Below are positions 1 through 64,000 of a stretch of DNA of 64,000 nucleotides, piece by piece. The position numbers and the translations under genes are program-made. Numbering within the stretch: the first letter of the stretch is position 1; each line of letters starts with the position of its first letter. The DNA is taken from the NCBI RefSeq assembly GCF_053078305.1, contig NZ_CP166879.1. One strand, 5' to 3'. Below the pieces are notes generated by a model. It did not search any database, was not told where the DNA came from, and worked only from the letters and a program-made list of their open reading frames with translations.

Positions 1-73
1 GGCAAACACTGGCAGCAAAAGAAGTGTTCGACTGCCAGACGGACTTTAATATTCACCTCTGGCAGCGTTCTTA

Positions 74-640
74 TTAACCGTGGAAGTGCGTCCAGAGGAT
101 CTGGACGCCGATGCCGATCAGCACCAGCCCGCCGAGAATTTCCGCTTTTTTCCCAATAATTGAGCCGATAAAGCGACCAACCATCATCCCTAATGTCGAC
201 ATAATCAAGGTTGCACAACCAATGGCCAATGCGGTCGCGATAATGTTGACCTGAAGGAAAGCAAGACCAACACCCACAGCCATGGCATCCAGGCTGGTGG
301 CAATCGCGGTGGTTACCAGTAGCCAGAAACCGTGCCGACGGCGCGGCTCTTCATCTTCATCATCTGCGCCACGAAAACCCTCAATAATCATTCGCCCGCC
401 GAGGAATATCAGCAGCACAAACGCAATCCAGTGATTCCATTCAAGGACAAACCGGCTGGCTAACATGCCCATTCCCCAGCCGATCAGCGGCGTCAGGGTT
501 TCGACGGCACCAAAAATAAGGCCGGTTCGCAATGCTTCAGAAAATTGCGGTTTATGGAGGGTGGCACCTTTACCGATTGATGCAGCAAATGCATCCATCG
601 ACATACCAAACGCAAGAAGAACAGTAGCAGTGATATTCAT
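74..640 (-). CDS. mntP: Manganese efflux pump MntP (188 aa)
   Basis: Multi-TM protein with acidic loop DDEDEE; start taken at internal ATG 638-640 with AGGA Shine-Dalgarno; the six-frame ORF 74..883 is an in-frame read-through of the 5' leader. Confidence 0.9.
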
Positions 641-865
641 GACAACGTCCTGACCGGGGTATCCATAAAACACATCATCGCCCCCAGCAAACATGCATAC
701 ATGAACAACAAGCCGCGATGGGTTTTCGCGTTCATGCAGGCATAGCGATTGATGTGCATATGGTCTCGCCTGACTGAAAGTCTTCAGTCCGTACGTGCCA
801 CGTTTTGCAACGAGTATGTTGACACGTACATTTCCGGAATCTGGAAATTGGCTACTCCCCAAATG
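641..865 (-). ncRNA. Long structured mntP 5' leader, consistent with the yybP-ykoY Mn2+ riboswitch
   Basis: About 225 nt untranslated leader directly upstream of mntP start, contains GGGGAGUAGCC-type element; family assignment from established knowledge of mntP leaders, not folded here. Confidence 0.55.
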
Positions 866-1010
866 AGGGCGCAACCTTAACATATTTTGAGAATATAAAA
901 CAACTGTTGGAATATATTATTTTATTGCTTTGTTGATAACGATTTTCATTTAGATTTATATATCAATGAAACGTTAAAATAAATAACAAATAAGGGAAGA
1001 GGTAATATAG

Positions 1011-1063
1011 CCTAAGCTATGTCTGATTATTAAAAATACACTAAACATAGCTTTGGCTAAATT
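1011..1063. promoter_or_regulatory. Candidate MntR operator(s) upstream of mntP
   Basis: AAACATAGCTTTGGCTAAATT at 1043-1063 resembles the MntR box AAACATAGC-N3-GCTATGTTT; inverted partner AGCTATGT at 1015-1022. Confidence 0.45.
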
Positions 1064-1069
1064 AATAAC

Positions 1070-1528
1070 TCATTGAGTTGAAACGAGAAGTTTATAAATT
1101 CTTTCCAGATCGTCGATATTTCGAACGCGGATTAACAGCCGACGCTGTTCTAATTGCATCACCAACACGCCATCTTCCGACAAGTTCATCGCTTTGATTC
1201 GGCTATATTCAATCCAGACATTGGCGAAGAAAAAACCTTTTTGTTTAAAGATGATCTTCGGAACGCGGATCCAGAATATATAAAAACCCATCAGAGCCAG
1301 TGCGCTTAATAACCATGTCGTTATTAACGCACCATGATTCGTGACGTTGTTATAGATAAGAATGACAATCAATCCGACGAAGATAACGCTATCGATGCGA
1401 CCACGCCGGAGCAAAGGAATTGCCAGCAGGGTGGGGCCGTTACGGCGGGGCATGATGAACTGATCGTAGATCGCGAAGGCCAGGAGTGCGGCGATGAAAA
1501 GAATCAGTACCAGGTCCGTGATTGTCAT
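1070..1528 (-). CDS. yobD: UPF0266 inner-membrane protein YobD (152 aa)
   Basis: Full ORF, hydrophobic TM segments, GGAGGA Shine-Dalgarno upstream of ATG; conserved position between mntP and manZ. Confidence 0.85.
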
Positions 1529-1540
1529 TAATCCTCCAGA

Positions 1541-1567
1541 TAAAAAAACGGGGCCAAAAGGCCCCGG
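1541..1567 (-). terminator. Intrinsic terminator downstream of manZ
   Basis: Minus-strand hairpin CGGGGCC-TTTTG-GCCCCG followed by T7 run. Confidence 0.8.
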
Positions 1568-1582
1568 TAGTGTACAACAGTC

Positions 1583-2443
1583 TTACAGTCCCAGCAGGCC
1601 GCAAGCGTAACCAGCGATACCGATGACGAAGAAGCCAACGATGATCCACAGCGGGTTAACTTTTTTGCGCAGTAGCCACATACAAGCAAAGGTCAGCAGC
1701 AGTGGTACCAGGCCTGGCATTAACTGGTCCAGAATAGTCTGGACAGTAGTAACGTGTTCTTTGCCCGTCTGGTCAGTAATGCGAGAGACAACCAGCGGGA
1801 TGTTGACATGTGTCCACTTGTTAACCAATGCCCCCATGACAAACAGGCCGAGGATAGACGCCCCTTCCGTCAGTTTTTGCAGGAAGCCACCACCCATATC
1901 TTTAACGATATCGATACCTTTGGAGTAACCATACGCTACGCCGTAGTAACGGGTTGCCAGACGCACCAGGTTAAACAGGATGAAGAACAGCAGCGGACCT
2001 AACAGGCTGCCGCTCATCGCGATACCGGCACCCAGTGCTGCAAATACCGGACGTACGGTTCCCCAGAAGATCGGGTCGCCTACACCAGCCAGCGGCCCCA
2101 TCAAACCGACTTTGATACCGTTGATAGCACCGTCATCGATCTCTGCGCCATTAGCACGCTGTTCTTCCAGCGCCAGGGTTACGCCGAGAATCGGCGCAGC
2201 CACGAACGGCTGGGTGTTAAAGAACTCCAGGTGACGGCGAATAGCTTGTTTACGAGCTTCGTTGTTCTCAGGGTAGAGGCGACGAATTGCCGGTACCATA
2301 GAGAAGCAGAAACCCAGTGCCTGCATACGTTCGAAGTTCCATGAACCCTGGAAGAGGTTAGAACGCAGGAAGACGCCACGAATATCACTTTGAGTGAGTT
2401 TTTTCTCGGTGGTAGTTTGAGTTGTATCAACCATTTCGCTCAC
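1583..2443 (-). CDS. manZ: PTS mannose transporter subunit IID (ManZ)
   Basis: 286-aa ORF, recognisable ManZ sequence; alternative ATG 9 nt downstream (MVDTT) possible. Confidence 0.92.
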   Translation of the reverse strand: MSEMVDTTQTTTEKKLTQSDIRGVFLRSNLFQGSWNFERMQALGFCFSMVPAIRRLYPENNEARKQAIRRHLEFFNTQPFVAAPILGVTLALEEQRANGAEIDDGAINGIKVGLMGPLAGVGDPIFWGTVRPVFAALGAGIAMSGSLLGPLLFFILFNLVRLATRYYGVAYGYSKGIDIVKDMGGGFLQKLTEGASILGLFVMGALVNKWTHVNIPLVVSRITDQTGKEHVTTVQTILDQLMPGLVPLLLTFACMWLLRKKVNPLWIIVGFFVIGIAGYACGLLGL

Positions 2444-2446
2444 CTG

Positions 2447-3247
2447 TTAGTCCAGTTCGTTATCGAGATCGTTGTTACCAGCTGCCTGAGCAGGCGCACC
2501 GGCTACGCGGTTGTATTTCGGGCTAAGTTGGATGTAGAGCACTGCCATAACAGTACCAATCACACCCAGAGCAACCAGGTTAAAGTTGGTGAATGCTGCG
2601 GTTACGAAGCCGAGGTAGAAGAACGGCATCAGGTAGCCAGCACGCATCATGTTGATAACCATCGCATAACCAACCACCACGATCATGCCACCGGCGATAT
2701 TCAGACCATTGGTCACCACTTCCGGAATCGCATTCAGCATGTTCTGTACTTCGCTGGTACCTACAGACAGCGCAACGATGACGGCCGGAATAGCCACACG
2801 CATTGCTTGCAGGAACAGAGAAGAAACGTGGATCCAGGAAATCGCTGTCAGGTTGCCGTTATCAGCAGCCTTATCCGCAGCGTGCTGGAAAGCAACGGTA
2901 ATAGTACGAACGATGATGGTCAGTACCTGGCCCGCAGCGGCCAGAGGGATTGCCAGTGCAATACCTGCACCAATGCTCTGATGACCTGCGATAACCAGAA
3001 TGGTAGAAATGATAGATGCCAGAGCGGCGTCAGGCGCAACTGCAGCACCGATGTTCATCCAGCCCAGCGCGATCATTTCCAGCGTACCACCGATAATAAT
3101 ACCGGTTTTCATATCCCCAAGAACGATACCCACCAGGGTACACGCGATTAGCGGACGGTGAAACTGAAATTCATCGAGGATTGATCCCATACCTGCGATA
3201 CAGGCTACGATAAATACCAGCACAATTTGAAGAGTGGTAATCTCCAT
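2447..3247 (-). CDS. manY: PTS mannose transporter subunit IIC (ManY)
   Basis: 266-aa polytopic membrane protein, 3 nt after manZ start, operon arrangement. Confidence 0.95.
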   Translation of the reverse strand: MEITTLQIVLVFIVACIAGMGSILDEFQFHRPLIACTLVGIVLGDMKTGIIIGGTLEMIALGWMNIGAAVAPDAALASIISTILVIAGHQSIGAGIALAIPLAAAGQVLTIIVRTITVAFQHAADKAADNGNLTAISWIHVSSLFLQAMRVAIPAVIVALSVGTSEVQNMLNAIPEVVTNGLNIAGGMIVVVGYAMVINMMRAGYLMPFFYLGFVTAAFTNFNLVALGVIGTVMAVLYIQLSPKYNRVAGAPAQAAGNNDLDNELD

Positions 3248-3309
3248 TGTACTTCTCCTGTTTACGTAAGACTAAAGTGTGAAAACTGAGTGATAATCAA
3301 CACAATACG

Positions 3310-4281
3310 TTACTTATCGATTTTGCTGATCAGATCCATCATTTTCAGTTTCGGATCGGTGGAAACCTTACGGACTTCCAGCTCAATACCGCGTGCATTC
3401 AGTTTTTTGAACGCCTCGATATCTTTTTCATCAACCGAAACCGCGTTATTCACCTGGGTTTTACCCTGACGGAATGCCATACCACCGACGTTAACAGAGG
3501 TGATTTTCACGCCGCCTTCAACGAGACGCTCTACATCTGTTGGGTTGGTAAATAACAGCATTACACGTTCGCCAGCATATTTCGGGTTGTTGTAGACGCG
3601 AATCATTTTGGCAACATCAACTACGTGTGCTGTTACGCCCGGAGGTGCAACCTGGGTGAGCAGTGTCTTACGAACGGTATCCGCAGCCACTTCATCACTA
3701 ACAACAATAATACGGGAGACATTGGTTTCTTTGGTCCAGCGGGTGGCGACCTGACCGTGAATCAGACGGTCGTCGATACGCGCAAGGCCAATAACCATGT
3801 AGTCGTTTGGCCCCATTGGTTTTGCCGGAGTTGGAGCCGATTTTGGTGCTGCGGCAGCGGGTGCTGGCGCGGCTTTTTCAACCGGTTTGGCTTTCAGTGC
3901 TTTCACGCCTTCACGGCCTGTTTCTACTGCCAGCGCAACCAGTTCATCAAAGCTTGGGTCATCATCACGAGCCATTAACGTTTCCACGAGCATTGGAATG
4001 TTAACGCCTGCAATGACTTCATAATGCTCTTTGTCGACGACAATGCGGCTGGCAGCATTGAACGGGCTGCCTCCCCATGTATCAACGAGAAACAGCACGC
4101 CTTTAGTGGTGTCGAGTTTTGCCAACTGAGCGTTGTACTTTTCAATCAGCGTTTCGGCATTTTCACCTGGAACGAAATCGATCCAGCCGACGTTTTCCTG
4201 CTCGCCTAACAGCATTTCTGCCGTTTTAAGCAACTGCTCTGCAGCCCAACCATGTGTGCCTATAACAATAGCAATGGTCAC
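3310..4281 (-). CDS. manX: PTS mannose transporter subunit IIAB (ManX)
   Basis: 323-aa two-domain protein with Ala/Pro-rich linker KAAPAPAAAAPKSAPTPAKP. Confidence 0.95.
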   Translation of the reverse strand: MTIAIVIGTHGWAAEQLLKTAEMLLGEQENVGWIDFVPGENAETLIEKYNAQLAKLDTTKGVLFLVDTWGGSPFNAASRIVVDKEHYEVIAGVNIPMLVETLMARDDDPSFDELVALAVETGREGVKALKAKPVEKAAPAPAAAAPKSAPTPAKPMGPNDYMVIGLARIDDRLIHGQVATRWTKETNVSRIIVVSDEVAADTVRKTLLTQVAPPGVTAHVVDVAKMIRVYNNPKYAGERVMLLFTNPTDVERLVEGGVKITSVNVGGMAFRQGKTQVNNAVSVDEKDIEAFKKLNARGIELEVRKVSTDPKLKMMDLISKIDK

Positions 4282-4398
4282 TTGCTACCTCCTTTATTAT
4301 CGTTAACACCTCAACGTGCCAGATGTATTTTTGAATCGTCGTCCACAATCGAATCGATTCAGATAAGGGCTACAACCAAAAACCCCTGCGTTTCGCGA

Positions 4399-4446
4399 TT
4401 TATTTTAGATATCGAAAAAATTATTTTATGTGATGAAGATCCGTAA
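4399..4446. promoter_or_regulatory. Candidate Mlc and CRP operators in the manX promoter region
   Basis: TTATTT-N9-AAAAAA (Mlc/NagC-like spacing) at 4400-4420 and TGTGA half-site at about 4428-4445; assignment by established knowledge that manXYZ is Mlc/CRP controlled. Confidence 0.4.
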
Positions 4447-4743
4447 TTTAACTTTCGATTAGCAGAAATTTCGAAAGGTAAAATATCCTTGTCACATTCG
4501 TTTGCAAAGGAAGGTAAATCTTTGCCAAATCAGAGGCGTCTCTGATATGTTTAACTCCCGTTTAACAACCATGGAGTATAGGGCAGTAGCCCGCAGTATG
4601 GATCGTCACCGACGTCATTTCAGCATCAGGCCTTTTAACGCCTGCCTTTCTGGCACTCTATGCCGCACCTTTCGTTTGCATTTTGTCGTTACGCCTGCAT
4701 TATTTCTGGCGTCGAATAGCTATTCCTTAAGCAGGAGCTTGTC

Positions 4744-6300
4744 ATGGAATTCTTAATGGACCCCTCAATTTGGGCGGGGCTACTCACGCTTGTTGTTCTC
4801 GAAATTGTGCTGGGTATCGATAACCTGGTCTTCATCGCCATTCTTGCTGACAAACTGCCGCCAAAACAACGCGATAAAGCGCGTTTGCTGGGGTTATCAC
4901 TGGCGCTGATTATGCGTCTGGGGCTGCTGTCGCTGATTTCATGGATGGTCACGCTGACCAAACCGCTATTTACCGTCATGGATTTCTCCTTCTCCGGACG
5001 CGACCTGATTATGTTGTTCGGGGGGATATTCTTGCTGTTCAAAGCAACAACCGAACTGCATGAACGGCTGGAAAACCGCGATCATGATTCCGGCCACGGT
5101 AAAGGCTACGCCAGTTTCTGGGTAGTCGTCACACAGATTGTCATCCTTGACGCCGTCTTCTCGTTGGATGCGGTAATTACTGCTGTAGGGATGGTTAACC
5201 ATCTGCCGGTGATGATGGCGGCGGTAGTGATTGCGATGGCGGTTATGTTGCTGGCATCCAAACCGCTGACGCGATTTGTTAACCAGCACCCCACGGTGGT
5301 GGTGCTCTGTCTGAGCTTCCTGTTAATGATTGGTCTGAGTCTGGTGGCAGAAGGTTTCGGTTTCCACATTCCGAAAGGTTACCTGTATGCCGCGATTGGC
5401 TTCTCGATCATCATCGAAGTGTTTAACCAGATTGCGCGTCGCAACTTTATTCGTCACCAGTCGACTTTGCCGCTGCGAGCGCGTACTGCCGATGCCATCC
5501 TGCGTTTGATGGGCGGGAAACGTCAGGCCAATGTTCAGCACGATGCCGATAACCCGATGCCGATGCCGATCCCGGAAGGTGCATTTGCCGAAGAAGAACG
5601 TTACATGATTAACGGCGTACTGACGCTGGCGTCGCGTTCTCTGCGCGGGATCATGACGCCGCGCGGTGAAATAAGCTGGGTTGACGCTAATCTCGGGGTC
5701 GATGAAATCCGCGAGCAGCTGCTCTCCTCACCGCACAGCCTGTTCCCGGTATGTCGCGGTGAACTGGATGAAATCATCGGAATCGTACGTGCTAAAGAAC
5801 TGCTGGTGGCGCTGGAAGAGGGCGTTGATGTGGCGGCGATTGCTTCGGCGTCTCCGGCGATTATCGTCCCTGAAACCCTCGATCCGATCAACCTGCTGGG
5901 CGTGCTGCGTCGTGCTCGCGGGAGCTTTGTTATCGTGACCAACGAGTTTGGTGTGGTACAAGGCTTGGTCACGCCGCTGGATGTGCTGGAAGCCATTGCG
6001 GGTGAATTCCCGGACGCTGACGAAACGCCGGAAATCATTACTGATGGTGACGGCTGGCTGGTAAAAGGCGGTACAGATTTGCATGCCTTGCAGCAGGCGC
6101 TTGATGTTGAGCACCTTGCCGATGACGATGATATCGCGACGGTCGCGGGCCTCGTGATCTCGGCAAATGGTCACATTCCCCGTGTGGGCGATGTGATTGA
6201 TGTAGGGCCACTGCATATCACCATCATTGAAGCCAATGATTATCGTGTTGATCTGGTTCGCATTGTTAAAGAGCAACCGGCGCACGATGAAGATGAGTAA
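4744..6300 (+). CDS. yoaE: TerC-family integral membrane protein with C-terminal CBS pair and CorC-type domain (YoaE)
   Basis: 518-aa ORF, N-terminal multi-TM region and C-terminal soluble domain. Confidence 0.9.
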
Positions 6301-6303
6301 GCG

Positions 6304-7902
6304 TTAACGTAACGGCATAATGGGCGTGATATGTCCATTATGCCGGGCGGGCGGCGGTTGGCTGCCCGCCAGCCATTTGGGAAAATCACGTAGCGGCATC
6401 GGCTGTGCGTACAAATACCCTTGCAAAATATGCACGCCATGACGGCGCAAATACTTCGCTTGTTCTTGCGTTTCCACGCCCTCCGCCACCAGTTCAATAT
6501 TCAGTCTTTGCCCCAGCGCGATGATGATATCGGTCACCGTCGAGTTAACCGCGTCAGAACCTATAGCTGCGGTAAATGACTTATCAATTTTCAGCACGTC
6601 AGGACGTAATGTTTCAAGCCAGGAAAATGAACTGTTGCCGGTGCCGAAGTCATCAATCGCCAGTTTGACATTTTTACGATGCAGCTCGCGGGCAATCCGA
6701 TAATCAACATCCAGTAAGGCATCGCGTTCGGTGATTTCGAGGATCAGTTGCTGAATCGGGTGAGCGCTAAACCAGTACTGATTGAGATCTTTTATCAGCA
6801 CACCACGGCGAAAATGGCTGGGTGCGACGTTAATGCCAACATGAAACTGACTACTCATTGGGAAAACATGGCGCTGACGAATGGTTTCTGCCATCACATA
6901 GCGGGTCAGTGGCACAATTAAATGATGTTCTTCCGCGATAGGAATAAACACATCCGGTGAAATCCAGCCCTGACGCGGATTGTTCCAGCGCAGCAAAATC
7001 TCTACACCAATACATTGCTGGCTGCGCGCATTAAGCAAAGGCTGACAGAACAATTCGAACTCATGTTGCGCCAGGCCCAGATTGATTTCGCGGGAAAAGC
7101 TCATCCGGTAAGCGGTCGCCAGCCAGGCGATGTAGCCCACCAGTAAACTTAGCAGCACCGCCAGCGGTAATTGTGTTGGAAGATAGTGCCATGCCAGCGC
7201 CGTAGCCCCCGGACCATTAACGTTAATGGTAAAAGGAAAGCGTTGCGAAGAAACCTGATAGTTTTCATTGTCTTCAGGTTGCGGAAGGGAATCTACCAGC
7301 CCATTACCATAGAGCAAATGCCGTTTGTCCACCGTCAGGCTGGCGCTACTGATTTGCGGCAGTTGTGGCTCAAGGAGCATTGCCGTCAGTAAGTCGATGT
7401 TAATCATCTCCATGACCCCAGCATTGCTACTGCCCGCTGCAGGCGTCCATTGAATCAAAACCGGACTGCCTTTAATCAGGGCACGGTCGATCGTCAGGCG
7501 TAAAAGTGGTTGCGGTGCAGGAAGTTCAGCCAGAATGTCCACGACGGGCACATTGCGATAACCAAAAATGCTGGAGCAATAGAGTGTGCCGTCTTGCACC
7601 AGGCCAATGGATCGCACAGTTTGGAGTTTTGCCGCCTGTTTACGTAATGGCAAATGGGCGACAGAGCAGGGCAGACCAATCAGCGGAAGCAAGACTTCGC
7701 TACCTGCCTGTAGGGGAAGCAGTACTTTATCTAATTCCTCTACAGCATGATTGGCGAATTGTACTACCCGTTGTTGATTTAAGTTACGCTGTGAAATAAA
7801 TCGCACGCTCAGGGTCGAAGCGAGCGTAACGAGTGCGCAAATCGTACAAACAATCATTCGATTACGGCGATAGGTTTTAATGATCCGTTGTGCTTTTTGC
7901 AT
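6304..7902 (-). CDS. pdeD: c-di-GMP phosphodiesterase PdeD (CSS-motif sensor + EAL domain)
   Basis: 532 aa from ATG 7900-7902; EAL signature in GVEILLRW; track ORF is 10 codons longer. Confidence 0.88.
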   Translation of the reverse strand: MQKAQRIIKTYRRNRMIVCTICALVTLASTLSVRFISQRNLNQQRVVQFANHAVEELDKVLLPLQAGSEVLLPLIGLPCSVAHLPLRKQAAKLQTVRSIGLVQDGTLYCSSIFGYRNVPVVDILAELPAPQPLLRLTIDRALIKGSPVLIQWTPAAGSSNAGVMEMINIDLLTAMLLEPQLPQISSASLTVDKRHLLYGNGLVDSLPQPEDNENYQVSSQRFPFTINVNGPGATALAWHYLPTQLPLAVLLSLLVGYIAWLATAYRMSFSREINLGLAQHEFELFCQPLLNARSQQCIGVEILLRWNNPRQGWISPDVFIPIAEEHHLIVPLTRYVMAETIRQRHVFPMSSQFHVGINVAPSHFRRGVLIKDLNQYWFSAHPIQQLILEITERDALLDVDYRIARELHRKNVKLAIDDFGTGNSSFSWLETLRPDVLKIDKSFTAAIGSDAVNSTVTDIIIALGQRLNIELVAEGVETQEQAKYLRRHGVHILQGYLYAQPMPLRDFPKWLAGSQPPPARHNGHITPIMPLR

Positions 7903-8032
7903 GCGGGCCACCCTGTAAGCGTATGGCGACAAACGCCTGACGCAACAGTGGAAGTGTAGTGGGGAATATTACAGCAGACGAGAAAGCGGGGATAAATTCG
8001 CCCATCCGTTGCAGATGGGCGAGTAAGAAGTA

Positions 8033-9397
8033 TTAGTCACACTGGACTTTGATTGCCAGACCACCGCGTGAGGTTTCGCGGTATTTGGCGTTCATGTCCT
8101 TACCGGTTTCGTACATCGTTTCGATGACCTTATCCAGCGAGACGCGCGGTGCACTGGTGCGGCGCAGAGCCATCCGTGCGGCGTTAATCGCCTTCACAGA
8201 TGCAATGGCATTACGCTCAATGCACGGCACCTGAACCTGCCCTGCAACCGGGTCGCAGGTTAAACCAAGGTTGTGTTCCATGCCAATTTCCGCCGCCACG
8301 CAAACCTGTTCCGGGCTACCGCCCAGCAGTTCTGCAAGACCCGCAGCAGCCATTGAACAGGCAACACCCACTTCGCCCTGGCAACCAACTTCCGCACCGG
8401 AAATAGAGGCGTTCATTTTATACAATGCACCAATCGCGCCCGCTGCCATAAAGTAACGGGTATAGATGTCCGGGCTGACCGATTCAATAAAGTGGTCATA
8501 GTAAGCCAGCACTGCCGGAACGATACCGCAGGCACCGTTGGTTGGCGCAGTTACCACACGACCACCGGCGGCGTTTTCTTCGTTAACTGCCAGCGCAAAC
8601 ATGTTTACCCAGTCAATGACATTCATCGGATCGTTAGACAGTTTATCGCTGGAAACCAGCATCCGGCGCAGGGCAGACGCACGACGTGGCACGCGCAGCG
8701 GGCCTGGCAGTACACCTTCGGTGTTCATCCCGCGATCGATACATGCCTGCATGGTTTGCCAGACATGCGCGAAATACTCGTCGATCTCTTTCTTGCTGTG
8801 CAGCGCCAGTTCGTTCTGCATAGCGAGACCAGACAGCGAATAGCCGGTTTCATTACAGTACGCGAGCAGTTCGGTGGCAGATTTGAACGGATACGGCACG
8901 CTCACTTCGTTGGCAGCATCCTGACCAAAGTGTTCTTCATCGACGATAAAACCGCCGCCGATGGAATAATAAGTTTTGCTGTAGACGACTTCATCGCCGT
9001 TATAGGCGTGGATTTGCATACCGTTTTCATGCAGCGGCAGGTTGCCGTTATGAAAACGCATCCCGTTGTCGCGCGGGAAATCCACTTCATGCCGTCCCTG
9101 TGCCAGCAGCAGACGTTCGCGCTCTTCTACGTCGCGAATAAAACCGGGAATACTGTCGATATCCACGGTGGCAGGTTCGTTACCTGCAAGACCCATAATA
9201 ATGGCGATATCGGTGTGGTGGCCTTTACCCGTCAGCGACAGTGAACCATAAACGTCCACGGCAACGCGAGTAATGCTATCCAGTAAGCCTTTTTCGACCA
9301 GATCATCGACGAACTGTTTACCCGCCTTCATAGGCCCTACGGTATGGGAAGATGAGGGACCAATCCCCACCTTAAACATGTCGAATAGACTAATCAC
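8033..9397 (-). CDS. sdaA: L-serine dehydratase 1
   Basis: 454-aa ORF, Fe-S L-serine dehydratase sequence. Confidence 0.95.
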
Positions 9398-9580
9398 GAT
9401 AATACTCCTGACAAGGTGACTGGACTTCCAGTAACGAACTAATAACAGCGCATAGTGTAAGAGGGAACGCGGCGACTGGCTTAACTATTCACATGAATTA
9501 AACTAATCAAAAACCGCGATTTAACTAATATTGCGATGATTGCCTCAAGTAGTGTTTTGTAGATGTAAAGATAAGTATAG

Positions 9581-10159
9581 TCAGGGTTTCACACCAATTT
9601 GCAGCGCCAGCTCACGAATTATGCCTGCGGTCATTCCCCATACAAAATACTGTTCGTACCAGGACAGCCATACCCGATGTGAATCGCCACGGCGGTAGAT
9701 ATCTAAAGGGTGATAACGACCCAGATGTAATGCCTGGGCGAGCGGCATTTCAAACACCGCCGAGACTTCATCTTCACTGGCGCGATACGGCAGATCGGGC
9801 GGGATAATGCCGACCACTGGGGTTACCTGATAGCCAGTTACGCTATCGACGGGCGGCAGCACGCCGATAACTTCAACGGCGGAAGGCGGTATAGCGACCT
9901 CTTCTTCAGCTTCGCGCAGCGCGGCGGCGATAACTGATGCGTCCGTGTCATCGACTGCACCTCCAGGGAATGCCACTTGTCCAGCGTGTTTACGCAGATG
10001 AATTGAACGCTGAGTCAGCAACAACCCCGGTTGCGGTCGACGGACGATGGGGATTAACACGGCAGCCTGACGATGATTTAGGGTTTCCCGGTTAATTTGC
10101 GGGCGCAAAAGTTGAAAGCGCGATAAAAAATCATCAAGCGTCAGGCTACGGTATTCCAC
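9581..10159 (-). CDS. nudL: Nudix CoA pyrophosphatase NudL
   Basis: 192-aa ORF, GTG start 3 nt after pabB stop (operon). Confidence 0.9.
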
Positions 10160-10162
10160 GTC

Positions 10163-11524
10163 TTACTTCTCCAGTTGGCGTAATATCTTATTAACTTTAT
10201 CAAAAGTTTCCTGATATTCCGCTTCTTCCTGGCTATCGGCGACAATTCCACCGCCCGCAGAGCAGTATATTTGTCCGTTAATGGCAGTCAGCGTGCGGAT
10301 AGTAATGCTGGTATCCATGTTGCCGCAAAAGCTCAAATAGCCAATGCTGCCGCACCAGGCATTACGTCGCTGCGGTTCCAGTTCGTCGATAATTTCCATA
10401 GCCCGTACTTTCGGAGCCCCGGTTATTGAACCACCAGGAAAAGCCGCGCGCAGCAGATCGCTGGCGTGTAACTGTTCTGGTAGTTGCGCCGTTATGGTGC
10501 TGACCAGATGATGCACGGCAGGGAAGGGTTCCACCACGAACAGCTCTGGTACTTTTACCGAACCTGCTACGGCAACACGACCGATATCATTACGCATTAA
10601 ATCGACAATCATCAGATTTTCGGCACGATCTTTCGCTGAGTTCGCCAGTTTTTCCGCTTGTTTGCTATCTTCCTGAGGATCGGGCAGGCGTGGTAGCGTG
10701 CCTTTAATCGGGCGGGTCTGGATTTCACAATTATCACAAAGAATAAACCGCTCTGGCGAAAGGCTTAAAATTGCACCCTGTTCAAGACGTAAAAAAGCGC
10801 TAAATGGCGCGCGGTTGGCCTGATAAAGCTGAAGGAATGCCTGCCATTCATCGCCAGAATAGGTCGCATGAAAACGCTGGGCGAGATTCACCTGATAGCA
10901 ATCACCGCTGTGCAGATATTCCTGTACCTGGCGAAATTTTTCGCCGTACTGCTCGCGGGTCATATTGGATTGCCAGTCGGAAGTGAGCGTGAAATCTTCC
11001 TGCGGCGAGAATTGCTGGCTTTCCAGCCAGGCCCGACGGGCATTGACATCATTATGACTCAGCAAAGAAACTGTATGACGCTGGTGGTCGACAATGAGCG
11101 CCCAATCGTAGATACCCACTGCCATATCCGGCAGAACGATATCTTGTTCCGCAATTTCTGGCAGTGACTCAAAACGGCGGCCCAGATCGTAGCCAAACAA
11201 CCCCAGTGCGCCGCCCTGAAATGGCAAATCTTCGTTATGCGTTGGGCGAATGTCTGCGCGATCCAGCACCTGCTGGAGCACCTGTAGCGGGTCATCAGTG
11301 GTCGTTGTGCGTTTTTCGCTTTCACTAACAACGGTTTCTTTACCTAAAGTGGTTAAAGTGCAAATCGGATCGGCGACCACAATATCAAAGCGGCTATACG
11401 GATGATCGGCATAGCCGGAGTGTAAAAGCATCGCCCACGGCAGGTGGCTTAAGCGGGAGAAATAAAATTCAGCGGCGTCCTGACGCCAGGGTAAAGTAAT
11501 CACAGCGGGAGATAACGTCTTCAT
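10163..11524 (-). CDS. pabB: Aminodeoxychorismate synthase component I (PabB)
   Basis: 453-aa ORF, anthranilate/ADC synthase family sequence. Confidence 0.95.
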   Translation of the reverse strand: MKTLSPAVITLPWRQDAAEFYFSRLSHLPWAMLLHSGYADHPYSRFDIVVADPICTLTTLGKETVVSESEKRTTTTDDPLQVLQQVLDRADIRPTHNEDLPFQGGALGLFGYDLGRRFESLPEIAEQDIVLPDMAVGIYDWALIVDHQRHTVSLLSHNDVNARRAWLESQQFSPQEDFTLTSDWQSNMTREQYGEKFRQVQEYLHSGDCYQVNLAQRFHATYSGDEWQAFLQLYQANRAPFSAFLRLEQGAILSLSPERFILCDNCEIQTRPIKGTLPRLPDPQEDSKQAEKLANSAKDRAENLMIVDLMRNDIGRVAVAGSVKVPELFVVEPFPAVHHLVSTITAQLPEQLHASDLLRAAFPGGSITGAPKVRAMEIIDELEPQRRNAWCGSIGYLSFCGNMDTSITIRTLTAINGQIYCSAGGGIVADSQEEAEYQETFDKVNKILRQLEK

Positions 11525-11597
11525 CAGTCCTGACTCTACTGGCTATGTGCCGGGTAGCATGAAATAATTAGCGCCAACAATTTAGCAGGAGTTAACA

Positions 11598-11777
11598 ATG
11601 TTTGCAGGTTTACCTTCACTCACCCATGAACAGCAGCAAAAAGCTGTCGAGCGGATCCAGGAACTGATGGCACAAGGGATGAGCAGCGGCCAGGCAATCG
11701 CGCTGGTGGCAGAAGAGCTGCGTGCCAACCACTCCGGCGAGCGAATCGTGGCGCGTTTTGAGGATGAAGACGAGTAA
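11598..11777 (+). CDS. yoaH: UPF0181 small protein YoaH (59 aa)
   Basis: ATG 11598, stop TAA 11775-11777; below the ORF-track length cutoff; protein [59 protein letters not shown]. Confidence 0.8.
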
Positions 11778-11831
11778 CACACTAATCCGTATCGATTTCG
11801 TTATAGAAGCCGATGATTATTTGATTGTGAG

Positions 11832-11869
11832 AAAAAGGACGCTTTTTATATGTGATTAAAAGCGTCCTG
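11832..11869 (-). terminator. Hairpin terminator between convergent yoaH and yoaC
   Basis: 10-bp inverted repeat AGGACGCTTT / AAAGCGTCCT; on minus strand followed by T-run. Confidence 0.55.
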
Positions 11870-11896
11870 ACCCATTTATGCTGATATAAATTTAAC

Positions 11897-12196
11897 TCAG
11901 ACCAGTGCTTTTAGTTCTTCCTGCATATATGTTGAAAAGTACTCAGGATTTTTAATCACAGAGCGTTCACCTGTCTCCATTTTTTTTGCCCATCCAACCA
12001 TTTTTTCTGTGAACCCAGGGTTCCAGCCTTCCTGGTCAGCTCGCGCCGTAATATCAGCGGCACTCGCGGGTACTCCCAGTTCTTTTAAATATTTAAAGAT
12101 TCCCTTCGCCGTGCTTTCATTCATCGAACTTGGTGTTGGCGCTGATACATCCATGGCACCAATGAAATCCAGGGCTTTATCTATTACAGCAGGCAT
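11897..12196 (-). CDS. yoaC: DUF1889 protein YoaC (99 aa)
   Basis: Start chosen at internal ATG (AAGGA Shine-Dalgarno 8 nt upstream) rather than track start 12256, which lacks an SD. Confidence 0.75.
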   Translation of the reverse strand: MPAVIDKALDFIGAMDVSAPTPSSMNESTAKGIFKYLKELGVPASAADITARADQEGWNPGFTEKMVGWAKKMETGERSVIKNPEYFSTYMQEELKALV

Positions 12197-12617
12197 ATTC
12201 TTATCCTTAAAATTAACCATGTTATCGATAAGGCTATATATGACCTTAATTTGCATCTAATATCAAAGGGATTATAACGATATGGCACGACTTAACCTGT
12301 TGACATTCAGGTGTTTTAAAGGTAGCAGCTCATGGTGTGTTATCCAGTAAGATGGAGAAAATTAACGGTCAGTCCGCACGCTATAACCAGATTGTTCAGC
12401 TAAGAAAAAAAACCAGAGTTGCTAATCAAAGGGCGAACACAACGGCATGGTTATGTTTATTTATATAGTTAGTTTTATAGATAAAATTGAAATTATAAAA
12501 ATAAATAATGAATTAGCAGAAGCATCAACAGTAATATCTTATTCTCTGGTCGATTTATGTAAAACCGACCAGTATTATCGATAAATTATCGTCTGACTTA
12601 TTTTGCTTCGATAAAGC

Positions 12618-12962
12618 TTACACCGCAGCCACAATCTTAATTTCAACTTTATACTTCGGGTTCATCAAACCCGCTTGTACCGTGCAGCGCACCGGCGCAT
12701 GACCCGCGACAACCCAGGCATCCCACGCTTTATTCATCGCCGCGAAGTCGTTTTTATCGGCCAGGAAAATGGTGGCATCCAGAATACTCGATTTATTGCT
12801 GCCCTGTTTTTCCAGCACGGCGTCAATCTGCGCCAGCGTGTTGGCGGTTTGCTCAAAGGCATCGGCGTCGAGGTTTTCCGGTACACCAGTGTAGTAGAGC
12901 GTGTTGTTGTGGATTACTACATCAGACCAGCGGGCTTCAGCATCGATACGAACGATAGTCAT
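12618..12962 (-). CDS. yoaB: RidA/YjgF-family protein YoaB (114 aa)
   Basis: Start at second ATG of an ATG-ATG pair (GAGGA Shine-Dalgarno); track ORF has 16 extra N-terminal codons. Confidence 0.85.
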   Translation of the reverse strand: MTIVRIDAEARWSDVVIHNNTLYYTGVPENLDADAFEQTANTLAQIDAVLEKQGSNKSSILDATIFLADKNDFAAMNKAWDAWVVAGHAPVRCTVQAGLMNPKYKVEIKIVAAV

Positions 12963-13093
12963 CATTTTGTCCTCATTATCCTTCCATTTTCGTGCTGCAA
13001 AGACTGCCACAATGTGAGGTCGCCGTCACCACTTCAACTGGCGAAAGCGCCCTCATCCTGACATAATCCCTGTTCAAATCAACAGGGGGTAGT

Positions 13094-15004
13094 GTGACGG
13101 ACGATTTTGCACCAGACGGTCAGCTGGCGAAAGCGATACCAGGCTTTAAGCCGCGAGAACCACAGCGACAGATGGCGGTAGCCGTCACCCAGGCGATAGA
13201 AAAAGGCCAGCCGCTGGTGGTGGAAGCAGGAACCGGTACGGGCAAAACCTACGCTTACCTGGCTCCTGCGCTGCGGGCGAAAAAGAAAGTCATTATCTCG
13301 ACCGGCTCAAAAGCGTTGCAGGATCAGCTCTATAGCCGCGATTTGCCGACGGTCTCAAAGGCGTTGAAATACACGGGCAACGTGGCGTTGCTGAAAGGGC
13401 GCTCAAACTACCTCTGCCTCGAACGTCTCGAACAGCAGGCGCTGGCGGGGGGCGATCTTCCGGTACAAATATTAAGCGATGTGATCCTGCTGCGCTCCTG
13501 GTCTAATCAAACAGTCGATGGTGATATCAGCACCTGCGTCAGCGTGGCGGAAGATTCGCAGGCGTGGCCGCTGGTCACCAGCACCAACGACAACTGTCTT
13601 GGCAGCGACTGCCCGATGTATAAAGATTGCTTTGTGGTCAAAGCACGTAAAAAAGCGATGGACGCCGATGTGGTGGTGGTAAACCATCATCTCTTTCTGG
13701 CGGATATGGTGGTTAAAGAGAGTGGATTTGGCGAGTTGATCCCGGAAGCGGACGTCATGATCTTCGACGAAGCCCACCAGCTACCGGACATTGCCAGCCA
13801 GTATTTTGGTCAGTCACTCTCCAGTCGACAACTGCTCGACCTGGCAAAAGACATCACCATCGCCTACCGCACCGAATTAAAAGACACTCAGCAGTTACAA
13901 AAGTGCGCTGATCGTCTTGCCCAGAGTGCGCAGGATTTTCGTCTGCAACTCGGTGAGCCAGGTTATCGCGGTAACCTGCGTGAGCTGTTAGCTAATCCGC
14001 AAATTCAGCGGGCATTTTTACTGCTCGATGACACCCTGGAACTTTGTTATGACGTGGCGAAACTGTCACTGGGGCGTTCCGCCTTGCTGGATGCGGCATT
14101 TGAGCGCGCCACGTTGTATCGCACACGGCTGAAGCGGCTAAAAGAGATCAATCAGCCGGGCTACAGCTACTGGTACGAATGCACTTCGCGCCATTTTACT
14201 CTGGCTCTCACGCCGCTCAGCGTGGCGGATAAATTCAAAGAGTTAATGGCGCAAAAGCCCGGTAGCTGGATCTTCACCTCAGCAACGCTGTCGGTGAACG
14301 ACGATCTGCATCATTTCACCTCGCGGCTTGGGATAGAACAGGCGGAGTCGTTGCTATTGCCAAGCCCGTTTGATTACAGCCGCCAGGCGTTACTCTGTGT
14401 GCCGCGCAACCTGCCGCAAACCAATCAACCGGGTTCCGCGCGGCAACTGGCGGCTATGCTGCGCCCGATCATCGAAGCTAACAACGGTCGCTGTTTTATG
14501 CTTTGTACCTCGCACGCCATGATGCGCGATCTGGCCGAGCAGTTCCGCGCTACCATGACGCTTCCCGTATTATTGCAGGGGGAAACCAGCAAAGGGCAAC
14601 TGTTGCAGCAATTTGTCAGTGCCGGTAACGCGCTTCTTGTGGCAACCAGTAGTTTCTGGGAGGGGGTGGACGTGCGTGGCGATACATTGTCATTGGTGAT
14701 TATCGACAAATTGCCGTTTACCTCGCCTGATGATCCATTGTTAAAAGCGCGCATGGAAGATTGCCGTTTGCGCGGTGGCGACCCGTTCGATGAAGTACAA
14801 CTGCCGGATGCGGTGATTACTCTCAAGCAGGGAGTCGGGCGACTGATTCGCGACGCCGACGATCGCGGGGTTTTGGTAATTTGTGACAATCGGCTGGTGA
14901 TGCGTCCTTACGGCGCGACGTTTCTCGCCAGTCTGCCGCCCGCGCCACGCACCCGTGACATTGCCCGTGCGGTTCGTTTCCTTGCGATACCATCCTCCAG
15001 GTAA
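13094..15004 (+). CDS. yoaA: DinG-family ATP-dependent DNA helicase YoaA
   Basis: 636 aa, GTG start; Walker A AGTGTGKT, DEAH box, four-Cys Fe-S cluster (CLERL, CVSV, CLGSDCPMYKDC). Confidence 0.92.
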   Translation: MTDDFAPDGQLAKAIPGFKPREPQRQMAVAVTQAIEKGQPLVVEAGTGTGKTYAYLAPALRAKKKVIISTGSKALQDQLYSRDLPTVSKALKYTGNVALLKGRSNYLCLERLEQQALAGGDLPVQILSDVILLRSWSNQTVDGDISTCVSVAEDSQAWPLVTSTNDNCLGSDCPMYKDCFVVKARKKAMDADVVVVNHHLFLADMVVKESGFGELIPEADVMIFDEAHQLPDIASQYFGQSLSSRQLLDLAKDITIAYRTELKDTQQLQKCADRLAQSAQDFRLQLGEPGYRGNLRELLANPQIQRAFLLLDDTLELCYDVAKLSLGRSALLDAAFERATLYRTRLKRLKEINQPGYSYWYECTSRHFTLALTPLSVADKFKELMAQKPGSWIFTSATLSVNDDLHHFTSRLGIEQAESLLLPSPFDYSRQALLCVPRNLPQTNQPGSARQLAAMLRPIIEANNGRCFMLCTSHAMMRDLAEQFRATMTLPVLLQGETSKGQLLQQFVSAGNALLVATSSFWEGVDVRGDTLSLVIIDKLPFTSPDDPLLKARMEDCRLRGGDPFDEVQLPDAVITLKQGVGRLIRDADDRGVLVICDNRLVMRPYGATFLASLPPAPRTRDIARAVRFLAIPSSR

Positions 15005-15061
15005 TTTGTTACGGAGTATGGTATGATGCGCGCCTTTTTATTGATCTAAGCACGAAGACCC

Positions 15062-15757
15062 ATGCGAATTCTGGCTATCGATACCGCGACAGAGGCCTGC
15101 TCTGTCGCCCTGTGGAACGACGGTACTGTCAACGCTCATTTTGAGCTTTGCCCTCGTGAACATACTCAACGAATCTTACCGATGGTGCAGGATATCCTGA
15201 CCACCAGCGGAACTTCCCTGACTGATATTAACGCTCTGGCTTACGGGCGCGGCCCCGGTAGCTTTACCGGCGTGCGCATTGGTATTGGCATCGCGCAAGG
15301 GCTGGCGCTTGGCGCGGAATTACCGATGATTGGCGTCTCCACGCTAATGACGATGGCGCAAGGGGCGTGGCGCAAAAACAGCGCAACACGCGTGCTGTCA
15401 GCCATTGACGCGCGAATGGGCGAAGTTTACTGGGCCGAATATCAGCGTGATGAAAACGGTATCTGGCACGGTGAAGAAACCGAAGCCGTACTCAAACCCG
15501 AACTCGTTCATGAACGAATGCAACAGCTTTCCGGGGAATGGGTGACGGTAGGTACAGGCTGGCAAGCCTGGCCGGATCTCGGTAAAGAGAGCGGGCTGGT
15601 TTTGCGCGATGGCGAAGTGTTACTCCCCGCTGCAGAAGATATGCTGCCGATTGCTTGTCAGATGTTTGCCGAGGGTAAAACGGTGGCGGTGGAACATGCC
15701 GAACCGGTTTATTTACGTAACAACGTCGCATGGAAGAAACTTCCGGGCAAAGAATGA
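15062..15757 (+). CDS. tsaB: tRNA threonylcarbamoyladenosine biosynthesis protein TsaB
   Basis: 231-aa ORF, YeaZ/TsaB sequence. Confidence 0.93.
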
Positions 15758-15796
15758 ATCTTAAGAGTATGCCCTGAGAAAAAAAGGAGTCGCATC

Positions 15797-16378
15797 ATGG
15801 CGGTTCAAAAGAATGTTATCAAAGGCATACTGGCAGGTACGTTTGCGCTAATGCTGAGCGGTTGTGTCACTGTGCCGGACGCCATTAAAGGCAGTAGTCC
15901 CACGCCGCAACAAGATTTAGTTCGGGTGATGAGTGCGCCGCAGCTGTACGTTGGTCAGGAGGCACGCTTTGGTGGCAAAGTGGTTGCGGTACAAAACCAG
16001 CAAGGGAAAACCCGCCTGGAAATTGCTACCGTACCGCTGGACAGCGGAGCCAGACCGACGCTGGGAGAACCTTCTCGCGGTCGCATTTATGCCGATGTGA
16101 ACGGTTTTCTGGACCCGGTGGATTTCCGTGGACAACTGGTTACGGTAGTCGGGCCAATCACTGGTGCGGTTGACGGAAAAATCGGCAACACGCCCTATAA
16201 ATTTATGGTGATGCAAGTAACGGGTTACAAACGTTGGCATTTAACCCAGCAGGTGATTATGCCGCCTCAGCCGATTGATCCATGGTTTTATGGCGGTCGT
16301 GGCTGGCCCTATGGCTACGGCGGATGGGGCTGGTATAATCCCGGCCCCGCGAGAGTACAAACAGTTGTAACTGAATAA
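15797..16378 (+). CDS. yeaY: Slp-family outer-membrane lipoprotein YeaY
   Basis: 193-aa ORF, signal peptide with lipobox LSGC. Confidence 0.9.
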
Positions 16379-16398
16379 TTGCTTGTTTTTAAAGAAAA

Positions 16399-16430
16399 AG
16401 AAACAGCGGCTGGTCCGCTGTTTCTGCATT
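16399..16430 (+). terminator. Hairpin downstream of yeaY, overlapping the distal FadR box of fadD
   Basis: AAACAGCGG-CTGGT-CCGCTGTTT inverted repeat followed by CTGCATTCTT. Confidence 0.55.
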
Positions 16431-16510
16431 CTTACGGTAAAGATAAAAATAAATAGTGACGCGCTTCGCAACCTTTTCGTTGGGTAATTATCAAGCTGGT
16501 ATGATGAGTT
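16405..16510 (+). promoter_or_regulatory. fadD promoter region with two candidate FadR operators
   Basis: CTGGTC-containing boxes GGCTGGTCCGCTGTTTC (about 16405-16424) and ATCAAGCTGGTATGATGAGTT (16490-16510). Confidence 0.6.
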
Positions 16511-16582
16511 AATATTATGTTAACGGCATGTATATCATTTGGGGTTGCGATGACGACGAACACGCATTTTAGAGGTGAAGAA

Positions 16583-18268
16583 TTGAAGAAGGTTTGGCTT
16601 AACCGTTATCCCGCGGACGTTCCGACGGAGATCAACCCTGACCGTTATCAATCTCTGGTAGATATGTTTGAGCAGTCGGTCGCGCGCTACGCCGATCAGC
16701 CTGCGTTTGTGAATATGGGGGAGGTAATGACCTTCCGCAAGCTGGAAGAACGCAGTCGCGCGTTTGCCGCTTATTTGCAACAAGGGTTGGGGCTGAAGAA
16801 AGGCGATCGCGTTGCGTTGATGATGCCTAATTTATTGCAATATCCGGTGGCGCTGTTTGGCATTTTGCGTGCCGGGATGATCGTCGTAAACGTTAACCCG
16901 TTGTATACCCCGCGTGAGCTTGAGCATCAGCTTAACGATAGCGGCGCATCGGCGATTGTTATCGTGTCTAACTTTGCTCACACACTGGAAAAAGTGGTTG
17001 ATAAAACCGCCGTTCAGCACGTAATTCTGACCCGTATGGGCGATCAGCTATCTACGGCAAAAGGCACGGTAGTCAATTTCGTTGTTAAATACATCAAGCG
17101 TTTGGTGCCGAAATACCATCTGCCAGATGCCATTTCATTTCGTAGCGCACTGCATAACGGCTACCGGATGCAGTACGTCAAACCCGAACTGGTGCCGGAA
17201 GATTTAGCCTTCCTGCAATACACCGGCGGCACCACAGGTGTGGCGAAAGGCGCGATGCTGACTCACCGCAATATGCTGGCGAACCTGGAACAGGTCAACG
17301 CCACCTATGGGCCGTTGCTGCATCCAGGTAAAGAACTGGTAGTAACGGCACTGCCGCTGTATCACATTTTTGCCCTGACCATTAACTGCCTGCTGTTTAT
17401 CGAACTGGGTGGGCAGAACCTGCTTATCACTAACCCGCGTGATATTCCAGGGTTGGTAAAAGAGTTAGCGAAATATCCGTTTACCGCTATCACTGGCGTT
17501 AACACCTTGTTCAATGCGTTGCTGAACAATAAAGAGTTCCAGCAGCTGGATTTCTCCAGTCTGCATCTTTCCGCAGGCGGTGGGATGCCAGTGCAGCAAG
17601 TGGTGGCAGAGCGTTGGGTGAAACTGACAGGACAGTATCTGCTGGAAGGCTATGGCCTTACCGAGTGTGCGCCGCTGGTCAGCGTTAACCCATATGATAT
17701 TGATTATCATAGTGGTAGCATCGGTTTGCCGGTGCCGTCGACGGAAGCCAAACTGGTGGATGATGATGATAATGAAGTACCACCGGGTCAACCGGGTGAG
17801 CTTTGTGTCAAAGGACCGCAGGTGATGCTGGGTTACTGGCAGCGTCCGGATGCTACCGATGAGATCATCAAAAATGGCTGGTTACACACCGGCGACATCG
17901 CGGTGATGGATGAAGAAGGGTTCCTGCGCATTGTCGATCGTAAAAAAGACATGATTCTGGTTTCCGGTTTTAACGTCTATCCAAACGAGATTGAAGATGT
18001 CGTCATGCAGCATCCTGGCGTACAGGAAGTCGCGGCTGTTGGCGTACCTTCCGGCTCCAGTGGTGAAGCGGTAAAAATCTTTGTAGTGAAAAAAGATCCA
18101 TCGCTTACCGAAGAGTCACTGGTGACTTTTTGCCGCCGTCAGCTCACGGGCTACAAAGTACCGAAGCTGGTGGAGTTTCGTGATGAGTTACCGAAATCTA
18201 ACGTCGGAAAAATTTTGCGACGAGAATTACGTGACGAAGCGCGCGGCAAAGTGGACAATAAAGCCTGA
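16583..18268 (+). CDS. fadD: Long-chain-fatty-acid--CoA ligase FadD
   Basis: 561 aa from TTG at 16583 preceded by AGAGGTGAAG; track ORF starts 22 codons upstream. Confidence 0.92.
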
Positions 18269-18286
18269 GCGTTAAGTCAGTCGTCA

Positions 18287-18313
18287 GACGCCGGTTAATC
18301 CGGCGTTTTTTTT
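18287..18313 (+). terminator. Intrinsic terminator downstream of fadD
   Basis: ACGCCGG-TTAAT-CCGGCGT hairpin followed by T8. Confidence 0.85.
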
Positions 18314-18337
18314 GACGCCCACTAAAGAGAATACAAT

Positions 18338-19465
18338 TTGAATTACCAAATGATTACCACGGACGATGCGCTGGCTTCTTTGTGTGAAGCCGTCCGTGCC
18401 TTTCCGGCGATAGCCCTGGATACTGAATTTGTTCGTACGCGCACTTATTACCCGCAGCTGGGGTTGATTCAACTTTTCGATGGCGAGCATCTGGCGCTAA
18501 TTGATCCTCTCGGGATCACCGACTGGTCACCGCTGAAAGCGATCCTGCGCGATCCGTCTATCACAAAATTTCTCCATGCAGGCAGTGAAGATCTGGAAGT
18601 GTTCCTCAATGTCTTTGGCGAATTACCACAACCCCTGATTGACACGCAAATCCTTGCTGCCTTCTGCGGACGCCCGATGTCATGGGGTTTCGCTTCCATG
18701 GTGGAAGAGTATTCCGGCGTTACGCTGGACAAGAGTGAATCGCGCACCGACTGGCTGGCCAGACCGCTGACCGAACGTCAGTGTGAATATGCAGCGGCGG
18801 ATGTCTGGTATCTGTTACCGATCACCGCCAAGCTTATGATAGAAACGGAGGCCTCCGGCTGGCTACCAGCGGCGCTGGATGAATGCCGCCTGATGCAAAT
18901 GCGTCGTCAGGAAGTCGTTGCGCCGGAAGATGCCTGGCGTGATATCACCAATGCCTGGCAATTACGCACACGCCAACTGGCCTGTCTGCAACTGTTAGCC
19001 GACTGGCGACTGCGCAAGGCGCGTGAGCGCGATCTGGCGGTGAACTTTGTCGTGCGTGAAGAGCATTTGTGGTCGGTAGCGCGTTATATGCCGGGAAGTT
19101 TAGGCGAACTGGACAGCCTGGGTTTATCCGGTAGCGAAATCCGCTTTCACGGTAAAACGCTGCTGGCGCTGGTGGAAAAAGCGCAGACATTGCCGGAAGA
19201 GGCCTTACCGCAGCCGATGCTTAACCTGATGGACATGCCGGGTTATCGTAAAGCGTTTAAAGCGATTAAGTCGCTGATTACTGACGTGAGCGAAACGCAC
19301 AAGATCAGCGCCGAATTGCTGGCATCGCGTCGGCAAATCAACCAACTGCTGAACTGGCACTGGAAACTGAAACCGCAGAACAATTTGCCGGAGCTGATTT
19401 CCGGCTGGCGTGGTGAGCTGATGGCGGAAGCATTACACAATTTATTGCAGGAATATCCGCAGTAA
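18338..19465 (+). CDS. rnd: Ribonuclease D
   Basis: 375-aa ORF with TTG start, DEDD exonuclease plus HRDC sequence. Confidence 0.93.
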   Translation: MNYQMITTDDALASLCEAVRAFPAIALDTEFVRTRTYYPQLGLIQLFDGEHLALIDPLGITDWSPLKAILRDPSITKFLHAGSEDLEVFLNVFGELPQPLIDTQILAAFCGRPMSWGFASMVEEYSGVTLDKSESRTDWLARPLTERQCEYAAADVWYLLPITAKLMIETEASGWLPAALDECRLMQMRRQEVVAPEDAWRDITNAWQLRTRQLACLQLLADWRLRKARERDLAVNFVVREEHLWSVARYMPGSLGELDSLGLSGSEIRFHGKTLLALVEKAQTLPEEALPQPMLNLMDMPGYRKAFKAIKSLITDVSETHKISAELLASRRQINQLLNWHWKLKPQNNLPELISGWRGELMAEALHNLLQEYPQ

Positions 19466-19471
19466 AATCTT

Positions 19472-19514
19472 CCGAAGCCGGACTGGGCGCGCTCAGCGCC
19501 ACATCCGGCTTCGG
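19472..19514. terminator. Inverted repeat between convergent rnd and yeaX (probable bidirectional terminator)
   Basis: CCGAAGCCGGA ... TCCGGCTTCGG arms flanking an internal GGCGCGCTCAGCGCC palindrome. Confidence 0.5.
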
Positions 19515-19518
19515 CAAA

Positions 19519-20484
19519 CTACAAATCCAACACCAGGCGTTTACCCTTCGCACGCGAACAACAGATCAACATACTTTGCTGGCTGGCACGCTCTTCATCG
19601 CTAAAATACTGATCCCGATGGTCAGCTTCACCTTCCAGTATTGCCGTTTCGCAGGTTCCGCATACCCCTTCACGACATAAACATTCCACTTTCGCGGCTT
19701 TATTATTTTCAATAACCTGCAAAATAGTCATCTCTTCCGGCACCACAAACTCTTTTCCGGAACGGGCAAGCACCAGGGTAAATGCATCGCCGGTTTTGTC
19801 TTCGATAGCAAATTGCTCAAAGTGCAGCGTATCGGCGGCGATGTCCAGACGCGCAGCTTCACTTCTTACCGCTTCAATTAGCGCCTCGGGGCCACAGGTA
19901 TAAACGTGTGTGCCAGGTTCGATATCCGCCAATAATCGCGCTAATTCCAGTCGTGTTCCGGTTGATGAATGATGCAAATGGACTTTCTCAGCCTGCGGAT
20001 GCTGGACTAGCTCATCACGAAATGCGCAACTTTCTGGATTTCGCGAGCAGTAATGTAGCTGCCAGTCGACGTTGCTGTGTTGCAACTCTGCCATGTGCGA
20101 CAGGAAAGGGGTGATACCAATACCGCCCGCGATAAACAGATGCTTTCTGGCTGAGGGAATTAGCGCAAACAGGTTATTAGGCGTTGAGATCGTTAACCGA
20201 TCGCCCACTTTTACCTGCTGATGCAAAAAGCGGGAACCGCCGCGCGAGTTTTCTTCCAGTCGAACGGCAATCTGATAACTAGAGGTGTTATGCGGTGAAC
20301 TCAGTAGTGAATACGCATTGCTGTACTGGTTATCACCATCGCTCATCTGCACTATGATGTGACTTCCTCCGGTGAACGCAGGCAGCGGTTTGCCATCGGT
20401 TGCCACCAGCGTGAAGCGTTTCACCTGTTCGGTAAGCGGTTCCACCTGACTCACCTGTACTTCAAACATTTGATAGTCTGACAT
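19519..20484 (-). CDS. yeaX: Carnitine monooxygenase reductase subunit (FNR-like flavoprotein with 2Fe-2S ferredoxin domain)
   Basis: 321-aa ORF; C-terminal CREGVCGTC ferredoxin cysteine motif. Confidence 0.9.
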   Translation of the reverse strand: MSDYQMFEVQVSQVEPLTEQVKRFTLVATDGKPLPAFTGGSHIIVQMSDGDNQYSNAYSLLSSPHNTSSYQIAVRLEENSRGGSRFLHQQVKVGDRLTISTPNNLFALIPSARKHLFIAGGIGITPFLSHMAELQHSNVDWQLHYCSRNPESCAFRDELVQHPQAEKVHLHHSSTGTRLELARLLADIEPGTHVYTCGPEALIEAVRSEAARLDIAADTLHFEQFAIEDKTGDAFTLVLARSGKEFVVPEEMTILQVIENNKAAKVECLCREGVCGTCETAILEGEADHRDQYFSDEERASQQSMLICCSRAKGKRLVLDL

Positions 20485-20539
20485 TGCTGTACTCCATCAA
20501 AAATCAGCCCGGCGGCGGAAAATACCGCCGCCGATGTCA

Positions 20540-21664
20540 TTAGTCCTTAAATACCTGCGCCAGCAGATTATGGAAATGGGCGATACCATGTTCGGAAATG
20601 CCGCTACCGCTACTGTCGGCCATGATGCGCCCCTGACCACGATAGCCACGCGATTTCAGCCCTTTCTGTACGCTTTCAACCAGACGTAAATCTTCCGGAC
20701 GGAACACATCGCGATACCACTCAATCAGCGATTTTTGCTCGTCGGTTAACTCTTCATTGGTGAAGTAAATATCGTAGTTTTGCAGGGTAGTTTCAGAATC
20801 CACCGGGAATTCATAAATGACCGTCATCATCCCTTTGATCGGGGTGACGTTCAGCATCGTGCACGGCCACAGCCAGAAACCGTGGAATGCCGCATCCGTA
20901 CCCTCTTCAAATTTAAACGACTGTTCGGACGGTTTGGCGAAACCGTATTGCAGCGTCCAGTTACCGTGCATGGTGTGCCAGTAACGATCAACCTGTACGG
21001 AGTCGGAGAAACCTGGATGCGCCGGACCACAGTGATAGCACTCGAGATAGTTATCGACAATGTTCTTCCAGTTGGCAGGCGTGCGGGTGGTAAAGCGGGC
21101 CGCCAGTTTCAGATCGTGGACTTCCGGGCAGGCTTCCAGCACTTTCGCGCCCAGACCGGGTAACTGATCTTCTACGCTGGTGGCGTTGGGGTCCATGTTG
21201 ATGAAGACGAATCCGGCATATTCTTCCAGACGCACCGGAACCAGTTGCGCTTTGTCGCTATCGAAATTGGCGACGTTTTCGCAGTTACGTGCATGGGCCA
21301 GGTTGCCATCGAGTTTGAATGCCCATGCGTGATATGGGCAGGTAATCACATTTTTTGCTTTTCCTTCACCGCTCAACAACTGATGACCACGGTGCGGACA
21401 CACGTTATAGAACGCGCGCAAAACCTTATCACGACCGCGTACCAGCACGATGCTTTCGCCAATGATCTCACGCGTCACATAATCATTGGCATTCGCCAGT
21501 TCGCTGCTGTGAGCGACGCAAATCCAGCTTTTGGCGAAGACGTTCTCTTTTTCGTGTTCAAAGGCGTTCTGATCGGTATAAAAACGGGCAGGAATGGTCC
21601 ACGCCTCTTGCGGGTTAGCGCAAAAATTTTCGGGTAGTACAAAGTCAGGGCTCAGATTGCTCAT
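20540..21664 (-). CDS. yeaW: Carnitine monooxygenase oxygenase subunit (Rieske-type)
   Basis: 374 aa from ATG 21662-21664; Rieske motifs CPHRGH and CPYHAW; track ORF extends 40 codons upstream. Confidence 0.9.
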   Translation of the reverse strand: MSNLSPDFVLPENFCANPQEAWTIPARFYTDQNAFEHEKENVFAKSWICVAHSSELANANDYVTREIIGESIVLVRGRDKVLRAFYNVCPHRGHQLLSGEGKAKNVITCPYHAWAFKLDGNLAHARNCENVANFDSDKAQLVPVRLEEYAGFVFINMDPNATSVEDQLPGLGAKVLEACPEVHDLKLAARFTTRTPANWKNIVDNYLECYHCGPAHPGFSDSVQVDRYWHTMHGNWTLQYGFAKPSEQSFKFEEGTDAAFHGFWLWPCTMLNVTPIKGMMTVIYEFPVDSETTLQNYDIYFTNEELTDEQKSLIEWYRDVFRPEDLRLVESVQKGLKSRGYRGQGRIMADSSGSGISEHGIAHFHNLLAQVFKD

Positions 21665-21695
21665 AGGGATACCTTTATCGTTAGGATGATGGCGC

Positions 21696-23306
21696 TCAGT
21701 TGTCGCCTTTGAATACGGTTCCCGCAGGGAGCACTGGTGTTTTTTCCAGGGCTTCAACCGGTGTCTGCGGGAGATAATGTTCAACTTGATGAGCCGGAAT
21801 GTCGGCGTAATCCTGTTTCAGCCAGCGAATAAATCCGCCAACTTTCACCAGTAAAATGACGAGGAAGGGAAGGGCTGTGAGCACGACGGTGGTTTTCATC
21901 GTTTCCAGCGAAGCACCAGTAAACAAGATGGAAAGCGGGATCAGAGTGATCACCACGCACCAGAAAAGACGCAGCCCACGGTCAGGATCGTCACCTTCCT
22001 GGAGATTACGCGTACTGGTCGCCGCCATGGTGTAGGCCACTGCATCCATATGCGAGGCAAGGAAAATAATCATCACGCCCAGGTATGCGGCGAGGAACAA
22101 TTTACCGGCTGGCAACGACATCAGAACTTGCTGTACAGCTGTTTCGCCGCCCAGTGTTTCCAGCACCTGTGGGACGTTGATTACACCATTGATAAACTGG
22201 TGAATGGCATAGCTTTCCATTACGCCGAAGAAGAACCAGCAACCGACGGTGCTGCCGAGGATCAGTCCCCAGATAACTTCTTTAATCTTACGACCGCGGG
22301 AAACGCGGGTGACAAACATTGCTACGCCAGGCGTGTATGAGATCCACCACAGCCAGTAGAAAACGGTCCAGTTGCGGGTAAATGAACCATCGCCAAGCGG
22401 ATCGGTGAATAAGCTCATTTGCAGGAAGTTTTGCGTGGTCAGGCCGATGGCATTGATGATGCTGTTGGTAATAAATTCGGTTGGGCCGACAATCAGCACC
22501 AGTAATGGCAGCAGGAACGCGCCCCAGCCAACCATTTTGCTCAGACGTTGCAAACCGTTGTTGATACCAATCCACGAGCTTAGGCAAAAAATGCCGCCGG
22601 AAAGCAGTATCACAAATGCCTGCACGGTGAAGTTATCGGGTAAACCGGTCAGCGCGGAAAGCCCACGAGTAAAGGTTGCTGCGGTGACAACAAGGGAAAT
22701 AGTCAGTGCGCCGACAGTGGCGATCAGGAACATCAAATCAACCAGTTTTCCCCATGGGCCTTGCGGGCGAACGCCGGTAATCGCGGCAATAATGCCGGAA
22801 AGACTCAGACCTTTGTTTTTACGCACATGAAAGTGATAAGCCATGATTAATGAGGCCAGCGTATAAGTTGCCCAGGCGCTGATGCCCCAGTGGAAGAAGG
22901 AGTAAGGGACGCTAAATTCGAGTGCCTGTTGTGAACGCGGTGCGATATTTAATCCAGGCGTTTGATAATAATAGGCCCATTCAGCAACCCCCCAATAAAG
23001 CGTAGAAGAACCTAAACCGGCACAAATAAACATAAACAGCCAGGAGAGCGTGCTGTATTCCGGTTTTCCTTCGCCAAGACGAATATTGCCGTATTTACTG
23101 GTGGCTAAATAAATCACCAGTCCCATTGCCAGCAAAACCAATACCTGTACGGCGGAACCTAACGTACGCGTAACAAAAGTGTATATTGCGTTGGCCGCGT
23201 CGGCCGATTGTTGTGGGAAAAGGCTTAATGCAGCTGCGATGAAAAGAATGGCCACCAGGCTGATGCTTATCAGCGGCACATCTTTTTTCTTAACATTGCT
23301 CATCAT
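21696..23306 (-). CDS. yeaV: BCCT-family (betaine/carnitine/choline) transporter YeaV
   Basis: 536-aa ORF from ATG with AGGAGA Shine-Dalgarno; N-terminus carries a hydrophobic first TM segment resembling the CaiT N-terminus. Confidence 0.85.
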
Positions 23307-23510
23307 GAGTCATCTCCTGGGCATAAAAGCCCGTCTCTGGCTTTTGCCAGTTGTAATTATTTGCAGGGTAATGAGTTGTATGTTGTGTTTAACAAATTGA
23401 TTATTTGCATGCTACATAAATTAAACAATTAAGAATACGGAAAGCCATAAAACACGAAACGGAAACAATAAAAGGTGAAATGACGCAGGTTATTAACTGC
23501 AAAGAACGAA

Positions 23511-23538
23511 TAAAAAAAACCGCGTCAGTGACGCGGTT
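23511..23538 (-). terminator. Intrinsic terminator downstream of yeaU
   Basis: Minus-strand hairpin ACCGCGTCA-ctg-ACGCGGT followed by T8-9. Confidence 0.8.
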
Positions 23539-23557
23539 CAAATAAACTGGTTTGACC

Positions 23558-24643
23558 TTAACGCAAAATAATTTTGCAAATCGCGTCGGCAACCTGTGGC
23601 GTGGTGGCACTGCCTTTCATATCCGGTGTTTTCGGCCCGTGAGCAATCACTTCTTCAATCGCTGCCAGAATACCGTTATGCGCTTGCTGGAAACGCTCAT
23701 CGCCATTGCCGAGAAAATCGAGCATCATTGCACCGGCCCAAATTGTGGCGATAGGGTTAGCAATATTTTTCCCGTAGATATCCGGCGCGGAACCGTGGAC
23801 AGGCTCGAAGAGCGACGGGAAAGTGCGTTCCGGATTCAGGTTGGCGGATGGGGCAATGCCAATGGTGCCGGTGCAGGCTGGGCCAAGATCGGAAAGGATA
23901 TCGCCAAACAAATTGGAGGCCACCACCACATCGAAGCGTTCCGGCTGCATCACAAAACGCGCGCAGAGAATATCAATATGCTGCTTGTCCCAGCGGATCT
24001 CCGGGTAATTCTCGGCCATTGCTTCCACTCGCTCATCCCAGTACGGCATGCTGATGGCTAAACCGTTTGATTTAGTGGCAGAAGTTAGCGTCTTACGTGG
24101 GCGGCTTTGCGCAAGTTCGAAGGCATAACGCAAAATGCGATCGACACCACGACGCGTAAATACCGATTCCTGAATGACGACTTCATGCTCTGTACCTTCA
24201 TTCACTCTACCGCCGAGCGAGGAATATTCGCCTTCGGTGTTTTCCCTGACCACGTAAAAATCGATGTCGCCAGGCTGTTTTCCCGCCAGCGGGCAGGGAA
24301 CGCCAGGAAAGAGACGAACCGGGCGCAGGTTGACGTACTGGTCGAATTCACGACGAAATTTCAGCAGCGAACCCCACAACGAAATATGGTCCGGAACGGT
24401 GTCCGGCCAGCCGACGGCACCAAAATAGATGGCGTCGAAACGGCTAAGTTGCTCATGCCAGTCGTCCGGCATCATTTTACCGTGATGGCTGTAATACTCG
24501 CAGCTCGCCCACTCCATTTGCTCAAAACTCAAGGCGAAGCCCCAGCGCTCAGCGGCAGCCTGTAACACGCGAATCCCTTCAGGAAGGACTTCTTTGCCAA
24601 TCCCGTCTCCCGGGATCGCAGCAATACGCATCGTTTTCATCAT
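23558..24643 (-). CDS. dmlA: D-malate/tartrate dehydrogenase (decarboxylating), isocitrate/isopropylmalate dehydrogenase family
   Basis: 361-aa ORF, recognisable YeaU/DmlA sequence. Confidence 0.92.
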   Translation of the reverse strand: MMKTMRIAAIPGDGIGKEVLPEGIRVLQAAAERWGFALSFEQMEWASCEYYSHHGKMMPDDWHEQLSRFDAIYFGAVGWPDTVPDHISLWGSLLKFRREFDQYVNLRPVRLFPGVPCPLAGKQPGDIDFYVVRENTEGEYSSLGGRVNEGTEHEVVIQESVFTRRGVDRILRYAFELAQSRPRKTLTSATKSNGLAISMPYWDERVEAMAENYPEIRWDKQHIDILCARFVMQPERFDVVVASNLFGDILSDLGPACTGTIGIAPSANLNPERTFPSLFEPVHGSAPDIYGKNIANPIATIWAGAMMLDFLGNGDERFQQAHNGILAAIEEVIAHGPKTPDMKGSATTPQVADAICKIILR

Positions 24644-24745
24644 TGGGTTCTCACTTCCTGACCATCAAAATTGACAACATCACCATCCTATAATTGACTG
24701 AAAAGGAATTAATCCCCGTAACTGGTGAAACATAAAACACGAATC

Positions 24746-25669
24746 ATGAATAATTTACCGCTGCTGAATGATTTGCGCGTCTTTATGCTGGTGGCTCGCC
24801 GGGCTGGTTTTGCCGCCGTGGCGGAAGAACTGGGCGTTTCACCGGCGTTCGTCAGCAAGCGCATCGCCTTGCTGGAGCAAACGCTAAACGTGGTGTTGTT
24901 ACACCGCACCACCCGCCGCGTCACCATTACCGAAGAAGGAGAGCGGATTTATGAATGGGCGCAGCGGATTTTGCAGGATGTCGGTCAGATGATGGACGAA
25001 CTTTCTGACGTGCGTCAGGTGCCACAGGGGATGCTGCGTATTATCAGCAGCTTTGGTTTTGGACGACAGGTGGTGGCTCCGGCGTTATCAGCGCTGGCGA
25101 AGGCGTATCCGCAACTGGAATTACGTTTTGATGTGGAAGACCGGCTGGTCGATTTGGTCAATGAAGGTGTCGATCTCGATATTCGCATTGGCGATGACAT
25201 CGCCCCTAATTTAATCGCCCGCAAACTGGCGACCAATTACCGCATTCTCTGCGCGTCGCCGGAATTTATTGCGCAACATGGCGCGCCGAAACATTTAACC
25301 GATCTTTCTGCATTGCCGTGCCTGGTCATTAAAGAGCGCGATCATCCTTTTGGTGTCTGGCAATTACGCAATAAAGAAGGCCACCATGCGATTAAAGTCA
25401 CCGGCCCACTGTCGTCTAATCATGGAGAAATTGTCCATCAGTGGTGTCTCGATGGGCAGGGGATTGCTCTGCGTTCCTGGTGGGATGTTAGCGAAAACAT
25501 TGCCAGTGGTCATTTAGTGCAAGTGCTACCGGAATATTACCAGCCAGCGAACGTCTGGGCCGTTTATGTTTCAAGGCTGGCGACGTCAGCGAAAGTGCGG
25601 ATAACGGTAGAATTTTTACGCCAGTATTTTGCCGAGCACTACCCGAATTTTTCACTGGAGCATGCCTGA
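24746..25669 (+). CDS. dmlR: LysR-family transcriptional regulator DmlR (YeaT)
   Basis: 307 aa from ATG 24746, N-terminal HTH; divergent from dmlA. Confidence 0.9.
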   Translation: MNNLPLLNDLRVFMLVARRAGFAAVAEELGVSPAFVSKRIALLEQTLNVVLLHRTTRRVTITEEGERIYEWAQRILQDVGQMMDELSDVRQVPQGMLRIISSFGFGRQVVAPALSALAKAYPQLELRFDVEDRLVDLVNEGVDLDIRIGDDIAPNLIARKLATNYRILCASPEFIAQHGAPKHLTDLSALPCLVIKERDHPFGVWQLRNKEGHHAIKVTGPLSSNHGEIVHQWCLDGQGIALRSWWDVSENIASGHLVQVLPEYYQPANVWAVYVSRLATSAKVRITVEFLRQYFAEHYPNFSLEHA

Positions 25670-25726
25670 TTAATGATTCAATTATCGGGTTGATATCAGG
25701 TTAAAACCTGATTTTCTCCTTTCTAA

Positions 25727-26434
<708 letters not shown>

Positions 26435-26517
26435 TGCTTTCAGCCCGCGTTGTCGCGGGCTTCCCATCTATAATCCTCCCTGATTTTTCTCTGATATGGT
26501 GCTAAAAAGTAACCAAT

Positions 26518-26540
26518 AAATGGTATTTAAAATGCAAATT
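26518..26540 (+). promoter_or_regulatory. Candidate NsrR operator upstream of yeaR-yoaG
   Basis: AAATGGTATTTAAAATGCAAATT resembles NsrR consensus AAGATGCATTTAAAATACATCTT. Confidence 0.5.
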
Positions 26541-26606
26541 ATCAGGCGTACCCTGAAACGGCTGGAATAAACCGTTTTCAGCGCATTCACCGAAGGAGGG
26601 AAAAGG

Positions 26607-26966
26607 ATGCTGCAAATCCCACAGAATTATATTCATACGCGCTCAACGCCTTTCTGGAATAAACAAACTGCGCCTGCCGGAATATTCGAACGTCATCTTG
26701 ATAAAGGAACGCGCCCGGGGGTTTACCCACGCCTTTCCGTTATGCATGGGGCGGTCAAATATCTCGGCTACCCTGATGAACACAGTGCAGAGCCTGATCA
26801 GGTGATCCTTATCGAAGCGGGGCAGTTTGCGGTGTTCCCTCCAGAAAAGTGGCACAACATTGAAGCCATGACTGACGATACTTATTTCAACATTGACTTC
26901 TTCGTTGCTCCTGAAGTCCTGATGGAAGGCGCGCAACAACGGAAAGTCATTCATAACGGGAAATGA
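26607..26966 (+). CDS. yeaR: DUF1971 protein YeaR
   Basis: 119-aa ORF with GGAGGG Shine-Dalgarno. Confidence 0.85.
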   Translation: MLQIPQNYIHTRSTPFWNKQTAPAGIFERHLDKGTRPGVYPRLSVMHGAVKYLGYPDEHSAEPDQVILIEAGQFAVFPPEKWHNIEAMTDDTYFNIDFFVAPEVLMEGAQQRKVIHNGK

Positions 26967-26969
26967 ATC

Positions 26970-27152
26970 ATGGGCAAAGCAACGTATACCGTGACCGTCA
27001 CCAATAACAGCAATGGCGTTTCTGTCGATTATGAAACAGAGACGCCGATGACTTTGCTGGTGCCAGAAGTGGCGGCTGAAGTGATAAAAGATCTGGTGAA
27101 TACCGTGCGTTCTTATGACACGGAAAACGAACATGATGTTTGTGGTTGGTAA
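26970..27152 (+). CDS. yoaG: DUF1869 small protein YoaG
   Basis: 60-aa ORF 3 nt after yeaR stop (operon). Confidence 0.8.
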   Translation: MGKATYTVTVTNNSNGVSVDYETETPMTLLVPEVAAEVIKDLVNTVRSYDTENEHDVCGW

Positions 27153-27299
27153 TTATCACTGATCGTTGATGGCGCAATTTCTGCGCCATCGCAAAAAAAT
27201 CCTCCGTGATGCTCGTCACAAATCTTGCCCTCCCGATGTTGTGCTATGCTTTTTATCAGCGACTAACCCGCTAATGCAAAACAGATAAGTGAGGAAACA

Positions 27300-27548
27300 A
27301 TGGGCATTCTGTCATGGATTATTTTTGGGCTTATTGCCGGTATTCTGGCGAAGTGGATCATGCCAGGTAAAGATGGTGGTGGATTCTTTATGACTATCCT
27401 GCTGGGGATAGTCGGTGCCGTAGTCGGCGGATGGATCAGCACGCTGTTTGGCTTTGGTAAAGTCGATGGCTTCAATTTTGGCAGCTTCGTGGTTGCCGTT
27501 ATTGGTGCGATTGTCGTGCTATTTATCTACAGGAAGATTAAAAGTTAA
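27300..27548 (+). CDS. yeaQ: GlsB/YeaQ/YmgE-family small membrane protein
   Basis: 82-aa ORF, glycine-rich TM segments, GAGGAA Shine-Dalgarno. Confidence 0.85.
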   Translation: MGILSWIIFGLIAGILAKWIMPGKDGGGFFMTILLGIVGAVVGGWISTLFGFGKVDGFNFGSFVVAVIGAIVVLFIYRKIKS

Positions 27549-27562
27549 CGCGTAAATTGCAC

Positions 27563-27596
27563 AAAGGCTGCACACAGGCAGCCTTTGCTATTTTTT
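27563..27596 (+). terminator. Intrinsic terminator downstream of yeaQ
   Basis: AAAGGCTGC-acacag-GCAGCCTTT hairpin followed by GCTATTTTTT. Confidence 0.85.
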
Positions 27597-27606
27597 AGAG
27601 GTGACG

Positions 27607-27681
27607 TTACCACCATCCCAGCTCAGTGCCGAGAACGACAATAATCGCCACACCCATCATAATAATCGTTGTTTTTTTCAT
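27607..27681 (-). CDS. yoaJ: Tiny membrane protein YoaJ (24 aa)
   Basis: Not in ORF track; minus-strand ATG..TAA encoding MKKTTIIMMGVAIIVVLGTELGWW. Confidence 0.6.
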   Translation of the reverse strand: MKKTTIIMMGVAIIVVLGTELGWW

Positions 27682-27683
27682 CT

Positions 27684-27782
27684 TTATGCCCCCGGAGCAG
27701 CATAGCCGCCAATAAAAAACCATGCTAAAAATACGACCGCTGTAATGAAGATTACAACCGGAAAAATAATACCGATTCGCAT
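27684..27782 (-). CDS. yoaK: Tiny membrane protein YoaK (32 aa)
   Basis: Not in ORF track; encodes MRIGIIFPVVIFITAVVFLAWFFIGGYAAPGA; stop lies 2 nt from yoaJ start. Confidence 0.6.
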   Translation of the reverse strand: MRIGIIFPVVIFITAVVFLAWFFIGGYAAPGA

Positions 27783-27814
27783 GTTATCACCAATCAAAAG
27801 GATGTGAATACGCC

Positions 27815-28840
27815 TCAGGAATGTAGCGCTGGATGCGCGACAAAAGGTGTTTTCTGTTTGTGTTTTTTCTCCTGATACATCGCGATATCGGCAGCATGCA
27901 GGGCACTGTCTGCATCGGTCGTTTCAGGATCGACTTCTACTATGCCAAGACTGGCACCAGGATAATACAAATCAACATCACCTAAGTGATATTCTCCACG
28001 TATTTGCTGTTGAATACGTTCTCGCAGCGACGAAATATCCGCATTCTCGTTGTTTAGTGAAACAACCAAAAACTCATCACCACCGAGACGACCAATAACT
28101 TCGCCATTTTGCTGGAGCGTATTAAGGCGCTCGCCAACCTGAATGAGAAACAGATCGCCACTATTATGACCAAAACGATCGTTGATTAATTTGAAGTTAT
28201 CCAGGTCGATAAACGCGATCATTATCTTATGGTTAAGATGCCGGGCGAGAGAAAACAGCGTCGTCAGATTTTCAAAAATCGCCCGCCGATTTGGTAACCC
28301 GGTTAACGAGTCGGTATACGATTGCGCTATCAGCGCGGCATTGGCTTCGCGCAGCTGTTCTACCAGCGCCTCTTTTTGAATATATTGTGCAATCAGTCCG
28401 GCGAATAACTGCAAAACCTGTTCCGCGCGTTCACTCCACTGGCGCTTCTCACTGCTGGCGGCGCAAAGCGTGCCATAGAATGATCCATCCGGTAAGTGAA
28501 TTGGCGTGCTCAGAAATGTGGTGATGCCAAGATTGCGTGCCGCAATACAGTCGCCCCAACGGTCGGGGACTTCATCGCTGAAAAAGCAGTTTTCATCAAT
28601 GGCGCGTTTGCATAACGAGTAATCCCACGAGACGGTAAAATTCTCCGGGATGTGCATTTTCTGGCTGTTACGGGCAAACATTATATGCTGCAGGCGCGCT
28701 TCGACATCCACTTTGGTCAGGTAGGTTGATTCCATATCAGTGACCATTTCCAGCATCTCCAGAAGCTGTCGGACCAGGCTTTCCAGTGACTGTTCTTTGG
28801 CAAGGGATTGCGAGACGCGGGCGATAATCTGATCTGACAC
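27815..28840 (-). CDS. dgcP: Diguanylate cyclase DgcP (GAF + GGDEF)
   Basis: 341 aa from GTG 28838-28840; intact RLGGDEF motif; track ORF has 43 extra codons. Confidence 0.88.
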   Translation of the reverse strand: MSDQIIARVSQSLAKEQSLESLVRQLLEMLEMVTDMESTYLTKVDVEARLQHIMFARNSQKMHIPENFTVSWDYSLCKRAIDENCFFSDEVPDRWGDCIAARNLGITTFLSTPIHLPDGSFYGTLCAASSEKRQWSERAEQVLQLFAGLIAQYIQKEALVEQLREANAALIAQSYTDSLTGLPNRRAIFENLTTLFSLARHLNHKIMIAFIDLDNFKLINDRFGHNSGDLFLIQVGERLNTLQQNGEVIGRLGGDEFLVVSLNNENADISSLRERIQQQIRGEYHLGDVDLYYPGASLGIVEVDPETTDADSALHAADIAMYQEKKHKQKTPFVAHPALHS

Positions 28841-29022
28841 GAAACAACTCCAGGATACGGCGGGTAAATGCTGATTATTTAATCTTTGCAGGCATGATAA
28901 AACATCATCAACAAAGATGAAACAAGGCGTAATATGATTTGAGTGAATGTAATAAAAATAGTGCTGCAAAACAAAACGATACCGCGATACTCTAAGCTTG
29001 GATAAATATGTGAGATCAATAA

Positions 29023-29277
29023 ATGAAAATTATCAGTTTTGTTCTGCCTTGCTTGCTGGTTCTGGCTGGTTGTTCAACCTCTTCTCAGCCAGAAGCACCT
29101 AAACCGCCGCAGATTGGTATGGCAAATCCGGCGTCGGTCTATTGCCAGCAGAAGGGCGGGACGCTCATTCCAGTGCAGACAACGCAAGGGGTCAGCAACA
29201 ATTGCAAATTACCGGGCGGTGAAACGATTGATGAATGGGCATTGTGGCGACGGGACCATCCGGCTGGTGAAAAATAA
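29023..29277 (+). CDS. yoaF: DUF333 lipoprotein YoaF
   Basis: 84-aa ORF, signal peptide with lipobox LAGC. Confidence 0.85.
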   Translation: MKIISFVLPCLLVLAGCSTSSQPEAPKPPQIGMANPASVYCQQKGGTLIPVQTTQGVSNNCKLPGGETIDEWALWRRDHPAGEK

Positions 29278-29298
29278 CCGCCGGATGCTGTACTAAAA

Positions 29299-29646
29299 TC
29301 ACAAGCTACGTAGCCAGTCGGCCAGCACCAGCGCATGGTTCTGCGTGGTGTTTTTTGCTGAGTAAAGCAGGGTCAGCGGCTGTTTTTTGGCGATGTCCGC
29401 CAGCCGCTTTCCTTCTTGCTCGTGTTGCGCCAGTTCTGCAAGATATTGCTCGCGAAAGGTTGCAAAATCGACGACTTCGCCGTGAAAGGCTTTGCGCAGT
29501 TCCGTTGACGGCGTGATTTCTTTATCCCACTCATCAAGGGCTAAATCGGTTTTTTTGATACCACGCGGCCAGAGGCGGTCGACCAGTACGCGATAACCAT
29601 CGCTCTGTTCTGCCGGATCATAAACGCGTTTGCACTGAATATTCAT
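29299..29646 (-). CDS. yeaO: DUF488 protein YeaO
   Basis: 115 aa from ATG 29644-29646; track ORF is 7 codons longer. Confidence 0.85.
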   Translation of the reverse strand: MNIQCKRVYDPAEQSDGYRVLVDRLWPRGIKKTDLALDEWDKEITPSTELRKAFHGEVVDFATFREQYLAELAQHEQEGKRLADIAKKQPLTLLYSAKNTTQNHALVLADWLRSL

Positions 29647-29700
29647 CGTGTTTGTTCTCCCTTTCACGCATGATTTGTCACGTCACTATAGCACCGGATA

Positions 29701-30882
29701 TTAGCGAATTTCTTTGTCTCTCCCGGCGCAAAGTCCGAAAATCGCCATCAGTAGTGACAGTATTGCAACACCCATTAGTGGTACGGACCAGTCACCGTTA
29801 GCATCGTGTATTTTACCCATCAGCGGCGGCCCACAGGCTGCCAGCAAATACCCGACGGATTGTGCCATCCCCGAGAGTGCCGCCGCCTGATGCGCAGAAC
29901 TTGCCCGAAGACCAATGAACGTCAACCCCAGTATCATTGTTGCGCCGGAACCAAAACCGAAAAGCAGAGTCCAGGTGATCGCGTGTGCTGGCATAAAGCA
30001 GAGCCCAACCGCGCCCACTGCGCACATCAAGGCAACGAACGCTGCAATACCACGCTGATCTTTCACATGATGTAAGAAAAGTGGGATCAGCAAACCGGGA
30101 GCTGCTGTGGCTAGTTGCAGCAAACCATGCAGTGAACCCGCCTGTGCTTCGCTATAGCCGTGACTGATGAGGATCGCCGGAAGCCAGCCAATAATTACGT
30201 AATAGATCAGTGAGTTGATCCCAAGAAACAATGTTACCTGCCAGGCAAGCGGCGAACGCCAGATACCCCGAGTATGTAAGGCGCGCGAGGTACTCAAATT
30301 TGCATGTTGTTGACTTCGCCACTGTGGCAGCCATAAAAAAAGAGCCAGCAGAGGAAAACACATCAGCATGAGCAACGCGCCTTGCCAGCCAAAACCGTTC
30401 AAAGCCAGTGGCACTACCATAGCCGATCCCAGTGCCGCCGCAGCTCCCATTGTCAGGGAATATGCGCCGGTAAGTCTGGCGACGGAATGAGGGAAATCGC
30501 GTTTAATTAATCCTGGCAGTAAGACATTGCCTAATGCAATCCCACCGCCAATGACCGCTGTACCGCCAAATAATAAGTAAGGCGAAGGGAGAGAGCGAAT
30601 TGCGATACCTGCACAGATCAAAAGTAACGCGGCAAACAGGCTACGTTCCATACCAAAACGTCGAGCCACCGGGGCAGCCAGAGGTGAGATTAGCGCAAAG
30701 GCCAATAATGGCAGGGTGGTCAATAAGCCGGTTTGCGCAGTCGTCAGCGAGTAAGCGGAACGAATCGTATCGAGTAACGGTGCTGCGCCGGTGAAGGTGA
30801 CGCGTAATGTAGTGGCAATCATCAGAATGCCAGCGATAAGGACAATCCTGTTTTTGCCGCTTAATGAAGTTGAACAGGTCAT
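29701..30882 (-). CDS. yeaN: MFS transporter YeaN (NimT)
   Basis: 393-aa 12-TM-type hydrophobic protein. Confidence 0.9.
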   Translation of the reverse strand: MTCSTSLSGKNRIVLIAGILMIATTLRVTFTGAAPLLDTIRSAYSLTTAQTGLLTTLPLLAFALISPLAAPVARRFGMERSLFAALLLICAGIAIRSLPSPYLLFGGTAVIGGGIALGNVLLPGLIKRDFPHSVARLTGAYSLTMGAAAALGSAMVVPLALNGFGWQGALLMLMCFPLLALFLWLPQWRSQQHANLSTSRALHTRGIWRSPLAWQVTLFLGINSLIYYVIIGWLPAILISHGYSEAQAGSLHGLLQLATAAPGLLIPLFLHHVKDQRGIAAFVALMCAVGAVGLCFMPAHAITWTLLFGFGSGATMILGLTFIGLRASSAHQAAALSGMAQSVGYLLAACGPPLMGKIHDANGDWSVPLMGVAILSLLMAIFGLCAGRDKEIR

Positions 30883-30978
30883 ATGCTTCTCATTGTTACA
30901 AACGAGGCTGTACCTTACCGTTTTTATTGTTATGTTGAATCAAGCTAAAATGACAAATTATCGCTAAATTCGGACAAA

Positions 30979-43799: not shown

Positions 43800-43994
43800 C
43801 TATTTGTTAGTGAATAAAAGGTTGCCTGTAAAATTACAAAAACCTTACGCAGCGTCAAGCGGAATCGTGTCAATCATTGCGACAAATCAATCCTGTGCCT
43901 AAGCATTACGCGACTGACTCGCCTCACTCTTCCTTTGGGCTTGAGACCACATGGGGTCGGCGCCCCGAATTTTAAAGGGCAATTACGATAAAAA

Positions 43995-44009
43995 TGTGAT
44001 TTTCATCAC
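43995..44009. promoter_or_regulatory. Near-consensus CRP-type palindrome in the gapA-msrB divergent region
   Basis: TGTGA-TTTTCA-TCACG against consensus TGTGA-N6-TCACA. Confidence 0.45.
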
Positions 44010-44128
44010 GATTTAGGTGCAGCCATTTCGTCGAGATCAAGTTTAGGACAAAATTTTGCCAGTTGGTGTTAATGTTTTGTTAGAATCAGTCACGTAATGT
44101 GAGCACGATTAAAGTGAGATGTGAGCAA

Positions 44129-44542
44129 ATGGCTAATAAACCTTCGGCAGAAGAACTGAAAAAAAATTTGTCCGAGATGCAGTTTTACGTGACGCAGAAT
44201 CATGGGACAGAGCCGCCATTTACGGGTCGTTTACTCCATAACAAGCGTGACGGCGTATATCACTGTTTGATCTGCGATGCCCCGCTGTTTCATTCCCAAA
44301 CCAAGTATGATTCCGGCTGTGGCTGGCCCAGTTTCTACGAACCGGTGAGTGAAGAATCCATTCGTTATATCAAAGACTTGTCACATGGAATGCAGCGCAT
44401 AGAAATTCGTTGCGGTAACTGTGATGCCCATCTGGGGCATGTCTTCCCTGACGGGCCGCAGCCAACGGGCGAACGTTATTGTGTTAACTCTGCTTCTTTA
44501 CGCTTCACTGATGGTGAAAACGGCGAAGAAATCAACGGTTGA
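44129..44542 (+). CDS. msrB: Peptide methionine sulfoxide reductase MsrB
   Basis: 137 aa from ATG 44129; two CxxC zinc pairs ([21 protein letters not shown]). Confidence 0.95.
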
Positions 44543-44583
44543 AAAAACGATTCAGCAACTTATTCCACAGGAGCGGAAAAATT

Positions 44584-44856
44584 ATGAATCTTGATGACAT
44601 TATCAACAGCATGACGCCTGAGGTATACCAGCGTTTGTCGACCGCTGTTGAACTGGGGAAATGGCCTGATGGCGTTGCGTTGACCGAGGAACAAAAAGAG
44701 AACTGCCTGCAACTGGTAATGCTGTGGCAAGCCCGCAATAATACCGAAGCACAGCATATGACAATTGACACAAATGGTCAGATGGTCATGAAGAGCAAAC
44801 AGCAGTTAAAAGAAGATTTTGGTATCTCAGCAAAGCCTATTGCCATGTTTAAGTAA
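44584..44856 (+). CDS. yeaC: DUF1315 protein YeaC
   Basis: 90 aa from ATG 44584 with GGAG Shine-Dalgarno; track ORF is 15 codons longer. Confidence 0.85.
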   Translation: MNLDDIINSMTPEVYQRLSTAVELGKWPDGVALTEEQKENCLQLVMLWQARNNTEAQHMTIDTNGQMVMKSKQQLKEDFGISAKPIAMFK

Positions 44857-45225
44857 GTGGTTCATCCCCTTTTTGCCGCGGCTATGAAGGGGATAGCCAA
44901 CAATGACCCCACGACTCATCTCAATTATCTCGCCATGACCTGGCTAAGTCCCAGTCCGATCTCTTGCCGTCGCGTTCACGCCTGAATGACTTCTCCTGAA
45001 CTTAAGTCTCAGACCTATTTGGCCGGTAATCCCTCTCAAATTTGCTCCTTTTGCGTTCCGCCTTCCATCAACCTGTAACAGAACCAGCCATTTTTTGCGT
45101 AATTGTGATCTGAGTTGTAAAACGCAGATCATTATCTGTGTTTTACAGATTTAATGTTGACCTCAAAAATCATGTGGGTAAGTATGATGACCATCTAAGC
45201 AAAACAAAACACAGAGGATGACGCA

Positions 45226-46302
45226 ATGAAAGCACTGGCTCGGTTTGGCAAGGCCTTTGGCAGCTACAAGATGATTGATGTCCCACAACCCATGTGTGGC
45301 CCGGAAGATGTAGTGATTGAAATTAAAGCCGCGGCAATCTGCGGCGCAGACATGAAGCACTACAATGTCGATAGCGGTTCTGATGAGTTTAACTCTATCC
45401 GCGGCCATGAGTTCGCAGGTTGTATTGCGCAGGTTGGTGAAAAAGTCAAAGACTGGAAAGTGGGGCAACGCGTCGTGTCGGATAACAGCGGTCACGTTTG
45501 CGGCGTTTGTCCGGCCTGTGAACAGGGTGATTTTCTGTGTTGTACAGAAAAAGTAAACCTTGGTCTGGATAACAATACCTGGGGCGGTGGTTTTTCCAAA
45601 TATTGTCTGGTTCCTGGTGAAATTCTCAAAATTCATCGTCATGCCTTGTGGGAAATCCCTGATGGTGTTGATTATGAGGACGCAGCCGTACTTGACCCTA
45701 TCTGTAATGCCTACAAATCCATCGCGCAGCAATCGAAATTCCTTCCTGGTCAGGATGTGGTCGTCATCGGCACTGGCCCACTCGGGTTGTTCTCCGTACA
45801 AATGGCGCGGATTATGGGGGCGGTAAATATCGTCGTCGTTGGTCTGCAAGAAGATGTGGCGGTCCGCTTCCCGGTTGCAAAAGAACTGGGTGCGACGGCA
45901 GTAGTAAATGGTTCTACCGAAAATGTGGTGGCGCGCTGCCAGCAAATATGTGGCAAAGACAATCTGGGACTGGTGATTGAATGCTCCGGTGCCAATATCG
46001 CATTGAAACAAGCCATCGAAATGCTCCGCCCGAACGGGGAAGTGGTACGCGTTGGAATGGGCTTCAAACCTCTTGATTTCTCGATTAATGACATTACCGC
46101 CTGGAACAAAAGCATCATTGGGCATATGGCCTATGACTCAACCTCATGGCGTAACGCTATCAGGCTATTAGCCAGCGGCGCTATCAAAGTCAAACCGATG
46201 ATCACGCATCGTATCGGCCTGTCGCAATGGCGCGAAGGGTTTGATGCGATGGTCGATAAAACCGCAATCAAAGTGATCATGACTTACGACTTTGATGAAT
46301 AA
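45226..46302 (+). CDS. ydjL: Zinc-dependent medium-chain dehydrogenase YdjL
   Basis: 358-aa ORF, MDR/sorbitol-dehydrogenase-like sequence. Confidence 0.9.
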   Translation: MKALARFGKAFGSYKMIDVPQPMCGPEDVVIEIKAAAICGADMKHYNVDSGSDEFNSIRGHEFAGCIAQVGEKVKDWKVGQRVVSDNSGHVCGVCPACEQGDFLCCTEKVNLGLDNNTWGGGFSKYCLVPGEILKIHRHALWEIPDGVDYEDAAVLDPICNAYKSIAQQSKFLPGQDVVVIGTGPLGLFSVQMARIMGAVNIVVVGLQEDVAVRFPVAKELGATAVVNGSTENVVARCQQICGKDNLGLVIECSGANIALKQAIEMLRPNGEVVRVGMGFKPLDFSINDITAWNKSIIGHMAYDSTSWRNAIRLLASGAIKVKPMITHRIGLSQWREGFDAMVDKTAIKVIMTYDFDE

Positions 46303-46328
46303 CAACTTTCCTGAAGGAACGTTATCGC

Positions 46329-47708
46329 ATGGAACAGATAACAAAACCGCATTGTGGTGCACGGCTGGATCGCTTACCGGATTGCCGCTGGCATTCATCA
46401 ATGTTTGCCATCGTCGCGTTTGGCTTGCTTGTCTGCTGGAGTAATGCCGTTGGTGGCTTGATCCTCGCGCAGCTGAAAGCGTTGGGCTGGACAGATAATT
46501 CCACCACAGCCACATTCTCAGCAATCACGACCGCCGGAATGTTTCTCGGTGCGCTGGTGGGCGGCATCATTGGCGACAAAACCGGTCGCAGAAATGCGTT
46601 CATCCTCTATGAGGCCATTCATATTGCCTCGATGGTTGTCGGTGCTTTCTCACCGAATATGGATTTCCTTATTGCCTGCCGTTTTGTGATGGGAGTTGGG
46701 CTGGGAGCTTTACTGGTTACGCTGTTTGCTGGTTTCACCGAATATATGCCCGGTAGAAATCGTGGAACGTGGTCAAGTCGGGTTTCCTTTATTGGCAACT
46801 GGTCATATCCGCTCTGTTCATTGATAGCGATGGGACTCACGCCGCTGATTAGTGCAGAGTGGAACTGGCGGGTACAACTGCTTATCCCTGCAATATTGTC
46901 GCTTATCGCTACGGCGCTGGCCTGGCGCTACTTTCCTGAATCCCCGCGCTGGCTGGAATCGCGCGGACGGTATCAGGAAGCCGAGAAAGTCATGCGGAGT
47001 ATAGAAGAAGGCGTCATACGCCAGACAGGTAAACCTTTGCCGCCCGTGGTTATTGCTGATGACGGTAAAGCACCACAAGCGGTGCCATATTCAGCCTTAC
47101 TGACAGGAGTATTACTGAAACGCGTGATATTAGGCTCTTGTGTGCTGATTGCCATGAACGTTGTGCAGTACACACTAATTAACTGGTTGCCAACGATATT
47201 CATGACCCAGGGGATTAATTTAAAAGACTCGATTGTTTTAAATACCATGAGTATGTTTGGCGCGCCATTTGGCATTTTTATTGCCATGCTGGTGATGGAT
47301 AAAATTCCGCGTAAAACAATGGGTGTGGGGCTATTAATCCTGATTGCGGTGCTCGGATATATCTATTCACTGCAAACCAGCATGTTGCTCATAACGTTGA
47401 TTGGTTTCTTCCTGATTACTTTCGTCTATATGTACGTTTGCTATGCCTCGGCAGTGTATGTCCCTGAGATCTGGCCGACAGAGGCCAAACTCCGTGGCTC
47501 CGGTCTGGCGAATGCGGTAGGGCGAGTCAGTGGTATTGCCGCACCTTATGCCGTTGCAGTGCTGCTCAGTAGTTATGGCGTTACGGGAGTCTTTATTCTT
47601 CTGGGGGCGGTTTCAATTATTGTCGCAATTGCTATCGCCACCATTGGAATCGAAACCAAAGGTGTCTCCGTTGAAAGTTTAAGTATTGATGCAGTAGCCA
47701 ATAAATAA
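46329..47708 (+). CDS. ydjK: MFS sugar-type transporter YdjK
   Basis: 459-aa polytopic ORF. Confidence 0.9.
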   Translation: MEQITKPHCGARLDRLPDCRWHSSMFAIVAFGLLVCWSNAVGGLILAQLKALGWTDNSTTATFSAITTAGMFLGALVGGIIGDKTGRRNAFILYEAIHIASMVVGAFSPNMDFLIACRFVMGVGLGALLVTLFAGFTEYMPGRNRGTWSSRVSFIGNWSYPLCSLIAMGLTPLISAEWNWRVQLLIPAILSLIATALAWRYFPESPRWLESRGRYQEAEKVMRSIEEGVIRQTGKPLPPVVIADDGKAPQAVPYSALLTGVLLKRVILGSCVLIAMNVVQYTLINWLPTIFMTQGINLKDSIVLNTMSMFGAPFGIFIAMLVMDKIPRKTMGVGLLILIAVLGYIYSLQTSMLLITLIGFFLITFVYMYVCYASAVYVPEIWPTEAKLRGSGLANAVGRVSGIAAPYAVAVLLSSYGVTGVFILLGAVSIIVAIAIATIGIETKGVSVESLSIDAVANK

Positions 47709-47724
47709 TACGGGTGGATTCAAA

Positions 47725-48768
47725 ATGAAAAATTCAAAAGCAATATTGCAGGTGCCGGGCACAATGAAAATTATTTCAGCAGAAATACCAGTGCCTAAAG
47801 AAGATGAAGTTTTGATTAAAGTAGAATATGTCGGTATTTGTGGTTCAGATGTACATGGTTTTGAATCAGGTCCGTTTATTCCGCCTAAAGACCCAAATCA
47901 AGAAATTGGCCTGGGTCATGAATGCGCCGGGACGGTTGTGGCTGTGGGAAGCCGCGTGCGCAAATTTAAACCGGGGGATCGGGTAAATATCGAACCTGGC
48001 GTTCCTTGCGGTCACTGTCGTTACTGTCTGGAAGGCAAATATAACATCTGCCCGGACGTTGATTTTATGGCGACACAACCCAACTACCGCGGCGCATTAA
48101 CGCACTATCTGTGTCATCCGGAGAGCTTTACTTACAAACTGCCCGACAATATGGACACGATGGAAGGGGCGCTGGTGGAGCCTGCCGCAGTCGGGATGCA
48201 TGCCGCGATGCTGGCAGATGTTAAACCGGGTAAGAAGATAATTATTCTGGGAGCGGGTTGTATTGGTTTGATGACGTTGCAAGCGTGCAAATGCCTGGGA
48301 GCAACGGAAATTGCCGTCGTTGATGTGCTGGAAAAACGTCTGACAATGGCGGAACAGCTTGGTGCGACAGTGGTTATTAACGGCGCAAAAGAAGACACTA
48401 TTGCACGCTGTCAGCAATTTACCGAAGACATGGGCGCAGATATTGTTTTCGAAACAGCGGGTTCTGCGGTCACCGTTAAACAGGCACCTTATCTGGTAAT
48501 GCGCGGCGGTAAAATTATGATTGTTGGTACTGTACCCGGCGATTCGGCAATCAATTTCCTCAAAATCAATCGCGAAGTCACTATCCAGACGGTATTCCGC
48601 TATGCCAATCGTTATCCGGTCACGATTGAAGCTATTTCTTCAGGGCGATTCGATGTGAAATCGATGGTGACACATATTTACGATTACCGTGATGTACAAC
48701 AGGCATTTGAAGAGTCGGTTAACAACAAACGCGACATTATTAAAGGCGTTATTAAAATTAGCGATTAA
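47725..48768 (+). CDS. ydjJ: Zinc-dependent medium-chain dehydrogenase YdjJ
   Basis: 347-aa ORF, MDR family with structural-zinc Cys cluster CGHCRYC. Confidence 0.9.
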   Translation: MKNSKAILQVPGTMKIISAEIPVPKEDEVLIKVEYVGICGSDVHGFESGPFIPPKDPNQEIGLGHECAGTVVAVGSRVRKFKPGDRVNIEPGVPCGHCRYCLEGKYNICPDVDFMATQPNYRGALTHYLCHPESFTYKLPDNMDTMEGALVEPAAVGMHAAMLADVKPGKKIIILGAGCIGLMTLQACKCLGATEIAVVDVLEKRLTMAEQLGATVVINGAKEDTIARCQQFTEDMGADIVFETAGSAVTVKQAPYLVMRGGKIMIVGTVPGDSAINFLKINREVTIQTVFRYANRYPVTIEAISSGRFDVKSMVTHIYDYRDVQQAFEESVNNKRDIIKGVIKISD

Positions 48769-48788
48769 TTAATACGGGAGAACAGAAC

Positions 48789-49625
48789 ATGCTCGCAGAT
48801 ATCAGATATTGGGAAAACGATGCCACAAATAAACATTATGCAATTGCCCATTTTAACGTATGGAATGCAGAAATGTTGATGGGCGTTATCGACGCAGCCG
48901 AAGAAGCGAAATCCCCGGTTATTATTTCTTTTGGTACAGGTTTTGTCGGCAACACCTCATTTGAAGATTTCTCTCACATGATGGTATCAATGGCACGAAA
49001 AGCAACTGTGCCGGTAATAACTCATTGGGATCATGGTCGGAGTATGGAGATTATTCATAACGCCTGGACTCATGGTATGAATTCATTAATGCGTGATGCT
49101 TCCGCATTTGATTTCGAAGAAAATATTCGTTTAACCAAAGAGGCTGTTGATTTCTTCCATCCGCTGGGTATTCCGGTAGAGGCGGAATTAGGGCATGTCG
49201 GTAATGAAACCGTTTATGAGGAAGCTCTGGCGGGCTATCACTATACCGATCCTGACCAGGCGGCTGAATTTGTTGAACGTACGGGCTGTGACTCATTGGC
49301 TGTCGCCATCGGCAACCAGCATGGGGTTTATACGTCAGAGCCACAATTGAACTTTGAGGTCGTCAAACGCGTACGCGATGCCGTGTCTGTTCCGCTGGTT
49401 TTGCATGGCGCATCGGGGATCAGTGATGCCGACATTAAAACTGCAATTTCGTTAGGTATCGCGAAAATCAACATCCATACGGAGCTCTGTCAGGCCGCAA
49501 TGGTCGCAGTGAAAGAAAACCAGGATCAGCCTTTCCTGCATTTAGAACGTGAAGTACGTAAAGCTGTAAAAGAACGGGCATTGGAAAAAATTAAACTGTT
49601 CGGTTCTGATGGCAAAGCGGAATAA
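48789..49625 (+). CDS. ydjI: Class II ketose-bisphosphate aldolase family protein YdjI
   Basis: 278-aa ORF, aldolase family sequence. Confidence 0.9.
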   Translation: MLADIRYWENDATNKHYAIAHFNVWNAEMLMGVIDAAEEAKSPVIISFGTGFVGNTSFEDFSHMMVSMARKATVPVITHWDHGRSMEIIHNAWTHGMNSLMRDASAFDFEENIRLTKEAVDFFHPLGIPVEAELGHVGNETVYEEALAGYHYTDPDQAAEFVERTGCDSLAVAIGNQHGVYTSEPQLNFEVVKRVRDAVSVPLVLHGASGISDADIKTAISLGIAKINIHTELCQAAMVAVKENQDQPFLHLEREVRKAVKERALEKIKLFGSDGKAE

Positions 49626-49629
49626 TGAT

Positions 49630-50577
49630 ATGGATAATCTCGACGTTATTTGTATAGGTGCCGCTATTGTTGATATTCCATTGCAACCGGTCAGTAAAAA
49701 TATCTTTGATGTGGATTCTTATCCTCTTGAAAGAATCGCAATGACCACCGGGGGTGATGCAATAAATGAAGCAACAATTATTTCTCGTCTGGGCCATCGT
49801 ACAGCATTAATGAGTCGTGTTGGTAAAGATGCCGCAGGACAATTTATTCTCGACCATTGCCGCAAAGAGAATATTGATATTCAAAGCCTGAAACAGGACG
49901 TCAGCATAGATACCTCTATTAACGTTGGACTGGTGACGGAGGATGGCGAGCGGACGTTTGTCACAAACCGTAACGGCAGTCTGTGGAAATTGAATATTGA
50001 CGATGTTGATTTTTCGCGGTTTTCTCAGGCGAAATTATTATCACTGGCCAGTATTTTCAACAGTCCTCTATTGGATGGTAGAGCGCTAACAGAAATTTTT
50101 ACGCAAGCTAAAGCCCGGCAGATGATTATCTGTGCCGATATGATCAAACCGCGGTTGAATGAAACGCTGGATGATATTTGCGAAGCATTGAGTTATGTCG
50201 ATTATCTGTTTCCTAATTTTGCCGAGGCAAAATTACTCACCGGGAAAGAGAGACTGGATGAAATTGCTGACTGCTTTCTTGCGTGCGGCGTAAAAACGGT
50301 GGTGATTAAAACGGGTAAAGACGGCTGCTTTATCAAGCGTGGTGACATGACGATAAAGGTGCCAGCGGTCGCAGGAATAACCGCCATCGACACCATTGGC
50401 GCGGGCGATAACTTTGCTTCAGGTTTTATTGCGGCACTGTTAGAAGGCAAAAATCTGCGTGAATGCGCACGCTTTGCCAATGCAACGGCGGCTATCTCAG
50501 TTCTAAGCGTCGGTGCCACCACCGGTGTAAAAAACAGAAAGCTGGTCGAACAATTGCTGGAAGAATACGAAGGATAA
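49630..50577 (+). CDS. ydjH: PfkB-family sugar kinase YdjH
   Basis: 315 aa from ATG 49630; GAGDNF motif. Confidence 0.9.
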   Translation: MDNLDVICIGAAIVDIPLQPVSKNIFDVDSYPLERIAMTTGGDAINEATIISRLGHRTALMSRVGKDAAGQFILDHCRKENIDIQSLKQDVSIDTSINVGLVTEDGERTFVTNRNGSLWKLNIDDVDFSRFSQAKLLSLASIFNSPLLDGRALTEIFTQAKARQMIICADMIKPRLNETLDDICEALSYVDYLFPNFAEAKLLTGKERLDEIADCFLACGVKTVVIKTGKDGCFIKRGDMTIKVPAVAGITAIDTIGAGDNFASGFIAALLEGKNLRECARFANATAAISVLSVGATTGVKNRKLVEQLLEEYEG

Positions 50578-50586
50578 TGAAGGCAA

Positions 50587-51567
50587 ATGAAAAAGATACC
50601 TTTAGGCACAACGGATATAACGCTTTCGCGAATGGGTTTGGGGACATGGGCCATTGGCGGCGGTCCTGCATGGAATGGCGATCTCGATCGGCAAATATGT
50701 ATTGATACGATTCTTGAAGCCCATCGTTGCGGCATTAATCTGATTGATACTGCACCAGGATATAACTTTGGCAATAGTGAAGTTATCGTCGGTCAGGCGT
50801 TAAAAAAACTGCCCCGTGAACAGGTTGTAGTAGAAACCAAATGCGGCATTGTCTGGGAACGAAAAGGAAGTTTATTCAACAAAGTTGGCGATCGGCAGTT
50901 GTATAAAAACCTTTCCCCGGAATCTATCCGCGAAGAGGTAGAAGCCAGCTTGCAACGTCTGGGTATTGATTACATCGATATCTACATGACGCACTGGCAG
51001 TCGGTGCCGCCATTTTATACGCCGATCGCTGAAACTGTCGCAGTGCTTAATGAGTTAAAGGCTGAAGGGAAAATTCGCGCTATAGGCGCTGCTAACGTCG
51101 ATGCTGACCATATCCGCGAGTATCTGCAATATGGTGAACTGGATATTATTCAGGCGAAATACAGTATCCTCGACCGGGCAATGGAAAACGAACTGCTGCC
51201 GCTATGTCGTGATAATGGCATTGTGGTTCAGGTTTATTCCCCGCTAGAGCAGGGATTGTTGACCGGCACCATCACTCGTGATTACGTTCCGGGCGGCGCT
51301 CGGGCAAATAAAGTCTGGTTCCAGCGTGAAAACATGCTGAAAGTGATTGATATGCTTGAACAGTGGCAGCCACTTTGTGCTCGTTATCAGTGCACAATTC
51401 CCACTCTGGCACTGGCGTGGATATTAAAACAGAGTGATTTAATCTCCATTCTTAGTGGGGCTACTGCACCGGAACAGGTACGCGAAAATGTCGCGGCACT
51501 GAATATCAACTTATCGGATGCAGACGCAACATTGATGAGGGAAATGGCAGAGGCCCTGGAGCGTTAA
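50587..51567 (+). CDS. ydjG: Aldo-keto reductase YdjG
   Basis: 326-aa ORF, AKR family sequence. Confidence 0.9.
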   Translation: MKKIPLGTTDITLSRMGLGTWAIGGGPAWNGDLDRQICIDTILEAHRCGINLIDTAPGYNFGNSEVIVGQALKKLPREQVVVETKCGIVWERKGSLFNKVGDRQLYKNLSPESIREEVEASLQRLGIDYIDIYMTHWQSVPPFYTPIAETVAVLNELKAEGKIRAIGAANVDADHIREYLQYGELDIIQAKYSILDRAMENELLPLCRDNGIVVQVYSPLEQGLLTGTITRDYVPGGARANKVWFQRENMLKVIDMLEQWQPLCARYQCTIPTLALAWILKQSDLISILSGATAPEQVRENVAALNINLSDADATLMREMAEALER

Positions 51568-51703
51568 ATACTCAACACGATTCACCTCTGTTTCTGTGAA
51601 AACTGTGATGAAAATCTGTGATTCAAACAGGTTATTTTGAAAGTAAACATCGGTTATGCGATAATCGCGCTAATGTGATGTAAAAAGATACAGGGGTGTA
51701 ATC

Positions 51704-52462
51704 GTGGCGGCAAAAGACAGGATTCAGGCAATTAAGCAAATGGTTGCCAACGATAAAAAGGTGACAGTCTCAAATTTGAGTGGGATTTTTCAGGTAACCG
51801 AAGAAACCATTCGCCGCGATCTTGAGAAGCTGGAAGATGAAGGCTTTTTGACCAGAACCTATGGTGGTGCTGTTTTAAATACAGCGATGTTGACGGAGAA
51901 TATCCATTTTTATAAGCGCGCTTCATCGTTTTATGAAGAGAAGCAGCTTATTGCACGCAAGGCACTACCCTTTATCGACAATAAAACCACCATGGCAGCC
52001 GATTCCAGTAGTACCGTAATGGAATTGCTCAAATTGTTACAGGACCGTAGTGACCTGACGTTGCTAACCAACTCGGCGGAAGCGATTCATGTTCTGGCTC
52101 AGTCAGAAATTAAAGTCGTTTCAACGGGTGGGGAACTAAACAAAAATACACTTTCACTGCAAGGAAGAATTACTAAAGAGATCATCAGCCGCTATCATGT
52201 CGATATCATGGTAATGAGTTGTAAAGGTCTTGATATTAACAGCGGCGCGCTGGACTCTAATGAAGCGGAAGCTGAAATCAAAAAGACAATGATCCGTCAG
52301 GCGACAGAAGTTGCGTTATTGGTTGATCACTCTAAGTTTGATCGCAAAGCTTTTGTCCAGTTAGCTGACTTTAGTCATATTAATTACATAATAACTGATA
52401 AATCACCGGGTGCAGAGTGGATAGCATTTTGCAAAGACAATAATATCCAGCTGGTGTGGTAA
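51704..52462 (+). CDS. ydjF: DeoR-family transcriptional regulator YdjF
   Basis: 252-aa ORF with GTG start, N-terminal HTH. Confidence 0.9.
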   Translation: MAAKDRIQAIKQMVANDKKVTVSNLSGIFQVTEETIRRDLEKLEDEGFLTRTYGGAVLNTAMLTENIHFYKRASSFYEEKQLIARKALPFIDNKTTMAADSSSTVMELLKLLQDRSDLTLLTNSAEAIHVLAQSEIKVVSTGGELNKNTLSLQGRITKEIISRYHVDIMVMSCKGLDINSGALDSNEAEAEIKKTMIRQATEVALLVDHSKFDRKAFVQLADFSHINYIITDKSPGAEWIAFCKDNNIQLVW

Positions 52463-52579
52463 TTTAAGCACACGTTGTCAATATTATTTGTTCCTGCGCC
52501 TGGAAATAAAATGATGATAAAGATGCGGCAAGTGAATTTGCCGCAATTGCTACCTTTTTTAGCAAATCCGAGGCACCCA

Positions 52580-53938
52580 ATGGAACAATATGATCAAATT
52601 GGCGCAAGACTGGACCGCTTGCCTTTGGCCCGGTTTCATTATCGTATATTTGGTATTATAAGCTTTAGTCTGTTATTAACAGGGTTTTTGAGTTACTCCG
52701 GTAATGTCGTCTTAGCAAAGCTGGTAAGCAATGGATGGTCAAATAATTTCCTCAATGCCGCCTTTACCTCGGCATTAATGTTTGGTTATTTCATCGGCTC
52801 TCTTACCGGTGGGTTCATCGGTGATTACTTTGGGCGGCGCAGGGCGTTTCGCATAAATCTTCTCATCGTCGGTATTGCTGCAACAGGGGCCACTTTTGTC
52901 CCTGATATGTACTGGCTCATCTTCTTTCGCTTCCTGATGGGAACAGGAATGGGTGCGCTGATTATGGTTGGCTATGCCTCATTTACGGAGTTTATCCCCG
53001 CGACGGTGCGTGGAAAATGGTCCGCGCGGCTCTCATTTGTTGGTAACTGGTCGCCCATGCTGTCTGCGGCGATAGGTGTGGTGGTTATCGCTTTTTTTAG
53101 TTGGCGGATAATGTTTCTGCTGGGTGGTATTGGCATACTGTTAGCCTGGTTTCTTTCAGGTAAATACTTTATTGAGTCGCCACGATGGCTGGCAGGGAAA
53201 GGGCAAATCGCAGGTGCAGAAAGCCAACTTCGTGAAGTAGAGCAGCAAATTGAAAGAGAGAAGAGTATTCGTTTACCCCCGCTTACTTCGTATCAGAGCA
53301 ACAGCAAGGTTAAAGTAATCAAGGGTACTTTCTGGCTCCTGTTTAAAGGTGAAATGTTACGACGTACATTAGTCGCGATTACTGTTTTAATTGCAATGAA
53401 CATTTCGCTTTATACCATCACCGTATGGATACCGACCATATTTGTTAACTCCGGCATTGATGTCGATAAATCAATATTAATGACCGCTGTTATTATGATT
53501 GGCGCTCCGGTAGGAATATTTATTGCGGCATTAATTATTGATCATTTTCCTCGTCGGTTATTTGGCTCCACCTTACTTATTATTATTGCCGTGTTAGGCT
53601 ATATCTATTCAATTCAGACTACAGAGTGGGCGATTTTAATCTATGGCCTGGTGATGATCTTCTTTTTATACATGTATGTTTGCTTCGCGTCGGCGGTTTA
53701 TATCCCGGAGCTTTGGCCAACGCATTTACGCCTGCGCGGTTCGGGTTTCGTTAATGCCGTCGGACGGATCGTCGCAGTCTTCACGCCCTATGGCGTTGCG
53801 GCATTATTAACACATTATGGGTCGATCACGGTGTTTATGGTACTTGGTGTCATGTTATTGCTCTGTGCGCTGGTTCTCTCCATTTTTGGCATCGAAACGC
53901 GGAAGGTGTCGTTGGAAGAGATTTCTGAGGTGAATTAA
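52580..53938 (+). CDS. ydjE: MFS transporter YdjE
   Basis: 452 aa from ATG 52580; track ORF has 35 extra codons. Confidence 0.85.
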   Translation: MEQYDQIGARLDRLPLARFHYRIFGIISFSLLLTGFLSYSGNVVLAKLVSNGWSNNFLNAAFTSALMFGYFIGSLTGGFIGDYFGRRRAFRINLLIVGIAATGATFVPDMYWLIFFRFLMGTGMGALIMVGYASFTEFIPATVRGKWSARLSFVGNWSPMLSAAIGVVVIAFFSWRIMFLLGGIGILLAWFLSGKYFIESPRWLAGKGQIAGAESQLREVEQQIEREKSIRLPPLTSYQSNSKVKVIKGTFWLLFKGEMLRRTLVAITVLIAMNISLYTITVWIPTIFVNSGIDVDKSILMTAVIMIGAPVGIFIAALIIDHFPRRLFGSTLLIIIAVLGYIYSIQTTEWAILIYGLVMIFFLYMYVCFASAVYIPELWPTHLRLRGSGFVNAVGRIVAVFTPYGVAALLTHYGSITVFMVLGVMLLLCALVLSIFGIETRKVSLEEISEVN

Positions 53939-53990
53939 ATCTTTCGTTGATGGCATCAATTGCCAGATGTGCCACTGACGTGTTTTATTT

Positions 53991-54021
53991 GGCCTACAAT
54001 GCCAGTACAGAATTGTAGGCC
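53991..54021. terminator. Inverted repeat between convergent ydjE and pncA
   Basis: GGCCTACAAT ... ATTGTAGGCC 10-bp arms, REP-like tail. Confidence 0.45.
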
Positions 54022-54030
54022 AGCGTAAAA

Positions 54031-54528
54031 TTACCCCTGTGTCTCTTCCCAGTCTGCCAGCGTATATAGCGTTGCCCCAGCAGCTGACATCTCCATAAAC
54101 GCGTGCGCACTGTCCTGTGGCTGGATATTCACGCCACGACAACCATCGGTAATCACGTTTACCTTATAACCTAACTGTAACGCGTCCAGCACGGTAAACT
54201 TCACGCAATAGTCAGTAGCCAGGCCCATAACGATCAATTCATCGATTTCATGATCGCGTAACCAGTCATCGAGAGAGGTTTTCTGCCGACGGCCGTTATC
54301 AAAAAAGGCACTGTAACTGTCAACTAAAGGATTTTCGCCTTTATGGAACACCGCTGCGATCGCTTTTTGGTGCAGTAACGGATGTAATACCGCTTCACCG
54401 CGCGACTGGCACCAGTCAATCAGGCGGTTAGCGACATCCACCGTACTGTCACCTTCCGGCACGGCGAGCGCGCCACCAGCACAGAAATCATTTTGTAAAT
54501 CGACCAGTAACAGGGCGCGAGGGGGCAT
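54031..54528 (-). CDS. pncA: Nicotinamidase/pyrazinamidase PncA, internally shortened allele (165 aa)
   Basis: ATG 54526-54528 with AAGGAG Shine-Dalgarno; isochorismatase-like N-terminus VDLQNDFC; product jumps from ...SRGEAV to LHPLLHQK..., skipping the segment that carries the metal-binding His residues in homologues. Confidence 0.8.
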   Translation of the reverse strand: MPPRALLLVDLQNDFCAGGALAVPEGDSTVDVANRLIDWCQSRGEAVLHPLLHQKAIAAVFHKGENPLVDSYSAFFDNGRRQKTSLDDWLRDHEIDELIVMGLATDYCVKFTVLDALQLGYKVNVITDGCRGVNIQPQDSAHAFMEMSAAGATLYTLADWEETQG

Positions 54529-54538
54529 TGCAGTCTCC

Positions 54539-55555
54539 TTAATCATCCGGCGTCAGTTCGCCGCGCAGGTTTTGGCTCATGGCCTTGCGAATGGTTTCAG
54601 TATCCAGTTCCTGGCTAAGCAGGTAATGCAGTTTGGTTAGCGTGGCTTCTACAGTCATATCTGCACCGCCAATAACGCCAGCATGGGCGAGGGCGTTACC
54701 GGTGGCATAACCACCCATATTCACTTTACCGGACATACATTGTGTCAGGTTGACCACCACAATACCGCGATCGCTGGCTTCTTGTAATTCCTGCAGGAAG
54801 GCTTTGTTTTGTGGCGCATTACCCACGCCATATGAGCGCAGAATCAATGCTTTCACCGGTTGGCGCAGAAAATTGCGCACGACGTCAGCAGAAATCCCTG
54901 GATAAATCGTCACTACGCCAATTGGTTGTGGGGTGATTGGATGAACGATTAATTCCCCTTCACCGTGCGGGGCGGGTGGCGTATTCAAACGACGAATATG
55001 GATACCTGCTTCCAGTAACGGAGGAAGGTTTGGAGAGGCAAACGCATCAAAACCATCGGCATGGGCTTTGGTAGTGCGGTTGCCGCGATACAATCGGTTA
55101 TTGAAAAAGAGCGTTACTTCGTTGATCGGATAATTCGCCGCAACGTACAACGCATTCAGGAGATTAATTTGTCCGTCAGAGCGTAACTCAGCTAGCGGGA
55201 TTTGTGACCCTGTCACAATGACCGGTTTACCGAGATTTTCGAGCATGAACGACAGCGCAGAGGCGGTATACGCCATCGTGTCGGTGCCGTGCAGAATGAC
55301 AAAACCATCATAGTCGTCATAGTGCGCTTTAATATCTTCAGCAATATGCTGCCAGTCTTCCGGCGTCATATCTGAAGAATCCATCAGCGGCGTATATTCA
55401 TGAATGGTGAAATCTGGCATCTCCGGGCGATGGAATTCCGGCATCAGCGCCAGTTGGCGTTGTAGATGACCTGACACCGGAATATAACCCTGCTCGGAAC
55501 GCTGCATCCCGATGGTCCCGCCCGTGTAGGCAACGTAAATTGATTTCTTTTGCAT
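54539..55555 (-). CDS. ansA: L-asparaginase 1 (cytoplasmic)
   Basis: 338 aa from ATG 55553-55555; catalytic TGGTIGM motif; track ORF has 47 extra codons. Confidence 0.95.
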   Translation of the reverse strand: MQKKSIYVAYTGGTIGMQRSEQGYIPVSGHLQRQLALMPEFHRPEMPDFTIHEYTPLMDSSDMTPEDWQHIAEDIKAHYDDYDGFVILHGTDTMAYTASALSFMLENLGKPVIVTGSQIPLAELRSDGQINLLNALYVAANYPINEVTLFFNNRLYRGNRTTKAHADGFDAFASPNLPPLLEAGIHIRRLNTPPAPHGEGELIVHPITPQPIGVVTIYPGISADVVRNFLRQPVKALILRSYGVGNAPQNKAFLQELQEASDRGIVVVNLTQCMSGKVNMGGYATGNALAHAGVIGGADMTVEATLTKLHYLLSQELDTETIRKAMSQNLRGELTPDD

Positions 55556-55708
55556 GATATTGATATGAATGATATCGAAAGAGCAAAAGTATATACGTGA
55601 GGCAGGGGGAGCGCACCTGATACTATGCGGATAAGGAAATATGGGGCGAGACAGCGGGAAGAGGATTAAAAATATGGCCGACGATCTGTCGGCCACTCAG
55701 TACAAGAC

Positions 55709-57565
55709 TTAACGCACGTTGGCGCAGGTCAGGCAAAACGCATAACGGTTTTGTGGGTCGTTAAACGCGGCCAGCTTGTCACTTTCACTTTTAACGATAG
55801 AGGCTACCGAGGCAAGCGGTGCAGGTAACATGGCCTGGAACGCATCTGGCAACATTGCCCGGACAGAACCAGACATGTTGTCCATCACTTTGTCGAAGAA
55901 GGTCGGTTCATCAACGTAATATTCCAGATGCCACTGTTTCACTTTTGCCAGCTCTGCTGCTTTGGCGACCGCATCATCGAAATCCCCGAGACTATCGACC
56001 AGCCCATTAGCTTTTGCATCCTGACCGGTCCAGACGTGGCCCTGGGCGATTTTATCAATCTGCTCCGGCGTCGAATGACGCGCATCAGCAACCAGCGTGA
56101 TAAAGCGTTTATAGCCATTCTCAATGCTTAACTGCATCATCTGCTGCGCTTCCGGCGGCAGTGCCCTGGTGATAGAAACATCTGCCAGCGGTGAAGTTGA
56201 GACACCATCAGTATGAACACCAATCGAATCCAGACTATTTTCTACGGTGGTGATCACGCCGAAGATACCGATAGAACCGGTCAGGGTGCTGGGGTTAGCC
56301 ACAATGTAATTAGCTGGCGTAGAAATCCAGTAACCACCAGATGCCGCCATGCCGCCCATCGATACAACCACAGGCTTACCCGCTGCCCGGGCTGCTGCCA
56401 GTTCAGCGCGAATCACTTCAGACGCGGTAACGCTGCCGCCTGGGCTATTAACACGCAGGACAATCGCTTTCACTTTCGGGTCAAGGCGAGCGTCGCGGAT
56501 TTGTGCCGCAGTGGTATCACCGCCAACATTCCCCTGAGTTTCCTCGCCATCCATAATTGCGCCATTAGCGAAGACGACACCGATGCTGTCACCGGTATCT
56601 GCCGGCGTTTTCAATGCGTAATCGTAATAACTGATGGCGCGATAATTTTTATCAGTCTTACTCCAGCCGAACTCTTTGGTCAGTGCTTTTTCGATTTCCG
56701 CACTCGATGCCAGTGCATCGACCAGCTTGTTTTCCAGTGCATATTTCGCGGTATCGCCACCGGTTTTGGTTAAACCCTCAAGCAACCCTTGCGCGCCAGG
56801 GAATACCTGCTGAGCAGGGATCTGCCGGTTAGCGGCAACAGTATTCAGATAGTTTTGCCACAGCTCACCAATCCAGCGGCTGTCAGCTTCGCGGGCTGCC
56901 GGTGACATGTCATCACGAATAAACGGTTCAACGGCAGATTTATACGTACCCACGCGGAACACATGGGTGGAAACTTTCAGCTTATCCAGCAACGATTTGT
57001 AGTACAGACCGTTGGTAGCAAAACCGTGCAAATCCACCACGCCTTGCGGTGACAGCCAAATTTTATTGGCGAAACTGGCGAGATAATATTGCCCCTGGCT
57101 GTAGTTCTCGCCAACGGCATAAACCGGTTTCCCGCTGTCACGAAACTCTTTCAGGGCTTTGCCGATGTACTGCATAGACGGCTGGTCGCCGCCTGCGAAG
57201 TTTTTCAGATCCATCACGATACCGGTGATATTGCGGTCGTCCTTCGCCTGGCGAATGGTGTTGACGATATCAAACAGTGAGTTTTCCTGCAGACGATCGG
57301 AACTGGCACCAAGTAGTTGGCGGCTTAATTTACTAAACCGCTGAGAACTGTCGGGTTTATCGACGATTACACCAGAAATGTCCAGCAGCAGTGCACCACG
57401 ACTGGCCGTTTCTTTCGAATCACCACCACTGACCTGCATCCAGATCCCCACACCAACCAGCACGAGAAAAATAAAGAACAGGTTAAGTACCATTTCACGG
57501 ACGAAATTCAGCAGACGCCACGTCCATTTAAAAAATCCGGCAATAAATCGCCAAAGGGTTCGCAT
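55709..57565 (-). CDS. sppA: Signal peptide peptidase SppA (protease IV)
   Basis: 618 aa from ATG 57563-57565; track ORF has 48 extra codons. Confidence 0.93.
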
Positions 57566-57725
57566 GTATTCTCCCAACTTAAGGTCACACCTGTCACAGG
57601 CGCAATAGATGTGGTTATCGTAATGACCCAACCGACACTTGTCAGCAGGAATTGCGGACTGTGCTGTAACAAAATCCACTCTCGTGTTAATTTTGTGAAT
57701 AAATATCATGACAGGAGTTAATCAA

Positions 57726-58277
57726 ATGGATGCACTCGAACTATTGATCAATCGCCGTAGCGCCTCCCGCCTGGCTGAACCCGCGCCAACGGGTGAACAA
57801 CTGCAAAACATCCTGCGTGCGGGTATGCGTGCGCCGGACCATAAGTCCATGCAACCGTGGCATTTTTTTGTGATTGAAGGGGAAGGGCGCGAGCGTTTCA
57901 GCGCCGTACTGGAGCAGGGGGCGATTGCTGCCGGTAGTGATGACAAAGCCATCGACAAAGCGCGTAATGCGCCGTTCCGCGCACCGCTCATCATCACGGT
58001 GGTGGCGAAATGCGAAGAAAATCATAAAGTCCCGCGCTGGGAACAGGAAATGTCTGCCGGATGCGCGGTCATGGCGATGCAAATGGCAGCCGTTGCCCAG
58101 GGTTTTGGCGGCATCTGGCGCAGTGGCGCATTAACTGAAAGCCCGGTAGTGCGTGAAGCATTCGGTTGCCGTGAGCAGGATAAAATTGTCGGTTTTCTCT
58201 ACCTCGGTACGCCGCAGTTGAAAGCATCTACGTCGATAAACGTCCCGGACCCGACGCCGTTTGTGACTTATTTCTGA
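57726..58277 (+). CDS. ydjA: NAD(P)H nitroreductase-family protein YdjA
   Basis: 183 aa from ATG 57726; divergent from sppA. Confidence 0.9.
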
Positions 58278-58393
58278 TAATTGTCGCGAAACTGTCTGGA
58301 TTGTGAGCAAAGGCGCAGGAATTCAGACACTCTCACTTATCACTTCACGGAATGAGGGTTACCATACCCGGATTGCATTGACAGGAGATGTCC

Positions 58394-59437
58394 ATGAGCG
58401 AGAACTCGATTCGTTTGACCCAATACAGCCACGGAGCTGGTTGCGGCTGTAAAATTTCCCCAAAAGTGTTGGAAACCATCCTGCACAGTGAGCAGGCGAA
58501 GTTTGTTGATCCGAATTTGCTTGTGGGTAATGAAACCCGCGACGATGCGGCGGTGTACGATCTGGGCAATGGCACCAGCGTTATCAGTACCACCGACTTC
58601 TTTATGCCGATCGTTGATAATCCTTTCGATTTTGGCCGCATTGCGGCGACTAACGCCATCAGCGATATCTTCGCGATGGGGGGCAAACCGATTATGGCGA
58701 TTGCGATCCTCGGCTGGCCGATTAACAAACTTTCCCCAGAAATTGCCCGCGAAGTAACCGAAGGTGGACGCTATGCATGCCGTCAGGCGGGTATTGCGCT
58801 GGCTGGCGGTCACTCCATCGATGCGCCGGAGCCGATTTTTGGTCTGGCGGTAACGGGGATCGTACCGACCGAGCGGGTGAAGAAAAACAGTACCGCACAA
58901 GCCGGATGCAAACTGTTCCTGACGAAACCGCTGGGGATCGGCGTTCTTACCACGGCTGAGAAAAAATCACTGTTGAAACCAGAACATCAGGGACTGGCGA
59001 CGGAAGTGATGTGCCGGATGAACATCGCAGGTGCGTCCTTTGCCAACATCGAAGGCGTAAAAGCGATGACCGACGTTACTGGTTTTGGTCTGCTGGGCCA
59101 TTTGAGCGAAATGTGTCAGGGCGCAGGTGTGCAGGCGCGCGTTGACTATGACGCGATCCCGAAATTGCCGGGGGTTGAAGAGTACATTAAGTTGGGCGCA
59201 GTGCCTGGCGGCACCGAACGTAACTTTGCCAGCTACGGTCATCTGATGGGTGAAATGCCGCGTGAAGTGCGCGATTTGCTGTGCGATCCGCAAACTTCTG
59301 GCGGTTTGCTGCTGGCGGTCATGCCGGGAGCAGAAAATGAGGTTAAAACTACAGCCGCCGAGTTTGGCATTGAACTGACGGCGATTGGCGAACTGGTGCC
59401 AGCGCGCGGCGGTCGTGCCATGGTTGAGATCCGTTAA
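58394..59437 (+). CDS. selD: Selenide, water dikinase (selenophosphate synthase)
   Basis: 347 aa from second ATG; glycine-rich GAGCGCK N-terminal segment. Confidence 0.95.
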
Positions 59438-59441
59438 TTCA

Positions 59442-61403
59442 ATGCGGTTGTTTATTGCCGAAAAACCGAGTCTGGCGCGCGCCATTGCGGATGTCCTGCC
59501 CAAACCGCACCGTAAAGGCGATGGCTTTATCGAGTGCGGTAATGGTCAGGTGGTGACCTGGTGTATCGGTCACCTGCTTGAGCAGGCGCAGCCAGACGCC
59601 TACGACAGCCGCTATGCGCGCTGGAATCTTGCGGATTTGCCGATTGTCCCGGAAAAGTGGCAATTACAGCCCCGACCCTCCGTGACCAAACAACTTAACG
59701 TCATCAAACGGTACCTGCATGAAGCCAGCGAAATCGTTCACGCCGGGGACCCGGATCGCGAAGGGCAACTGCTGGTGGATGAAGTGCTGGACTATCTACA
59801 ACTGGCACCGGAAAAGCGCCAGCAGGTGCAGCGTTGCTTGATAAACGACCTGAACCCGCAGGCGGTTGAGCGGGCGATCGACCGTCTTCGTTCCAACAGT
59901 GAGTTTGTACCGCTGTGCGTTTCTGCGCTGGCGCGAGCGCGTGCCGACTGGCTATACGGCATCAACATGACCCGTGCGTATACCATTCTCGGTCGCAATG
60001 CCGGTTATCAGGGCGTACTTTCCGTGGGACGCGTGCAGACACCCGTGCTCGGGCTGGTGGTGCGCCGCGATGAAGAGATTGAAAACTTCGTGGCGAAAGA
60101 CTTCTTTGAAGTCAAAGCGCATATCGTGACACCTGCCGATGAGCGGTTTACCGCTATCTGGCAACCGAGCGAAGCGTGTGAACCGTACCAGGATGAAGAA
60201 GGGCGCTTGTTACATCGTCCACTGGCGGAGCATGTGGTTAACCGCATTAGTGGTCAACCGGCTATAGTCACTAGCTATAACGATAAACGGGAATCAGAAT
60301 CCGCGCCGCTGCCTTTTTCGCTTTCGGCGTTGCAGATTGAAGCGGCAAAACGTTTTGCTCTGAGTGCGCAGAACGTGCTTGATATCTGCCAGAAGCTGTA
60401 CGAAACACACAAGCTAATCACTTATCCGCGTTCCGATTGTCGCTATTTGCCAGAAGAACATTTTGCCGGACGCCACGCGGTGATGAATGCCATCAGCGTT
60501 CATGCACCAGATCTGTTGCCGCAGCCAGTGGTAGATCCAGATATACGCAACCGCTGTTGGGATGACAAAAAGGTCGATGCGCACCACGCCATCATCCCGA
60601 CCGCACGGAGTTCTGCGATCAACCTGACGGAGAACGAAGCGAAGGTCTATAACCTTATTGCCCGTCAGTACTTGATGCAGTTCTGCCCGGATGCGGTGTT
60701 CCGCAAGTGTGTTATCGAACTGGACATTGCCAAAGGCAAATTTGTCGCTAAAGCGCGTTTTCTTGCTGAAGCAGGTTGGCGCGCGCTGTTAGGCAGCAAA
60801 GAGCGCGATGAAGAAAACGACGGCACGCCACTGCCTGTGGTGGCGAAAGGCGATGAGTTGCTGTGTGAAAAAGGTGAAGTGGTAGAGCGGCAAACCCAGC
60901 CGCCTCGCCATTTTACCGATGCAACACTGCTTTCGGCGATGACCGGGATCGCGCGCTTTGTGCAGGACAAAGATCTGAAAAAGATCCTTCGTGCGACCGA
61001 TGGTCTGGGGACAGAAGCAACGCGTGCCGGGATTATTGAACTGTTGTTCAAGCGTGGTTTCCTCACCAAAAAAGGGCGCTATATCCACTCCACCGACGCC
61101 GGAAAAGCGTTATTCCATTCGCTGCCAGAAATGGCTACGCGACCGGACATGACCGCGCACTGGGAATCGGTGCTGACGCAAATCAGCGAAAAGCAGTGTC
61201 GCTATCAGGACTTTATGCAGCCGCTGGTGGGGACGCTATATCAGCTTATTGATCAAGCCAAACGTACTCCGGTGCGGCAGTTTCGCGGCATTGTGGCTCC
61301 GGGCAGTGGTGGCAGTGCTGATAAGAAAAAGGCTGCACCGCGTAAACGTAGTGCGAAAAAAAGTCCGCCAGCAGATGAAGCCGGAAGCGGGGCGATAGCG
61401 TAA
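59442..61403 (+). CDS. topB: DNA topoisomerase III
   Basis: 653 aa from ATG 59442, 4 nt after selD stop; Toprim N-terminus and Lys-rich C-terminal tail. Confidence 0.95.
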
Positions 61404-61530
61404 GCGAGCGAATCTTTCGTGCTATTCGAGTCATATTCTGAAATATCCAGCGGATCAAGAAAATTCGTTGGATATTTTTTTTGCATGGATAAAATTATCG
61501 CCTCTAAAGTATGTAATAACAGGGAATGTG

Positions 61531-62571
61531 ATGAAAAAAGTTTTATTACAAAACCATCCTGGGAGCGAGAAGTATTCTTTTAATGGCTGGGAAATATTTA
61601 ATAGTAATTTTGAACGGATGATTAAAGAAAATAAGACCATGCTGCTTTGTAAGTGGGGGTTTTATTTAACATGTGTTGTCGCTGTAATGTTTGTATTCGC
61701 AGCGATAACATCCAACGGTTTGAATGAAAGAGGCCTGATTACCGCGGGATGCTCTTTTCTTTATCTATTAATTATGATGGGGCTTATTGTTCGGGCCGGT
61801 TTTAAAGCAAAAAAAGAACAGCTGCATTATTATCAGGCTAAAGGTATTGAGCCGCTCAGTATCGAGAAATTACAGGCGCTACAATTGATCGCACCTTATC
61901 GATTCTATCATAAGCAATGGTCTGAAACGCTGGAGTTCTGGCCGCGAAAGCCTGAACCTGGCAAAGATACCTTCCAATATCATGTGCTTCCTTTTGACTC
62001 GATCGATATCATAAGTAAAAGACGCGAGTCTTTAGAGGATCAATGGGGTATCGAAGATAGCGAAAGTTATTGTGCCTTAATGGAGCATTTTCTTTCTGGC
62101 GACCATGGAGCCAATACCTTTAAAGCAAACATGGAGGAAGCCCCAGAGCAGGTTATCGCCTTGTTGAATAAATTTGCTGTTTTTCCCTCAGACTATATCT
62201 CTGATTGCGCTAATAATCGCTCCGGTAAATCCTCGGCGAAGCTAATATGGGCGGCGGAATTATCATGGATGATCTCGATATCAAGCACAGCTTTTCAAAA
62301 CGGGACAATTGAAGAAGAACTGGCCTGGCATTATATAATGCTTGCTTCTCGAAAGGCGCACGAGTTGTTCGAAAGCGAAGAAGATGATCAAAAAAATAGT
62401 CTAATGGGATTTCTTTACTGGCATATCTGCTGCTATCGCAGAAAGTTAACGGATGCTGAACTTGAAGCGTGTTATCATTACGATAAGCAGTTTTGGGAGC
62501 ACTACAGTAAGAAATGCCGTTGGCCCATAAGAAATGTTCCCTGGGGAGCATCATCTGTTAAATACTCATAA
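61531..62571 (+). CDS. ynjI: DUF1266 protein YnjI
   Basis: 346 aa from ATG 61531; AT-rich coding sequence. Confidence 0.85.
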   Translation: MKKVLLQNHPGSEKYSFNGWEIFNSNFERMIKENKTMLLCKWGFYLTCVVAVMFVFAAITSNGLNERGLITAGCSFLYLLIMMGLIVRAGFKAKKEQLHYYQAKGIEPLSIEKLQALQLIAPYRFYHKQWSETLEFWPRKPEPGKDTFQYHVLPFDSIDIISKRRESLEDQWGIEDSESYCALMEHFLSGDHGANTFKANMEEAPEQVIALLNKFAVFPSDYISDCANNRSGKSSAKLIWAAELSWMISISSTAFQNGTIEEELAWHYIMLASRKAHELFESEEDDQKNSLMGFLYWHICCYRRKLTDAELEACYHYDKQFWEHYSKKCRWPIRNVPWGASSVKYS

Positions 62572-62585
62572 ACGCCTGAAATTTT

Positions 62586-62678
62586 GCCGGGGGCGCTGCG
62601 CTTGCCCGGCCTACATTAGAGCGTAACTGCAATGAATTGTGCCCATTTGTAGGCCTGATAAGCGTAGCGCCATCAGGC
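62586..62678. repeat. Pair of REP (palindromic unit) elements between ynjI and gdhA
   Basis: GCCGGGGGCGCTGCGCTTGCCCGGCCTACA and TGTAGGCCTGATAAGCGTAGCGCCATCAGGC in opposite orientation. Confidence 0.7.
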
Positions 62679-62687
62679 ATTTACAAC

Positions 62688-64000
<1,313 letters not shown>

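Follow-up and report, generated by a model that had tools for sequence, protein, structure and literature searches.

yoaK and yoaJ, two abutting genes downstream of dgcP in Escherichia coli, encode conserved single-helix membrane proteins and are probably translationally coupled

The two very small open reading frames (ORFs) between dgcP and yeaQ in the stretch of DNA analysed here (the window: 64,000 nucleotides of contig NZ_CP166879.1, RefSeq assembly GCF_053078305.1) are best explained as yoaK and yoaJ, known, real and translated genes for single-helix inner-membrane proteins, which are probably translated in a coupled manner at the end of a dgcP operon and may modulate a larger membrane protein; the probability of this overall reading is put at roughly 85%. 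Together with yoaI, which lies 4.6 kb away, they are E. coli genes that are already annotated, and their identity is ordinary rather than new. The original prediction, made from the sequence, had described them as missed by the ORF track. This is correct for the length-thresholded ORF list that it used, but public annotation contains all three genes, and the implied novelty was overstated, since they are present in RefSeq, in NCBIfam and in a small-protein literature cited back to 2008.

The practical value of the case is that a length-thresholded ORF track is shown to drop real genes. Beyond that, three features could help to assign a function: (i) the probably coupled yoaK-yoaJ pair is conserved across Enterobacteriaceae, (ii) this pair usually closes the putative dgcP operon and yet outlives the loss of dgcP, and (iii) genes of the YoaK family occur directly behind prophage repressors, beside known defence cargo.

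Locus layout and gene identity

Direct reading of the minus strand gives yoaK at 27684..27782 (ATG at 27782, TAA at 27684), which encodes the 32-residue peptide MRIGIIFPVVIFITAVVFLAWFFIGGYAAPGA, and yoaJ at 27607..27681 (ATG at 27681, TAA at 27607), which encodes the 24-residue peptide MKKTTIIMMGVAIIVVLGTELGWW with the C-terminus GxxxGWW. A junction of two nucleotides (AG, 27682..27683, minus strand) separates the yoaK stop from the yoaJ start. The predicted minus-strand ORFs of 24 and 32 codons, 2 nt apart and named yoaJ and yoaK, are therefore exact to the base. Each peptide had been described as essentially a single transmembrane helix, and indeed one hydrophobic stretch dominates each of them on the Kyte-Doolittle scale, with best 17-residue means of 2.98 for YoaK, 2.26 for YoaJ and 2.81 for YoaI. 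Next to the pair lie dgcP (27815..28840, minus strand; stop codon ending at 27815), annotated in RefSeq as a GAF-GGDEF diguanylate cyclase, and yeaQ (27300..27548, plus strand), a membrane protein of the GlsB/YeaQ/YmgE family whose gene is convergent with yoaJ; the gene names and the placement between the yeaQ terminator and dgcP agree with both the sequence and RefSeq. No phage genes are found within 12 kb of yoaK.

In K-12 the genes carry the numbers b4676 (yoaK), b4675 (yoaJ) and b1788 (yoaI), and RefSeq annotates all three both there and in strain SCU-316; the translation starts of yoaK and yoaJ fall at K-12 positions 1878773 and 1878874. Of 60 E. coli genomes taken at even intervals along the ranking, 59 have both yoaK and yoaJ annotated; among complete E. 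coli genomes, 5403 of 5426 carry the locus, each in a single copy. Compared with K-12, the YoaK and YoaJ proteins, the dgcP-yoaK-yoaJ order, the convergent yeaQ and the 2-nt junction are identical; yoaK and yoaJ have three synonymous nucleotide differences. The window belongs to a non-K-12 lineage of E. coli.

Profile searches give the same assignment, as all three peptides exceed the curated cutoffs of NCBIfam equivalog models: YoaK scores 69.1 bits against NF033821 (cutoff 32; residues 1-32 of 32 aligned), YoaJ 60.4 bits against NF011343 / PRK14760 (cutoff 54; residues 1-24 of 24 aligned) and YoaI 79.8 bits against NF041475 (cutoff 45). Pfam PF28021 is recorded for YoaK orthologues. In an exact-sequence look-up in a protein collection the window peptides carry the names YoaK, YoaJ and YoaI, and the YoaJ sequence is exactly that of the UniRef representative YOAJ_ECOLI. 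The YoaK family consists of proteins of about 31-36 residues with one hydrophobic helix, to which the window protein conforms, and the residues that are invariant or nearly so in two family alignments (M1, P8, A15, W21-F22, G26-Y27-A28 and P30) are all present in it. YoaJ is recognized by a length of exactly 24 residues, an M-[KR]-K-[TS]-T start, a G-x-x-x-G-W-W end and a position straight after yoaK; the window protein (MKKTT...GTELGWW, after a 2-nt gap) shows this pattern, which recurs at 75 loci.

Evidence that the frames are coding

Short ORFs are plentiful, with 33 of at least 20 residues in the 1.4 kb around the site and 477 ATG-initiated ORFs of 20-40 residues in the window, 14 of which are transmembrane-like (4.0 +/- 2.2 in shuffled sequences). 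The presence of an ORF is by itself no more than chance would give, and it is conservation, annotation and published experiments that show these to be genes. Among YoaK loci of Enterobacteriaceae, pN/pS is 0.14 for yoaK (1.8 and 3.1 in the off-frames) and 0.28 for yoaJ (1.1 and 2.3), the latter with a slight bias from having picked yoaJ as a 24-codon ORF with a final W. A 24-codon yoaJ follows yoaK at 75 of 89 YoaK loci, in a set that was retrieved with YoaK and from which a yoaJ without yoaK would escape. Insertions and deletions at the junction change the frame of the two genes relative to each other, and both ORFs are nonetheless intact. By these comparisons, purifying selection acts on both reading frames across Enterobacteriaceae. 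Conservation in related genomes had been proposed as a check, and frame disruption in close relatives as grounds for refutation; the frames are instead intact and under purifying selection in further species of Escherichia and in Salmonella, Citrobacter, Enterobacter, Klebsiella and Kluyvera, with a yoaJ frameshift in C. sedlakii L019 as the exception to an otherwise intact pair among genomes in which dgcP is deleted.

Against K-12, all eight nucleotide changes in yoaK, yoaJ and yoaI are synonymous and in third positions (two in yoaK and five in yoaI, with identical proteins). At the protein level, which the original prediction had also named as a check, chromosomally tagged YoaK (YoaK-SPA) has been detected by immunoblot (bioRxiv 10.1101/511675), and tagged YoaJ is membrane-integral (PMC4597795). 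The view that the space between dgcP and the yeaQ terminator holds only chance frames or artefacts of annotation could appeal to the abundance of short ORFs, but is refuted by the exact length of yoaJ across genera despite junction indels, by the frame-specific purifying selection and by the exclusively synonymous differences from K-12; the curated profile matches and the detected proteins also stand against it, and its probability is practically nil.

Operon structure, promoters and terminator

The gap between dgcP and yoaK is 32 nt long and holds no promoter above chance. A promoter scan of the locus returned chance-level sites only (2 found, 3.1 expected), and the one of these whose -10 element overlaps the yoaK ATG was rejected as a yoaK promoter. 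At 64 of the 75 paired loci the gene immediately 5′ of yoaK is an orthologue of dgcP, which ends 36-81 nt before it (228 nt in one locus), and a yeaP-yoaK-yoaJ operon has been reported on the basis of RNA-seq (PMC4620388). Gene order and this one RNA-seq database suggest that dgcP, yoaK and yoaJ would form a single transcript with yoaK and yoaJ as its last two cistrons, to which a weak internal promoter in the 3′ end of dgcP may contribute.

In Salmonella and Citrobacter amalonaticus yoaK-yoaJ is retained and dgcP is absent, so these bacteria must have a promoter for the pair. When the Salmonella yoaF-yoaK spacer was compared by BLASTN with E. coli spacers, the sole match was 11 nt left over from the 3′ end of dgcP. 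The spacer alignment contains a candidate promoter of the form TTGTCA-15-TATCCT, which is degenerate in E. coli.

Downstream, a hairpin common to the convergent yeaQ and yoaJ transcripts (27562..27587; 10-bp G+C-rich stem, -21 kcal/mol, z = -2.8) starts 19 nt past the yoaJ stop. Its plus-strand tail is CTATTTTTTA and its minus-strand tail is T-poor; because the T-run lies on the plus strand, the hairpin is read as the yeaQ terminator. yeaQ and yoaJ converge in Escherichia, Salmonella, Citrobacter and Enterobacter, whereas Klebsiella and Kluyvera lack this arrangement.

The junction and translational coupling

A Shine-Dalgarno-like GGTGA (27787..27791, minus strand) stands 4 nt 5′ of the yoaK ATG. 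An AGGTGAT-like motif is kept at this place in the cross-genus alignment, and 64 of the 75 paired loci have a Shine-Dalgarno-like match of at least 4 nt 5′ of yoaK, which would thus be translated from its own Shine-Dalgarno sequence. For yoaJ, the nearest equivalent is a GGGGG run in the last codons of yoaK (27689..27693, minus strand), 7 nt 5′ of the yoaJ ATG, a weak Shine-Dalgarno-like element (GGGAG in K-12) of putative role that arises from the codons for the conserved Pro-Gly-Ala end of YoaK. Across the paired loci, 47 of 75 have no Shine-Dalgarno-like match of at least 4 nt for yoaJ, and 13 have a GTG start. The junction measures -4 (11 loci), -1 (2), 0 (34), +2 (23) or +3 nt (5), and its types include ATGA and TAATG/TGATG overlaps. 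Because the junction is always between -4 and +3 nt and a Shine-Dalgarno sequence for yoaJ is usually absent, we infer from this anatomy that the 2-nt junction is a site of translational coupling: yoaJ would be translated mainly by ribosomes that have freshly terminated on yoaK, and both peptides would therefore be made together and in a fixed ratio.

Membrane topology and mode of action

Hemm et al. 2008 is the study that later papers cite for small membrane proteins of this kind. [quoted passage not shown] 2011. YoaJ and YoaK are both class II RseP substrates that purified RseP can cut, tagged YoaK having served as a membrane substrate, and the outcome of cleavage varies among tagged constructs (PMC10470546). 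Treatment with diamide is reported to raise the YoaJ level (Hemm 2010, cited in PMC12542507). That last paper also mentions YoaJ as an expression tag; this was set aside, since the protein meant could be the unrelated YoaJ expansin of Bacillus. A literature search returned the YoaJ-RseP contact as the only reported interaction, and no phenotype, YoaK-YoaJ interaction or partner.

Outside the bilayer each peptide would have only 1-5 cytoplasmic residues and a periplasmic tail of 7-8 residues with a small-xxx-small motif. Because almost nothing would protrude, lateral helix-helix binding is the most likely mode of contact. MgrB acts on PhoQ, and AcrZ on AcrB, by such lateral binding within the membrane. 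By analogy, YoaK and YoaJ would bind laterally, helix to helix, within the inner membrane and probably as a pair, and would tune the activity or stability of a larger membrane protein, as YoaI does with EnvZ.

The third gene, yoaI

The tiny ORF of 34 residues that had been placed at 32373-32477 was confirmed as yoaI (32373..32477, plus strand), which encodes a small single-helix membrane protein. The suggested role of these ORFs in modulating membrane proteins has been shown for YoaI, which binds and activates the sensor kinase EnvZ (PMC11429745), and may extend to YoaK and YoaJ. The invariant residues S26, V27 and E31, whose function is described in that study, are present in the window protein. 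The study also places yoaI under PhoB control, with which a Pho-box-like site, CTGTCATCAAACTGCCAT (32305..32322, plus strand), is consistent. This site lies 51 nt 5′ of yoaI and has one mismatch to CTGTCATNNNNCTGTCAT; the window has two matches at no more than two mismatches, 0.36 being expected.

Relatives of YoaK in phages

YoaK-family ORFs occur in 70 IMG/VR contigs and in phages HK106, mEp234, mEp506 and a Klebsiella phage, and score 55-74 bits on NF033821 (cutoff 32); in HK106, where the ORF occupies complement 30461-30559 of NC_019768.1, and in mEp234 they are unannotated. Of 57 phage loci scanned, 56 encode a Cro/CI-type HTH protein immediately upstream on the same strand (Peptidase_S24 in 34 of these 56, a Phage_CI_repr match in 27), and the carriers are lambdoid and Rac-like prophages. 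The gene that follows downstream differs greatly between loci, with BstA, PD-Lambda-2, HipA-like, HigB and HicA among its products; judged from gene content, these repressor-adjacent genes adjoin a variable anti-phage defence hotspot. The phage copies are under purifying selection (pN/pS 0.31, with 1.25 and 1.67 off-frame). None is paired with yoaJ, and the window yoaK belongs to a distinct, always yoaJ-paired subgroup; the position behind a CI-type repressor in a prophage is found for the phage-type homologues and not for the window gene. PHROGs and PADLOC searches with the three peptides gave nothing significant, and a literature search found no paper on YoaK-family genes behind prophage repressors.

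A broader scenario can be drawn, in which YoaK would be the host-chromosome branch of a family repeatedly carried by temperate phages as the first gene behind the repressor, bordering the prophage defence hotspot, YoaK-YoaJ would target an inner-membrane protein used for phage entry or envelope signalling, possibly linked to c-di-GMP through dgcP, and the phage copies would mimic or compete with the pair in lysogens. This is speculative, and we consider it unlikely as a whole.

Alternative functions

The proximity of dgcP raises the question of whether YoaK and YoaJ are accessory factors of DgcP, which would, for example, tether this soluble GAF-GGDEF enzyme to the membrane, gate it there, or make c-di-GMP synthesis responsive to an envelope signal. 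In favour is the dgcP orthologue just ahead of yoaK at 64 paired loci out of 75, in a range of genera that extends from Escherichia to Klebsiella and Kluyvera. A distant YoaK homologue also lies 12 nt behind another GGDEF cyclase, one that is membrane-bound, unrelated and only 32% identical to DgcP, with the identity confined to the GGDEF domain, although this second association is a single locus; moreover, dgcP and yoaJ are both tabulated in one fluoride transcriptome study (PMC10100675). However, Salmonella, C. amalonaticus and C. sedlakii have lost dgcP down to a remnant of its last codons and kept the yoaK-yoaJ locus, the few cytoplasmic residues offer little surface to a cytoplasmic enzyme, and no GGDEF gene occurs within 2.5 kb of the YoaK copies of prophage or Kosakonia type, which together make such a role improbable. 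A function of the YoaK family in phage-host conflict, acting on an inner-membrane protein that phages exploit, by superinfection exclusion or similar, would account for the repressor-adjacent phage copies, their defence-rich downstream neighbours and their purifying selection. The window gene, on the other hand, is part of the core genome, occurs once and lies outside any prophage, it is always paired with yoaJ where the phage copies never are, no PADLOC or PHROG family matches it, and the argument is one of genomic context; we regard this role as likewise improbable.

The small size and strong hydrophobicity of the two peptides also recall type I toxins or membrane-depolarising peptides (Hok, Ldr, Ibs or TisB-like) silenced by an antisense RNA. 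Type I toxins are typically patchy in distribution and multi-copy, whereas this locus is single-copy, nearly universal in E. coli, shared across genera and under strong purifying selection. There is no Rfam match in the 7 kb from 26500 to 33500, the lone antisense promoter-like site is within the chance level of the promoter scan, and the literature search found no report of toxicity. RseP detoxifies HokB and also cleaves YoaJ and YoaK in vitro (PMC10470546), which favours the toxin interpretation, but the operon position behind a housekeeping-expressed cyclase (PMC5635695) speaks against it, and we consider it very improbable. The reading of YoaK and YoaJ as coupled, in-membrane modulators is preferred over all of these.

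Comparison with known systems

The phage-borne relatives resemble lambda rexAB, P22 sieB and BTP1 bstA, which are lysogen-expressed genes beside a prophage repressor, in that they stand directly behind the repressor on the same strand and adjoin variable defence cargo, BstA included. The window yoaK differs from these systems in being chromosomal rather than prophage-borne and in lacking sequence similarity to Rex, Sie or BstA, and an exclusion or defence phenotype is known for no YoaK. Type I toxins (Hok, Ldr, Ibs, TisB) resemble YoaK and YoaJ in being small, hydrophobic and located in the inner membrane, and RseP has some of them among its substrates (PMC10470546); YoaK and YoaJ differ from them as products of single-copy core genes with no antisense RNA signal and no reported toxicity. 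YoaI shares with the pair the character of a small membrane protein, but is unrelated in sequence, separately transcribed and has a known partner.

AcrZ-AcrB and CydX-CydAB are pairs of a small protein with a larger membrane-protein partner. YoaK and YoaJ are like the small-protein modulators of this kind (MgrB-PhoQ, AcrZ-AcrB, MgtS-MgtA and CydX-CydAB; MgtS-MgtA and MgrB are mentioned in PMC11429745) in size, in their one helix and in their minimal soluble parts, while sharing no sequence similarity with MgrB, AcrZ, MgtS or CydX and having no demonstrated partner. What is unusual in comparison with these modulators is that YoaK and YoaJ are encoded by an abutting or overlapping gene pair that is conserved across genera.

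Identification and annotation

Direct reading of the sequence, together with a listing of all ORFs of at least 20 aa and a minus-strand reading of 27200-28200, places yoaK from an ATG at 27782 to a TAA at 27684 (minus strand, 32 aa, MRIGIIFPVVIFITAVVFLAWFFIGGYAAPGA) and yoaJ from an ATG at 27681 to a TAA at 27607 (minus strand, 24 aa, MKKTTIIMMGVAIIVVLGTELGWW), with 2 nt (AG) between the yoaK stop and the yoaJ start. The original prediction of minus-strand ORFs of 24 and 32 codons, 2 nt apart, is thus exact, and it was also right about a third small gene, yoaI (plus strand, 34 aa, 32373-32477), and in placing the pair between the yeaQ terminator and dgcP. The stop codon of dgcP (27815-28840, minus strand) ends at 27815, 32 nt upstream of yoaK. 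Downstream of yoaJ, towards the convergent yeaQ (27300-27548, plus strand), lies a hairpin with a 10-bp stem at 27562-27587 (folding energy -21 kcal/mol, z = -2.8); since its T-run falls on the plus strand, it is the yeaQ terminator.

The window holds 477 ATG-initiated ORFs of 20-40 aa, and 14 of them have a TM-like stretch (4.0 +/- 2.2 in shuffles), mostly as the tails of long membrane-protein genes. Mean Kyte-Doolittle values of yoaK (2.98) and yoaI (2.81) are the highest among stand-alone ORFs, that of yoaJ is 2.26, and yoaK has a Shine-Dalgarno (SD) match (GGTGA, 27787-27791). Since the window is rich in short ORFs, its sequence by itself is a lead for these three genes and no proof. Two more short TM-like ORFs, which are no mere tails of annotated long genes, lie at 23305-23400 (plus strand, 31 aa) and 637-759 (minus strand, 40 aa), neither with an SD match.

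For both SCU-316 and K-12 MG1655, the RefSeq annotation includes dgcP, yoaK, yoaJ, yeaQ and yoaI (in K-12, yoaK, yoaJ and yoaI have the locus tags b4676, b4675 and b1788). An exact-sequence look-up in a protein collection returned the names YoaK, YoaJ and YoaI for the window peptides, which match the NCBIfam equivalogs NF033821 (69.1 bits, curated cutoff 32), NF011343 (60.4 bits, cutoff 54) and NF041475 (79.8 bits, cutoff 45), respectively. The window comes from an E. coli lineage other than K-12. A 601-nt query around the yoaK-yoaJ site matched 5418 of 5426 complete E. coli genomes (best identity 99.8%), and 5403 of the 5426 retain 80% or more of the 211-nt locus; both genes are annotated in 59 of 60 records sampled evenly down the ranking, the last being a partial match. 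All three proteins are identical to those of K-12, the eight nucleotide differences (2 in yoaK, 1 in yoaJ and 5 in yoaI) being without exception synonymous and third-position. The neighbouring dgcP differs from K-12 at 22 nucleotides, 20 at third codon positions; the sole residue change in DgcP is H63 in the window for Y63 in K-12. We put the probability that yoaK, yoaJ and yoaI are real and correctly identified at about 0.97. These genes are already annotated and partly studied; the observation of tiny hydrophobic ORFs is confirmed, and its interpretation as yoaJ, yoaK and yoaI is supported.

Conservation of the pair

YoaK loci (n = 89, the window counted) were gathered by exact-protein look-ups of Salmonella, Enterobacter and Citrobacter YoaK (9 loci) and by a YoaK-alignment scan with one genome per species (80 loci). 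Conservation of the frames in relatives, a check set beforehand, was borne out: in 75/89 loci yoaK is followed by an ORF of 24 codons that fits M-[KR]-K-[TS]-T...G-x-x-x-G-W-W, the genera including Escherichia, Salmonella, Citrobacter, Enterobacter, Lelliottia, Leclercia, Klebsiella, Raoultella, Kluyvera and Pseudocitrobacter. By Nei-Gojobori counting over every pair of distinct sequences, pN/pS in the annotated frame is 0.14 for yoaK (1.84 and 3.07 in the off-frames; 15/8/28 variable columns at codon positions 1/2/3) and 0.28 for yoaJ (1.08 and 2.33; 15/10/21), so that both peptides are under purifying selection in these frames.

Both yoaJ and dgcP are absent from the loci of a divergent YoaK subgroup (12/89; Kosakonia, Phytobacter, Pluralibacter and others). 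In a third context, at loci L072-L082, L090 and L091 from these same genera and others, YoaK is of a phage-like sequence type (...WFILGGYANPGS) and has no repressor, dgcP or yoaJ beside it; its neighbours in Kosakonia sacchari are a LuxR-family regulator, an Hha-family protein, a KTSC-domain protein and a Gate-domain membrane protein. Another small gene, yncL (Pfam PF28073, 30 aa), lies ~430 nt past yeaQ in Enterobacter CP003026.1 (locus L006, 3910-4002), so that several tiny membrane-protein genes are grouped in this region.

The yoaK-yoaJ junction

Counted between the yoaK stop and the yoaJ start, the spacing varies by lineage, always within -4 to +3 nt: -4 nt in 11 paired loci (ATGA overlap), -1 nt in 2 (TAATG or TGATG overlap), 0 nt in 34, +2 nt, the type of the window, in 23 and +3 nt in 5. 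From lineage to lineage the genes shift in frame relative to each other, with each ORF remaining intact. An SD match of at least 4 nt precedes yoaK in 64/75 paired loci; none was found for yoaJ in 47/75, and yoaJ starts with GTG in 13/75. From this arrangement we infer that yoaJ is probably translated by termination-reinitiation from yoaK, which would fix the ratio of the two peptides.

The decamer CCGGGGGCAT has exactly two copies in the 64-kb window (0.10 expected), at 27686-27695 (minus strand) and 32360-32369 (plus strand), ending 3-4 nt ahead of the yoaJ and yoaI start codons; the yoaJ copy reads CCGGGAGCAT in K-12. It may be a common G-rich ribosome-binding element, or a coincidence.

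The junction also contains homopolymers, an A7 run at 27671-27677 (yoaJ codons 2-4) and a G5 run at 27689-27693, and such runs give rise to frameshift variants in databases, among them 2/89 loci (C. sedlakii L019 and C. amalonaticus L029) and the database proteins P0032, P0033 and P0046. In P0033, YoaK and YoaJ are fused into one 57-aa product; C. sedlakii shows a frameshifted yoaJ, and in one C. amalonaticus assembly yoaK reads through. Either sequencing errors or genuine mutations could account for these variants; programmed frameshifting is unlikely, given that genera differ in the frame at the junction.

Transcription and the link to dgcP

A promoter scan found no sigma-70 site above chance between dgcP and yoaK, and a yeaP(dgcP)-yoaK-yoaJ operon is reported for K-12 by an RNA-seq-derived database (PMC4620388); DgcP is among the more abundant cyclases, with vegetative control (PMC5635695). 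A dgcP orthologue lies directly 5' of the pair in 64/75 paired loci. No dgcP is present in Salmonella, C. amalonaticus or C. sedlakii, which keep the yoaK-yoaJ locus, intact save for the yoaJ frameshift in L019; maintenance of the pair therefore does not depend on DgcP, and in these species a promoter of its own must drive it. In these species a remnant of the last dgcP codons (CCTTTTGTC, encoding TPFV) persists ~55-65 nt before yoaK (~2935-2950 in L003/L004, equivalent positions in L009 and L019; window counterpart 27820-27835). It yields a possible -35 element (TTGTCA/TTGTCG) followed 15 nt on by TATCCT or TATTCT; the E. coli counterpart of this putative promoter is degenerate.

YoaK-family genes in phages

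Only 25 matches to YoaK (E <= 0.001) were found among 1.84 billion representative proteins, and of the more divergent matches several belong to prophages, where they immediately follow a CI-type repressor gene. TBLASTN against 50,697 phage records recovered a 32-codon YoaK-family ORF, MRIGIVFPILVFIVAMGFMAWFIIDGYATPSG, in HK106 (NC_019768.1 complement 30461-30559; L095 2501-2599), mEp234 and mEp506, without annotation in any of these records. It lies 104 nt 3' of the repressor gene on the strand of the annotated PRM-like promoter and precedes a hicAB module, the place that rexAB occupies in lambda. An IMG/VR scan added 70 contigs, and a Klebsiella phage homologue is mislabelled 'CI transcriptional regulator'. 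The phage-type ORFs (L096 2501-2599; L097-L166; L092, L093 and L167-L169) directly follow the repressor on its strand, encode 31-36 aa and score 55-74 bits, above the NF033821 cutoff; no yoaJ partner was found beside any copy. PHROGs and PADLOC hold no model for the peptide, RefSeq uses the name 'YoaK family small membrane protein' in the 6 E. coli genomes carrying the HK106-type copy, and a literature search found no paper tying YoaK to prophages.

A rival reading, that the YoaK family has a role in phage conflict, draws on these contexts. Among 57 ORFs scanned upstream of phage-type yoaK, 56 have HTH_3, 34 have Peptidase_S24 and 27 have Phage_CI_repr, and the phage genes are under purifying selection (pN/pS 0.31 vs 1.25 and 1.67 off-frame). 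The next gene, 9-402 nt downstream (L092-L169), is highly variable (51 distinct proteins, on either strand) and includes BstA (2; E = 1.5e-123), PD-Lambda-2 (2), HipA-like kinases (3), HigB (2), HicA (2) and an RmrA-like protein, so that the phage ORF borders a hotspot of prophage defence genes. Such context evidence says nothing on the action of the chromosomal yoaK of the window.

Proposed mode of action

As had been proposed, each peptide is essentially one TM helix: YoaK has a two-residue cytoplasmic end (MR) and the periplasmic tail GGYAAPGA, YoaJ has MKKTT and GTELGWW at the respective ends, and each helix carries small-xxx-small motifs towards the periplasm, at that end. Chromosomally tagged YoaK is detectable, at the low end among the originally identified small proteins (10.1101/511675). 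YoaJ is an integral membrane protein of predicted type II (N-in/C-out) topology, confirmation of which PMC4597795 credits to Fontaine et al. 2011; the S2P protease RseP co-immunoprecipitates with YoaJ and leaves an MBP fusion of it uncleaved (PMC4597795). With other tags or purified enzyme RseP cleaves both YoaJ and YoaK, which are class II substrates (PMC10470546). YoaJ reportedly increases upon exposure to diamide (Hemm 2010, cited by PMC12542507), and a 2022 paper still lists both genes as of unknown function (PMC9769844). For yoaI, transcription is PhoB-dependent, low Mg2+ raises the abundance of the protein post-transcriptionally, and the protein binds and activates EnvZ through E31 (PMC11429745). 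The window YoaI keeps S26, V27 and E31, and a Pho-box-like site (CTGTCATCAAACTGCCAT, 32305-32322, plus strand, one mismatch), 51 nt upstream of its ATG, is consistent with the published PhoB control.

That yoaK and yoaJ are chance ORFs is refuted by the retention of the pair across genera, the frame-specific pN/pS and the synonymous K-12 differences. A type I toxin is a rival reading that sits poorly with a single-copy core locus, and an antisense signal was sought and none found. A role as accessory factors of DgcP is supported by the shared operon and by a second, independent cyclase-YoaK adjacency at L094 (1383-2635; GCA_031554105.1), where a divergent YoaK homologue, MKIGVLFPIAIIVAAIVFITWFIVGGYATQAS, begins 12 nt past a membrane-bound GGDEF cyclase that is no DgcP orthologue (32% identity, GGDEF domain only); on the other side of this YoaK homologue comes a convergent dCache-GGDEF gene. 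The reading is weakened by the retention of the pair where dgcP was lost and by the peptides' lack of cytoplasmic surface.

Modulation of a larger inner-membrane protein is favoured, tentatively and at somewhat less than even odds, because the peptides are about one helix each and their synthesis is probably coupled: YoaK and YoaJ would be made together and would bind laterally, probably as a pair, to their partner. What remains of interest is the deeply conserved, coupled YoaK-YoaJ pair and the repressor-adjacent phage branch of its family. Other known small-protein modulators also fit such lateral binding, and the action of YoaI on EnvZ is a precedent, as a feature of YoaI, for a small membrane protein acting on a larger one.

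What the first reader, a model, noticed from the sequence alone, without database searches (positions are those of the whole stretch)
43995..44009. Near-perfect CRP-type palindrome between divergent gapA and msrB
TGTGATTTTCATCACG differs from the CRP consensus half-sites at one position. It lies about 125 bp upstream of msrB and about 215 bp upstream of gapA, so it could serve either gene.
Basis: seen in the sequence. Interest (0 to 1): 0.3.

Follow-up and report, generated by a model that had tools for sequence, protein, structure and literature searches.

The report
Known CRP site of gapA P3
The palindrome is real and is the already catalogued binding site through which the sugar-sensing regulator cAMP-CRP switches on one of the four promoters of the E. 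coli glycolysis gene gapA; whether it also controls the neighbouring repair gene msrB is still untested.

Summary
The window is E. coli chromosome. The stated distances of about 215 and 125 bp are correct.

It is more than chance. A CRP matrix built from 51 other known sites ranks it first in the window (15.4 bits; 0.06 expected per shuffled window). In 77 distinct Enterobacteriaceae intergenic regions the GTGA/TCAC half-sites are nearly invariant while the central spacer is close to random.

The site is already known. RegulonDB lists this exact sequence as a CRP activator site at -41.5 of gapA. Genomic SELEX recovered it, and PhyloScan ranked it among the top genome-wide predictions. The published gapA P3 promoter string (TSS 174 nt upstream of the ATG, Crp-regulated) maps to TSS 43961, so the site centre is at -41.5, a class II position, with a conserved TAAAAT -10.

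The same dimer would sit at -91.5 of the mapped msrB start (44094). That matches the geometry of the shared glpT/glpA sites. CRP control of msrB has only been predicted, and I found no test of it.

Verdict: observation confirmed, interpretation supported, novelty nil, interest low.

The parts
43995..44010 (.). CRP core 16-mer TGTGATTTTCATCACG (CGTGATGAAAATCACA on the gapA strand); centre 44002.5
   Evidence: PWM 15.45 bits, rank 1 in window. Identical to the RegulonDB and SELEX-chip entries in PMC3105977 supplements.
43992..44013 (.). Full 22-bp CRP site AAATGTGATTTTCATCACGATT with A/T-rich flanks
   Evidence: Flanking A/T positions are conserved in 65-76 of 77 orthologous regions. Half-site bases G/T/G/A and T/C/A/C are conserved in 74-77 of 77. 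Central spacer positions are close to random.
43969..43974 (-). -10 hexamer TAAAAT of gapA P3 (positions -13 to -8)
   Evidence: Sequence. Conserved in 74-77 of 77 regions. Its first base is 28.5 bp from the CRP centre in all 71 regions where both motifs were matched by the regex. It overlaps the -35-like CCTTTAAAA of sigma-32 promoter P2, so its conservation is not attributable to P3 alone.
43961..43961 (-). Transcription start of gapA P3 (174 nt upstream of the ATG); CRP centre at -41.5
   Evidence: The published P3 string from Olvera 2009 Table 1 (PMC2759082) maps exactly to 43999..43961. This agrees with the RegulonDB position of -41.5.
43940..43940 (-). Transcription start of gapA P2 (-153 from ATG); CRP centre at -62.5; -10 CCCCATGT at 43956..43949
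   Evidence: The published P2 string maps to 43978..43940. Assignment of P2 to the sigma-32 holoenzyme is from my memory of Charpentier & Branlant 1994, which I could not read; the promoter motif is consistent with the sigma-32 consensus.
44032..44032 (-). Transcription start of gapA P4 (-245 from ATG); the CRP site lies downstream of it at +29.5
   Evidence: The published P4 string maps to 44070..44032.
43823..43823 (-). Transcription start of the main promoter gapA P1 (-36 from ATG); CRP centre at -179.5, too far for direct activation
   Evidence: The published P1 string maps to 43861..43823. Olvera 2009 states that P1 is not Crp-regulated.
44078..44086 (+). Extended -10 TGtTAGAAT of the msrB promoter
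   Evidence: Sequence. Close to 100% conserved in 77 regions. The hexamer's first base is 78.5 bp from the CRP centre in 67 of 71 regions and 79.5 bp in 4. That this is the msrB promoter is my inference from the published start site.
44094..44094 (+). msrB transcription start (G, 35-nt 5' UTR); CRP centre at -91.5
   Evidence: Bos et al. 2013 (PMC3650055) report that the first transcribed nucleotide is G1, that C is at +11, and that the 5'UTR is 35 nt. Window base 44094 is G, 35 nt before the ATG.
42792..43787 (-). gapA coding sequence
44129..44542 (+). msrB coding sequence

Best explanation
The palindrome is the binding site for one cAMP-CRP dimer that activates gapA promoter P3 by the class II mechanism. 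The site is centred at -41.5 and takes the place of a -35 element. It sits 28.5 bp upstream of a TAAAAT -10 hexamer, so bound CRP would contact RNA polymerase directly. P3 transcripts start at 43961, 174 nt before the gapA ATG. This adds a cAMP-dependent (catabolite-repressed) component to gapA transcription, which on glucose comes almost entirely from the CRP-independent promoter P1.

Shown here: the sequence match, its rank in the window, its phylogenetic footprint, and its exact register with the published P3 start and -10. Taken from the literature: that CRP binds this spacer in vitro (genomic SELEX) and that P3 is Crp-regulated. Inferred: the class II contact mechanism, from the -41.5 position alone.
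For: (1) PWM score of 15.45 bits, rank 1 in 64 kb, 0.06 expected per shuffled window.
(2) In 77 distinct gapA-msrB spacers from Escherichia, Citrobacter, Salmonella, Klebsiella, Raoultella, Enterobacter, Kosakonia, Kluyvera, Leclercia, Franconibacter, Siccibacter and others, G43996, G43998, T44006, C44007 and C44009 are 77/77. T43997, A43999 and A44008 are 74-76/77. The central spacer is close to random (for example T30/A17/G16/C14). Position 44010 is A in 53/77, which gives a perfect TCACA.
(3) Per-position conservation tracks the information content of known CRP sites (Pearson 0.95, Spearman 0.90). All 77 orthologous sites score at least 11.3 bits (median 16.1), and each is the best 16-mer of its spacer.
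(4) The RegulonDB entry 'gapA activator -41.5' has the identical sequence, and the SELEX-chip entry lists the msrB<>gapA spacer (PMC3105977 supplements).
(5) The published P3 string maps so that the TSS is 43961 and the CRP centre is -41.5. 'gapAP3 is regulated by Crp' is stated in PMC2759082.
(6) Kim et al. 2018 (PMC5888115) treat gapA as CRP-activated at a class II position and Cra-repressed. Their CRP information came from a public database rather than new binding data.
(7) PhyloScan ranked gapA/yeaA among the top genome-wide CRP predictions that use cross-species evidence (PMC1794230).
Against: Nothing contradicts it. There are caveats. I could not read the primary paper (Charpentier & Branlant 1994; not held), so the experimental basis for CRP dependence of P3 is second-hand. 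The -10 of P3 overlaps the -35-like element of P2, so its conservation is not specific to P3. Olvera 2009 detected only P1 transcripts on glucose. Kim 2018 report that Cra overrides CRP on acetate. The quantitative contribution of this site to GapA levels may therefore be small.
Confidence: 0.93

Rival explanations
1. Additional function, not exclusive of the best explanation. The same CRP dimer also activates the divergent msrB promoter as a class I activator from -91.5. This would tie methionine-sulfoxide repair to carbon status, in the way the shared CRP sites of glpTQ/glpABC serve both directions.
For: The msrB TSS is at 44094 (PMC3650055), which puts the site centre at -91.5. That is within 1 bp of the canonical class I position -92.5. 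It equals catalogued activator positions in the RegulonDB table (glpTQ -91.5, ansB -91.5, glpABC -90.5, manX/nupG/cdd -92.5). The two starts are 133 bp apart, against 132 bp for glpT/glpA. The distance from the CRP centre to the msrB -10 is 78.5 bp in 67 of 71 species even though the sequence between them is poorly conserved. Shimada 2011 lists the gene opposite gapA as a predicted CRP target.
Against: My searches found no report of crp- or cAMP-dependent msrB expression. Activation from about -92 alone is typically weak, and in the catalogued examples I saw in the table (glp, cdd, nupG, manX) a second, proximal CRP site is present. msrB has none: the best nearby 16-mer, at 44098, scores 9.7 bits, lies at +11.5 and is not conserved. 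The msrB promoter has a fully conserved extended -10 and may not need an activator. The constant spacing is equally explained by gapA P4, whose promoter elements occupy the interval, and by the general scarcity of indels in this spacer. The msrB regulators reported in the papers I read are RyhB, FNR and ArcA.
Confidence: 0.25
2. A chance palindrome with no regulatory function.
For: The 10-base core with at most 1 mismatch occurs about twice per shuffled window.
Against: Rank 1 by PWM with 0.06 expected. The footprint across 77 species has conserved half-sites and a free spacer. The site was recovered by genomic SELEX with purified CRP.
Confidence: 0.02
3. The site is used by FNR or another CRP/FNR-family regulator rather than by CRP.
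For: GTGATTTTCATCAC matches the FNR consensus TTGAT-N4-ATCAA at 8 of 10 positions. An FNR ChIP-seq peak has been reported in this spacer and assigned to msrB (PMC3688515).
Against: The two mismatches are exactly the bases that distinguish CRP sites (GTGA/TCAC) from FNR sites (TTGA/TCAA), and both are invariant in 77/77 species. The FNR peak coordinate, 1,860,717 in the older MG1655 numbering, converts to about window 43865. That is 137 bp from the CRP site and 18 bp from another FNR-like motif at 43877-43890.
Confidence: 0.03
4. The inverted repeat acts as an RNA hairpin in the long gapA P4 transcript (+22 to +37) rather than as a protein site.
For: A 5-bp stem folds at -5.2 kcal/mol on the gapA strand, z = -2.0.
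Against: The stem is short and weak. The plus-strand fold is no better than shuffles (z = -0.3). There is no Rfam match. The stem positions are invariant rather than covarying, and their conservation profile matches the CRP matrix.
Confidence: 0.02

Closest known systems
The catalogued CRP site of E. coli gapA (RegulonDB entry 'gapA, activator, -41.5'; promoter gapA P3 of Charpentier & Branlant 1994)
   Same: It is the same object. The 42-nt RegulonDB string is identical to the window's minus strand at 44023..43982. The published P3 promoter string is also identical, which gives the same -41.5 position.
   Different: Nothing differs. The only addition here is a footprint across 77 species and the positions of the site relative to P1, P2, P4 and the msrB start.
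Shared CRP sites of the divergent glpTQ / glpABC promoters
   Same: One CRP site is read as about -41 in one direction and about -91 in the other: glpTQ -41.5 / glpABC -90.5 and glpABC -40.5 / glpTQ -91.5. The values here are -41.5 for gapA P3 and -91.5 for msrB.
   Different: The glp spacer holds two such sites, so each promoter has both a proximal and a distal CRP. The gapA-msrB spacer has one. CRP dependence is established for both glp operons but not for msrB.
Class II CRP-dependent promoters such as galP1, mglB and ychH (site at -41.5)
   Same: A site centred at -41.5 replaces the -35 element, with a recognisable -10 at the expected distance (one search lists galETKM, mglBAC, ychH and ykgR at -41.5).
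   Different: gapA P3 is a minor promoter in a four-promoter array dominated by the CRP-independent P1. Per Kim 2018, it is overridden by Cra bound downstream.

Membership tests
cAMP-CRP binding site | Two-fold symmetric 22-bp site with core TGTGA-N6-TCACA | tested here: met
   9 of 10 core positions match. PWM score is 15.45 bits, rank 1 in the window and above 88% of 51 known sites.
cAMP-CRP binding site | Purifying selection with the CRP information profile (half-sites conserved, spacer free) | tested here: met
   In 77 orthologous spacers, core information content averages 1.78 bits and the spacer 0.37 bits. Correlation with the known-site profile is r = 0.95.
cAMP-CRP binding site | cAMP-dependent binding of purified CRP | not testable with these tools
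   Literature only. The site is listed among genomic SELEX-clos and SELEX-chip targets in PMC3105977.
Class II CRP-dependent promoter (gapA P3) | Site centred near -41.5 of a mapped transcription start, with a -10 element in register | tested here: met
   The published P3 string maps to TSS 43961, giving a centre at -41.5. TAAAAT lies at -13..-8. The spacing is invariant in 71/71 species.
Class II CRP-dependent promoter (gapA P3) | Transcription from that start depends on crp/cAMP | not testable with these tools
   Stated second-hand in PMC2759082 and PMC6143558. The primary paper is not held.
Class I CRP-dependent promoter (msrB) | Site on the activating face of the helix near -61.5, -71.5, -82.5 or -92.5 | tested here: inconclusive
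   The centre is at -91.5 from TSS 44094. This is 1 bp from -92.5 and equal to catalogued sites at -91.5. Geometry alone does not show activation.
Class I CRP-dependent promoter (msrB) | msrB transcription depends on crp/cAMP | not testable with these tools
   No report found in four literature searches. It exists only as a prediction in PMC3105977.
FNR binding site | TTGAT-N4-ATCAA, with T (not G) at the first half-site position | tested here: not met
   8 of 10 positions match, but the discriminating bases are the CRP-type G and C, invariant in 77/77. The FNR ChIP peak lies about 137 bp away.

The most novel reading that the evidence does not exclude
One CRP dimer at 44002.5 may coordinate the whole spacer. 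It would act as a class II activator of gapA P3 (-41.5), a class I activator of gapA P2, which I recall as the heat-shock sigma-32 promoter (-62.5), a downstream obstacle to gapA P4 (+29.5), and a class I activator of divergent msrB (-91.5). Glycolytic capacity and methionine-sulfoxide repair would then be co-tuned by cAMP. Only the P3 role is documented. The other three follow from positions computed here and are untested.
Probability: 0.2. Interest if true: 0.3.

Novelty: already known. Interest (0 to 1): 0.08.

Why it matters
It matters little as a discovery. The site, its regulator, its target promoter and even its cross-species conservation are already in RegulonDB and the literature. It is useful as a positive control, because a reader working from raw sequence correctly picked the strongest CRP site in 64 kb. 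The one open point is whether msrB shares the site. If so, it would add one oxidative-repair gene to a regulon of several hundred members and give another example of a bidirectional CRP site.

Tried and rejected
- Simple consensus promoter scan of 43700-44250. It found none of the five experimentally mapped promoters and only one hit inside gapA, so it was not used.
- Primary gapA promoter papers (PMC205121, PMC1134079, PMC107748). None is held, so promoter coordinates were taken from Table 1 of PMC2759082 and checked by exact string mapping.
- RNA-element reading. There is no Rfam match, and the hairpin is weak and does not covary. Rejected.
- FNR reading. Rejected on the discriminating bases and on the ChIP peak position.
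- CyaR (a CRP-dependent sRNA) as an indirect link to msrB. The paper that mentions both only cites the RyhB work, so there is no link.
- Spacing conservation as a way to decide between gapA and msrB as target. Both spacings are conserved, so the test does not discriminate.
- More distant genomes where gapA and msrB are not neighbours. I did not pursue these. The single genome-collection scan returned only the 80 closest MsrB relatives (at least 80% identity, all syntenic), and a further large protein search did not seem justified for a known site.
- MG1655 RefSeq record. It carries no regulatory features for this spacer.

Full report
**What is there.** The window is E. coli chromosome. The 551 bases around the finding occur once in 5425 of 5426 complete E. 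coli genomes, under the annotations msrB and gapA, and correspond to MG1655 1862016-1863766 in reverse orientation. The quoted 16-mer TGTGATTTTCATCACG is at 43995-44010. The centre of symmetry is 44002.5.

**Is it more than chance?**
- The bare core is not rare. TGTGA-N6-TCACA with at most one mismatch occurs 4 times in the window against 1.95 expected, and 11 of 100 shuffles reach 4.
- I built a symmetric log-odds matrix from 51 other CRP sites, taken from the RegulonDB table reproduced as Table S4 of Shimada et al. 2011. The gapA entry was left out, and duplicates and entries visibly out of register were dropped.
- With this matrix the site scores 15.45 bits. It is the best of all 16-mers in the 64 kb window and better than 88% of the training sites. 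Dinucleotide-preserving shuffles of the window give 0.06 such sites on average.

**Phylogenetic footprint.**
- One scan of species-representative genomes with MsrB returned 80 loci. MsrB identity was 80-100%; the genera include Escherichia, Citrobacter, Salmonella, Klebsiella, Raoultella, Enterobacter, Kosakonia, Kluyvera, Phytobacter, Leclercia, Lelliottia, Pluralibacter, Franconibacter and Siccibacter.
- In 77 of them gapA lies divergently upstream, with a spacer of 334-352 bp. With the window this gives 77 distinct sequences, which I aligned.
- At the site, G43996, G43998, T44006, C44007 and C44009 are identical in 77/77. T43997, A43999 and A44008 are identical in 74-76/77.
- The central spacer positions are close to random, for example T30/A17/G16/C14 at 44001.
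- The one position where E. coli departs from consensus (G44010) is A in 53 of 77, giving a perfect TCACA.
- Per-position information content among orthologues correlates with that of known CRP sites (Pearson 0.95, Spearman 0.90).
- Every orthologous site scores at least 11.3 bits (median 16.1), and each is the top 16-mer of its own spacer.
- Within E. coli, the 30-mer covering the site is exact in 5371 of 5426 genomes.

**What it is.** It is a known site.
- The RegulonDB list in Shimada 2011 Table S4 has the entry 'gapA, activator, -41.5, gctgcacctaAATCGTGATGAAAATCACATTTttatcgtaat'. This is exactly the minus strand of window 43982-44023.
- The same paper's SELEX-chip table lists CGTGATGAAAATCACA in the msrB<>gapA spacer. 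gapA is among the 92 known targets that genomic SELEX with purified cAMP-CRP recovered.
- Olvera et al. 2009 (PMC2759082, Table 1) give four gapA promoters at -36 (P1), -153 (P2), -174 (P3, regulator Crp) and -245 (P4) from the ATG. They state that P3 is regulated by Crp, citing Charpentier & Branlant 1994.
- All four published promoter strings map exactly in the window, with starts at 43823, 43940, 43961 and 44032.
- The CRP centre is therefore at -41.5 of P3. This is the class II position, where the site replaces a -35 element.
- On that strand a TAAAAT hexamer lies at 43974..43969 (-13 to -8). It is conserved in 74-77 of 77 species and sits at a constant 28.5 bp from the site centre in 71 of 71 species where both motifs were matched.
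- Kim et al. 2018 describe gapA as activated by CRP at a class II position and repressed by Cra bound downstream, with Cra dominant on acetate.
- PhyloScan (2007) already ranked gapA/yeaA among the top genome-wide CRP predictions using cross-species evidence.

**How it most likely works.** When cAMP is high, one CRP dimer binds 43992-44013 and recruits RNA polymerase to P3. This produces a gapA mRNA with a 174-nt leader, in addition to the P1 transcripts that dominate on glucose. Olvera 2009 saw only P1 under those conditions. The binding and the CRP dependence come from the literature. The class II contact mechanism is inferred from position. I could not read the primary paper.

**Other promoters in range.** The same centre is at -62.5 of P2 and +29.5 of P4. 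I recall P2 as the sigma-32 promoter; its CCCCATGT -10 is at 43956..43949. Neither relationship has, to my knowledge, been tested.

**The msrB side.**
- Bos et al. 2013 report a G start and a 35-nt leader for msrB. That places the start at 44094, which is a G.
- The start lies downstream of a fully conserved extended -10, TGtTAGAAT, at 44078-44086.
- The CRP centre is then at -91.5. This position is catalogued for class I activation (glpTQ and ansB -91.5; glpABC -90.5; manX, nupG and cdd -92.5).
- The -41.5/-91.5 pairing mirrors the shared glpT/glpA sites.
- Shimada 2011 lists the gene opposite gapA as a predicted target.
- Against this, I found no report of crp- or cAMP-dependent msrB expression.
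- msrB lacks a proximal CRP site, and its promoter looks self-sufficient.
- The conserved CRP-to-msrB spacing (78.5 bp in 67 of 71) is equally explained by the gapA P4 elements lying in between.
- I put direct CRP control of msrB at about one in four.

**Rivals rejected.**
- Chance: ruled out by the PWM rank, the footprint and the SELEX data.
- FNR: the site matches the FNR consensus at 8 of 10 positions. The two mismatches are the CRP-discriminating bases, and they are invariant in 77/77. The reported FNR ChIP peak (1,860,717 in the older numbering) converts to about 43865. The conversion uses the offset implied by Shimada's coordinate for the CRP site and by MG1655 v3. That point is 137 bp from the CRP site and next to a different FNR-like motif at 43877-43890.
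- RNA hairpin: the stem is weak (-5.2 kcal/mol), does not covary, and has no Rfam match.

**Verdict.** The feature is already known, so interest is low. The residual open question is whether msrB, and possibly gapA P2 and P4, are also governed by this one dimer.

Noticed in passing
window 43788-43890: The gapA 5'UTR and P1 promoter region, up to about -67 of the P1 start, is essentially 100% identical across 77 distinct Enterobacteriaceae spacers from many genera. Only 4 columns fall below 100%. This is more conserved than the CRP site itself.
   Followed up: partly
window 43877-43890 (minus strand TTGATTTGTCGCAA): An FNR-like motif (8 of 10 to TTGAT-N4-ATCAA) is centred at -60.5 of the gapA P1 start, inside the invariant block. 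The FNR ChIP-seq peak of Myers 2013 (1,860,717, assigned there to msrB as FNR-repressed with 'TSS not in peak region') converts to about 43865, 18 bp away. FNR may therefore act on gapA P1 rather than, or as well as, on msrB.
   Followed up: partly
window 43940 and 44032 (minus strand): The CRP site centre falls at -62.5 of gapA P2, which I recall as the sigma-32 promoter. That is a class I position two helical turns from P3. It also falls at +29.5 of gapA P4, a possible roadblock position. I found no mention of either relationship in the papers I could read.
   Followed up: no
window 40082-40097 and 27205-27220: Two other CRP-like 16-mers are TGTGACCAAACTCAAA (13.4 bits) and CGTGATGCTCGTCACA (13.0 bits). 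They are the sequences listed in Shimada 2011's SELEX-chip table for mipA<>yeaG and yeaQ/yoaG. Three of the four best CRP matches in this window are thus SELEX-listed CRP sites.
   Followed up: partly
window 7790-7805: TGTGAAATAAATCGCA is the second-best CRP match in the window (14.5 bits). It lies inside the 5' part of the pdeD (yoaD) reading frame, roughly 100 nt downstream of the likely start codon. I did not see it in the part of the SELEX list I read.
   Followed up: no
window 43963-43966: In the G+C-rich stretch between the P3 -10 and the P2 CCCCAT -10, several adjacent columns flip between C and G among species (for example C62/G12, C62/G13, C56/G16, G43/C27). I did not analyse whether this reflects paired changes or just spacer drift.
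   Followed up: no
locus L001 (CALMKU010000237.1, 1307 bp): A contig labelled 'uncultured Tolumonas sp.' MAG carries an msrB-gapA spacer and MsrB 100% identical to E. coli. It is most likely an E. coli contig mis-binned into that MAG.
   Followed up: no

Follow-up and report, generated by a model that had tools for sequence, protein, structure and literature searches.

In the iol system of Bacillus subtilis, a keto-acid sugar is phosphorylated, a class II aldolase then splits it into DHAP and an aldehyde-acid, and a DeoR-type repressor responds to the kinase product as inducer. In the deo system, as Dandanell, Valentin-Hansen et al. reportedly found in 1987, DeoR operators hundreds of bp away cooperate with promoter-proximal ones by looping, and GlpR is said, in work by Yang and Larson from 1996, to act at glpD through distant operators, including operators inside glpD, that cooperate by looping. 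At glpFK of E. coli, GlpR binds several tandem operators located upstream of and over the promoter and overlapping CRP sites, and the inducer of GlpR is a phosphorylated pathway intermediate (PMC4117983).

The window analysed here (the whole stretch of 64,000 nucleotides from contig NZ_CP166879.1, assembly GCF_053078305.1) contains the ydjLKJIHG-ydjF-ydjE catabolic cluster of E. coli K-12, which has been annotated before; the cluster itself is not new. Genes, gene order, and flanks (msrB-yeaC ... pncA-ansA) are those of the K-12 b1776-b1769 region, with 98.9% DNA identity and with identical promoter/operator blocks, and, because all four predicted operator sites are identical in K-12, published K-12 data apply here. 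The window nevertheless is not K-12: its closest relatives form a minority lineage, including strain ET350 (99.6%), with only 162 of 5425 genomes at least 99% identical to the window, and the neighbouring pncA carries a private 144-bp deletion. In E. coli, the cluster and its upstream region are present or absent as a whole, as a block that is missing from 1163 of 5425 complete genomes and that breaks off at the yeaC stop codon on one side and at ~53973 on the other.

Assignment of gene families with Pfam and NCBIfam bears out the preliminary description, made from the sequence alone, of eight co-oriented genes, all with open reading frames on the + strand, that encode two zinc dehydrogenases, two MFS transporters, an aldolase, a PfkB kinase, an aldo-keto reductase, and a DeoR regulator (Table 1), and that make up a complete cluster for catabolism of a phosphorylated keto-sugar or sugar acid, the natural substrate being not settled. 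The statement that the cluster is poorly characterised holds for the natural substrate but not more widely: structures of YdjI (PDB 6OFU, 'YdjI aldolase') and YdjH (PDB 3H49/3IN1), an in vitro substrate, and data on CRP, on the gut, and on the ydjF promoter have been published. YdjG is an equivalog match to NF049922 (628 bits vs. a cut-off of 550), YdjF scores below the curated NCBIfam cut-off of every named family member, and ydjE is, among related loci, almost confined to Enterobacterales. Gaps of 4-26 bp from ydjL through ydjG, followed by gaps of 136 and 117 bp, constitute operon-like packing, and we found no convincing + strand terminator.

Table 1. Genes and predicted regulatory features of the ydj cluster (window coordinates).
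Feature	Position	Strand	Description
Block present/absent as a whole in E. coli	44855-53972	.	9.1 kb: upstream region and eight genes
Candidate CRP site of PydjL, TGTGATCTGAGTTGTA	45104-45119	+	Enterobacterales-only; centred ~-80.5 from predicted start
Predicted YdjF operator O2, ATCTGCGTTTTACAACT	45113-45129	-	10.5 bits, PWM scans; position kept in Enterobacterales
Predicted main YdjF operator O1, ATCTGTGTTTTACAGAT	45134-45150	+	Quasi-palindrome; begins 23 nt upstream of -35
Predicted PydjL core promoter	45157-45185	+	-35 TTGACC (45157-45162), 17-nt spacer, -10 AAGTAT (45180-45185)
ydjL	45226-46302	+	Zn-dependent MDR dehydrogenase
Predicted intragenic YdjF operator Oint, TTCTGTGTTGTACAGAA	45533-45549	+	18.8 bits; ydjL codons 103-108
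ydjK	46329-47708	+	MFS transporter, anion/aromatic-acid:H+ symporter-like; 43% identity to YdjE
ydjJ	47725-48768	+	Zn-dependent MDR dehydrogenase; 28% identity to YdjL
ydjI	48789-49625	+	Class II (metal-dependent) ketose-phosphate aldolase; TIGR00167 324 bits vs. cut-off 216
ydjH	49630-50577 (RefSeq start)	+	PfkB-family sugar kinase
ydjG	50587-51567	+	NADH-dependent aldo-keto reductase; methylglyoxal reductase in vitro
Left half-site TTCTGTG	51592-51598	+	Conserved; 22 nt upstream of O1F; overlaps first TGTGA
Predicted YdjF operator O1F, ATCTGTGATTCAAACAG	51614-51630	+	Begins 23 nt upstream of -35; holds third TGTGA
PydjF	51637-51665	+	-35 TTGAAA, 17-nt spacer, extended -10 TGcGATAAT
ydjF	51704-52462	+	GTG start; DeoR/GlpR-family regulator, HTH_DeoR and DeoRC sensor domain
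Hairpin in ydjF-ydjE spacer, TGCGGCAAGTGAATTTGCCGCA	52524-52545	.	Conserved; one compensatory change in Yokenella
ydjE	52580-53938 (RefSeq start)	+	Second MFS transporter, ydjK paralogue

The cluster shares its families with the iol system (IolR, DeoR-type; IolC, PfkB; IolJ, class II aldolase; IolS, aldo-keto reductase): IolC is the best NCBIfam match of YdjH, YdjL and YdjJ match IolM, and IolS is, after B. subtilis GSP69, the solved structure nearest to YdjG. However, the scores are far below equivalog cut-offs (141 vs. 300 for IolC; 183-197 vs. 450 for IolM), and there are no homologues of IolG, IolE, IolD, or IolB, and on these grounds we reject an inositol pathway. Class II aldolase, Zn-dehydrogenase, and DeoR repressor also occur together in the enterobacterial sugar-alcohol and amino-sugar operons gat and aga (GatY/KbaY, GatD, and GatR/AgaR), and YdjI matches the GatY and KbaY models, but below their cut-offs (240 vs. 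383 and 186 vs. 542, respectively), and the ydj cluster has neither PTS components nor a GatZ/KbaZ partner, and has MFS uptake instead.

In a comparison set of ~80 related loci, an EM motif search on ydjL upstream regions yielded a motif of 21.9 bits: a 17-bp quasi-palindrome, WTCTKTGTTTYAAAGAT, with arms TCTGTG and CAnAGA (geometry TCTGTG-N3-CAnAGA), that is common to the PydjL and PydjF regions. A PWM trained on the ydjL upstream regions, with the ydjF upstream region outside the training set, gave five matches of at least 10 bits in the window, vs. 1.1 expected; the best five matches were O1, Oint, one site in ydjE, O1F, and O2. The motif lies 22-25 nt upstream of the ydjL -35 in Enterobacterales, Firmicutes, and Atopobiaceae (at the E. 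coli distance in 19 of 21 Enterobacterales, and at 22-25 nt in 33 of 42 other loci), and its sequence is kept while its orientation flips between phyla. In other loci, sites of at least 15 bits are ~70 times denser in the 350 nt preceding ydjL than elsewhere, and the remaining sites mostly precede ydjF or a transporter operon adjoining ydjF; in Lachnospiraceae, a gene of the Na+:dicarboxylate-symporter family lies behind two copies of the same motif. Outside Enterobacterales, the motif is present in 34 of 42 loci with a ydjF homologue vs. 1 of 8 without one (Fisher p = 4e-4, kinship ignored), and a strong site is absent from eight loci with a divergent ydjF homologue. Some Firmicutes have an additional copy that overlaps the -35 (e.g. 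TTGACTGAAACAAAGAA), which fits repression. We infer from co-occurrence only that the motif is the operator of YdjF, a prediction that matches only in part the repeats to which the preliminary description had pointed.

Within the 369-bp region upstream of ydjL (44857-45225), only 45100-45192 is conserved across 15 genera. The predicted operator O1 is the top PWM match in the whole window (25.7 bits vs. a shuffle maximum of 13.7 bits). O2, which shares bases with the CRP candidate, is inverted relative to O1 and sits 21 nt upstream of it; a repeat scan reports O2 and O1 as a single 15-pair inverted repeat (45115-45148). O2 and, in the ydjF promoter, O1F (11.2 bits) are weak in E. coli, below the shuffle maximum, and it is conservation that supports them. 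The predicted promoter has an invariant TTGA and a conserved -10 across the 15 genera, a start predicted at ~45192, a Shine-Dalgarno AGAGGA at 45214-45219, and, between -35 and -10, a right half-site that reads TCAAAGAT in other genera and is degenerate, TCAAAAAT, in E. coli. The inverted repeat previously noted in this region is indeed present (TGATCTG, 45106-45112, and CAGATCA, 45125-45131, with a 12-nt spacer); since 1499 of 5000 (30%) mononucleotide shuffles of the region contain a perfect inverted repeat of 7 bp with arms at most 20 nt apart, it is by itself no more than expected by chance. As an operator the repeat survives only in part: its right arm is mostly in O2, but its left arm falls in a distinct element, TGTGATC, which probably belongs to CRP, and for the main YdjF operator the neighbouring ATCTGTGTTTTACAGAT (45134-45150) and its relatives are better supported.

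The predicted operator Oint, 399 bp downstream of O1 and the second-best PWM match in the window, is present at +307 in all Enterobacterales loci that include ydjL (22 of 23; the exception begins inside the cluster). Third-codon-position entropy reaches its ydjL minimum at Oint, 0.17 bits where the mean is 1.0 (rank 1-2 among 353 windows), and synonymous sites in ydjL thus are most strongly constrained there. The encoded peptide does not force the motif, since Firmicutes use other codons for the same GDFLCC peptide, and their PWM scores there are all negative. The in-phase spacing of Oint and O1 suggests looping of the kind described for glpD and deo; in contrast to those systems, the intragenic site in ydjL is restricted to Enterobacterales.

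The 136-bp ydjG-ydjF spacer (51568-51703) is conserved over 51583-51665, and regulatory DNA lies within both stretches that had been named for footprinting, this spacer and 45100-45225. The spacer has four copies of TGTGA (51595, 51604, 51617, and 51674) and three of CTGTGA, and either count is reached in 0 of 5000 shuffles. For the proposal that these tandem motifs are operators, the cross-genus alignment gives a divided answer: the copies at 51595 and 51617 are conserved, whereas those at 51604 and 51674 are Escherichia-specific. The half-site at 51592-51598 has the maximal half-site score (12.7 bits), CCTCTGTTTCTGTG is nearly invariant across 15 genera, and the sequence to the right of the half-site is not conserved; among 23 Enterobacterales loci, 17 have an O1F of 14-20 bits. 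Among promoter-like sequences of this region, PydjF ranks first (10/12 matches, with TG); it is kept across 15 genera and has a conserved right half-site, TAAACAT (51644-51650), in its spacer. Its hexamers are those of the constitutive RpoD (sigma-70) promoter of ydjF defined by genomic SELEX (PMC3946193). The eight genes accordingly are not one simple unit, ydjF having its own promoter and ydjE being without its own operator: the PWM scan found no site of at least 2 bits in the ydjF-ydjE spacer. The hairpin in that spacer is not a canonical terminator, making read-through from ydjF to ydjE likely.

We think it probable that YdjF is an autoregulated DeoR-type repressor that acts on tandem and intragenic operators, with co-activation by CRP and with an inducer that is probably a phosphorylated intermediate. 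According to this proposal, YdjF, made from its own sigma-70 promoter, would bind the 17-bp motif as a repressor, occupying, at PydjL, the strong O1 beside the -35, the weak O2 two helical turns upstream, and Oint ~38 turns downstream, a layout that, judging from spacing and from synonymous-site constraint, would allow cooperative binding or looping. At PydjF, YdjF would occupy O1F and flanking half-sites, and ydjF would thereby be autoregulated; ydjE probably would be reached by read-through. CRP-cAMP would activate PydjL via the TGTGATC element and, since this element overlaps O2, YdjF and CRP would compete, as at glpFK. The predicted order at PydjL (CRP candidate overlapping O2, then O1, then -35) resembles glpFK, but the YdjF motif is unrelated in sequence to the GlpR half-site, the number and strength of sites differ, and the YdjF side is predicted. 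The signal that lifts repression would be a phosphorylated intermediate of the pathway, most likely the product of the YdjH kinase, which would be formed only with substrate on hand, as in the gut. PydjL is inactive in culture but becomes active in the mouse gut (PMC6561318).

A different account takes the TGTGA repeats of the two promoters for CRP sites and the conserved blocks for a mark of catabolite control, not of a YdjF operator. It draws on the identity of TGTGA with a CRP half-site, on the listing of ydjF as a CRP target by genomic SELEX (PMC3105977), and on EMSA of CRP with the ydjLKJIHG promoter together with crp-dependent expression (PMC8085971). We consider this account quite improbable, because no sequence in either promoter comes within 2 mismatches of TGTGAN6TCACA, because the conserved 17-mer differs in geometry and tracks the presence of ydjF, and because the intragenic copy under synonymous constraint is left unexplained. 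The 17-mer, moreover, is equally kept in Firmicutes and Atopobiaceae, which are not known to have CRP. The account does fit TGTGATC at 45104-45110, which is invariant in Enterobacterales and matches the extended CRP left half: the element at 45104-45119, in which TGTGA.C is invariant in 15 Enterobacterales and which is absent from Firmicutes promoters, is probably the CRP site of PydjL, as the best candidate, although it has 3 mismatches to TGTGAN6TCACA, and hence was missed at 2 or fewer, and although its right half is not conserved. CRP most likely accounts for 45104-45119 only.

It is also unlikely that YdjF acts on the motif as a FucR-like activator that, when inducer-bound, recruits RNA polymerase from ~-50. 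O1 and O1F do end 6 nt upstream of the -35, with centres near -50, a typical activator position, the PydjL -10, AAGTAT, is weak, and FucR, a member of the same family represented among YdjF matches (NCBIfam NF007720), is an activator; however, most characterised members of the DeoR family are repressors, a full site lies over the -35 in several Firmicutes, both E. coli promoters have half-sites between -35 and -10, and tandem plus intragenic sites are like the layouts of the repressors GlpR and DeoR. PydjF, furthermore, has a near-consensus extended -10, is recognised by RNA polymerase alone (PMC3946193), and thus needs no activator. Least credible, and in our view very improbable, is that the blocks, which are A/T-rich and at UP-element positions, are promoter architecture only (UP element, -35, -10) or belong to an unlinked factor, with YdjF, uncharacterised in Ishihama's compilation (PMC4797297), regulating something else or nothing. 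UP elements are not palindromic, do not lie within genes at synonymously constrained sites, and do not come as 2-4 phased copies; the motif, in contrast, keeps its sequence despite flips in orientation, also precedes the transporter operon adjoining ydjF in Lachnospiraceae, and has ydjF as the only regulator travelling with it.

In the pathway served by the proposed YdjF repressor, YdjK and YdjE would import an acidic polyhydroxy compound, YdjL and YdjJ would oxidise it to a 2-ketose acid, YdjH would phosphorylate the 2-ketose acid, YdjI would cleave the product to DHAP and an aldehyde-acid, and YdjG would reduce the aldehyde. A summary of the published enzymology reports that YdjH and YdjI prefer long ketoses ending in a carboxylate, and that the best in vitro substrate, L-glycero-L-galacto-octuluronate(-1-P), is without natural abundance (PMC9602453). 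An acidic substrate is suggested by this preference, by the proximity of YdjK and YdjE to acid:H+ symporter subfamilies (NCBIfam), by the gene of the Na+:dicarboxylate-symporter family in Lachnospiraceae, and by the presence of the cluster in Veillonella and Anaerococcus. The latter two genera, to our knowledge, ferment few or no sugars. The kcat/Km for the best substrate is reportedly modest, which, together with the lack of natural abundance, makes the pathway steps conjecture. We conclude that the predicted operators extend, incrementally and in testable form, what is known of this cluster.

The region 44500–54500 is matched by 5425 of 5426 complete E. coli genomes, so the window is E. coli chromosome, and the gene order in both the best match and K-12 (RefSeq) is gapA, msrB, yeaC, ydjL-K-J-I-H-G-F-E, followed on the other strand by pncA and ansA. 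The cluster is orthologous to the K-12 ydj cluster: K-12 has these eight genes, arranged identically and likewise bounded by yeaC and pncA, and identity over 10 kb is 98.9%. Open reading frames were found exactly where the preliminary description placed these genes, and Pfam and NCBIfam agree with the family claimed for each; the cluster is already known, and our analysis leaves its gene calls unchanged. The encoded proteins are two Zn-dependent MDR dehydrogenases (Pfam, NCBIfam); two MFS transporters that are paralogues (43% identical); YdjI, a class II ketose-bisphosphate aldolase (PF01116, 298 bits; TIGR00167, 324.5 vs. cut-off 215.6; F_bP_aldolase; PDB 6OFU); YdjH, a PfkB carbohydrate kinase (PF00294, 247 bits; PDB 3H49/3IN1); YdjG, an NADH-dependent methylglyoxal reductase (AKR) equivalog (NF049922, 628.6 vs. 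cut-off 550); and YdjF, a DeoR/GlpR regulator having an N-terminal HTH_DeoR domain (PF08220, 62.6 bits), a conserved VTEETIRRDLEKLE helix, and a C-terminal DeoRC sensor domain (PF00455, 167.8 bits). The kinase/aldolase/reductase/repressor set resembles IolC/IolJ/IolS/IolR, yet scores fall far under equivalog cut-offs (IolC, 141.5 vs. 300; IolM, 183–197 vs. 450) and the cluster holds no other iol genes; having missed the curated cut-offs, assignments to iol or to gat/aga were rejected. YdjF likewise scored under the NCBIfam curated cut-off for each named DeoR-family equivalog compared (GlpR, AgaR, SrlR, FucR, DeoR, UlaR, YgbI, YciT), with top scores for haloarchaeal GlpR (171.6 vs. 300) and AgaR (152.8 vs. 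260), and is, judged from sequence, a separate DeoR/GlpR subfamily.

Of 5425 complete E. coli genomes, 1163 lack the ydj block (44855–53972; 9.1 kb, including the 369-bp region upstream of ydjL). The cluster is present in about 79% of complete genomes, and the absence counts agree with the phylogroup differences in ydj presence reported in PMC9602453. Where the block is absent, ~93 bp of unrelated sequence replaces it, with breakpoints at the yeaC stop codon and at ~53973, beside a REP-like hairpin. Citrobacter, Klebsiella, Raoultella, and Yokenella share the msrB-yeaC and pncA-ansA flanks; we therefore reject a recent acquisition by E. coli and interpret the absence of the cluster in 21% of E. 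coli as lineage-specific loss. G+C content is 42–50% in the block vs. 50–53% in the flanks. Because only 162 of 5425 complete genomes show at least 99% identity to 44500–54500 (K-12 and most strains, 97.7–98.9%), the window represents a minority lineage for this region. The REP-like hairpin at the right breakpoint lies between convergent ydjE and pncA, and an Rfam search of 44400–54200 returned nothing but a spurious sub-threshold mir-2796 match on it. Within the variable block, directly after the yeaC stop codon, an inverted repeat may serve as a terminator-like hairpin for msrB-yeaC. The pncA gene (54031–54528) carries an in-frame internal deletion of 144 bp (48 codons); the pncA match is split at the deletion junction in every complete E. 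coli genome listed, under the best and the spread ranking alike, that retains that part, including K-12 and the closest strain, and the gene, as read from its sequence, probably encodes a defective nicotinamidase.

The genes from ydjL to ydjG are tightly packed (gaps of 4–26 bp), and gaps of 136 bp and 117 bp separate ydjG from ydjF and ydjF from ydjE. A terminator scan found no credible + strand terminator after ydjG or after ydjF. A single eight-gene polycistronic operon is ruled out by a strong, conserved, SELEX-supported promoter 5' of ydjF: RNA polymerase-RpoD SELEX defined a constitutive ydjF promoter, TTGAAA-17-GATAAT (PMC3946193), which corresponds to 51637–51665 and is also the best promoter-like site of our promoter scan. 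In the ydjF-ydjE spacer, in which a motif scan found no operator match of at least 2 bits, we observed a conserved hairpin with an 8-bp stem and one compensatory change in Yokenella (−17.3 kcal/mol; z = −1.8). The nearest T (U) run starts 9 nt past the stem, and the hairpin is for that reason not a canonical terminator; attenuation, RNA stability, or a protein site are possible roles.

In alignments of 15 enterobacterial genera, conservation upstream of ydjL is confined to 45100–45192 of the 369 bp, and conservation in the ydjG-ydjF spacer to 51583–51665, which comprises CCTCTGTTTCTGTG, a variable stretch, AAATCTGTGATTCAgACAkGTT, and an extended −10 promoter. The sequence ATCTGTG starts exactly 23 nt 5' of the −35 element in both the ydjL promoter (PydjL) and the ydjF promoter (PydjF), whose transcription starts are predicted at ~45192 and ~51672, respectively. 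The preliminary description had proposed, as possible operators, a TGATCTG/CAGATCA inverted repeat upstream of ydjL and tandem TGTGA motifs in the ydjG-ydjF spacer; these observations are confirmed, and their interpretation is supported in part only. The 7-bp repeat exists but, being produced by 30% of shuffles, is not significant alone; its right arm belongs to a weak predicted operator, O2, and its left arm to a separate TGTGATC element. O2 and a much stronger predicted operator, O1, together form a 15-pair inverted repeat (45115–45148), and a "terminator" call at this position was rejected as being this repeat. The spacer contains four copies of TGTGA, a number reached in 0 of 5000 shuffles, but the copies at 51604 and 51674 are Escherichia-specific; the first copy marks the left arm (TCTGTG) of a half-site, and the third that of a predicted operator upstream of ydjF, O1F.

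Sequence features of the ydj region and its flanks
Feature	Position	Strand	Score or basis
TGTGATTTTCATCACG, gapA-msrB intergenic	43995–44010		one mismatch from CRP consensus
Inverted repeat ATCCCCTT...AAGGGGAT	44864–44894		after yeaC stop codon
TGTGATC, invariant	within 45100–45192		alignment, 15 enterobacterial genera
TTGTrAAAyGCAGATC stretch	within 45100–45192		alignment, 15 enterobacterial genera
ATCTGTGTTTTAmAGAT	within 45100–45192		alignment, 15 enterobacterial genera
−35 TTGACC (invariant) and −10 (conserved)	within 45100–45192		alignment, 15 enterobacterial genera
TGATCTG / CAGATCA	45106–45112 / 45125–45131		7-bp inverted repeat
Predicted O2	45113–45129	-	10.5 bits, rank 5 in window
Predicted O1	45134–45150	+	25.7 bits, rank 1 in window
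Predicted Oint, inside ydjL	45533–45549	+	18.8 bits, rank 2 in window
Predicted O1F	51614–51630	+	11.2 bits, rank 4 in window
Hairpin, ydjF-ydjE spacer	52524–52545		8-bp stem
Match inside ydjE	53657–53673		12.6 bits, rank 3, within shuffle range
REP-like hairpin GGCCTACAAT...ATTGTAGGCC	53991–54021		right breakpoint
pncA deletion junction	54389/54390		match split

A search with YdjI retrieved 80 related loci, and an expectation-maximisation motif search, run for all loci over the 220 nt preceding ydjL, yielded the motif WTCTKTGTTTYAAAGAT (21.9 bits). The window contains five matches of at least 10 bits, where 1.1 would be expected, and the highest score in shuffles is 13.7 bits; the match inside ydjE, which scores below that maximum, is taken as chance. 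All four predicted operators are identical in K-12. Sites of at least 13 bits in the other loci occur almost only 5' of ydjL, 5' of ydjF (at −92; Enterobacterales), at ydjL +307 (Enterobacterales only), or just 3' of ydjF (Lachnospiraceae, preceding a gene of the Na+:dicarboxylate-symporter family), and the density of sites of at least 15 bits is 3.4 per kb in ydjL upstream windows vs. 0.05 per kb elsewhere. In 19 of 21 Enterobacterales, TTGA follows 23 nt after the start of the best site, and in 33 of 42 other loci this distance is 22–25 nt; the orientation of the site is + in all Enterobacterales and - in 38 of the 42 others.

The motif is found in 34 of 42 loci with a ydjF homologue vs. 1 of 8 without (p = 4e-4, a statistic that ignores phylogeny). 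Because no regulator other than ydjF accompanies the motif, and because Firmicutes and Atopobiaceae, to our knowledge, lack CRP, YdjF is the best candidate for the protein that binds it. The YdjF helix-turn-helix is conserved across phyla, a family-wide feature that does not discriminate. Copies of the motif overlap the −35 element in several Firmicutes, and half-sites lie inside the −35/−10 spacers of both enterobacterial promoters; we therefore favour repression as the predicted mode of action. YdjF is listed among uncharacterised DeoR-family factors (PMC4797297), and the literature searched contained no description of a YdjF operator. A competing reading assigns the TGTGA motifs to CRP: EMSA has shown binding of CRP to the ydjLKJIHG promoter, with expression in a Crp-activation pattern (PMC8085971), and ydjF is among CRP genomic SELEX targets (PMC3105977). 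A scan of the whole window for the CRP consensus TGTGA-N6-TCACA, allowing up to 2 mismatches, found no match in either ydj promoter, and on that basis we reject a purely CRP reading for all but one site, 45104–45119. This site, the best CRP candidate, has 3 core mismatches, is centred near −80.5, and matches the CRP consensus in its extended left half; its TGTGATC element, present without variation in Enterobacterales and absent in Firmicutes, is the most likely place of the published CRP binding. Outside the cluster, a closer match to the CRP consensus lies between gapA and msrB.

The intragenic predicted operator Oint, TTCTGTGTTGTACAGAA, spans ydjL codons 103–108 (FLCCTE). Among 22 enterobacterial ydjL genes, third-position entropy in these codons is the lowest in the gene (0.17 vs. 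a mean of 1.0 bits; rank 1–2 of 353), and just one variant is common, CTG to CTT, the G/T alternative permitted by the motif. In most Firmicutes different codons specify the same GDFLCC peptide, and motif scores are negative at every locus scored, which argues that DNA, not protein, is under constraint at Oint. Oint lies 399 bp, or ~38 helical turns, from O1. GlpR at glpD and DeoR provide precedents for cooperative binding and looping. By analogy with these systems and with glpFK, we infer that predicted Oint and O1 could bind YdjF cooperatively or through looping; at glpFK, GlpR operators are tandem and are overlapped by CRP sites (PMC4117983).

Enterobacterales retain the complete ydjL-K-J-I-H-G-F order; it is also retained, though with different transporters, in many Lachnospiraceae, Clostridium, Veillonella, Megamonas, Anaerococcus, Erysipelotrichaceae, Atopobiaceae, and Synergistaceae; YdjL and YdjI of the non-Enterobacterales loci, Lachnospiraceae included, are 75–87% identical to those of E. 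coli. Outside Enterobacterales the enzyme core is constant and accessory genes vary (related-genome loci L039, 3479–4174 and 11464–12810; L055, 10867–14186; L049, 1171–4787). Lachnospiraceae ydjL homologues (L023–L043, L067) have a leader of ~100 nt in which a perfect palindrome, GTTTCCGGCCGGAAAC, is conserved shortly downstream of the promoter (e.g. L039, ~2190–2215). Its variants, CTGGCCAG and TCCTGGCCAGGA, stay symmetric. The palindrome may form a hairpin in the RNA or be bound by a second protein, perhaps one of catabolite control, and Rfam gave no match on a Lachnospiraceae leader.

Hints to the substrate point toward an acidic compound. Two Raushel-lab papers, as cited in PMC9602453, report an in vitro preference of YdjH and YdjI for long-chain monosaccharides that end in a carboxylate. 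Further hints come from the nearest subfamilies of YdjK and YdjE; from Lachnospiraceae, which add an inserted AlsE-like ketose-phosphate 3-epimerase and place a Na+:dicarboxylate-symporter-family transporter behind the same predicted operator; from other Clostridia, in which LIV-type or CUT1 ABC transporters replace ydjK; and from Veillonella and Anaerococcus, which carry the cluster and are not known to ferment more than a few sugars, if any. In culture the ydjL promoter is silent; passage through the mouse gut switches it on, in a study whose authors describe function and regulation as largely uncharacterised (PMC6561318).

We consider it close to, but short of, an even call that enzyme core, regulator, and promoter-operator module moved jointly between phyla, that Enterobacterales remodelled the site, and that the substrate is an acidic gut metabolite. 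According to this proposal, the ydjL-J-I-H-G core would have moved with its regulator between Firmicutes, Actinobacteria (Atopobiaceae), Synergistaceae, and Enterobacterales, accompanied by the complete module, that is, the 17-bp site 22–25 nt from the −35 element; Enterobacterales would then have flipped the site, gained a CRP element, and evolved the intragenic operator in ydjL codons 103–108, including a Glu-to-Thr change. The transporter swaps (MFS acid symporter, Na+:dicarboxylate-symporter family, LIV-type ABC), the occurrence in Veillonella, and the gut induction of PydjL suggest that the substrate may not be a classical sugar but an acidic metabolite of the gut.

Among "orphan" catabolic clusters of E. 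coli, ydj is one of the better studied; it is induced in the mouse gut, and structures exist for two of its enzymes. What our analysis adds is a specific, testable model of predicted YdjF operators and regulation: an intragenic operator and a promoter-operator module common to phyla. The model specifies which DNA to use in YdjF binding assays, gives grounds for building a ydjF knockout or an operator-mutant reporter, and opens a way to the substrate, with PydjL/YdjF as sensor in the fractionation of gut contents or YdjH products as candidate inducers. Given the conservation across phyla, what is learned would hold for many Clostridia of the gut too. If the substrate is an acidic gut metabolite, PydjL/YdjF would already provide the biosensor with which to find it.

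Follow-up and report, generated by a model that had tools for sequence, protein, structure and literature searches.

The pncA locus

The window, a stretch of 64,000 nucleotides, carries pncA on the minus strand at positions 54031–54528, with 165 codons followed by a stop codon. The gene is an orthologue of Escherichia coli pncA (b1768) that lacks nucleotides 141–284 of the full-length gene. Translation of the minus strand yields a product of 165 residues, MPPRALLLVDLQNDF...SRGEAV-LHPLLHQKAIAAVFHKGEN...ATDYCV...EETQG. The original prediction described a real frame at these positions in which ...DWCQSRGEAV runs straight into LHPLLHQKAIAAVFHKGEN. The translation bears out this observation together with the size and the junction; the minus-strand orientation had been omitted.

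The gene ansA (asparaginase I, 54539–55555, minus strand) is intact and lies 10 nt upstream of pncA on the same strand. A Shine-Dalgarno sequence, AAGGAG, had been proposed in front of the pncA start and is indeed read from the sequence at 54540–54535 on the minus strand, 6 nt 5' of the ATG, where it overlaps the ansA stop codon (54539–54541). The ATG at 54528 preceded by this motif agrees with the start of reference PncA. A second in-frame ATG at 54546 opens a 171-aa reading frame (MIKETAMPPR...) that overlaps the 3' end of ansA, and the exact 171-aa sequence is absent from the protein collection. The order sppA-ansA-pncA with a convergent ydjE is the same in the window, in K-12 and in complete E. 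coli genomes, where pncA is annotated between ansA and the convergent ydjE.

The intergenic space between the convergent genes ydjE and pncA contains a stem-loop (GGCCTACAAT...ATTGTAGGCC) at 53981–54031, assigned to neither strand. The RNA fold of 53976–54031 has an energy of -20.5 kcal/mol. The stem-loop is likely a bidirectional terminator, as judged from its fold and its position, and it is untouched by the deletion in pncA. It was not listed by a simple terminator scan, and a promoter and terminator scan of the pncA locus returned nothing above chance. A sub-threshold match to naRNA4 (REP-like) is found in the ydjE/pncA intergenic space of locus L001.

A single Rfam family, the sroD small RNA (RF00370, 115 bits), attains its gathering score in the window. 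It is located at 18227–18312 on the plus strand, overlaps the 3' end of fadD and extends into the fadD-rnd intergenic region. The stretch deleted from pncA gives no Rfam match even at E<=1.

A 144-bp internal deletion in pncA

The gene in the window was set against the intact PS10-3 allele of pncA, position by position. The two sequences are identical over 140 nt, 144 nt are then missing from the window, and the following 358 nt are identical again. The full-length gene is 642 bp, and the remaining 498 nt are thus 100% identical to the intact PS10-3 allele. The same gap is seen against complete E. coli genomes, in which an 801-base query spans 945 bases in two pieces in all top matches. An in-frame loss of roughly 48 codons (144 bp) had been estimated from a length of 213 aa for E. 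coli PncA. That length is on record for PNCA_ECOLI, as opposed to a reference of about 165 aa, and the loss is exactly 144 bp, forming one internal gap against the 213-aa protein. Alignment to both E. coli and M. tuberculosis (Mtb) PncA likewise leaves a single internal gap in the 165-aa product, and all 165 remaining residues are identical to reference PncA.

The junction, which had been placed within 54385–54390, maps between 54389 and 54388 on the minus strand, that is, between nucleotides 140 and 141 of the gene in the window. The sequence across it is GAAGCGGT joined directly to ATTACATC. The deletion comprises gene nucleotides 141–284 and runs from the third position of codon 47 to the second position of codon 95. 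It removes the 48 codons of residues I48–Q95. V47 is kept through a fused codon (54388–54390) that changes from GTT to GTA, and the next codon is TTA, encoding L48 here and L96 in the reference.

The two identical parts sum exactly to the length of the gene in the window, which fixes the breakpoints without ambiguity and leaves 0 bp of microhomology between them. This argues against slippage and against an assembly collapse. A single direct repeat, GTGAAG, lies close to both breakpoints (at -10 and -13 nt). Its two copies are 141 bp apart, so slippage between them would yield a loss of 141 bp and another junction; slippage between direct repeats is rejected for this reason. No inverted repeat joins the two breakpoints, as a hairpin-mediated or inverted-repeat-mediated deletion would have it. 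A footprint of a mobile element or insertion sequence is not present at pncA in the window. In strain CP131_Sichuan (NZ_CP053720.1, positions 422–1119 of locus L005), IS1B occupies the ydjE-pncA intergenic space and pncA is intact.

The polarity of the event was also considered. A short ancestral form into which 144 bp were inserted is rejected, since the segment and its invariant motifs are present in each of the archaeal, yeast, Acinetobacter and mycobacterial enzymes. The presence of the segment in the homologues indicates that the deletion allele is derived.

Residues and structural elements lost and kept

The product was aligned with E. coli PncA, M. tuberculosis PncA (the sequence used is identical to 3PL1), Pyrococcus horikoshii nicotinamidase (1IM5/1ILW), Acinetobacter baumannii (2WT9), yeast Pnc1 (2H0R), and 29IV. 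The alignment contains 29 invariant columns, eight of which fall inside the gap (D52, H54, H58, S60, W83, P84, H86, and C87). In the Mtb enzyme, iron is bound by Asp49, His51, His57, and His71, and the ring of Trp68 stacks against the substrate (PMC3025910). The metal-ligand equivalents in P. horikoshii are Asp52, His54, and His71 (PMC3025910). In this alignment the gap covers E. coli D52, H54, H58, and H86, which correspond to the four Mtb ligands, and the metal-binding segment is missing as had been proposed. All four ligands lie inside the deleted I48–Q95, and neither a metal-binding histidine nor any substitute motif occurs elsewhere in the product. The substrate-stacking W83, equivalent to Mtb Trp68, is deleted as well.

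The catalytic triad is kept, again in agreement with the original prediction, and its three residues occupy invariant columns. The codon of the catalytic aspartate D10 (GAT) is located at 54499–54501, that of the catalytic lysine K63 (K111 in the reference) at 54340–54342, and that of the nucleophilic cysteine C108 (C156 in the reference) at 54205–54207, all on the minus strand. D10 is equivalent to Asp8 in Mtb and Asp10 in P. horikoshii (PMC3025910).

AF2 models were used as supporting evidence only, as AF2 does not predict stability and the shallow alignments contain 6–7 sequences. The wild-type model has a pLDDT of 92.8 and contains a core strand β2 (46–52), a short helix (62–65), and a β-hairpin (71–83). 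The deletion takes away five of the seven β2 residues, and the helix and the hairpin are wholly gone. The model of the 165-aa product has a pLDDT of 80.6, with residues 51–69 below 50. This region includes K63, and the model no longer shows β3, the strand that carries the catalytic lysine. The complete six-stranded parallel sheet is absent from the model of the 165-aa product. The modeled damage thus extends beyond the metal site to most of β2 and to the substrate-stacking tryptophan, a point that the original prediction had missed.

Family assignment and annotation

The product still matches the Pfam Isochorismatase family (PF00857) with an E-value of 8.5e-26. Residues 5–158 cover positions 2–174 of the 175-position model, so that the domain is compressed. 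The NCBIfam equivalog NF008623 is matched in two stretches with 292.8 bits, against a cut-off of 174. In the best stretch, residues 46–164 of the protein align to profile positions 94–212, and approximately profile positions 47–93 (about 47 positions) are skipped. Wild-type PncA matches the same profile in one stretch with 417.5 bits.

Synteny, sequence identity, and the NF008623 score together establish that the gene is, by descent, an allele of E. coli pncA. The split match still clears the cut-off, which accounts for the NCBI annotation of WP_044191492.1 as "bifunctional nicotinamidase/pyrazinamidase". The allele is therefore already in public databases, named as functional though without the whole metal site. 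Since the metal ligands, the lid tryptophan, and the complete sheet are all missing, it should be treated as a pseudogene-like allele. WP_044191492.1 provides a clean example of an in-frame internal deletion that escapes pseudogene calling.

Distribution and age of the allele

With the E-value limit set to 10, a 50-mer spanning the junction matched none of the 5,426 complete E. coli genomes from RefSeq. The 144-bp segment is present exactly once in 5,425 of the 5,426. Among ~15 billion proteins, the 165-aa product is the only member of its cluster. The exact protein is on record as WP_044191492.1, KFD74888.1, and YBJ05444.1. It is encoded on two contigs, one of 383,853 bp and one of 5.94 Mb, which likely come from independent assemblies. 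The window is identical to JPQG01000004.1 (GCA_000736735.1, a draft) over the 6,498 and 19,970 bases compared. [quoted passage not shown] By these sequence comparisons, the allele is private to strain 48 or its immediate kin.

Several whole-collection searches each matched 5,425 of the 5,426 E. coli genomes, and the missing one is presumably the same each time. In addition, two matching places in the collection are on plasmid-typed records. These observations suggest that replicons were mis-typed, that a genome was mislabelled, or that a large stretch was deleted.

ES5 is the closest complete genome over positions 1–40000 of the window and carries a full-length pncA. The SppA and TsaB accessions of ES5, WP_044191489.1 and WP_044191522.1, are numerically adjacent to WP_044191492.1, which suggests that ES5 and strain 48 share these exact two proteins. 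The full pncA in ES5 and the identity of the remaining 498 nt to an intact allele make the event look recent.

Over 64 kb, the window and ES5 are collinear and differ by 319 substitutions and five indels of 1–2 bp. The substitutions are patchy, with 0–2 per 2 kb at 0–8 kb and 30–36 kb and 8–34 per 2 kb from 40 kb on. The flanks of pncA are 100% identical to another strain, PS10-3. This pattern resembles the mosaic that recombination usually leaves in the core genome of E. coli. The gene topB is intact in the window (59442–61403, plus strand; 1,962 nt, no internal stops). Compared with window position 60977, the topB of the close relative ES5 (2949–4911 of locus L003) has an additional A and is annotated as frameshifted.

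Origin of the allele

The original prediction left a natural allele, an engineered lesion, and an assembly artefact side by side, and among these the evidence strongly favours a natural allele. An artefact would mean that the strain has a full-length pncA and that 144 bp were lost in assembly. The record of 2014, a draft assembly, is what such a reading would build on. However, the exact protein is also found on the 5.94-Mb contig, which cannot simply copy the draft contig of 384 kb. With 0 bp of microhomology and no repeat at the junction there is nothing to collapse, and every genome carrying the 144 bp has them in one copy. Elsewhere in the 64 kb the assembly is clean, and each of the other 62 complete genes is intact. 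An artefact of assembly or sequencing is accordingly very unlikely. A laboratory in-frame deletion has hardly any probability at all. It would account for a deletion that is in frame and causes no frameshift, but one deletion in three keeps the frame by chance, and designed deletions normally take out nearly the whole open reading frame. Here, only an internal 22% of the gene is removed, starting at a third codon position, and the breakpoints show no FRT or lox scar, no cassette remnant, and no restriction-site logic. Moreover, the host is a wild isolate of STEC, and its genome serves as the subAB2-3 allele reference.

The remaining alternatives accept a natural deletion and concern its effect. 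The shortened protein might be a functional isoform, folded and active as a metal-independent hydrolase or binding protein through the Asp-Lys-Cys triad, in the manner of YcaC or CSHase. Triad and ATDYC motif survive, as do the reading frame and the Shine-Dalgarno sequence, Pfam still detects an Isochorismatase domain, and a weak similarity to YcaC and BiuH remains. Such an intact triad in a kept frame may leave the 165-aa product some residual or altered activity. A functional isoform is nevertheless highly improbable. Most of β2 (46–52), a strand kept by every solved homologue, is removed, and the AF2 model loses β3 and the region of the catalytic lysine (pLDDT below 50). The metal-free family profiles score 36–40 bits against cut-offs of 310–370, no better than with the wild type. 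The occurrence in one strain only gives no sign of upkeep by selection.

Alternatively, the deletion may be inactivating and selected, by resistance to toxic nicotinamide analogues or by nicotinamide/NAD homeostasis in a host niche. pncA mutants of enteric bacteria resist 6-aminonicotinamide. In Salmonella, a disrupted pncA is also fixed in the U288 clade of Typhimurium, which is pig-adapted, and in Choleraesuis (PMC8065163), and an adaptive loss in strain 48 would form a parallel to this clade-defining loss. In a variant of this reading, the in-frame product may persist as a protein that binds nicotinamide without hydrolysing it. However, the allele is found in one strain and does not recur among the 5,426 genomes. 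Parallel lesions were not found either; the IS1 element near the pncA of CP131_Sichuan spares the gene. Adaptive loss is thus unlikely, and the deletion would rather reflect neutral drift without selection.

Proposed event and functional consequence

Taken together, the allele is very probably a natural, recent, strain-private loss-of-function allele of pncA in wild STEC E. coli 48, produced by a single microhomology-free deletion. One illegitimate event would have taken 144 bp, encoding I48–Q95, from pncA, and the frame would have survived by the one-in-three chance given above. A polypeptide of 165 residues is probably made, since pncA follows ansA by 10 nt and has its own AAGGAG.

Without the metal ligands, W83, most of β2, and the lid hairpin, the product should fail to hydrolyse nicotinamide and pyrazinamide. 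Metal depletion inactivates E. coli PncA, and Zn2+ fully reactivates it (PMC6941528). Single substitutions at Mtb D49, H51, H57, or W68 abolish the activity or nearly so (PMC3025910). Given the metal requirement of the E. coli enzyme, the 165-aa product is predicted from its sequence and model to be almost certainly inactive. It is probably also misfolded, as judged from the AF2 model.

In the cell, the nicotinamide to nicotinic acid step of the PncA-PncB salvage route would be lost. This loss is expected to be harmless while de novo NAD synthesis works. When grown on nicotinamide, a delta-nadC delta-pncA mutant has a generation time of 381 min versus 53 min for delta-nadC, with a weak XapA bypass (PMC3923242; BW25113, M9). 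If the reading is confirmed, strain 48 represents a natural pncA-null background, expected to be pyrazinamidase-negative and poor at nicotinamide use when de novo NAD synthesis is limiting. The weight of the finding for biology at large is small, as pncA is a dispensable salvage gene that is well understood, and genes of this kind are routinely inactivated here and there. The allele is an ordinary strain-specific, in-frame inactivating deletion and not a new kind of enzyme.

Comparison with known systems

E. coli K-12 PncA (PNCA_ECOLI, b1768) shares with the strain 48 allele the locus, the start codon, the Shine-Dalgarno sequence, and all remaining residues. The K-12 protein is an active Zn-dependent amidase, whereas the strain 48 product lacks residues 48–95 and is predicted to be inactive.

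The pyrazinamide-resistance alleles of M. tuberculosis, such as D49G, H51A, H57D, and W68L, affect the same element, the metal site and the 51–71 lid. Those alleles are drug-selected, and the ones cited here are point changes. In contrast, strain 48 carries a 48-residue deletion with no sign of selection, in an organism that is not treated with pyrazinamide.

Natural inactivation of pncA in enteric bacteria is already known from Salmonella. The pncA pseudogenes of the Typhimurium U288 clade and of Choleraesuis are likewise losses of a dispensable salvage gene in a natural enteric lineage (PMC8065163). The Salmonella lesions are clade-wide, are listed as insertions that disrupt the coding sequence, and are defining for the U288 clade (PMC8065163). 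Unlike these insertions, the lesion in strain 48 is in frame, is confined to one strain, and is still annotated as functional. A literature search for the E. coli allele or for natural E. coli pncA pseudogenes returned no description, the precedents being those in Salmonella only.

YcaC, N-carbamoylsarcosine amidase, and BiuH share the Asp-Lys-Cys triad and have no metal site, like the product of strain 48. However, these proteins keep a complete six-stranded sheet, while the strain 48 product has lost a core strand, and has lost it by deletion and not by descent.

What the first reader, a model, noticed from the sequence alone, without database searches (positions are those of the whole stretch)
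61531..62678. AT-rich DUF1266 gene ynjI followed by a convergent REP pair
ynjI is markedly AT-rich relative to neighbouring topB and gdhA and encodes a DUF1266 protein with a single N-terminal TM region, suggesting an acquired gene. Two REP palindromic units in opposite orientation fill the spacer to gdhA.
Basis: seen in the sequence. Interest (0 to 1): 0.25.

Follow-up and report, generated by a model that had tools for sequence, protein, structure and literature searches.

The report
Acquired membrane gene ynjI with REP pair
This is the known E. coli accessory gene ynjI, an AT-rich, normally silenced gene for a small inner-membrane protein of unknown function, followed by an ordinary pair of REP repeats; it occupies a chromosomal junction that differs from strain to strain, so the finding is correct but ordinary.

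Summary
ynjI (61531-62571, +) has 40.9% GC and the lowest GC3 of the 49 large ORFs in the window. topB has 55% GC and gdhA 53%. The protein matches DUF1266 and NCBIfam PRK11380. Its "single TM region" is really a two-helix hairpin. The 116-nt spacer to gdhA holds one iREP-linker-REP pair (a single BIME).

The "acquired gene" reading is supported. ynjI is present in 3505 of 5426 complete E. coli genomes. 1514 have an empty topB|gdhA junction, and up to 369 carry an HscC-like Hsp70 plus J-domain/Sel1 cassette there. A few carry a ynjI allele only 68% identical in protein. Outside E. coli, close relatives appeared only in one other Escherichia species and in Pseudocitrobacter, at the same site.

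The gene is under purifying selection (dN/dS about 0.09-0.24). Published work shows its promoter is activated by BglJ-RcsB and moderately repressed by H-NS/StpA.

Its function is unknown. The cytoplasmic all-alpha domain has no solved structural relative and no catalytic-looking invariant residues. Gene contexts of distant relatives (SUKH, SUFU, Hcp, Abi/NERD neighbours) favour a non-enzymatic protective or immunity-like binding role. E. coli paralogs YbeR and YbeU are coupled to the co-chaperone genes djlB and djlC, which is the main rival lead. Interest is low.

The parts
61255..61403 (+). 3' end of topB encoding the basic C-terminal tail. This is the left edge of the strain-variable block.
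   Evidence: Identity to the ynjI-less haplotypes falls from 97-100% to 80%, then 62%, within the last ~150 nt of topB. TopB tails differ by haplotype.
61434..61441 (+). TATTCTGA, a match to the core (wwTTCykA) of the BglJ-RcsB activator box.
   Evidence: This is the only match in the topB-ynjI spacer. It lies about 65 nt upstream of the inferred transcription start. The paper places the mutationally mapped ynjI box 65-68 nt upstream (PMC3950696). The position here is inferred, not read from the paper's figure.
61440..61485 (+). topB intrinsic terminator: a 16-pair hairpin followed by a T-run.
   Evidence: Terminator scan and inverted repeat I4. It is conserved in the divergent-allele and Pseudocitrobacter-like loci.
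61468..61495 (+). Inferred ynjI promoter: -35 TTGGAT (61468-61473), 16-nt spacer, -10 TAAAAT (61490-61495).
   Evidence: Read directly from the sequence. The weak -35 suits an activator-dependent promoter. The consensus scan did not call it, so it is inferred only.
61531..62571 (+). ynjI coding sequence: 346 aa, 6 substitutions relative to K-12 YnjI.
   Evidence: The ATG start is supported by the family alignment, where relatives begin M-x-x-(L)LQNHPG.
61543..61563 (+). N-terminal cytoplasmic motif LLQNHPG (aa 5-11). Q7 and N8 are nearly invariant in a family that is only ~25% identical overall.
   Evidence: Alignment A3 of 52 relatives.
61639..61800 (+). Transmembrane hairpin: TM1 aa 37-61, short loop, TM2 aa 68-90. 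The likely topology is N-in/C-in.
   Evidence: Kyte-Doolittle segments and AlphaFold helices 36-60 and 66-104. Lys/Arg residues flank both cytoplasmic ends (sequence). The topology is inferred.
62029..62544 (+). DUF1266 domain (aa 167-338), the core of a ~250-residue all-alpha cytoplasmic domain.
   Evidence: Pfam match. hhalign to K-12 YbeU gives probability 94.8%, E 5e-8. The model has mean pLDDT 92.
62586..62614 (-). REP unit in inverted orientation (iREP). On the + strand it ends in CTAC (62611-62614).
   Evidence: self-fold -15.7 kcal/mol. REP definition from PMC3333891.
62615..62648 (.). 34-nt BIME linker. It contains CAATGAATTG (62630-62639), which matches the CAANNNNTTR core of the IHF consensus.
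   Evidence: Sequence. The linker is conserved in K-12 and in the divergent-allele locus. The IHF reading rests on my memory of the consensus and was not tested.
62649..62678 (+). REP unit: GTAG (62649-62652) followed by the imperfect palindrome GCCTGAT...ATCAGGC.
   Evidence: self-fold -11.8 kcal/mol. Repeat family, median 16 matches per genome.
62688..62740 (-). gdhA stop codon and last ~17 codons. This is the right edge of the variable block.
   Evidence: Alignments break exactly at the gdhA stop. Only the first 50 nt of gdhA show reduced identity to the empty haplotype (86%), then 96-100%.

Best explanation
The interval is the E. coli accessory gene ynjI together with its own flanks.

Shown:
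- A 346-codon ORF under purifying selection encodes an inner-membrane protein. It has a short N-terminal segment carrying a conserved LLQNHPG motif, a two-helix membrane hairpin and a ~250-residue all-alpha domain containing DUF1266.
- The block from the last ~40 codons of topB to the gdhA stop codon is one of at least four haplotypes at this junction in E. coli: common ynjI, a 68%-identical ynjI allele, an empty junction, and an HscC-like Hsp70 plus J-domain/Sel1 cassette.
- Both edges lie in or at conserved core genes, and no mobility gene is present.
- The spacer to gdhA is a single BIME (iREP, 34-nt linker, REP).

From the literature:
- The promoter is activated by BglJ-RcsB and moderately repressed by H-NS/StpA, so the gene is largely silent in laboratory culture.

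Inferred:
- The block was acquired and is exchanged between lineages by homologous recombination through topB and gdhA. Its low GC is why H-NS dampens it.
- The BIME hairpins cap the 3' ends of the convergent ynjI and gdhA transcripts.
- The hairpin holds both termini and the DUF1266 domain on the cytoplasmic face. There the domain acts as a non-catalytic protein-binding module.
- Its most likely role is protective or immunity-like: it would bind and neutralise, or sense, an incoming toxin or invader component at the inner membrane.

I hold the anatomy and evolution with roughly 0.85 confidence and the protective-binder function with roughly 0.3. The number given below is a blend of the two.
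For: Identity and anatomy:
-.

Composition:
-.

Distribution in E. coli:
- ynjI is in 3505 of 5426 genomes. The junction is empty in 1514 (loci L002 and L003). The Hsp70/J-Sel1 cassette is in up to 369.
- A divergent allele sits at the same site. Its divergence is confined to roughly 61650-62590, while the promoter, the first 40 codons and the BIME stay 96-100% identical.

Block edges:
-.

Selection:
- dN/dS is 0.24 (window vs K-12) and 0.09 (window vs the L011 allele). Synonymous sites are saturated against the 68% allele.

Distribution outside E. coli:
- Only Escherichia sp. and Pseudocitrobacter were found, at the same site and with GC 0.42 against flanks of 0.51-0.58.
- The wider family is small. 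There were 82 hits among 1.84 billion representatives, of which about 50 are full-length with the same architecture.

Regulation:
- PMC3950696, with a core box at the expected distance from the inferred start.

BIME:
-. Definitions come from PMC3333891.

Non-catalytic binder:
- The invariant residues are Q97, W130, G293 and W338. The near-invariant ones are mostly Trp, Leu, Tyr, Ala and Phe.

Protective role, from the gene contexts of 10 distant relatives:
- A SUKH-1 gene lies immediately downstream (L021).
- One relative sits in a same-strand array after an Hcp-like gene and a SUFU gene scoring 150 bits (L023).
- A PAAR gene lies 3 kb away (L028).
- One region carries AbiEi, NERD and an SLFN-type helicase (L030).
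- A YobI-type ATPase and a Sel1 protein are neighbours in L016.
- The authors of PMC3950696 list the rhsA and rhsB competition loci as putative members of the same BglJ-RcsB regulon.
Against: - No toxin or effector gene lies next to ynjI in E. coli.
- PADLOC models give no hit.
- Only 2 of the 10 contexts contain recognised immunity families, and several relatives are solitary between housekeeping genes.
- Low dN/dS is not what fast-evolving immunity genes usually show.
- The E. coli paralogs point instead to an Hsp70/J-protein connection.
- Presence at the same site in another genus, with unchanged low GC, is also compatible with ancient residence plus repeated loss.
- IHF binding and 3'-end capping by the BIME were not tested.
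Confidence: 0.6

Rival explanations
1. YnjI is a membrane-anchored member of the specialised HscC-type Hsp70 system. Its DUF1266 domain would be an adaptor, client-selector or regulator for tail-anchored J-proteins such as DjlB and DjlC, rather than an immunity-like factor.
For: - In K-12 both soluble DUF1266 paralogs are translationally coupled to J-protein genes. ybeR/djlB and ybeU/djlC each overlap by 4 nt. They sit beside Sel1 genes and hscC.
- The YnjI C-terminal domain is homologous to YbeU.
- DjlB and DjlC carry C-terminal membrane anchors (PMC8215388), so they share YnjI's location.
- The alternative occupant of the ynjI site is an Hsp70 43% identical to HscC. It comes with a protein whose J domain is 40% identical to DjlB and whose Sel1 repeats resemble YbeQ and YbeT. 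Its GC (0.42) matches that of ynjI.
Against: - None of the 10 examined neighbourhoods of YnjI-type relatives contains an Hsp70 or DnaJ gene.
- ynjI itself is solitary.
- The Hsp70 cassette lacks any DUF1266 gene, and its first gene product (266 aa, with a signal-peptide-like N-terminus) shows no convincing similarity to YnjI.
Confidence: 0.2
2. ynjI is an old resident of the topB-gdhA junction in the Escherichia/Pseudocitrobacter ancestry and has been lost repeatedly. On this view its AT-richness is maintained by function or regulation and is not a trace of recent import.
For: - The gene, site, BIME and low GC (0.42) are the same in Pseudocitrobacter vendiensis.
- YnjI divergence there (81% aa) falls in the range of the neighbouring core proteins: YdjA 82%, SelD 88%, TopB 93%, GdhA 95%.
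- The gene is under purifying selection.
- There are no mobility genes or insertion scars at the edges.
Against: - The scan of one genome for each of 100,044 species returned relatives only from one other Escherichia species and Pseudocitrobacter. No Salmonella, Citrobacter or named Escherichia species appeared, nor did the E. coli representative itself.
- Three or four deeply divergent haplotypes coexist within a single species, with sharp edges.
- GC3 is the lowest in the window.
- Distant relatives sit at unrelated sites in other bacteria, for example between yniA and yniB.
Confidence: 0.15
3. The REP pair is simply a pair of transcription terminators, and ynjI is a decaying or non-functional ORF whose low GC reflects relaxed selection.
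For: - The pair lies between convergent genes. The whole spacer folds strongly on both strands: -49.9 and -55.4 kcal/mol, z-scores -3.9 and -5.0.
- ynjI is poorly expressed under laboratory conditions unless BglJ is present (PMC3950696).
Against: - Neither hairpin is followed by a T-run, and the terminator scan finds nothing in 62572-62687.
- The units carry the GTAG/CTAC signature and belong to a genome-wide repeat family.
- The ORF is intact in thousands of genomes. dN/dS is 0.09-0.24 and motifs are conserved across phyla.
Confidence: 0.03

Closest known systems
E. coli K-12 YnjI (b1762), NCBIfam PRK11380
   Same: Same gene. The protein is 346 aa with 6 substitutions. It sits in the same position between topB and gdhA and is followed by the same REP pair.
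   Different: Nothing of substance; this is an allelic variant. Its best match in complete genomes is 99.7% identical over the region.
YbeR and YbeU, the soluble DUF1266 paralogs in the ybeQ-hscC island of E. coli
   Same: They share the DUF1266 domain. hhalign gives probability 94.8% between the YnjI family and YbeU. All three exceed the Pfam threshold.
   Different: - YbeR and YbeU are 235 aa with no membrane anchor and no LLQNHPG N-terminus.
- They are translationally coupled to djlB and djlC, next to hscC and Sel1 genes.
- YnjI has a 2-TM hairpin and an extra conserved segment (aa 96-165), and it is solitary.
- phmmer with YnjI does not reach them at E<=1e-3.
BIME-1 type REP pairs (one REP and one iREP, long conserved linker, often an IHF site), as described in PMC3333891
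   Same: - Single copy.
- Two imperfect palindromes in inverse orientation with GTAG/CTAC at the stem feet.
- A 34-nt linker containing a CAANNNNTTG core.
- Extragenic position between convergent genes.
   Different: I could not assign the y/z1/z2 types, because the consensus figure is not in the held text. The IHF match covers only the core of the consensus. The RefSeq feature table returned for K-12 lists no repeat feature here.
H-NS-repressed, BglJ-RcsB-activated loci (bgl, leuO, chiA, yidL, yecT and others)
   Same: ynjI is one of the ten promoters shown to be activated 4- to 73-fold by BglJ-RcsB, with a mutationally mapped box. It is moderately de-repressed in an hns stpA mutant (PMC3950696). 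Like them it is AT-rich.
   Different: For ynjI, activation is described as canonical, with the box 65-68 nt upstream, rather than mainly anti-silencing. H-NS repression is only moderate.
SUKH and SuFu families of immunity proteins in polymorphic-toxin systems (their immunity role is from my knowledge of the Zhang/Aravind work)
   Same: Distant YnjI-type genes lie directly beside a SUKH-1 gene and within an Hcp-SUFU same-strand array. The distribution is patchy, the genes are solitary 'orphans', and no catalytic residues are evident.
   Different: There is no sequence or fold relationship to those families. YnjI is larger and membrane-anchored. No cognate toxin is known. DUF1266 was not found in the held text or supplement of the polymorphic-toxin survey.

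Membership tests
Pfam DUF1266 (PF06889) | Score to the family HMM above the gathering threshold (27 bits). | tested here: met
   85.4 bits, E 7e-24, covering profile positions 1-175 of 175.
NCBIfam PRK11380 (YnjI equivalog) | Whole-protein score above the curated cut-off (386 bits). | tested here: met
   663 bits, covering 1-346 of the protein.
YnjI-type subfamily (2-TM hairpin plus DUF1266) | N-terminal LQNHPG motif, two hydrophobic helices, the juxtamembrane EQxxYY and WSETLE motifs, and a C-terminal DUF1266 domain, aligned end to end. | tested here: met
   About 50 full-length relatives at 22-34% identity align over residues ~5-340. Q7, N8, Q97, Y100, W130 and E135 are conserved.
REP / BIME | A 30-40 nt imperfect palindrome with the conserved tetranucleotide GTAG 5' of the stem foot (PMC3333891). 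| tested here: met
   The REP at 62649-62678 starts with GTAG. The iREP at 62586-62614 ends with CTAC. Both fold alone, at -11.8 and -15.7 kcal/mol.
REP / BIME | Two units in inverse orientation separated by a linker. | tested here: met
   The arms are 83% complementary across a 32-34 nt linker.
REP / BIME | High copy number in the genome. | tested here: met
   The 116-nt spacer matches a median of 16 places per E. coli genome at E<=1e-3 (maximum 36). The search keeps at most 40 pieces per record, so these are lower bounds.
BIME-1 specifically | Single copy, y plus z1 units, and a conserved long L linker that frequently carries an IHF site. | tested here: inconclusive
   The single copy and the 34-nt linker fit. 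CAATGAATTG matches only the CAANNNNTTR core. The unit types could not be assigned, and the L-linker consensus was not available.
Classical genomic island or mobile element | Integrase or transposase, tRNA or att-site target, flanking direct repeats. | tested here: not met
   The edges lie inside the topB 3' end and at the gdhA stop. The 127-nt and 116-nt spacers hold only a terminator/promoter and the BIME. An IS1 is seen only in one variant of the Hsp70 haplotype.
Horizontally acquired, xenogeneically silenced gene | Atypical composition, patchy distribution and H-NS-dependent repression. | tested here: met
   Composition and distribution. Repression is taken from the literature only (PMC3950696) and described there as moderate.
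Polymorphic-toxin immunity protein | Encoded immediately downstream of a cognate toxin, or within poly-immunity arrays. | tested here: inconclusive
   Not met for ynjI in E. coli, where it is solitary. It is partly met for distant relatives: SUKH next door in L021, and an Hcp/SUFU array in L023.
Polymorphic-toxin immunity protein | Direct binding and neutralisation of a toxin. | not testable with these tools
   Needs competition and binding experiments.
HscC-type Hsp70 / J-protein module | Genomic coupling to a J-domain protein or Hsp70 gene. | tested here: not met
   ynjI and all 10 examined YnjI-type relatives lack such neighbours. The feature is met only by the paralogs ybeR and ybeU.
Known anti-phage defence systems (PADLOC-DB 2.0) | Match to a defence-protein model. 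| tested here: not met
   No family at E<=0.01 for YnjI.

The most novel reading that the evidence does not exclude
DUF1266 proteins, HscC-type Hsp70s, DjlB/C-type J-proteins and Sel1-repeat proteins may form one mobile, membrane-associated, chaperone-based conflict (defence or immunity) toolkit.

On this reading the topB|gdhA junction is a hotspot where alternative versions of the toolkit replace one another. One version is membrane-anchored DUF1266 alone (ynjI, in at least two deeply divergent alleles). Another is an Hsp70 plus J-Sel1 cassette. The third state is an empty junction. YnjI would be a stand-alone sensor or immunity arm of such a system.
Probability: 0.12. Interest if true: 0.6.

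Novelty: already known. Interest (0 to 1): 0.2.

Why it matters
As a scan hit it matters little. ynjI is an annotated K-12 gene and the REP pair is a standard BIME.

Three points have some value:
- They give a concrete handle on a domain of unknown function. DUF1266 is an all-alpha, apparently non-catalytic cytoplasmic domain with no solved structural relative. In E. coli it occurs either coupled to J-protein co-chaperone genes or, in YnjI, tethered to the inner membrane.
- The topB|gdhA junction turns out to be a clean multi-allelic locus, with natural ynjI+, ynjI-variant, empty and Hsp70-cassette strains. That makes loss- and gain-of-function comparisons easy.
- The gene belongs to the cryptic BglJ-RcsB regulon, whose physiological trigger is unknown.

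A demonstrated role in toxin immunity, phage defence or HscC function would give a function to a conserved unknown in the best-studied bacterium.

Tried and rejected
- Homology between YnjI and the first gene of the alternative cassette (266 aa): only a 49-residue, 33% local match, so I rejected it. There was no similarity to the J-Sel1 protein either.
- PADLOC models: no hit for YnjI, and only marginal hits for the cassette proteins.
- Sequence search of the family profile against all PDB chains: only spurious coiled-coil and designed-protein hits.
- The AlphaFold-database libraries were not available.
- Rfam at permissive threshold over 61200-62900: no match.
- The genome-collection scan with the 52-sequence alignment failed because no conserved stretch was long enough. 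I repeated it with five close relatives, so it only reports close homologs.
- Word-indexed protein searches with YbeU and with the family alignment gave no informative domain fusions.
- Literature: 'DUF1266' occurs in a single held paper, as an H-NS-repressed locus in strain 042 that is not ynjI. The polymorphic-toxin survey and the E. coli defence-island survey mention neither ynjI nor this junction. The eLife conflict-systems paper describes different Hsp70 contexts. An ASKA overexpression screen listed ynjI only in its first, unspecific round.
- The consensus promoter scan did not call a ynjI promoter. The promoter I give is read by eye and anchored on the published distance of the activator box.
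Full report
**What is at the coordinates**

The window is E. coli chromosome carrying selD, topB, ynjI and gdhA, in the reverse orientation relative to K-12. The finding's start, 61531, is the ATG of ynjI. The ORF ends with TAA at 62569-62571. The finding's end, 62678, is the last base of the second REP unit.

The protein has 346 residues and differs from K-12 YnjI at six positions. It matches Pfam DUF1266 at 85.4 bits (threshold 27). It matches the NCBIfam equivalog PRK11380 at 663 bits (threshold 386).

**Composition**

| Gene or region | GC |
|---|---|
| ynjI | 0.409 |
| topB | 0.551 |
| selD | 0.550 |
| gdhA | 0.534 |
| topB-ynjI spacer | 0.36 |

- The GC3 of ynjI is 0.409. That is the lowest of 49 non-overlapping ORFs of at least 150 aa in the window, whose median is 0.519.
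- Only 2.6% of equally long sliding windows in the 64 kb are as AT-rich.
- Because synonymous positions are affected, amino-acid content does not explain the bias.

**Membrane region**

Two 19-residue-plus hydrophobic segments (aa 37-61 and 68-90) are separated by a short loop. Nothing after residue 100 is hydrophobic. An AlphaFold model built on 52 relatives has mean pLDDT 92 and pTM 0.89. It shows two long helices (36-60 and 66-104) followed by an all-helical domain.

Lys and Arg residues flank the outer ends of both helices, which suggests both termini are cytoplasmic. That topology is inferred. It agrees with my memory of the global topology survey cited for YnjI in PMC3950696.

**The REP pair**

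The 116-nt spacer between the ynjI and gdhA stop codons contains three parts:
- an inverted REP at 62586-62614, ending in CTAC;
- a 34-nt linker;
- a REP at 62649-62678, beginning with GTAG.

Each unit is an imperfect palindrome that folds alone, and the two are 83% complementary to each other. This fits the published definition of REP, iREP and BIME (PMC3333891).

The spacer matches a median of 16 places per E. coli genome, so it belongs to a dispersed repeat family. It is the only such pair in the 64-kb window.

The single copy and the long linker fit the BIME-1 class. The linker contains CAATGAATTG, which matches the core of the IHF consensus as I remember it. I could not assign the unit types or test IHF binding.

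Neither hairpin is followed by a T-run, so these are not canonical terminators. The spacer folds strongly on both strands. That is compatible with the known role of REPs in protecting the 3' ends of upstream messages, here for both convergent genes. This role is inferred.

Whether the pair is "convergent" depends on the orientation convention. The GTAG and CTAC ends face each other across the linker.

**Distribution: acquired or not**

| State of the topB\|gdhA junction | Genomes (of 5426 complete E. coli) |
|---|---|
| ynjI region present | 3505 |
| Empty: topB and gdhA 76 nt apart, with one degenerate REP-like palindrome between them | 1514 |
| ~4.7-kb cassette: secreted-looking 266-aa protein, Hsp70, J-domain/Sel1-repeat protein | up to 369 (includes Nissle 1917 and UPEC 536) |

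- A further ynjI allele is only 68% identical in protein and about 76% in DNA. It occupies the same site in about 28 genomes.
- The variable block has sharp edges. On the left, identity to ynjI-less haplotypes collapses within the last ~150 nt of topB, so the basic C-terminal tail of TopB differs by haplotype. On the right, the break is exactly at the gdhA stop, with only ~50 nt of reduced identity inside gdhA.
- The short spacers contain no mobility gene, tRNA or direct repeat.
- In the 68% allele the divergence is confined to about 61650-62590. The promoter, the first 40 codons and the BIME remain 96-100% identical. That indicates allele replacement by recombination within and around the gene.

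**Distribution outside E. coli**

A scan of one genome for each of 100,044 species returned three hits:
- Escherichia sp. MOD1-EC7003 (90% identity);
- Pseudocitrobacter vendiensis (81%);
- a 926-bp contig, probably contamination, in a Bacillus assembly.

The E. coli representative itself did not appear. In both real hits the gene lies between topB and gdhA. Its GC is 0.42 against flanks of 0.51-0.58.

It most likely moves by homologous recombination through the conserved flanks. An old acquisition with repeated loss cannot be excluded, because YnjI divergence between genera (81%) is within the range of neighbouring core proteins (82-95%).

**Is it a real, functional gene?**

Yes.
- dN/dS is 0.24 against K-12 and 0.09 against the Pseudocitrobacter-like allele.
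- Against the 68% allele, synonymous sites are saturated while dN is about 0.2.
- An exhaustive HMMER search of 1.84 billion representative proteins found 82 hits. About 50 are full-length relatives at 22-34% identity with the same architecture.
- Their alignment shows a nearly invariant N-terminal LQNHPG, two hydrophobic helices, the juxtamembrane EQxxYY and WSETLE motifs, and DUF1266 motifs including WGI, LIWGFDLWR, NYRLGxAxWS and CxWPI.
- The conserved N-terminus also confirms the ATG at 61531 as the start.

**Regulation (literature)**

PMC3950696 shows the following:
- The ynjI promoter is activated by the BglJ-RcsB heteromer.
- Mutation of a mapped box centred 65-68 nt upstream of the start abolishes activation.
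- ynjI mRNA rises moderately in an hns stpA mutant.

In the window, the only match to the core wwTTCykA in the topB-ynjI spacer is TATTCTGA at 61434-61441. It lies about 65 nt upstream of the start implied by a TTGGAT-16-TAAAAT promoter at 61468-61495.

The box and promoter are interleaved with the topB terminator hairpin at 61440-61485. These positions are my inference. They were not read from the paper's figure.

**What the protein might do**

The invariant positions are Gln, Trp, Gly and Trp. The near-invariant ones are mostly aromatic or aliphatic. That argues for a binding or scaffolding domain rather than an enzyme. There are two leads.

*Lead 1: conflict-related gene contexts.* Ten neighbourhoods of distant YnjI-type genes show these features:
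- one gene is followed directly by a SUKH-1 gene;
- one lies in a same-strand array after an Hcp-like gene and a strong SUFU gene;
- one is 3 kb from a PAAR gene;
- one is in a region with AbiEi, NERD and a Schlafen-type helicase;
- one is beside a YobI-type ATPase and a Sel1 protein;
- the rest are solitary insertions, for example between yniA and yniB in another enterobacterium;
- none has an Hsp70 or J-protein neighbour.

To my knowledge, SUKH and SuFu families are immunity proteins of polymorphic-toxin systems. The BglJ-RcsB paper also lists rhsA and rhsB as putative regulon members.

*Lead 2: the E. coli paralogs.* ybeR and ybeU are translationally coupled to djlB and djlC, next to hscC and two Sel1 genes. 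The YnjI domain is homologous to YbeU.

The cassette that replaces ynjI in other strains also points this way:
- its Hsp70 is 43% identical to HscC;
- its J domain is 40% identical to DjlB;
- its Sel1 repeats resemble those of YbeQ and YbeT;
- its GC is 0.42.

I rank a protective, immunity-like binder at the cytoplasmic face of the membrane first, at about 0.3. An Hsp70/J-protein partner comes second, at about 0.2. Neither is demonstrated.

**Verdict**

The feature itself is already known: an annotated gene and a standard REP pair. The added results are a multi-allelic junction, a deep allele, purifying selection, the family architecture and two functional leads. They are useful for anyone studying DUF1266 or the cryptic BglJ regulon, but they do not make the locus surprising. 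Interest is 0.2.

Noticed in passing
L005:5608-10199 (E. coli A26); also Nissle 1917 and UPEC 536: In up to 369 of 5426 genomes the ynjI site instead holds a three-gene cassette. It encodes a secreted-looking 266-aa protein with no family, an Hsp70 43% identical to HscC, and a 674-aa protein with a DjlB/C-like J domain and Sel1 repeats. It looks like a compact paralog of the K-12 ybeQ-hscC island without a DUF1266 gene. Many copies lack the first gene (78% coverage class).
   Followed up: partly
window 61255-61403; L002, L004, L005 topB 3' ends: The basic C-terminal tail of topoisomerase III (last ~40 residues) has a different sequence in each junction haplotype. The ynjI-linked tail is closest to that of the Pseudocitrobacter-like locus. 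Whether the tails differ functionally is unknown.
   Followed up: partly
L006:6001-7032 (and L007-L010): A second ynjI allele, 68% identical in protein with saturated synonymous divergence, sits at the same site in about 28 complete E. coli genomes. Its promoter, first 40 codons and REP pair are nearly identical to the common allele. This is a mosaic made by recombination inside the gene.
   Followed up: yes
L005:8175-10199, protein residues ~502-535: The J-Sel1 protein contains a run of GAD tripeptide repeats, which Pfam picks up as collagen-like. Matches in other genomes split into two pieces there, suggesting length variation.
   Followed up: no
L020 (NZ_ABFU01000109.1, 926 bp, 'Bacillus coahuilensis m4-4'): A 926-bp contig in a Bacillus assembly encodes residues 68-346 of YnjI at 98% identity. 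This is almost certainly E. coli contamination of that assembly.
   Followed up: no
window 62572-62687: A published genomic SELEX screen lists a strong RpoS-holoenzyme binding peak (intensity 79.5) in the gdhA/ynjI convergent spacer, which is on or near the REP pair and where no promoter is expected (PMC5493296).
   Followed up: no
window 34695-36038; 11361-12201; 47725-53938: The window has other AT-rich stretches. One is the diguanylate-cyclase gene cdgI, with GC 0.39, the lowest of any large ORF. Another is the yoaH/yoaC area. A third is the run of genes at 47.7-53.9 kb that starts with ydjJ, ydjI and ydjH, with GC 0.42-0.48.
   Followed up: no
L017:4712-9664 (K-12 ybeR-djlB and ybeU-djlC): In both DUF1266/J-protein gene pairs in K-12, the stop of the DUF1266 gene overlaps the start of the J-protein gene by 4 nt. 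That implies translational coupling and probably a fixed stoichiometry.
   Followed up: partly
L013:6001-7107: A 28%-identical YnjI-type gene is inserted between yniA and yniB in another enterobacterial genome (assembly GCA_004309785.1). It is a second example of this gene type as a solitary insertion between conserved housekeeping genes.
   Followed up: no
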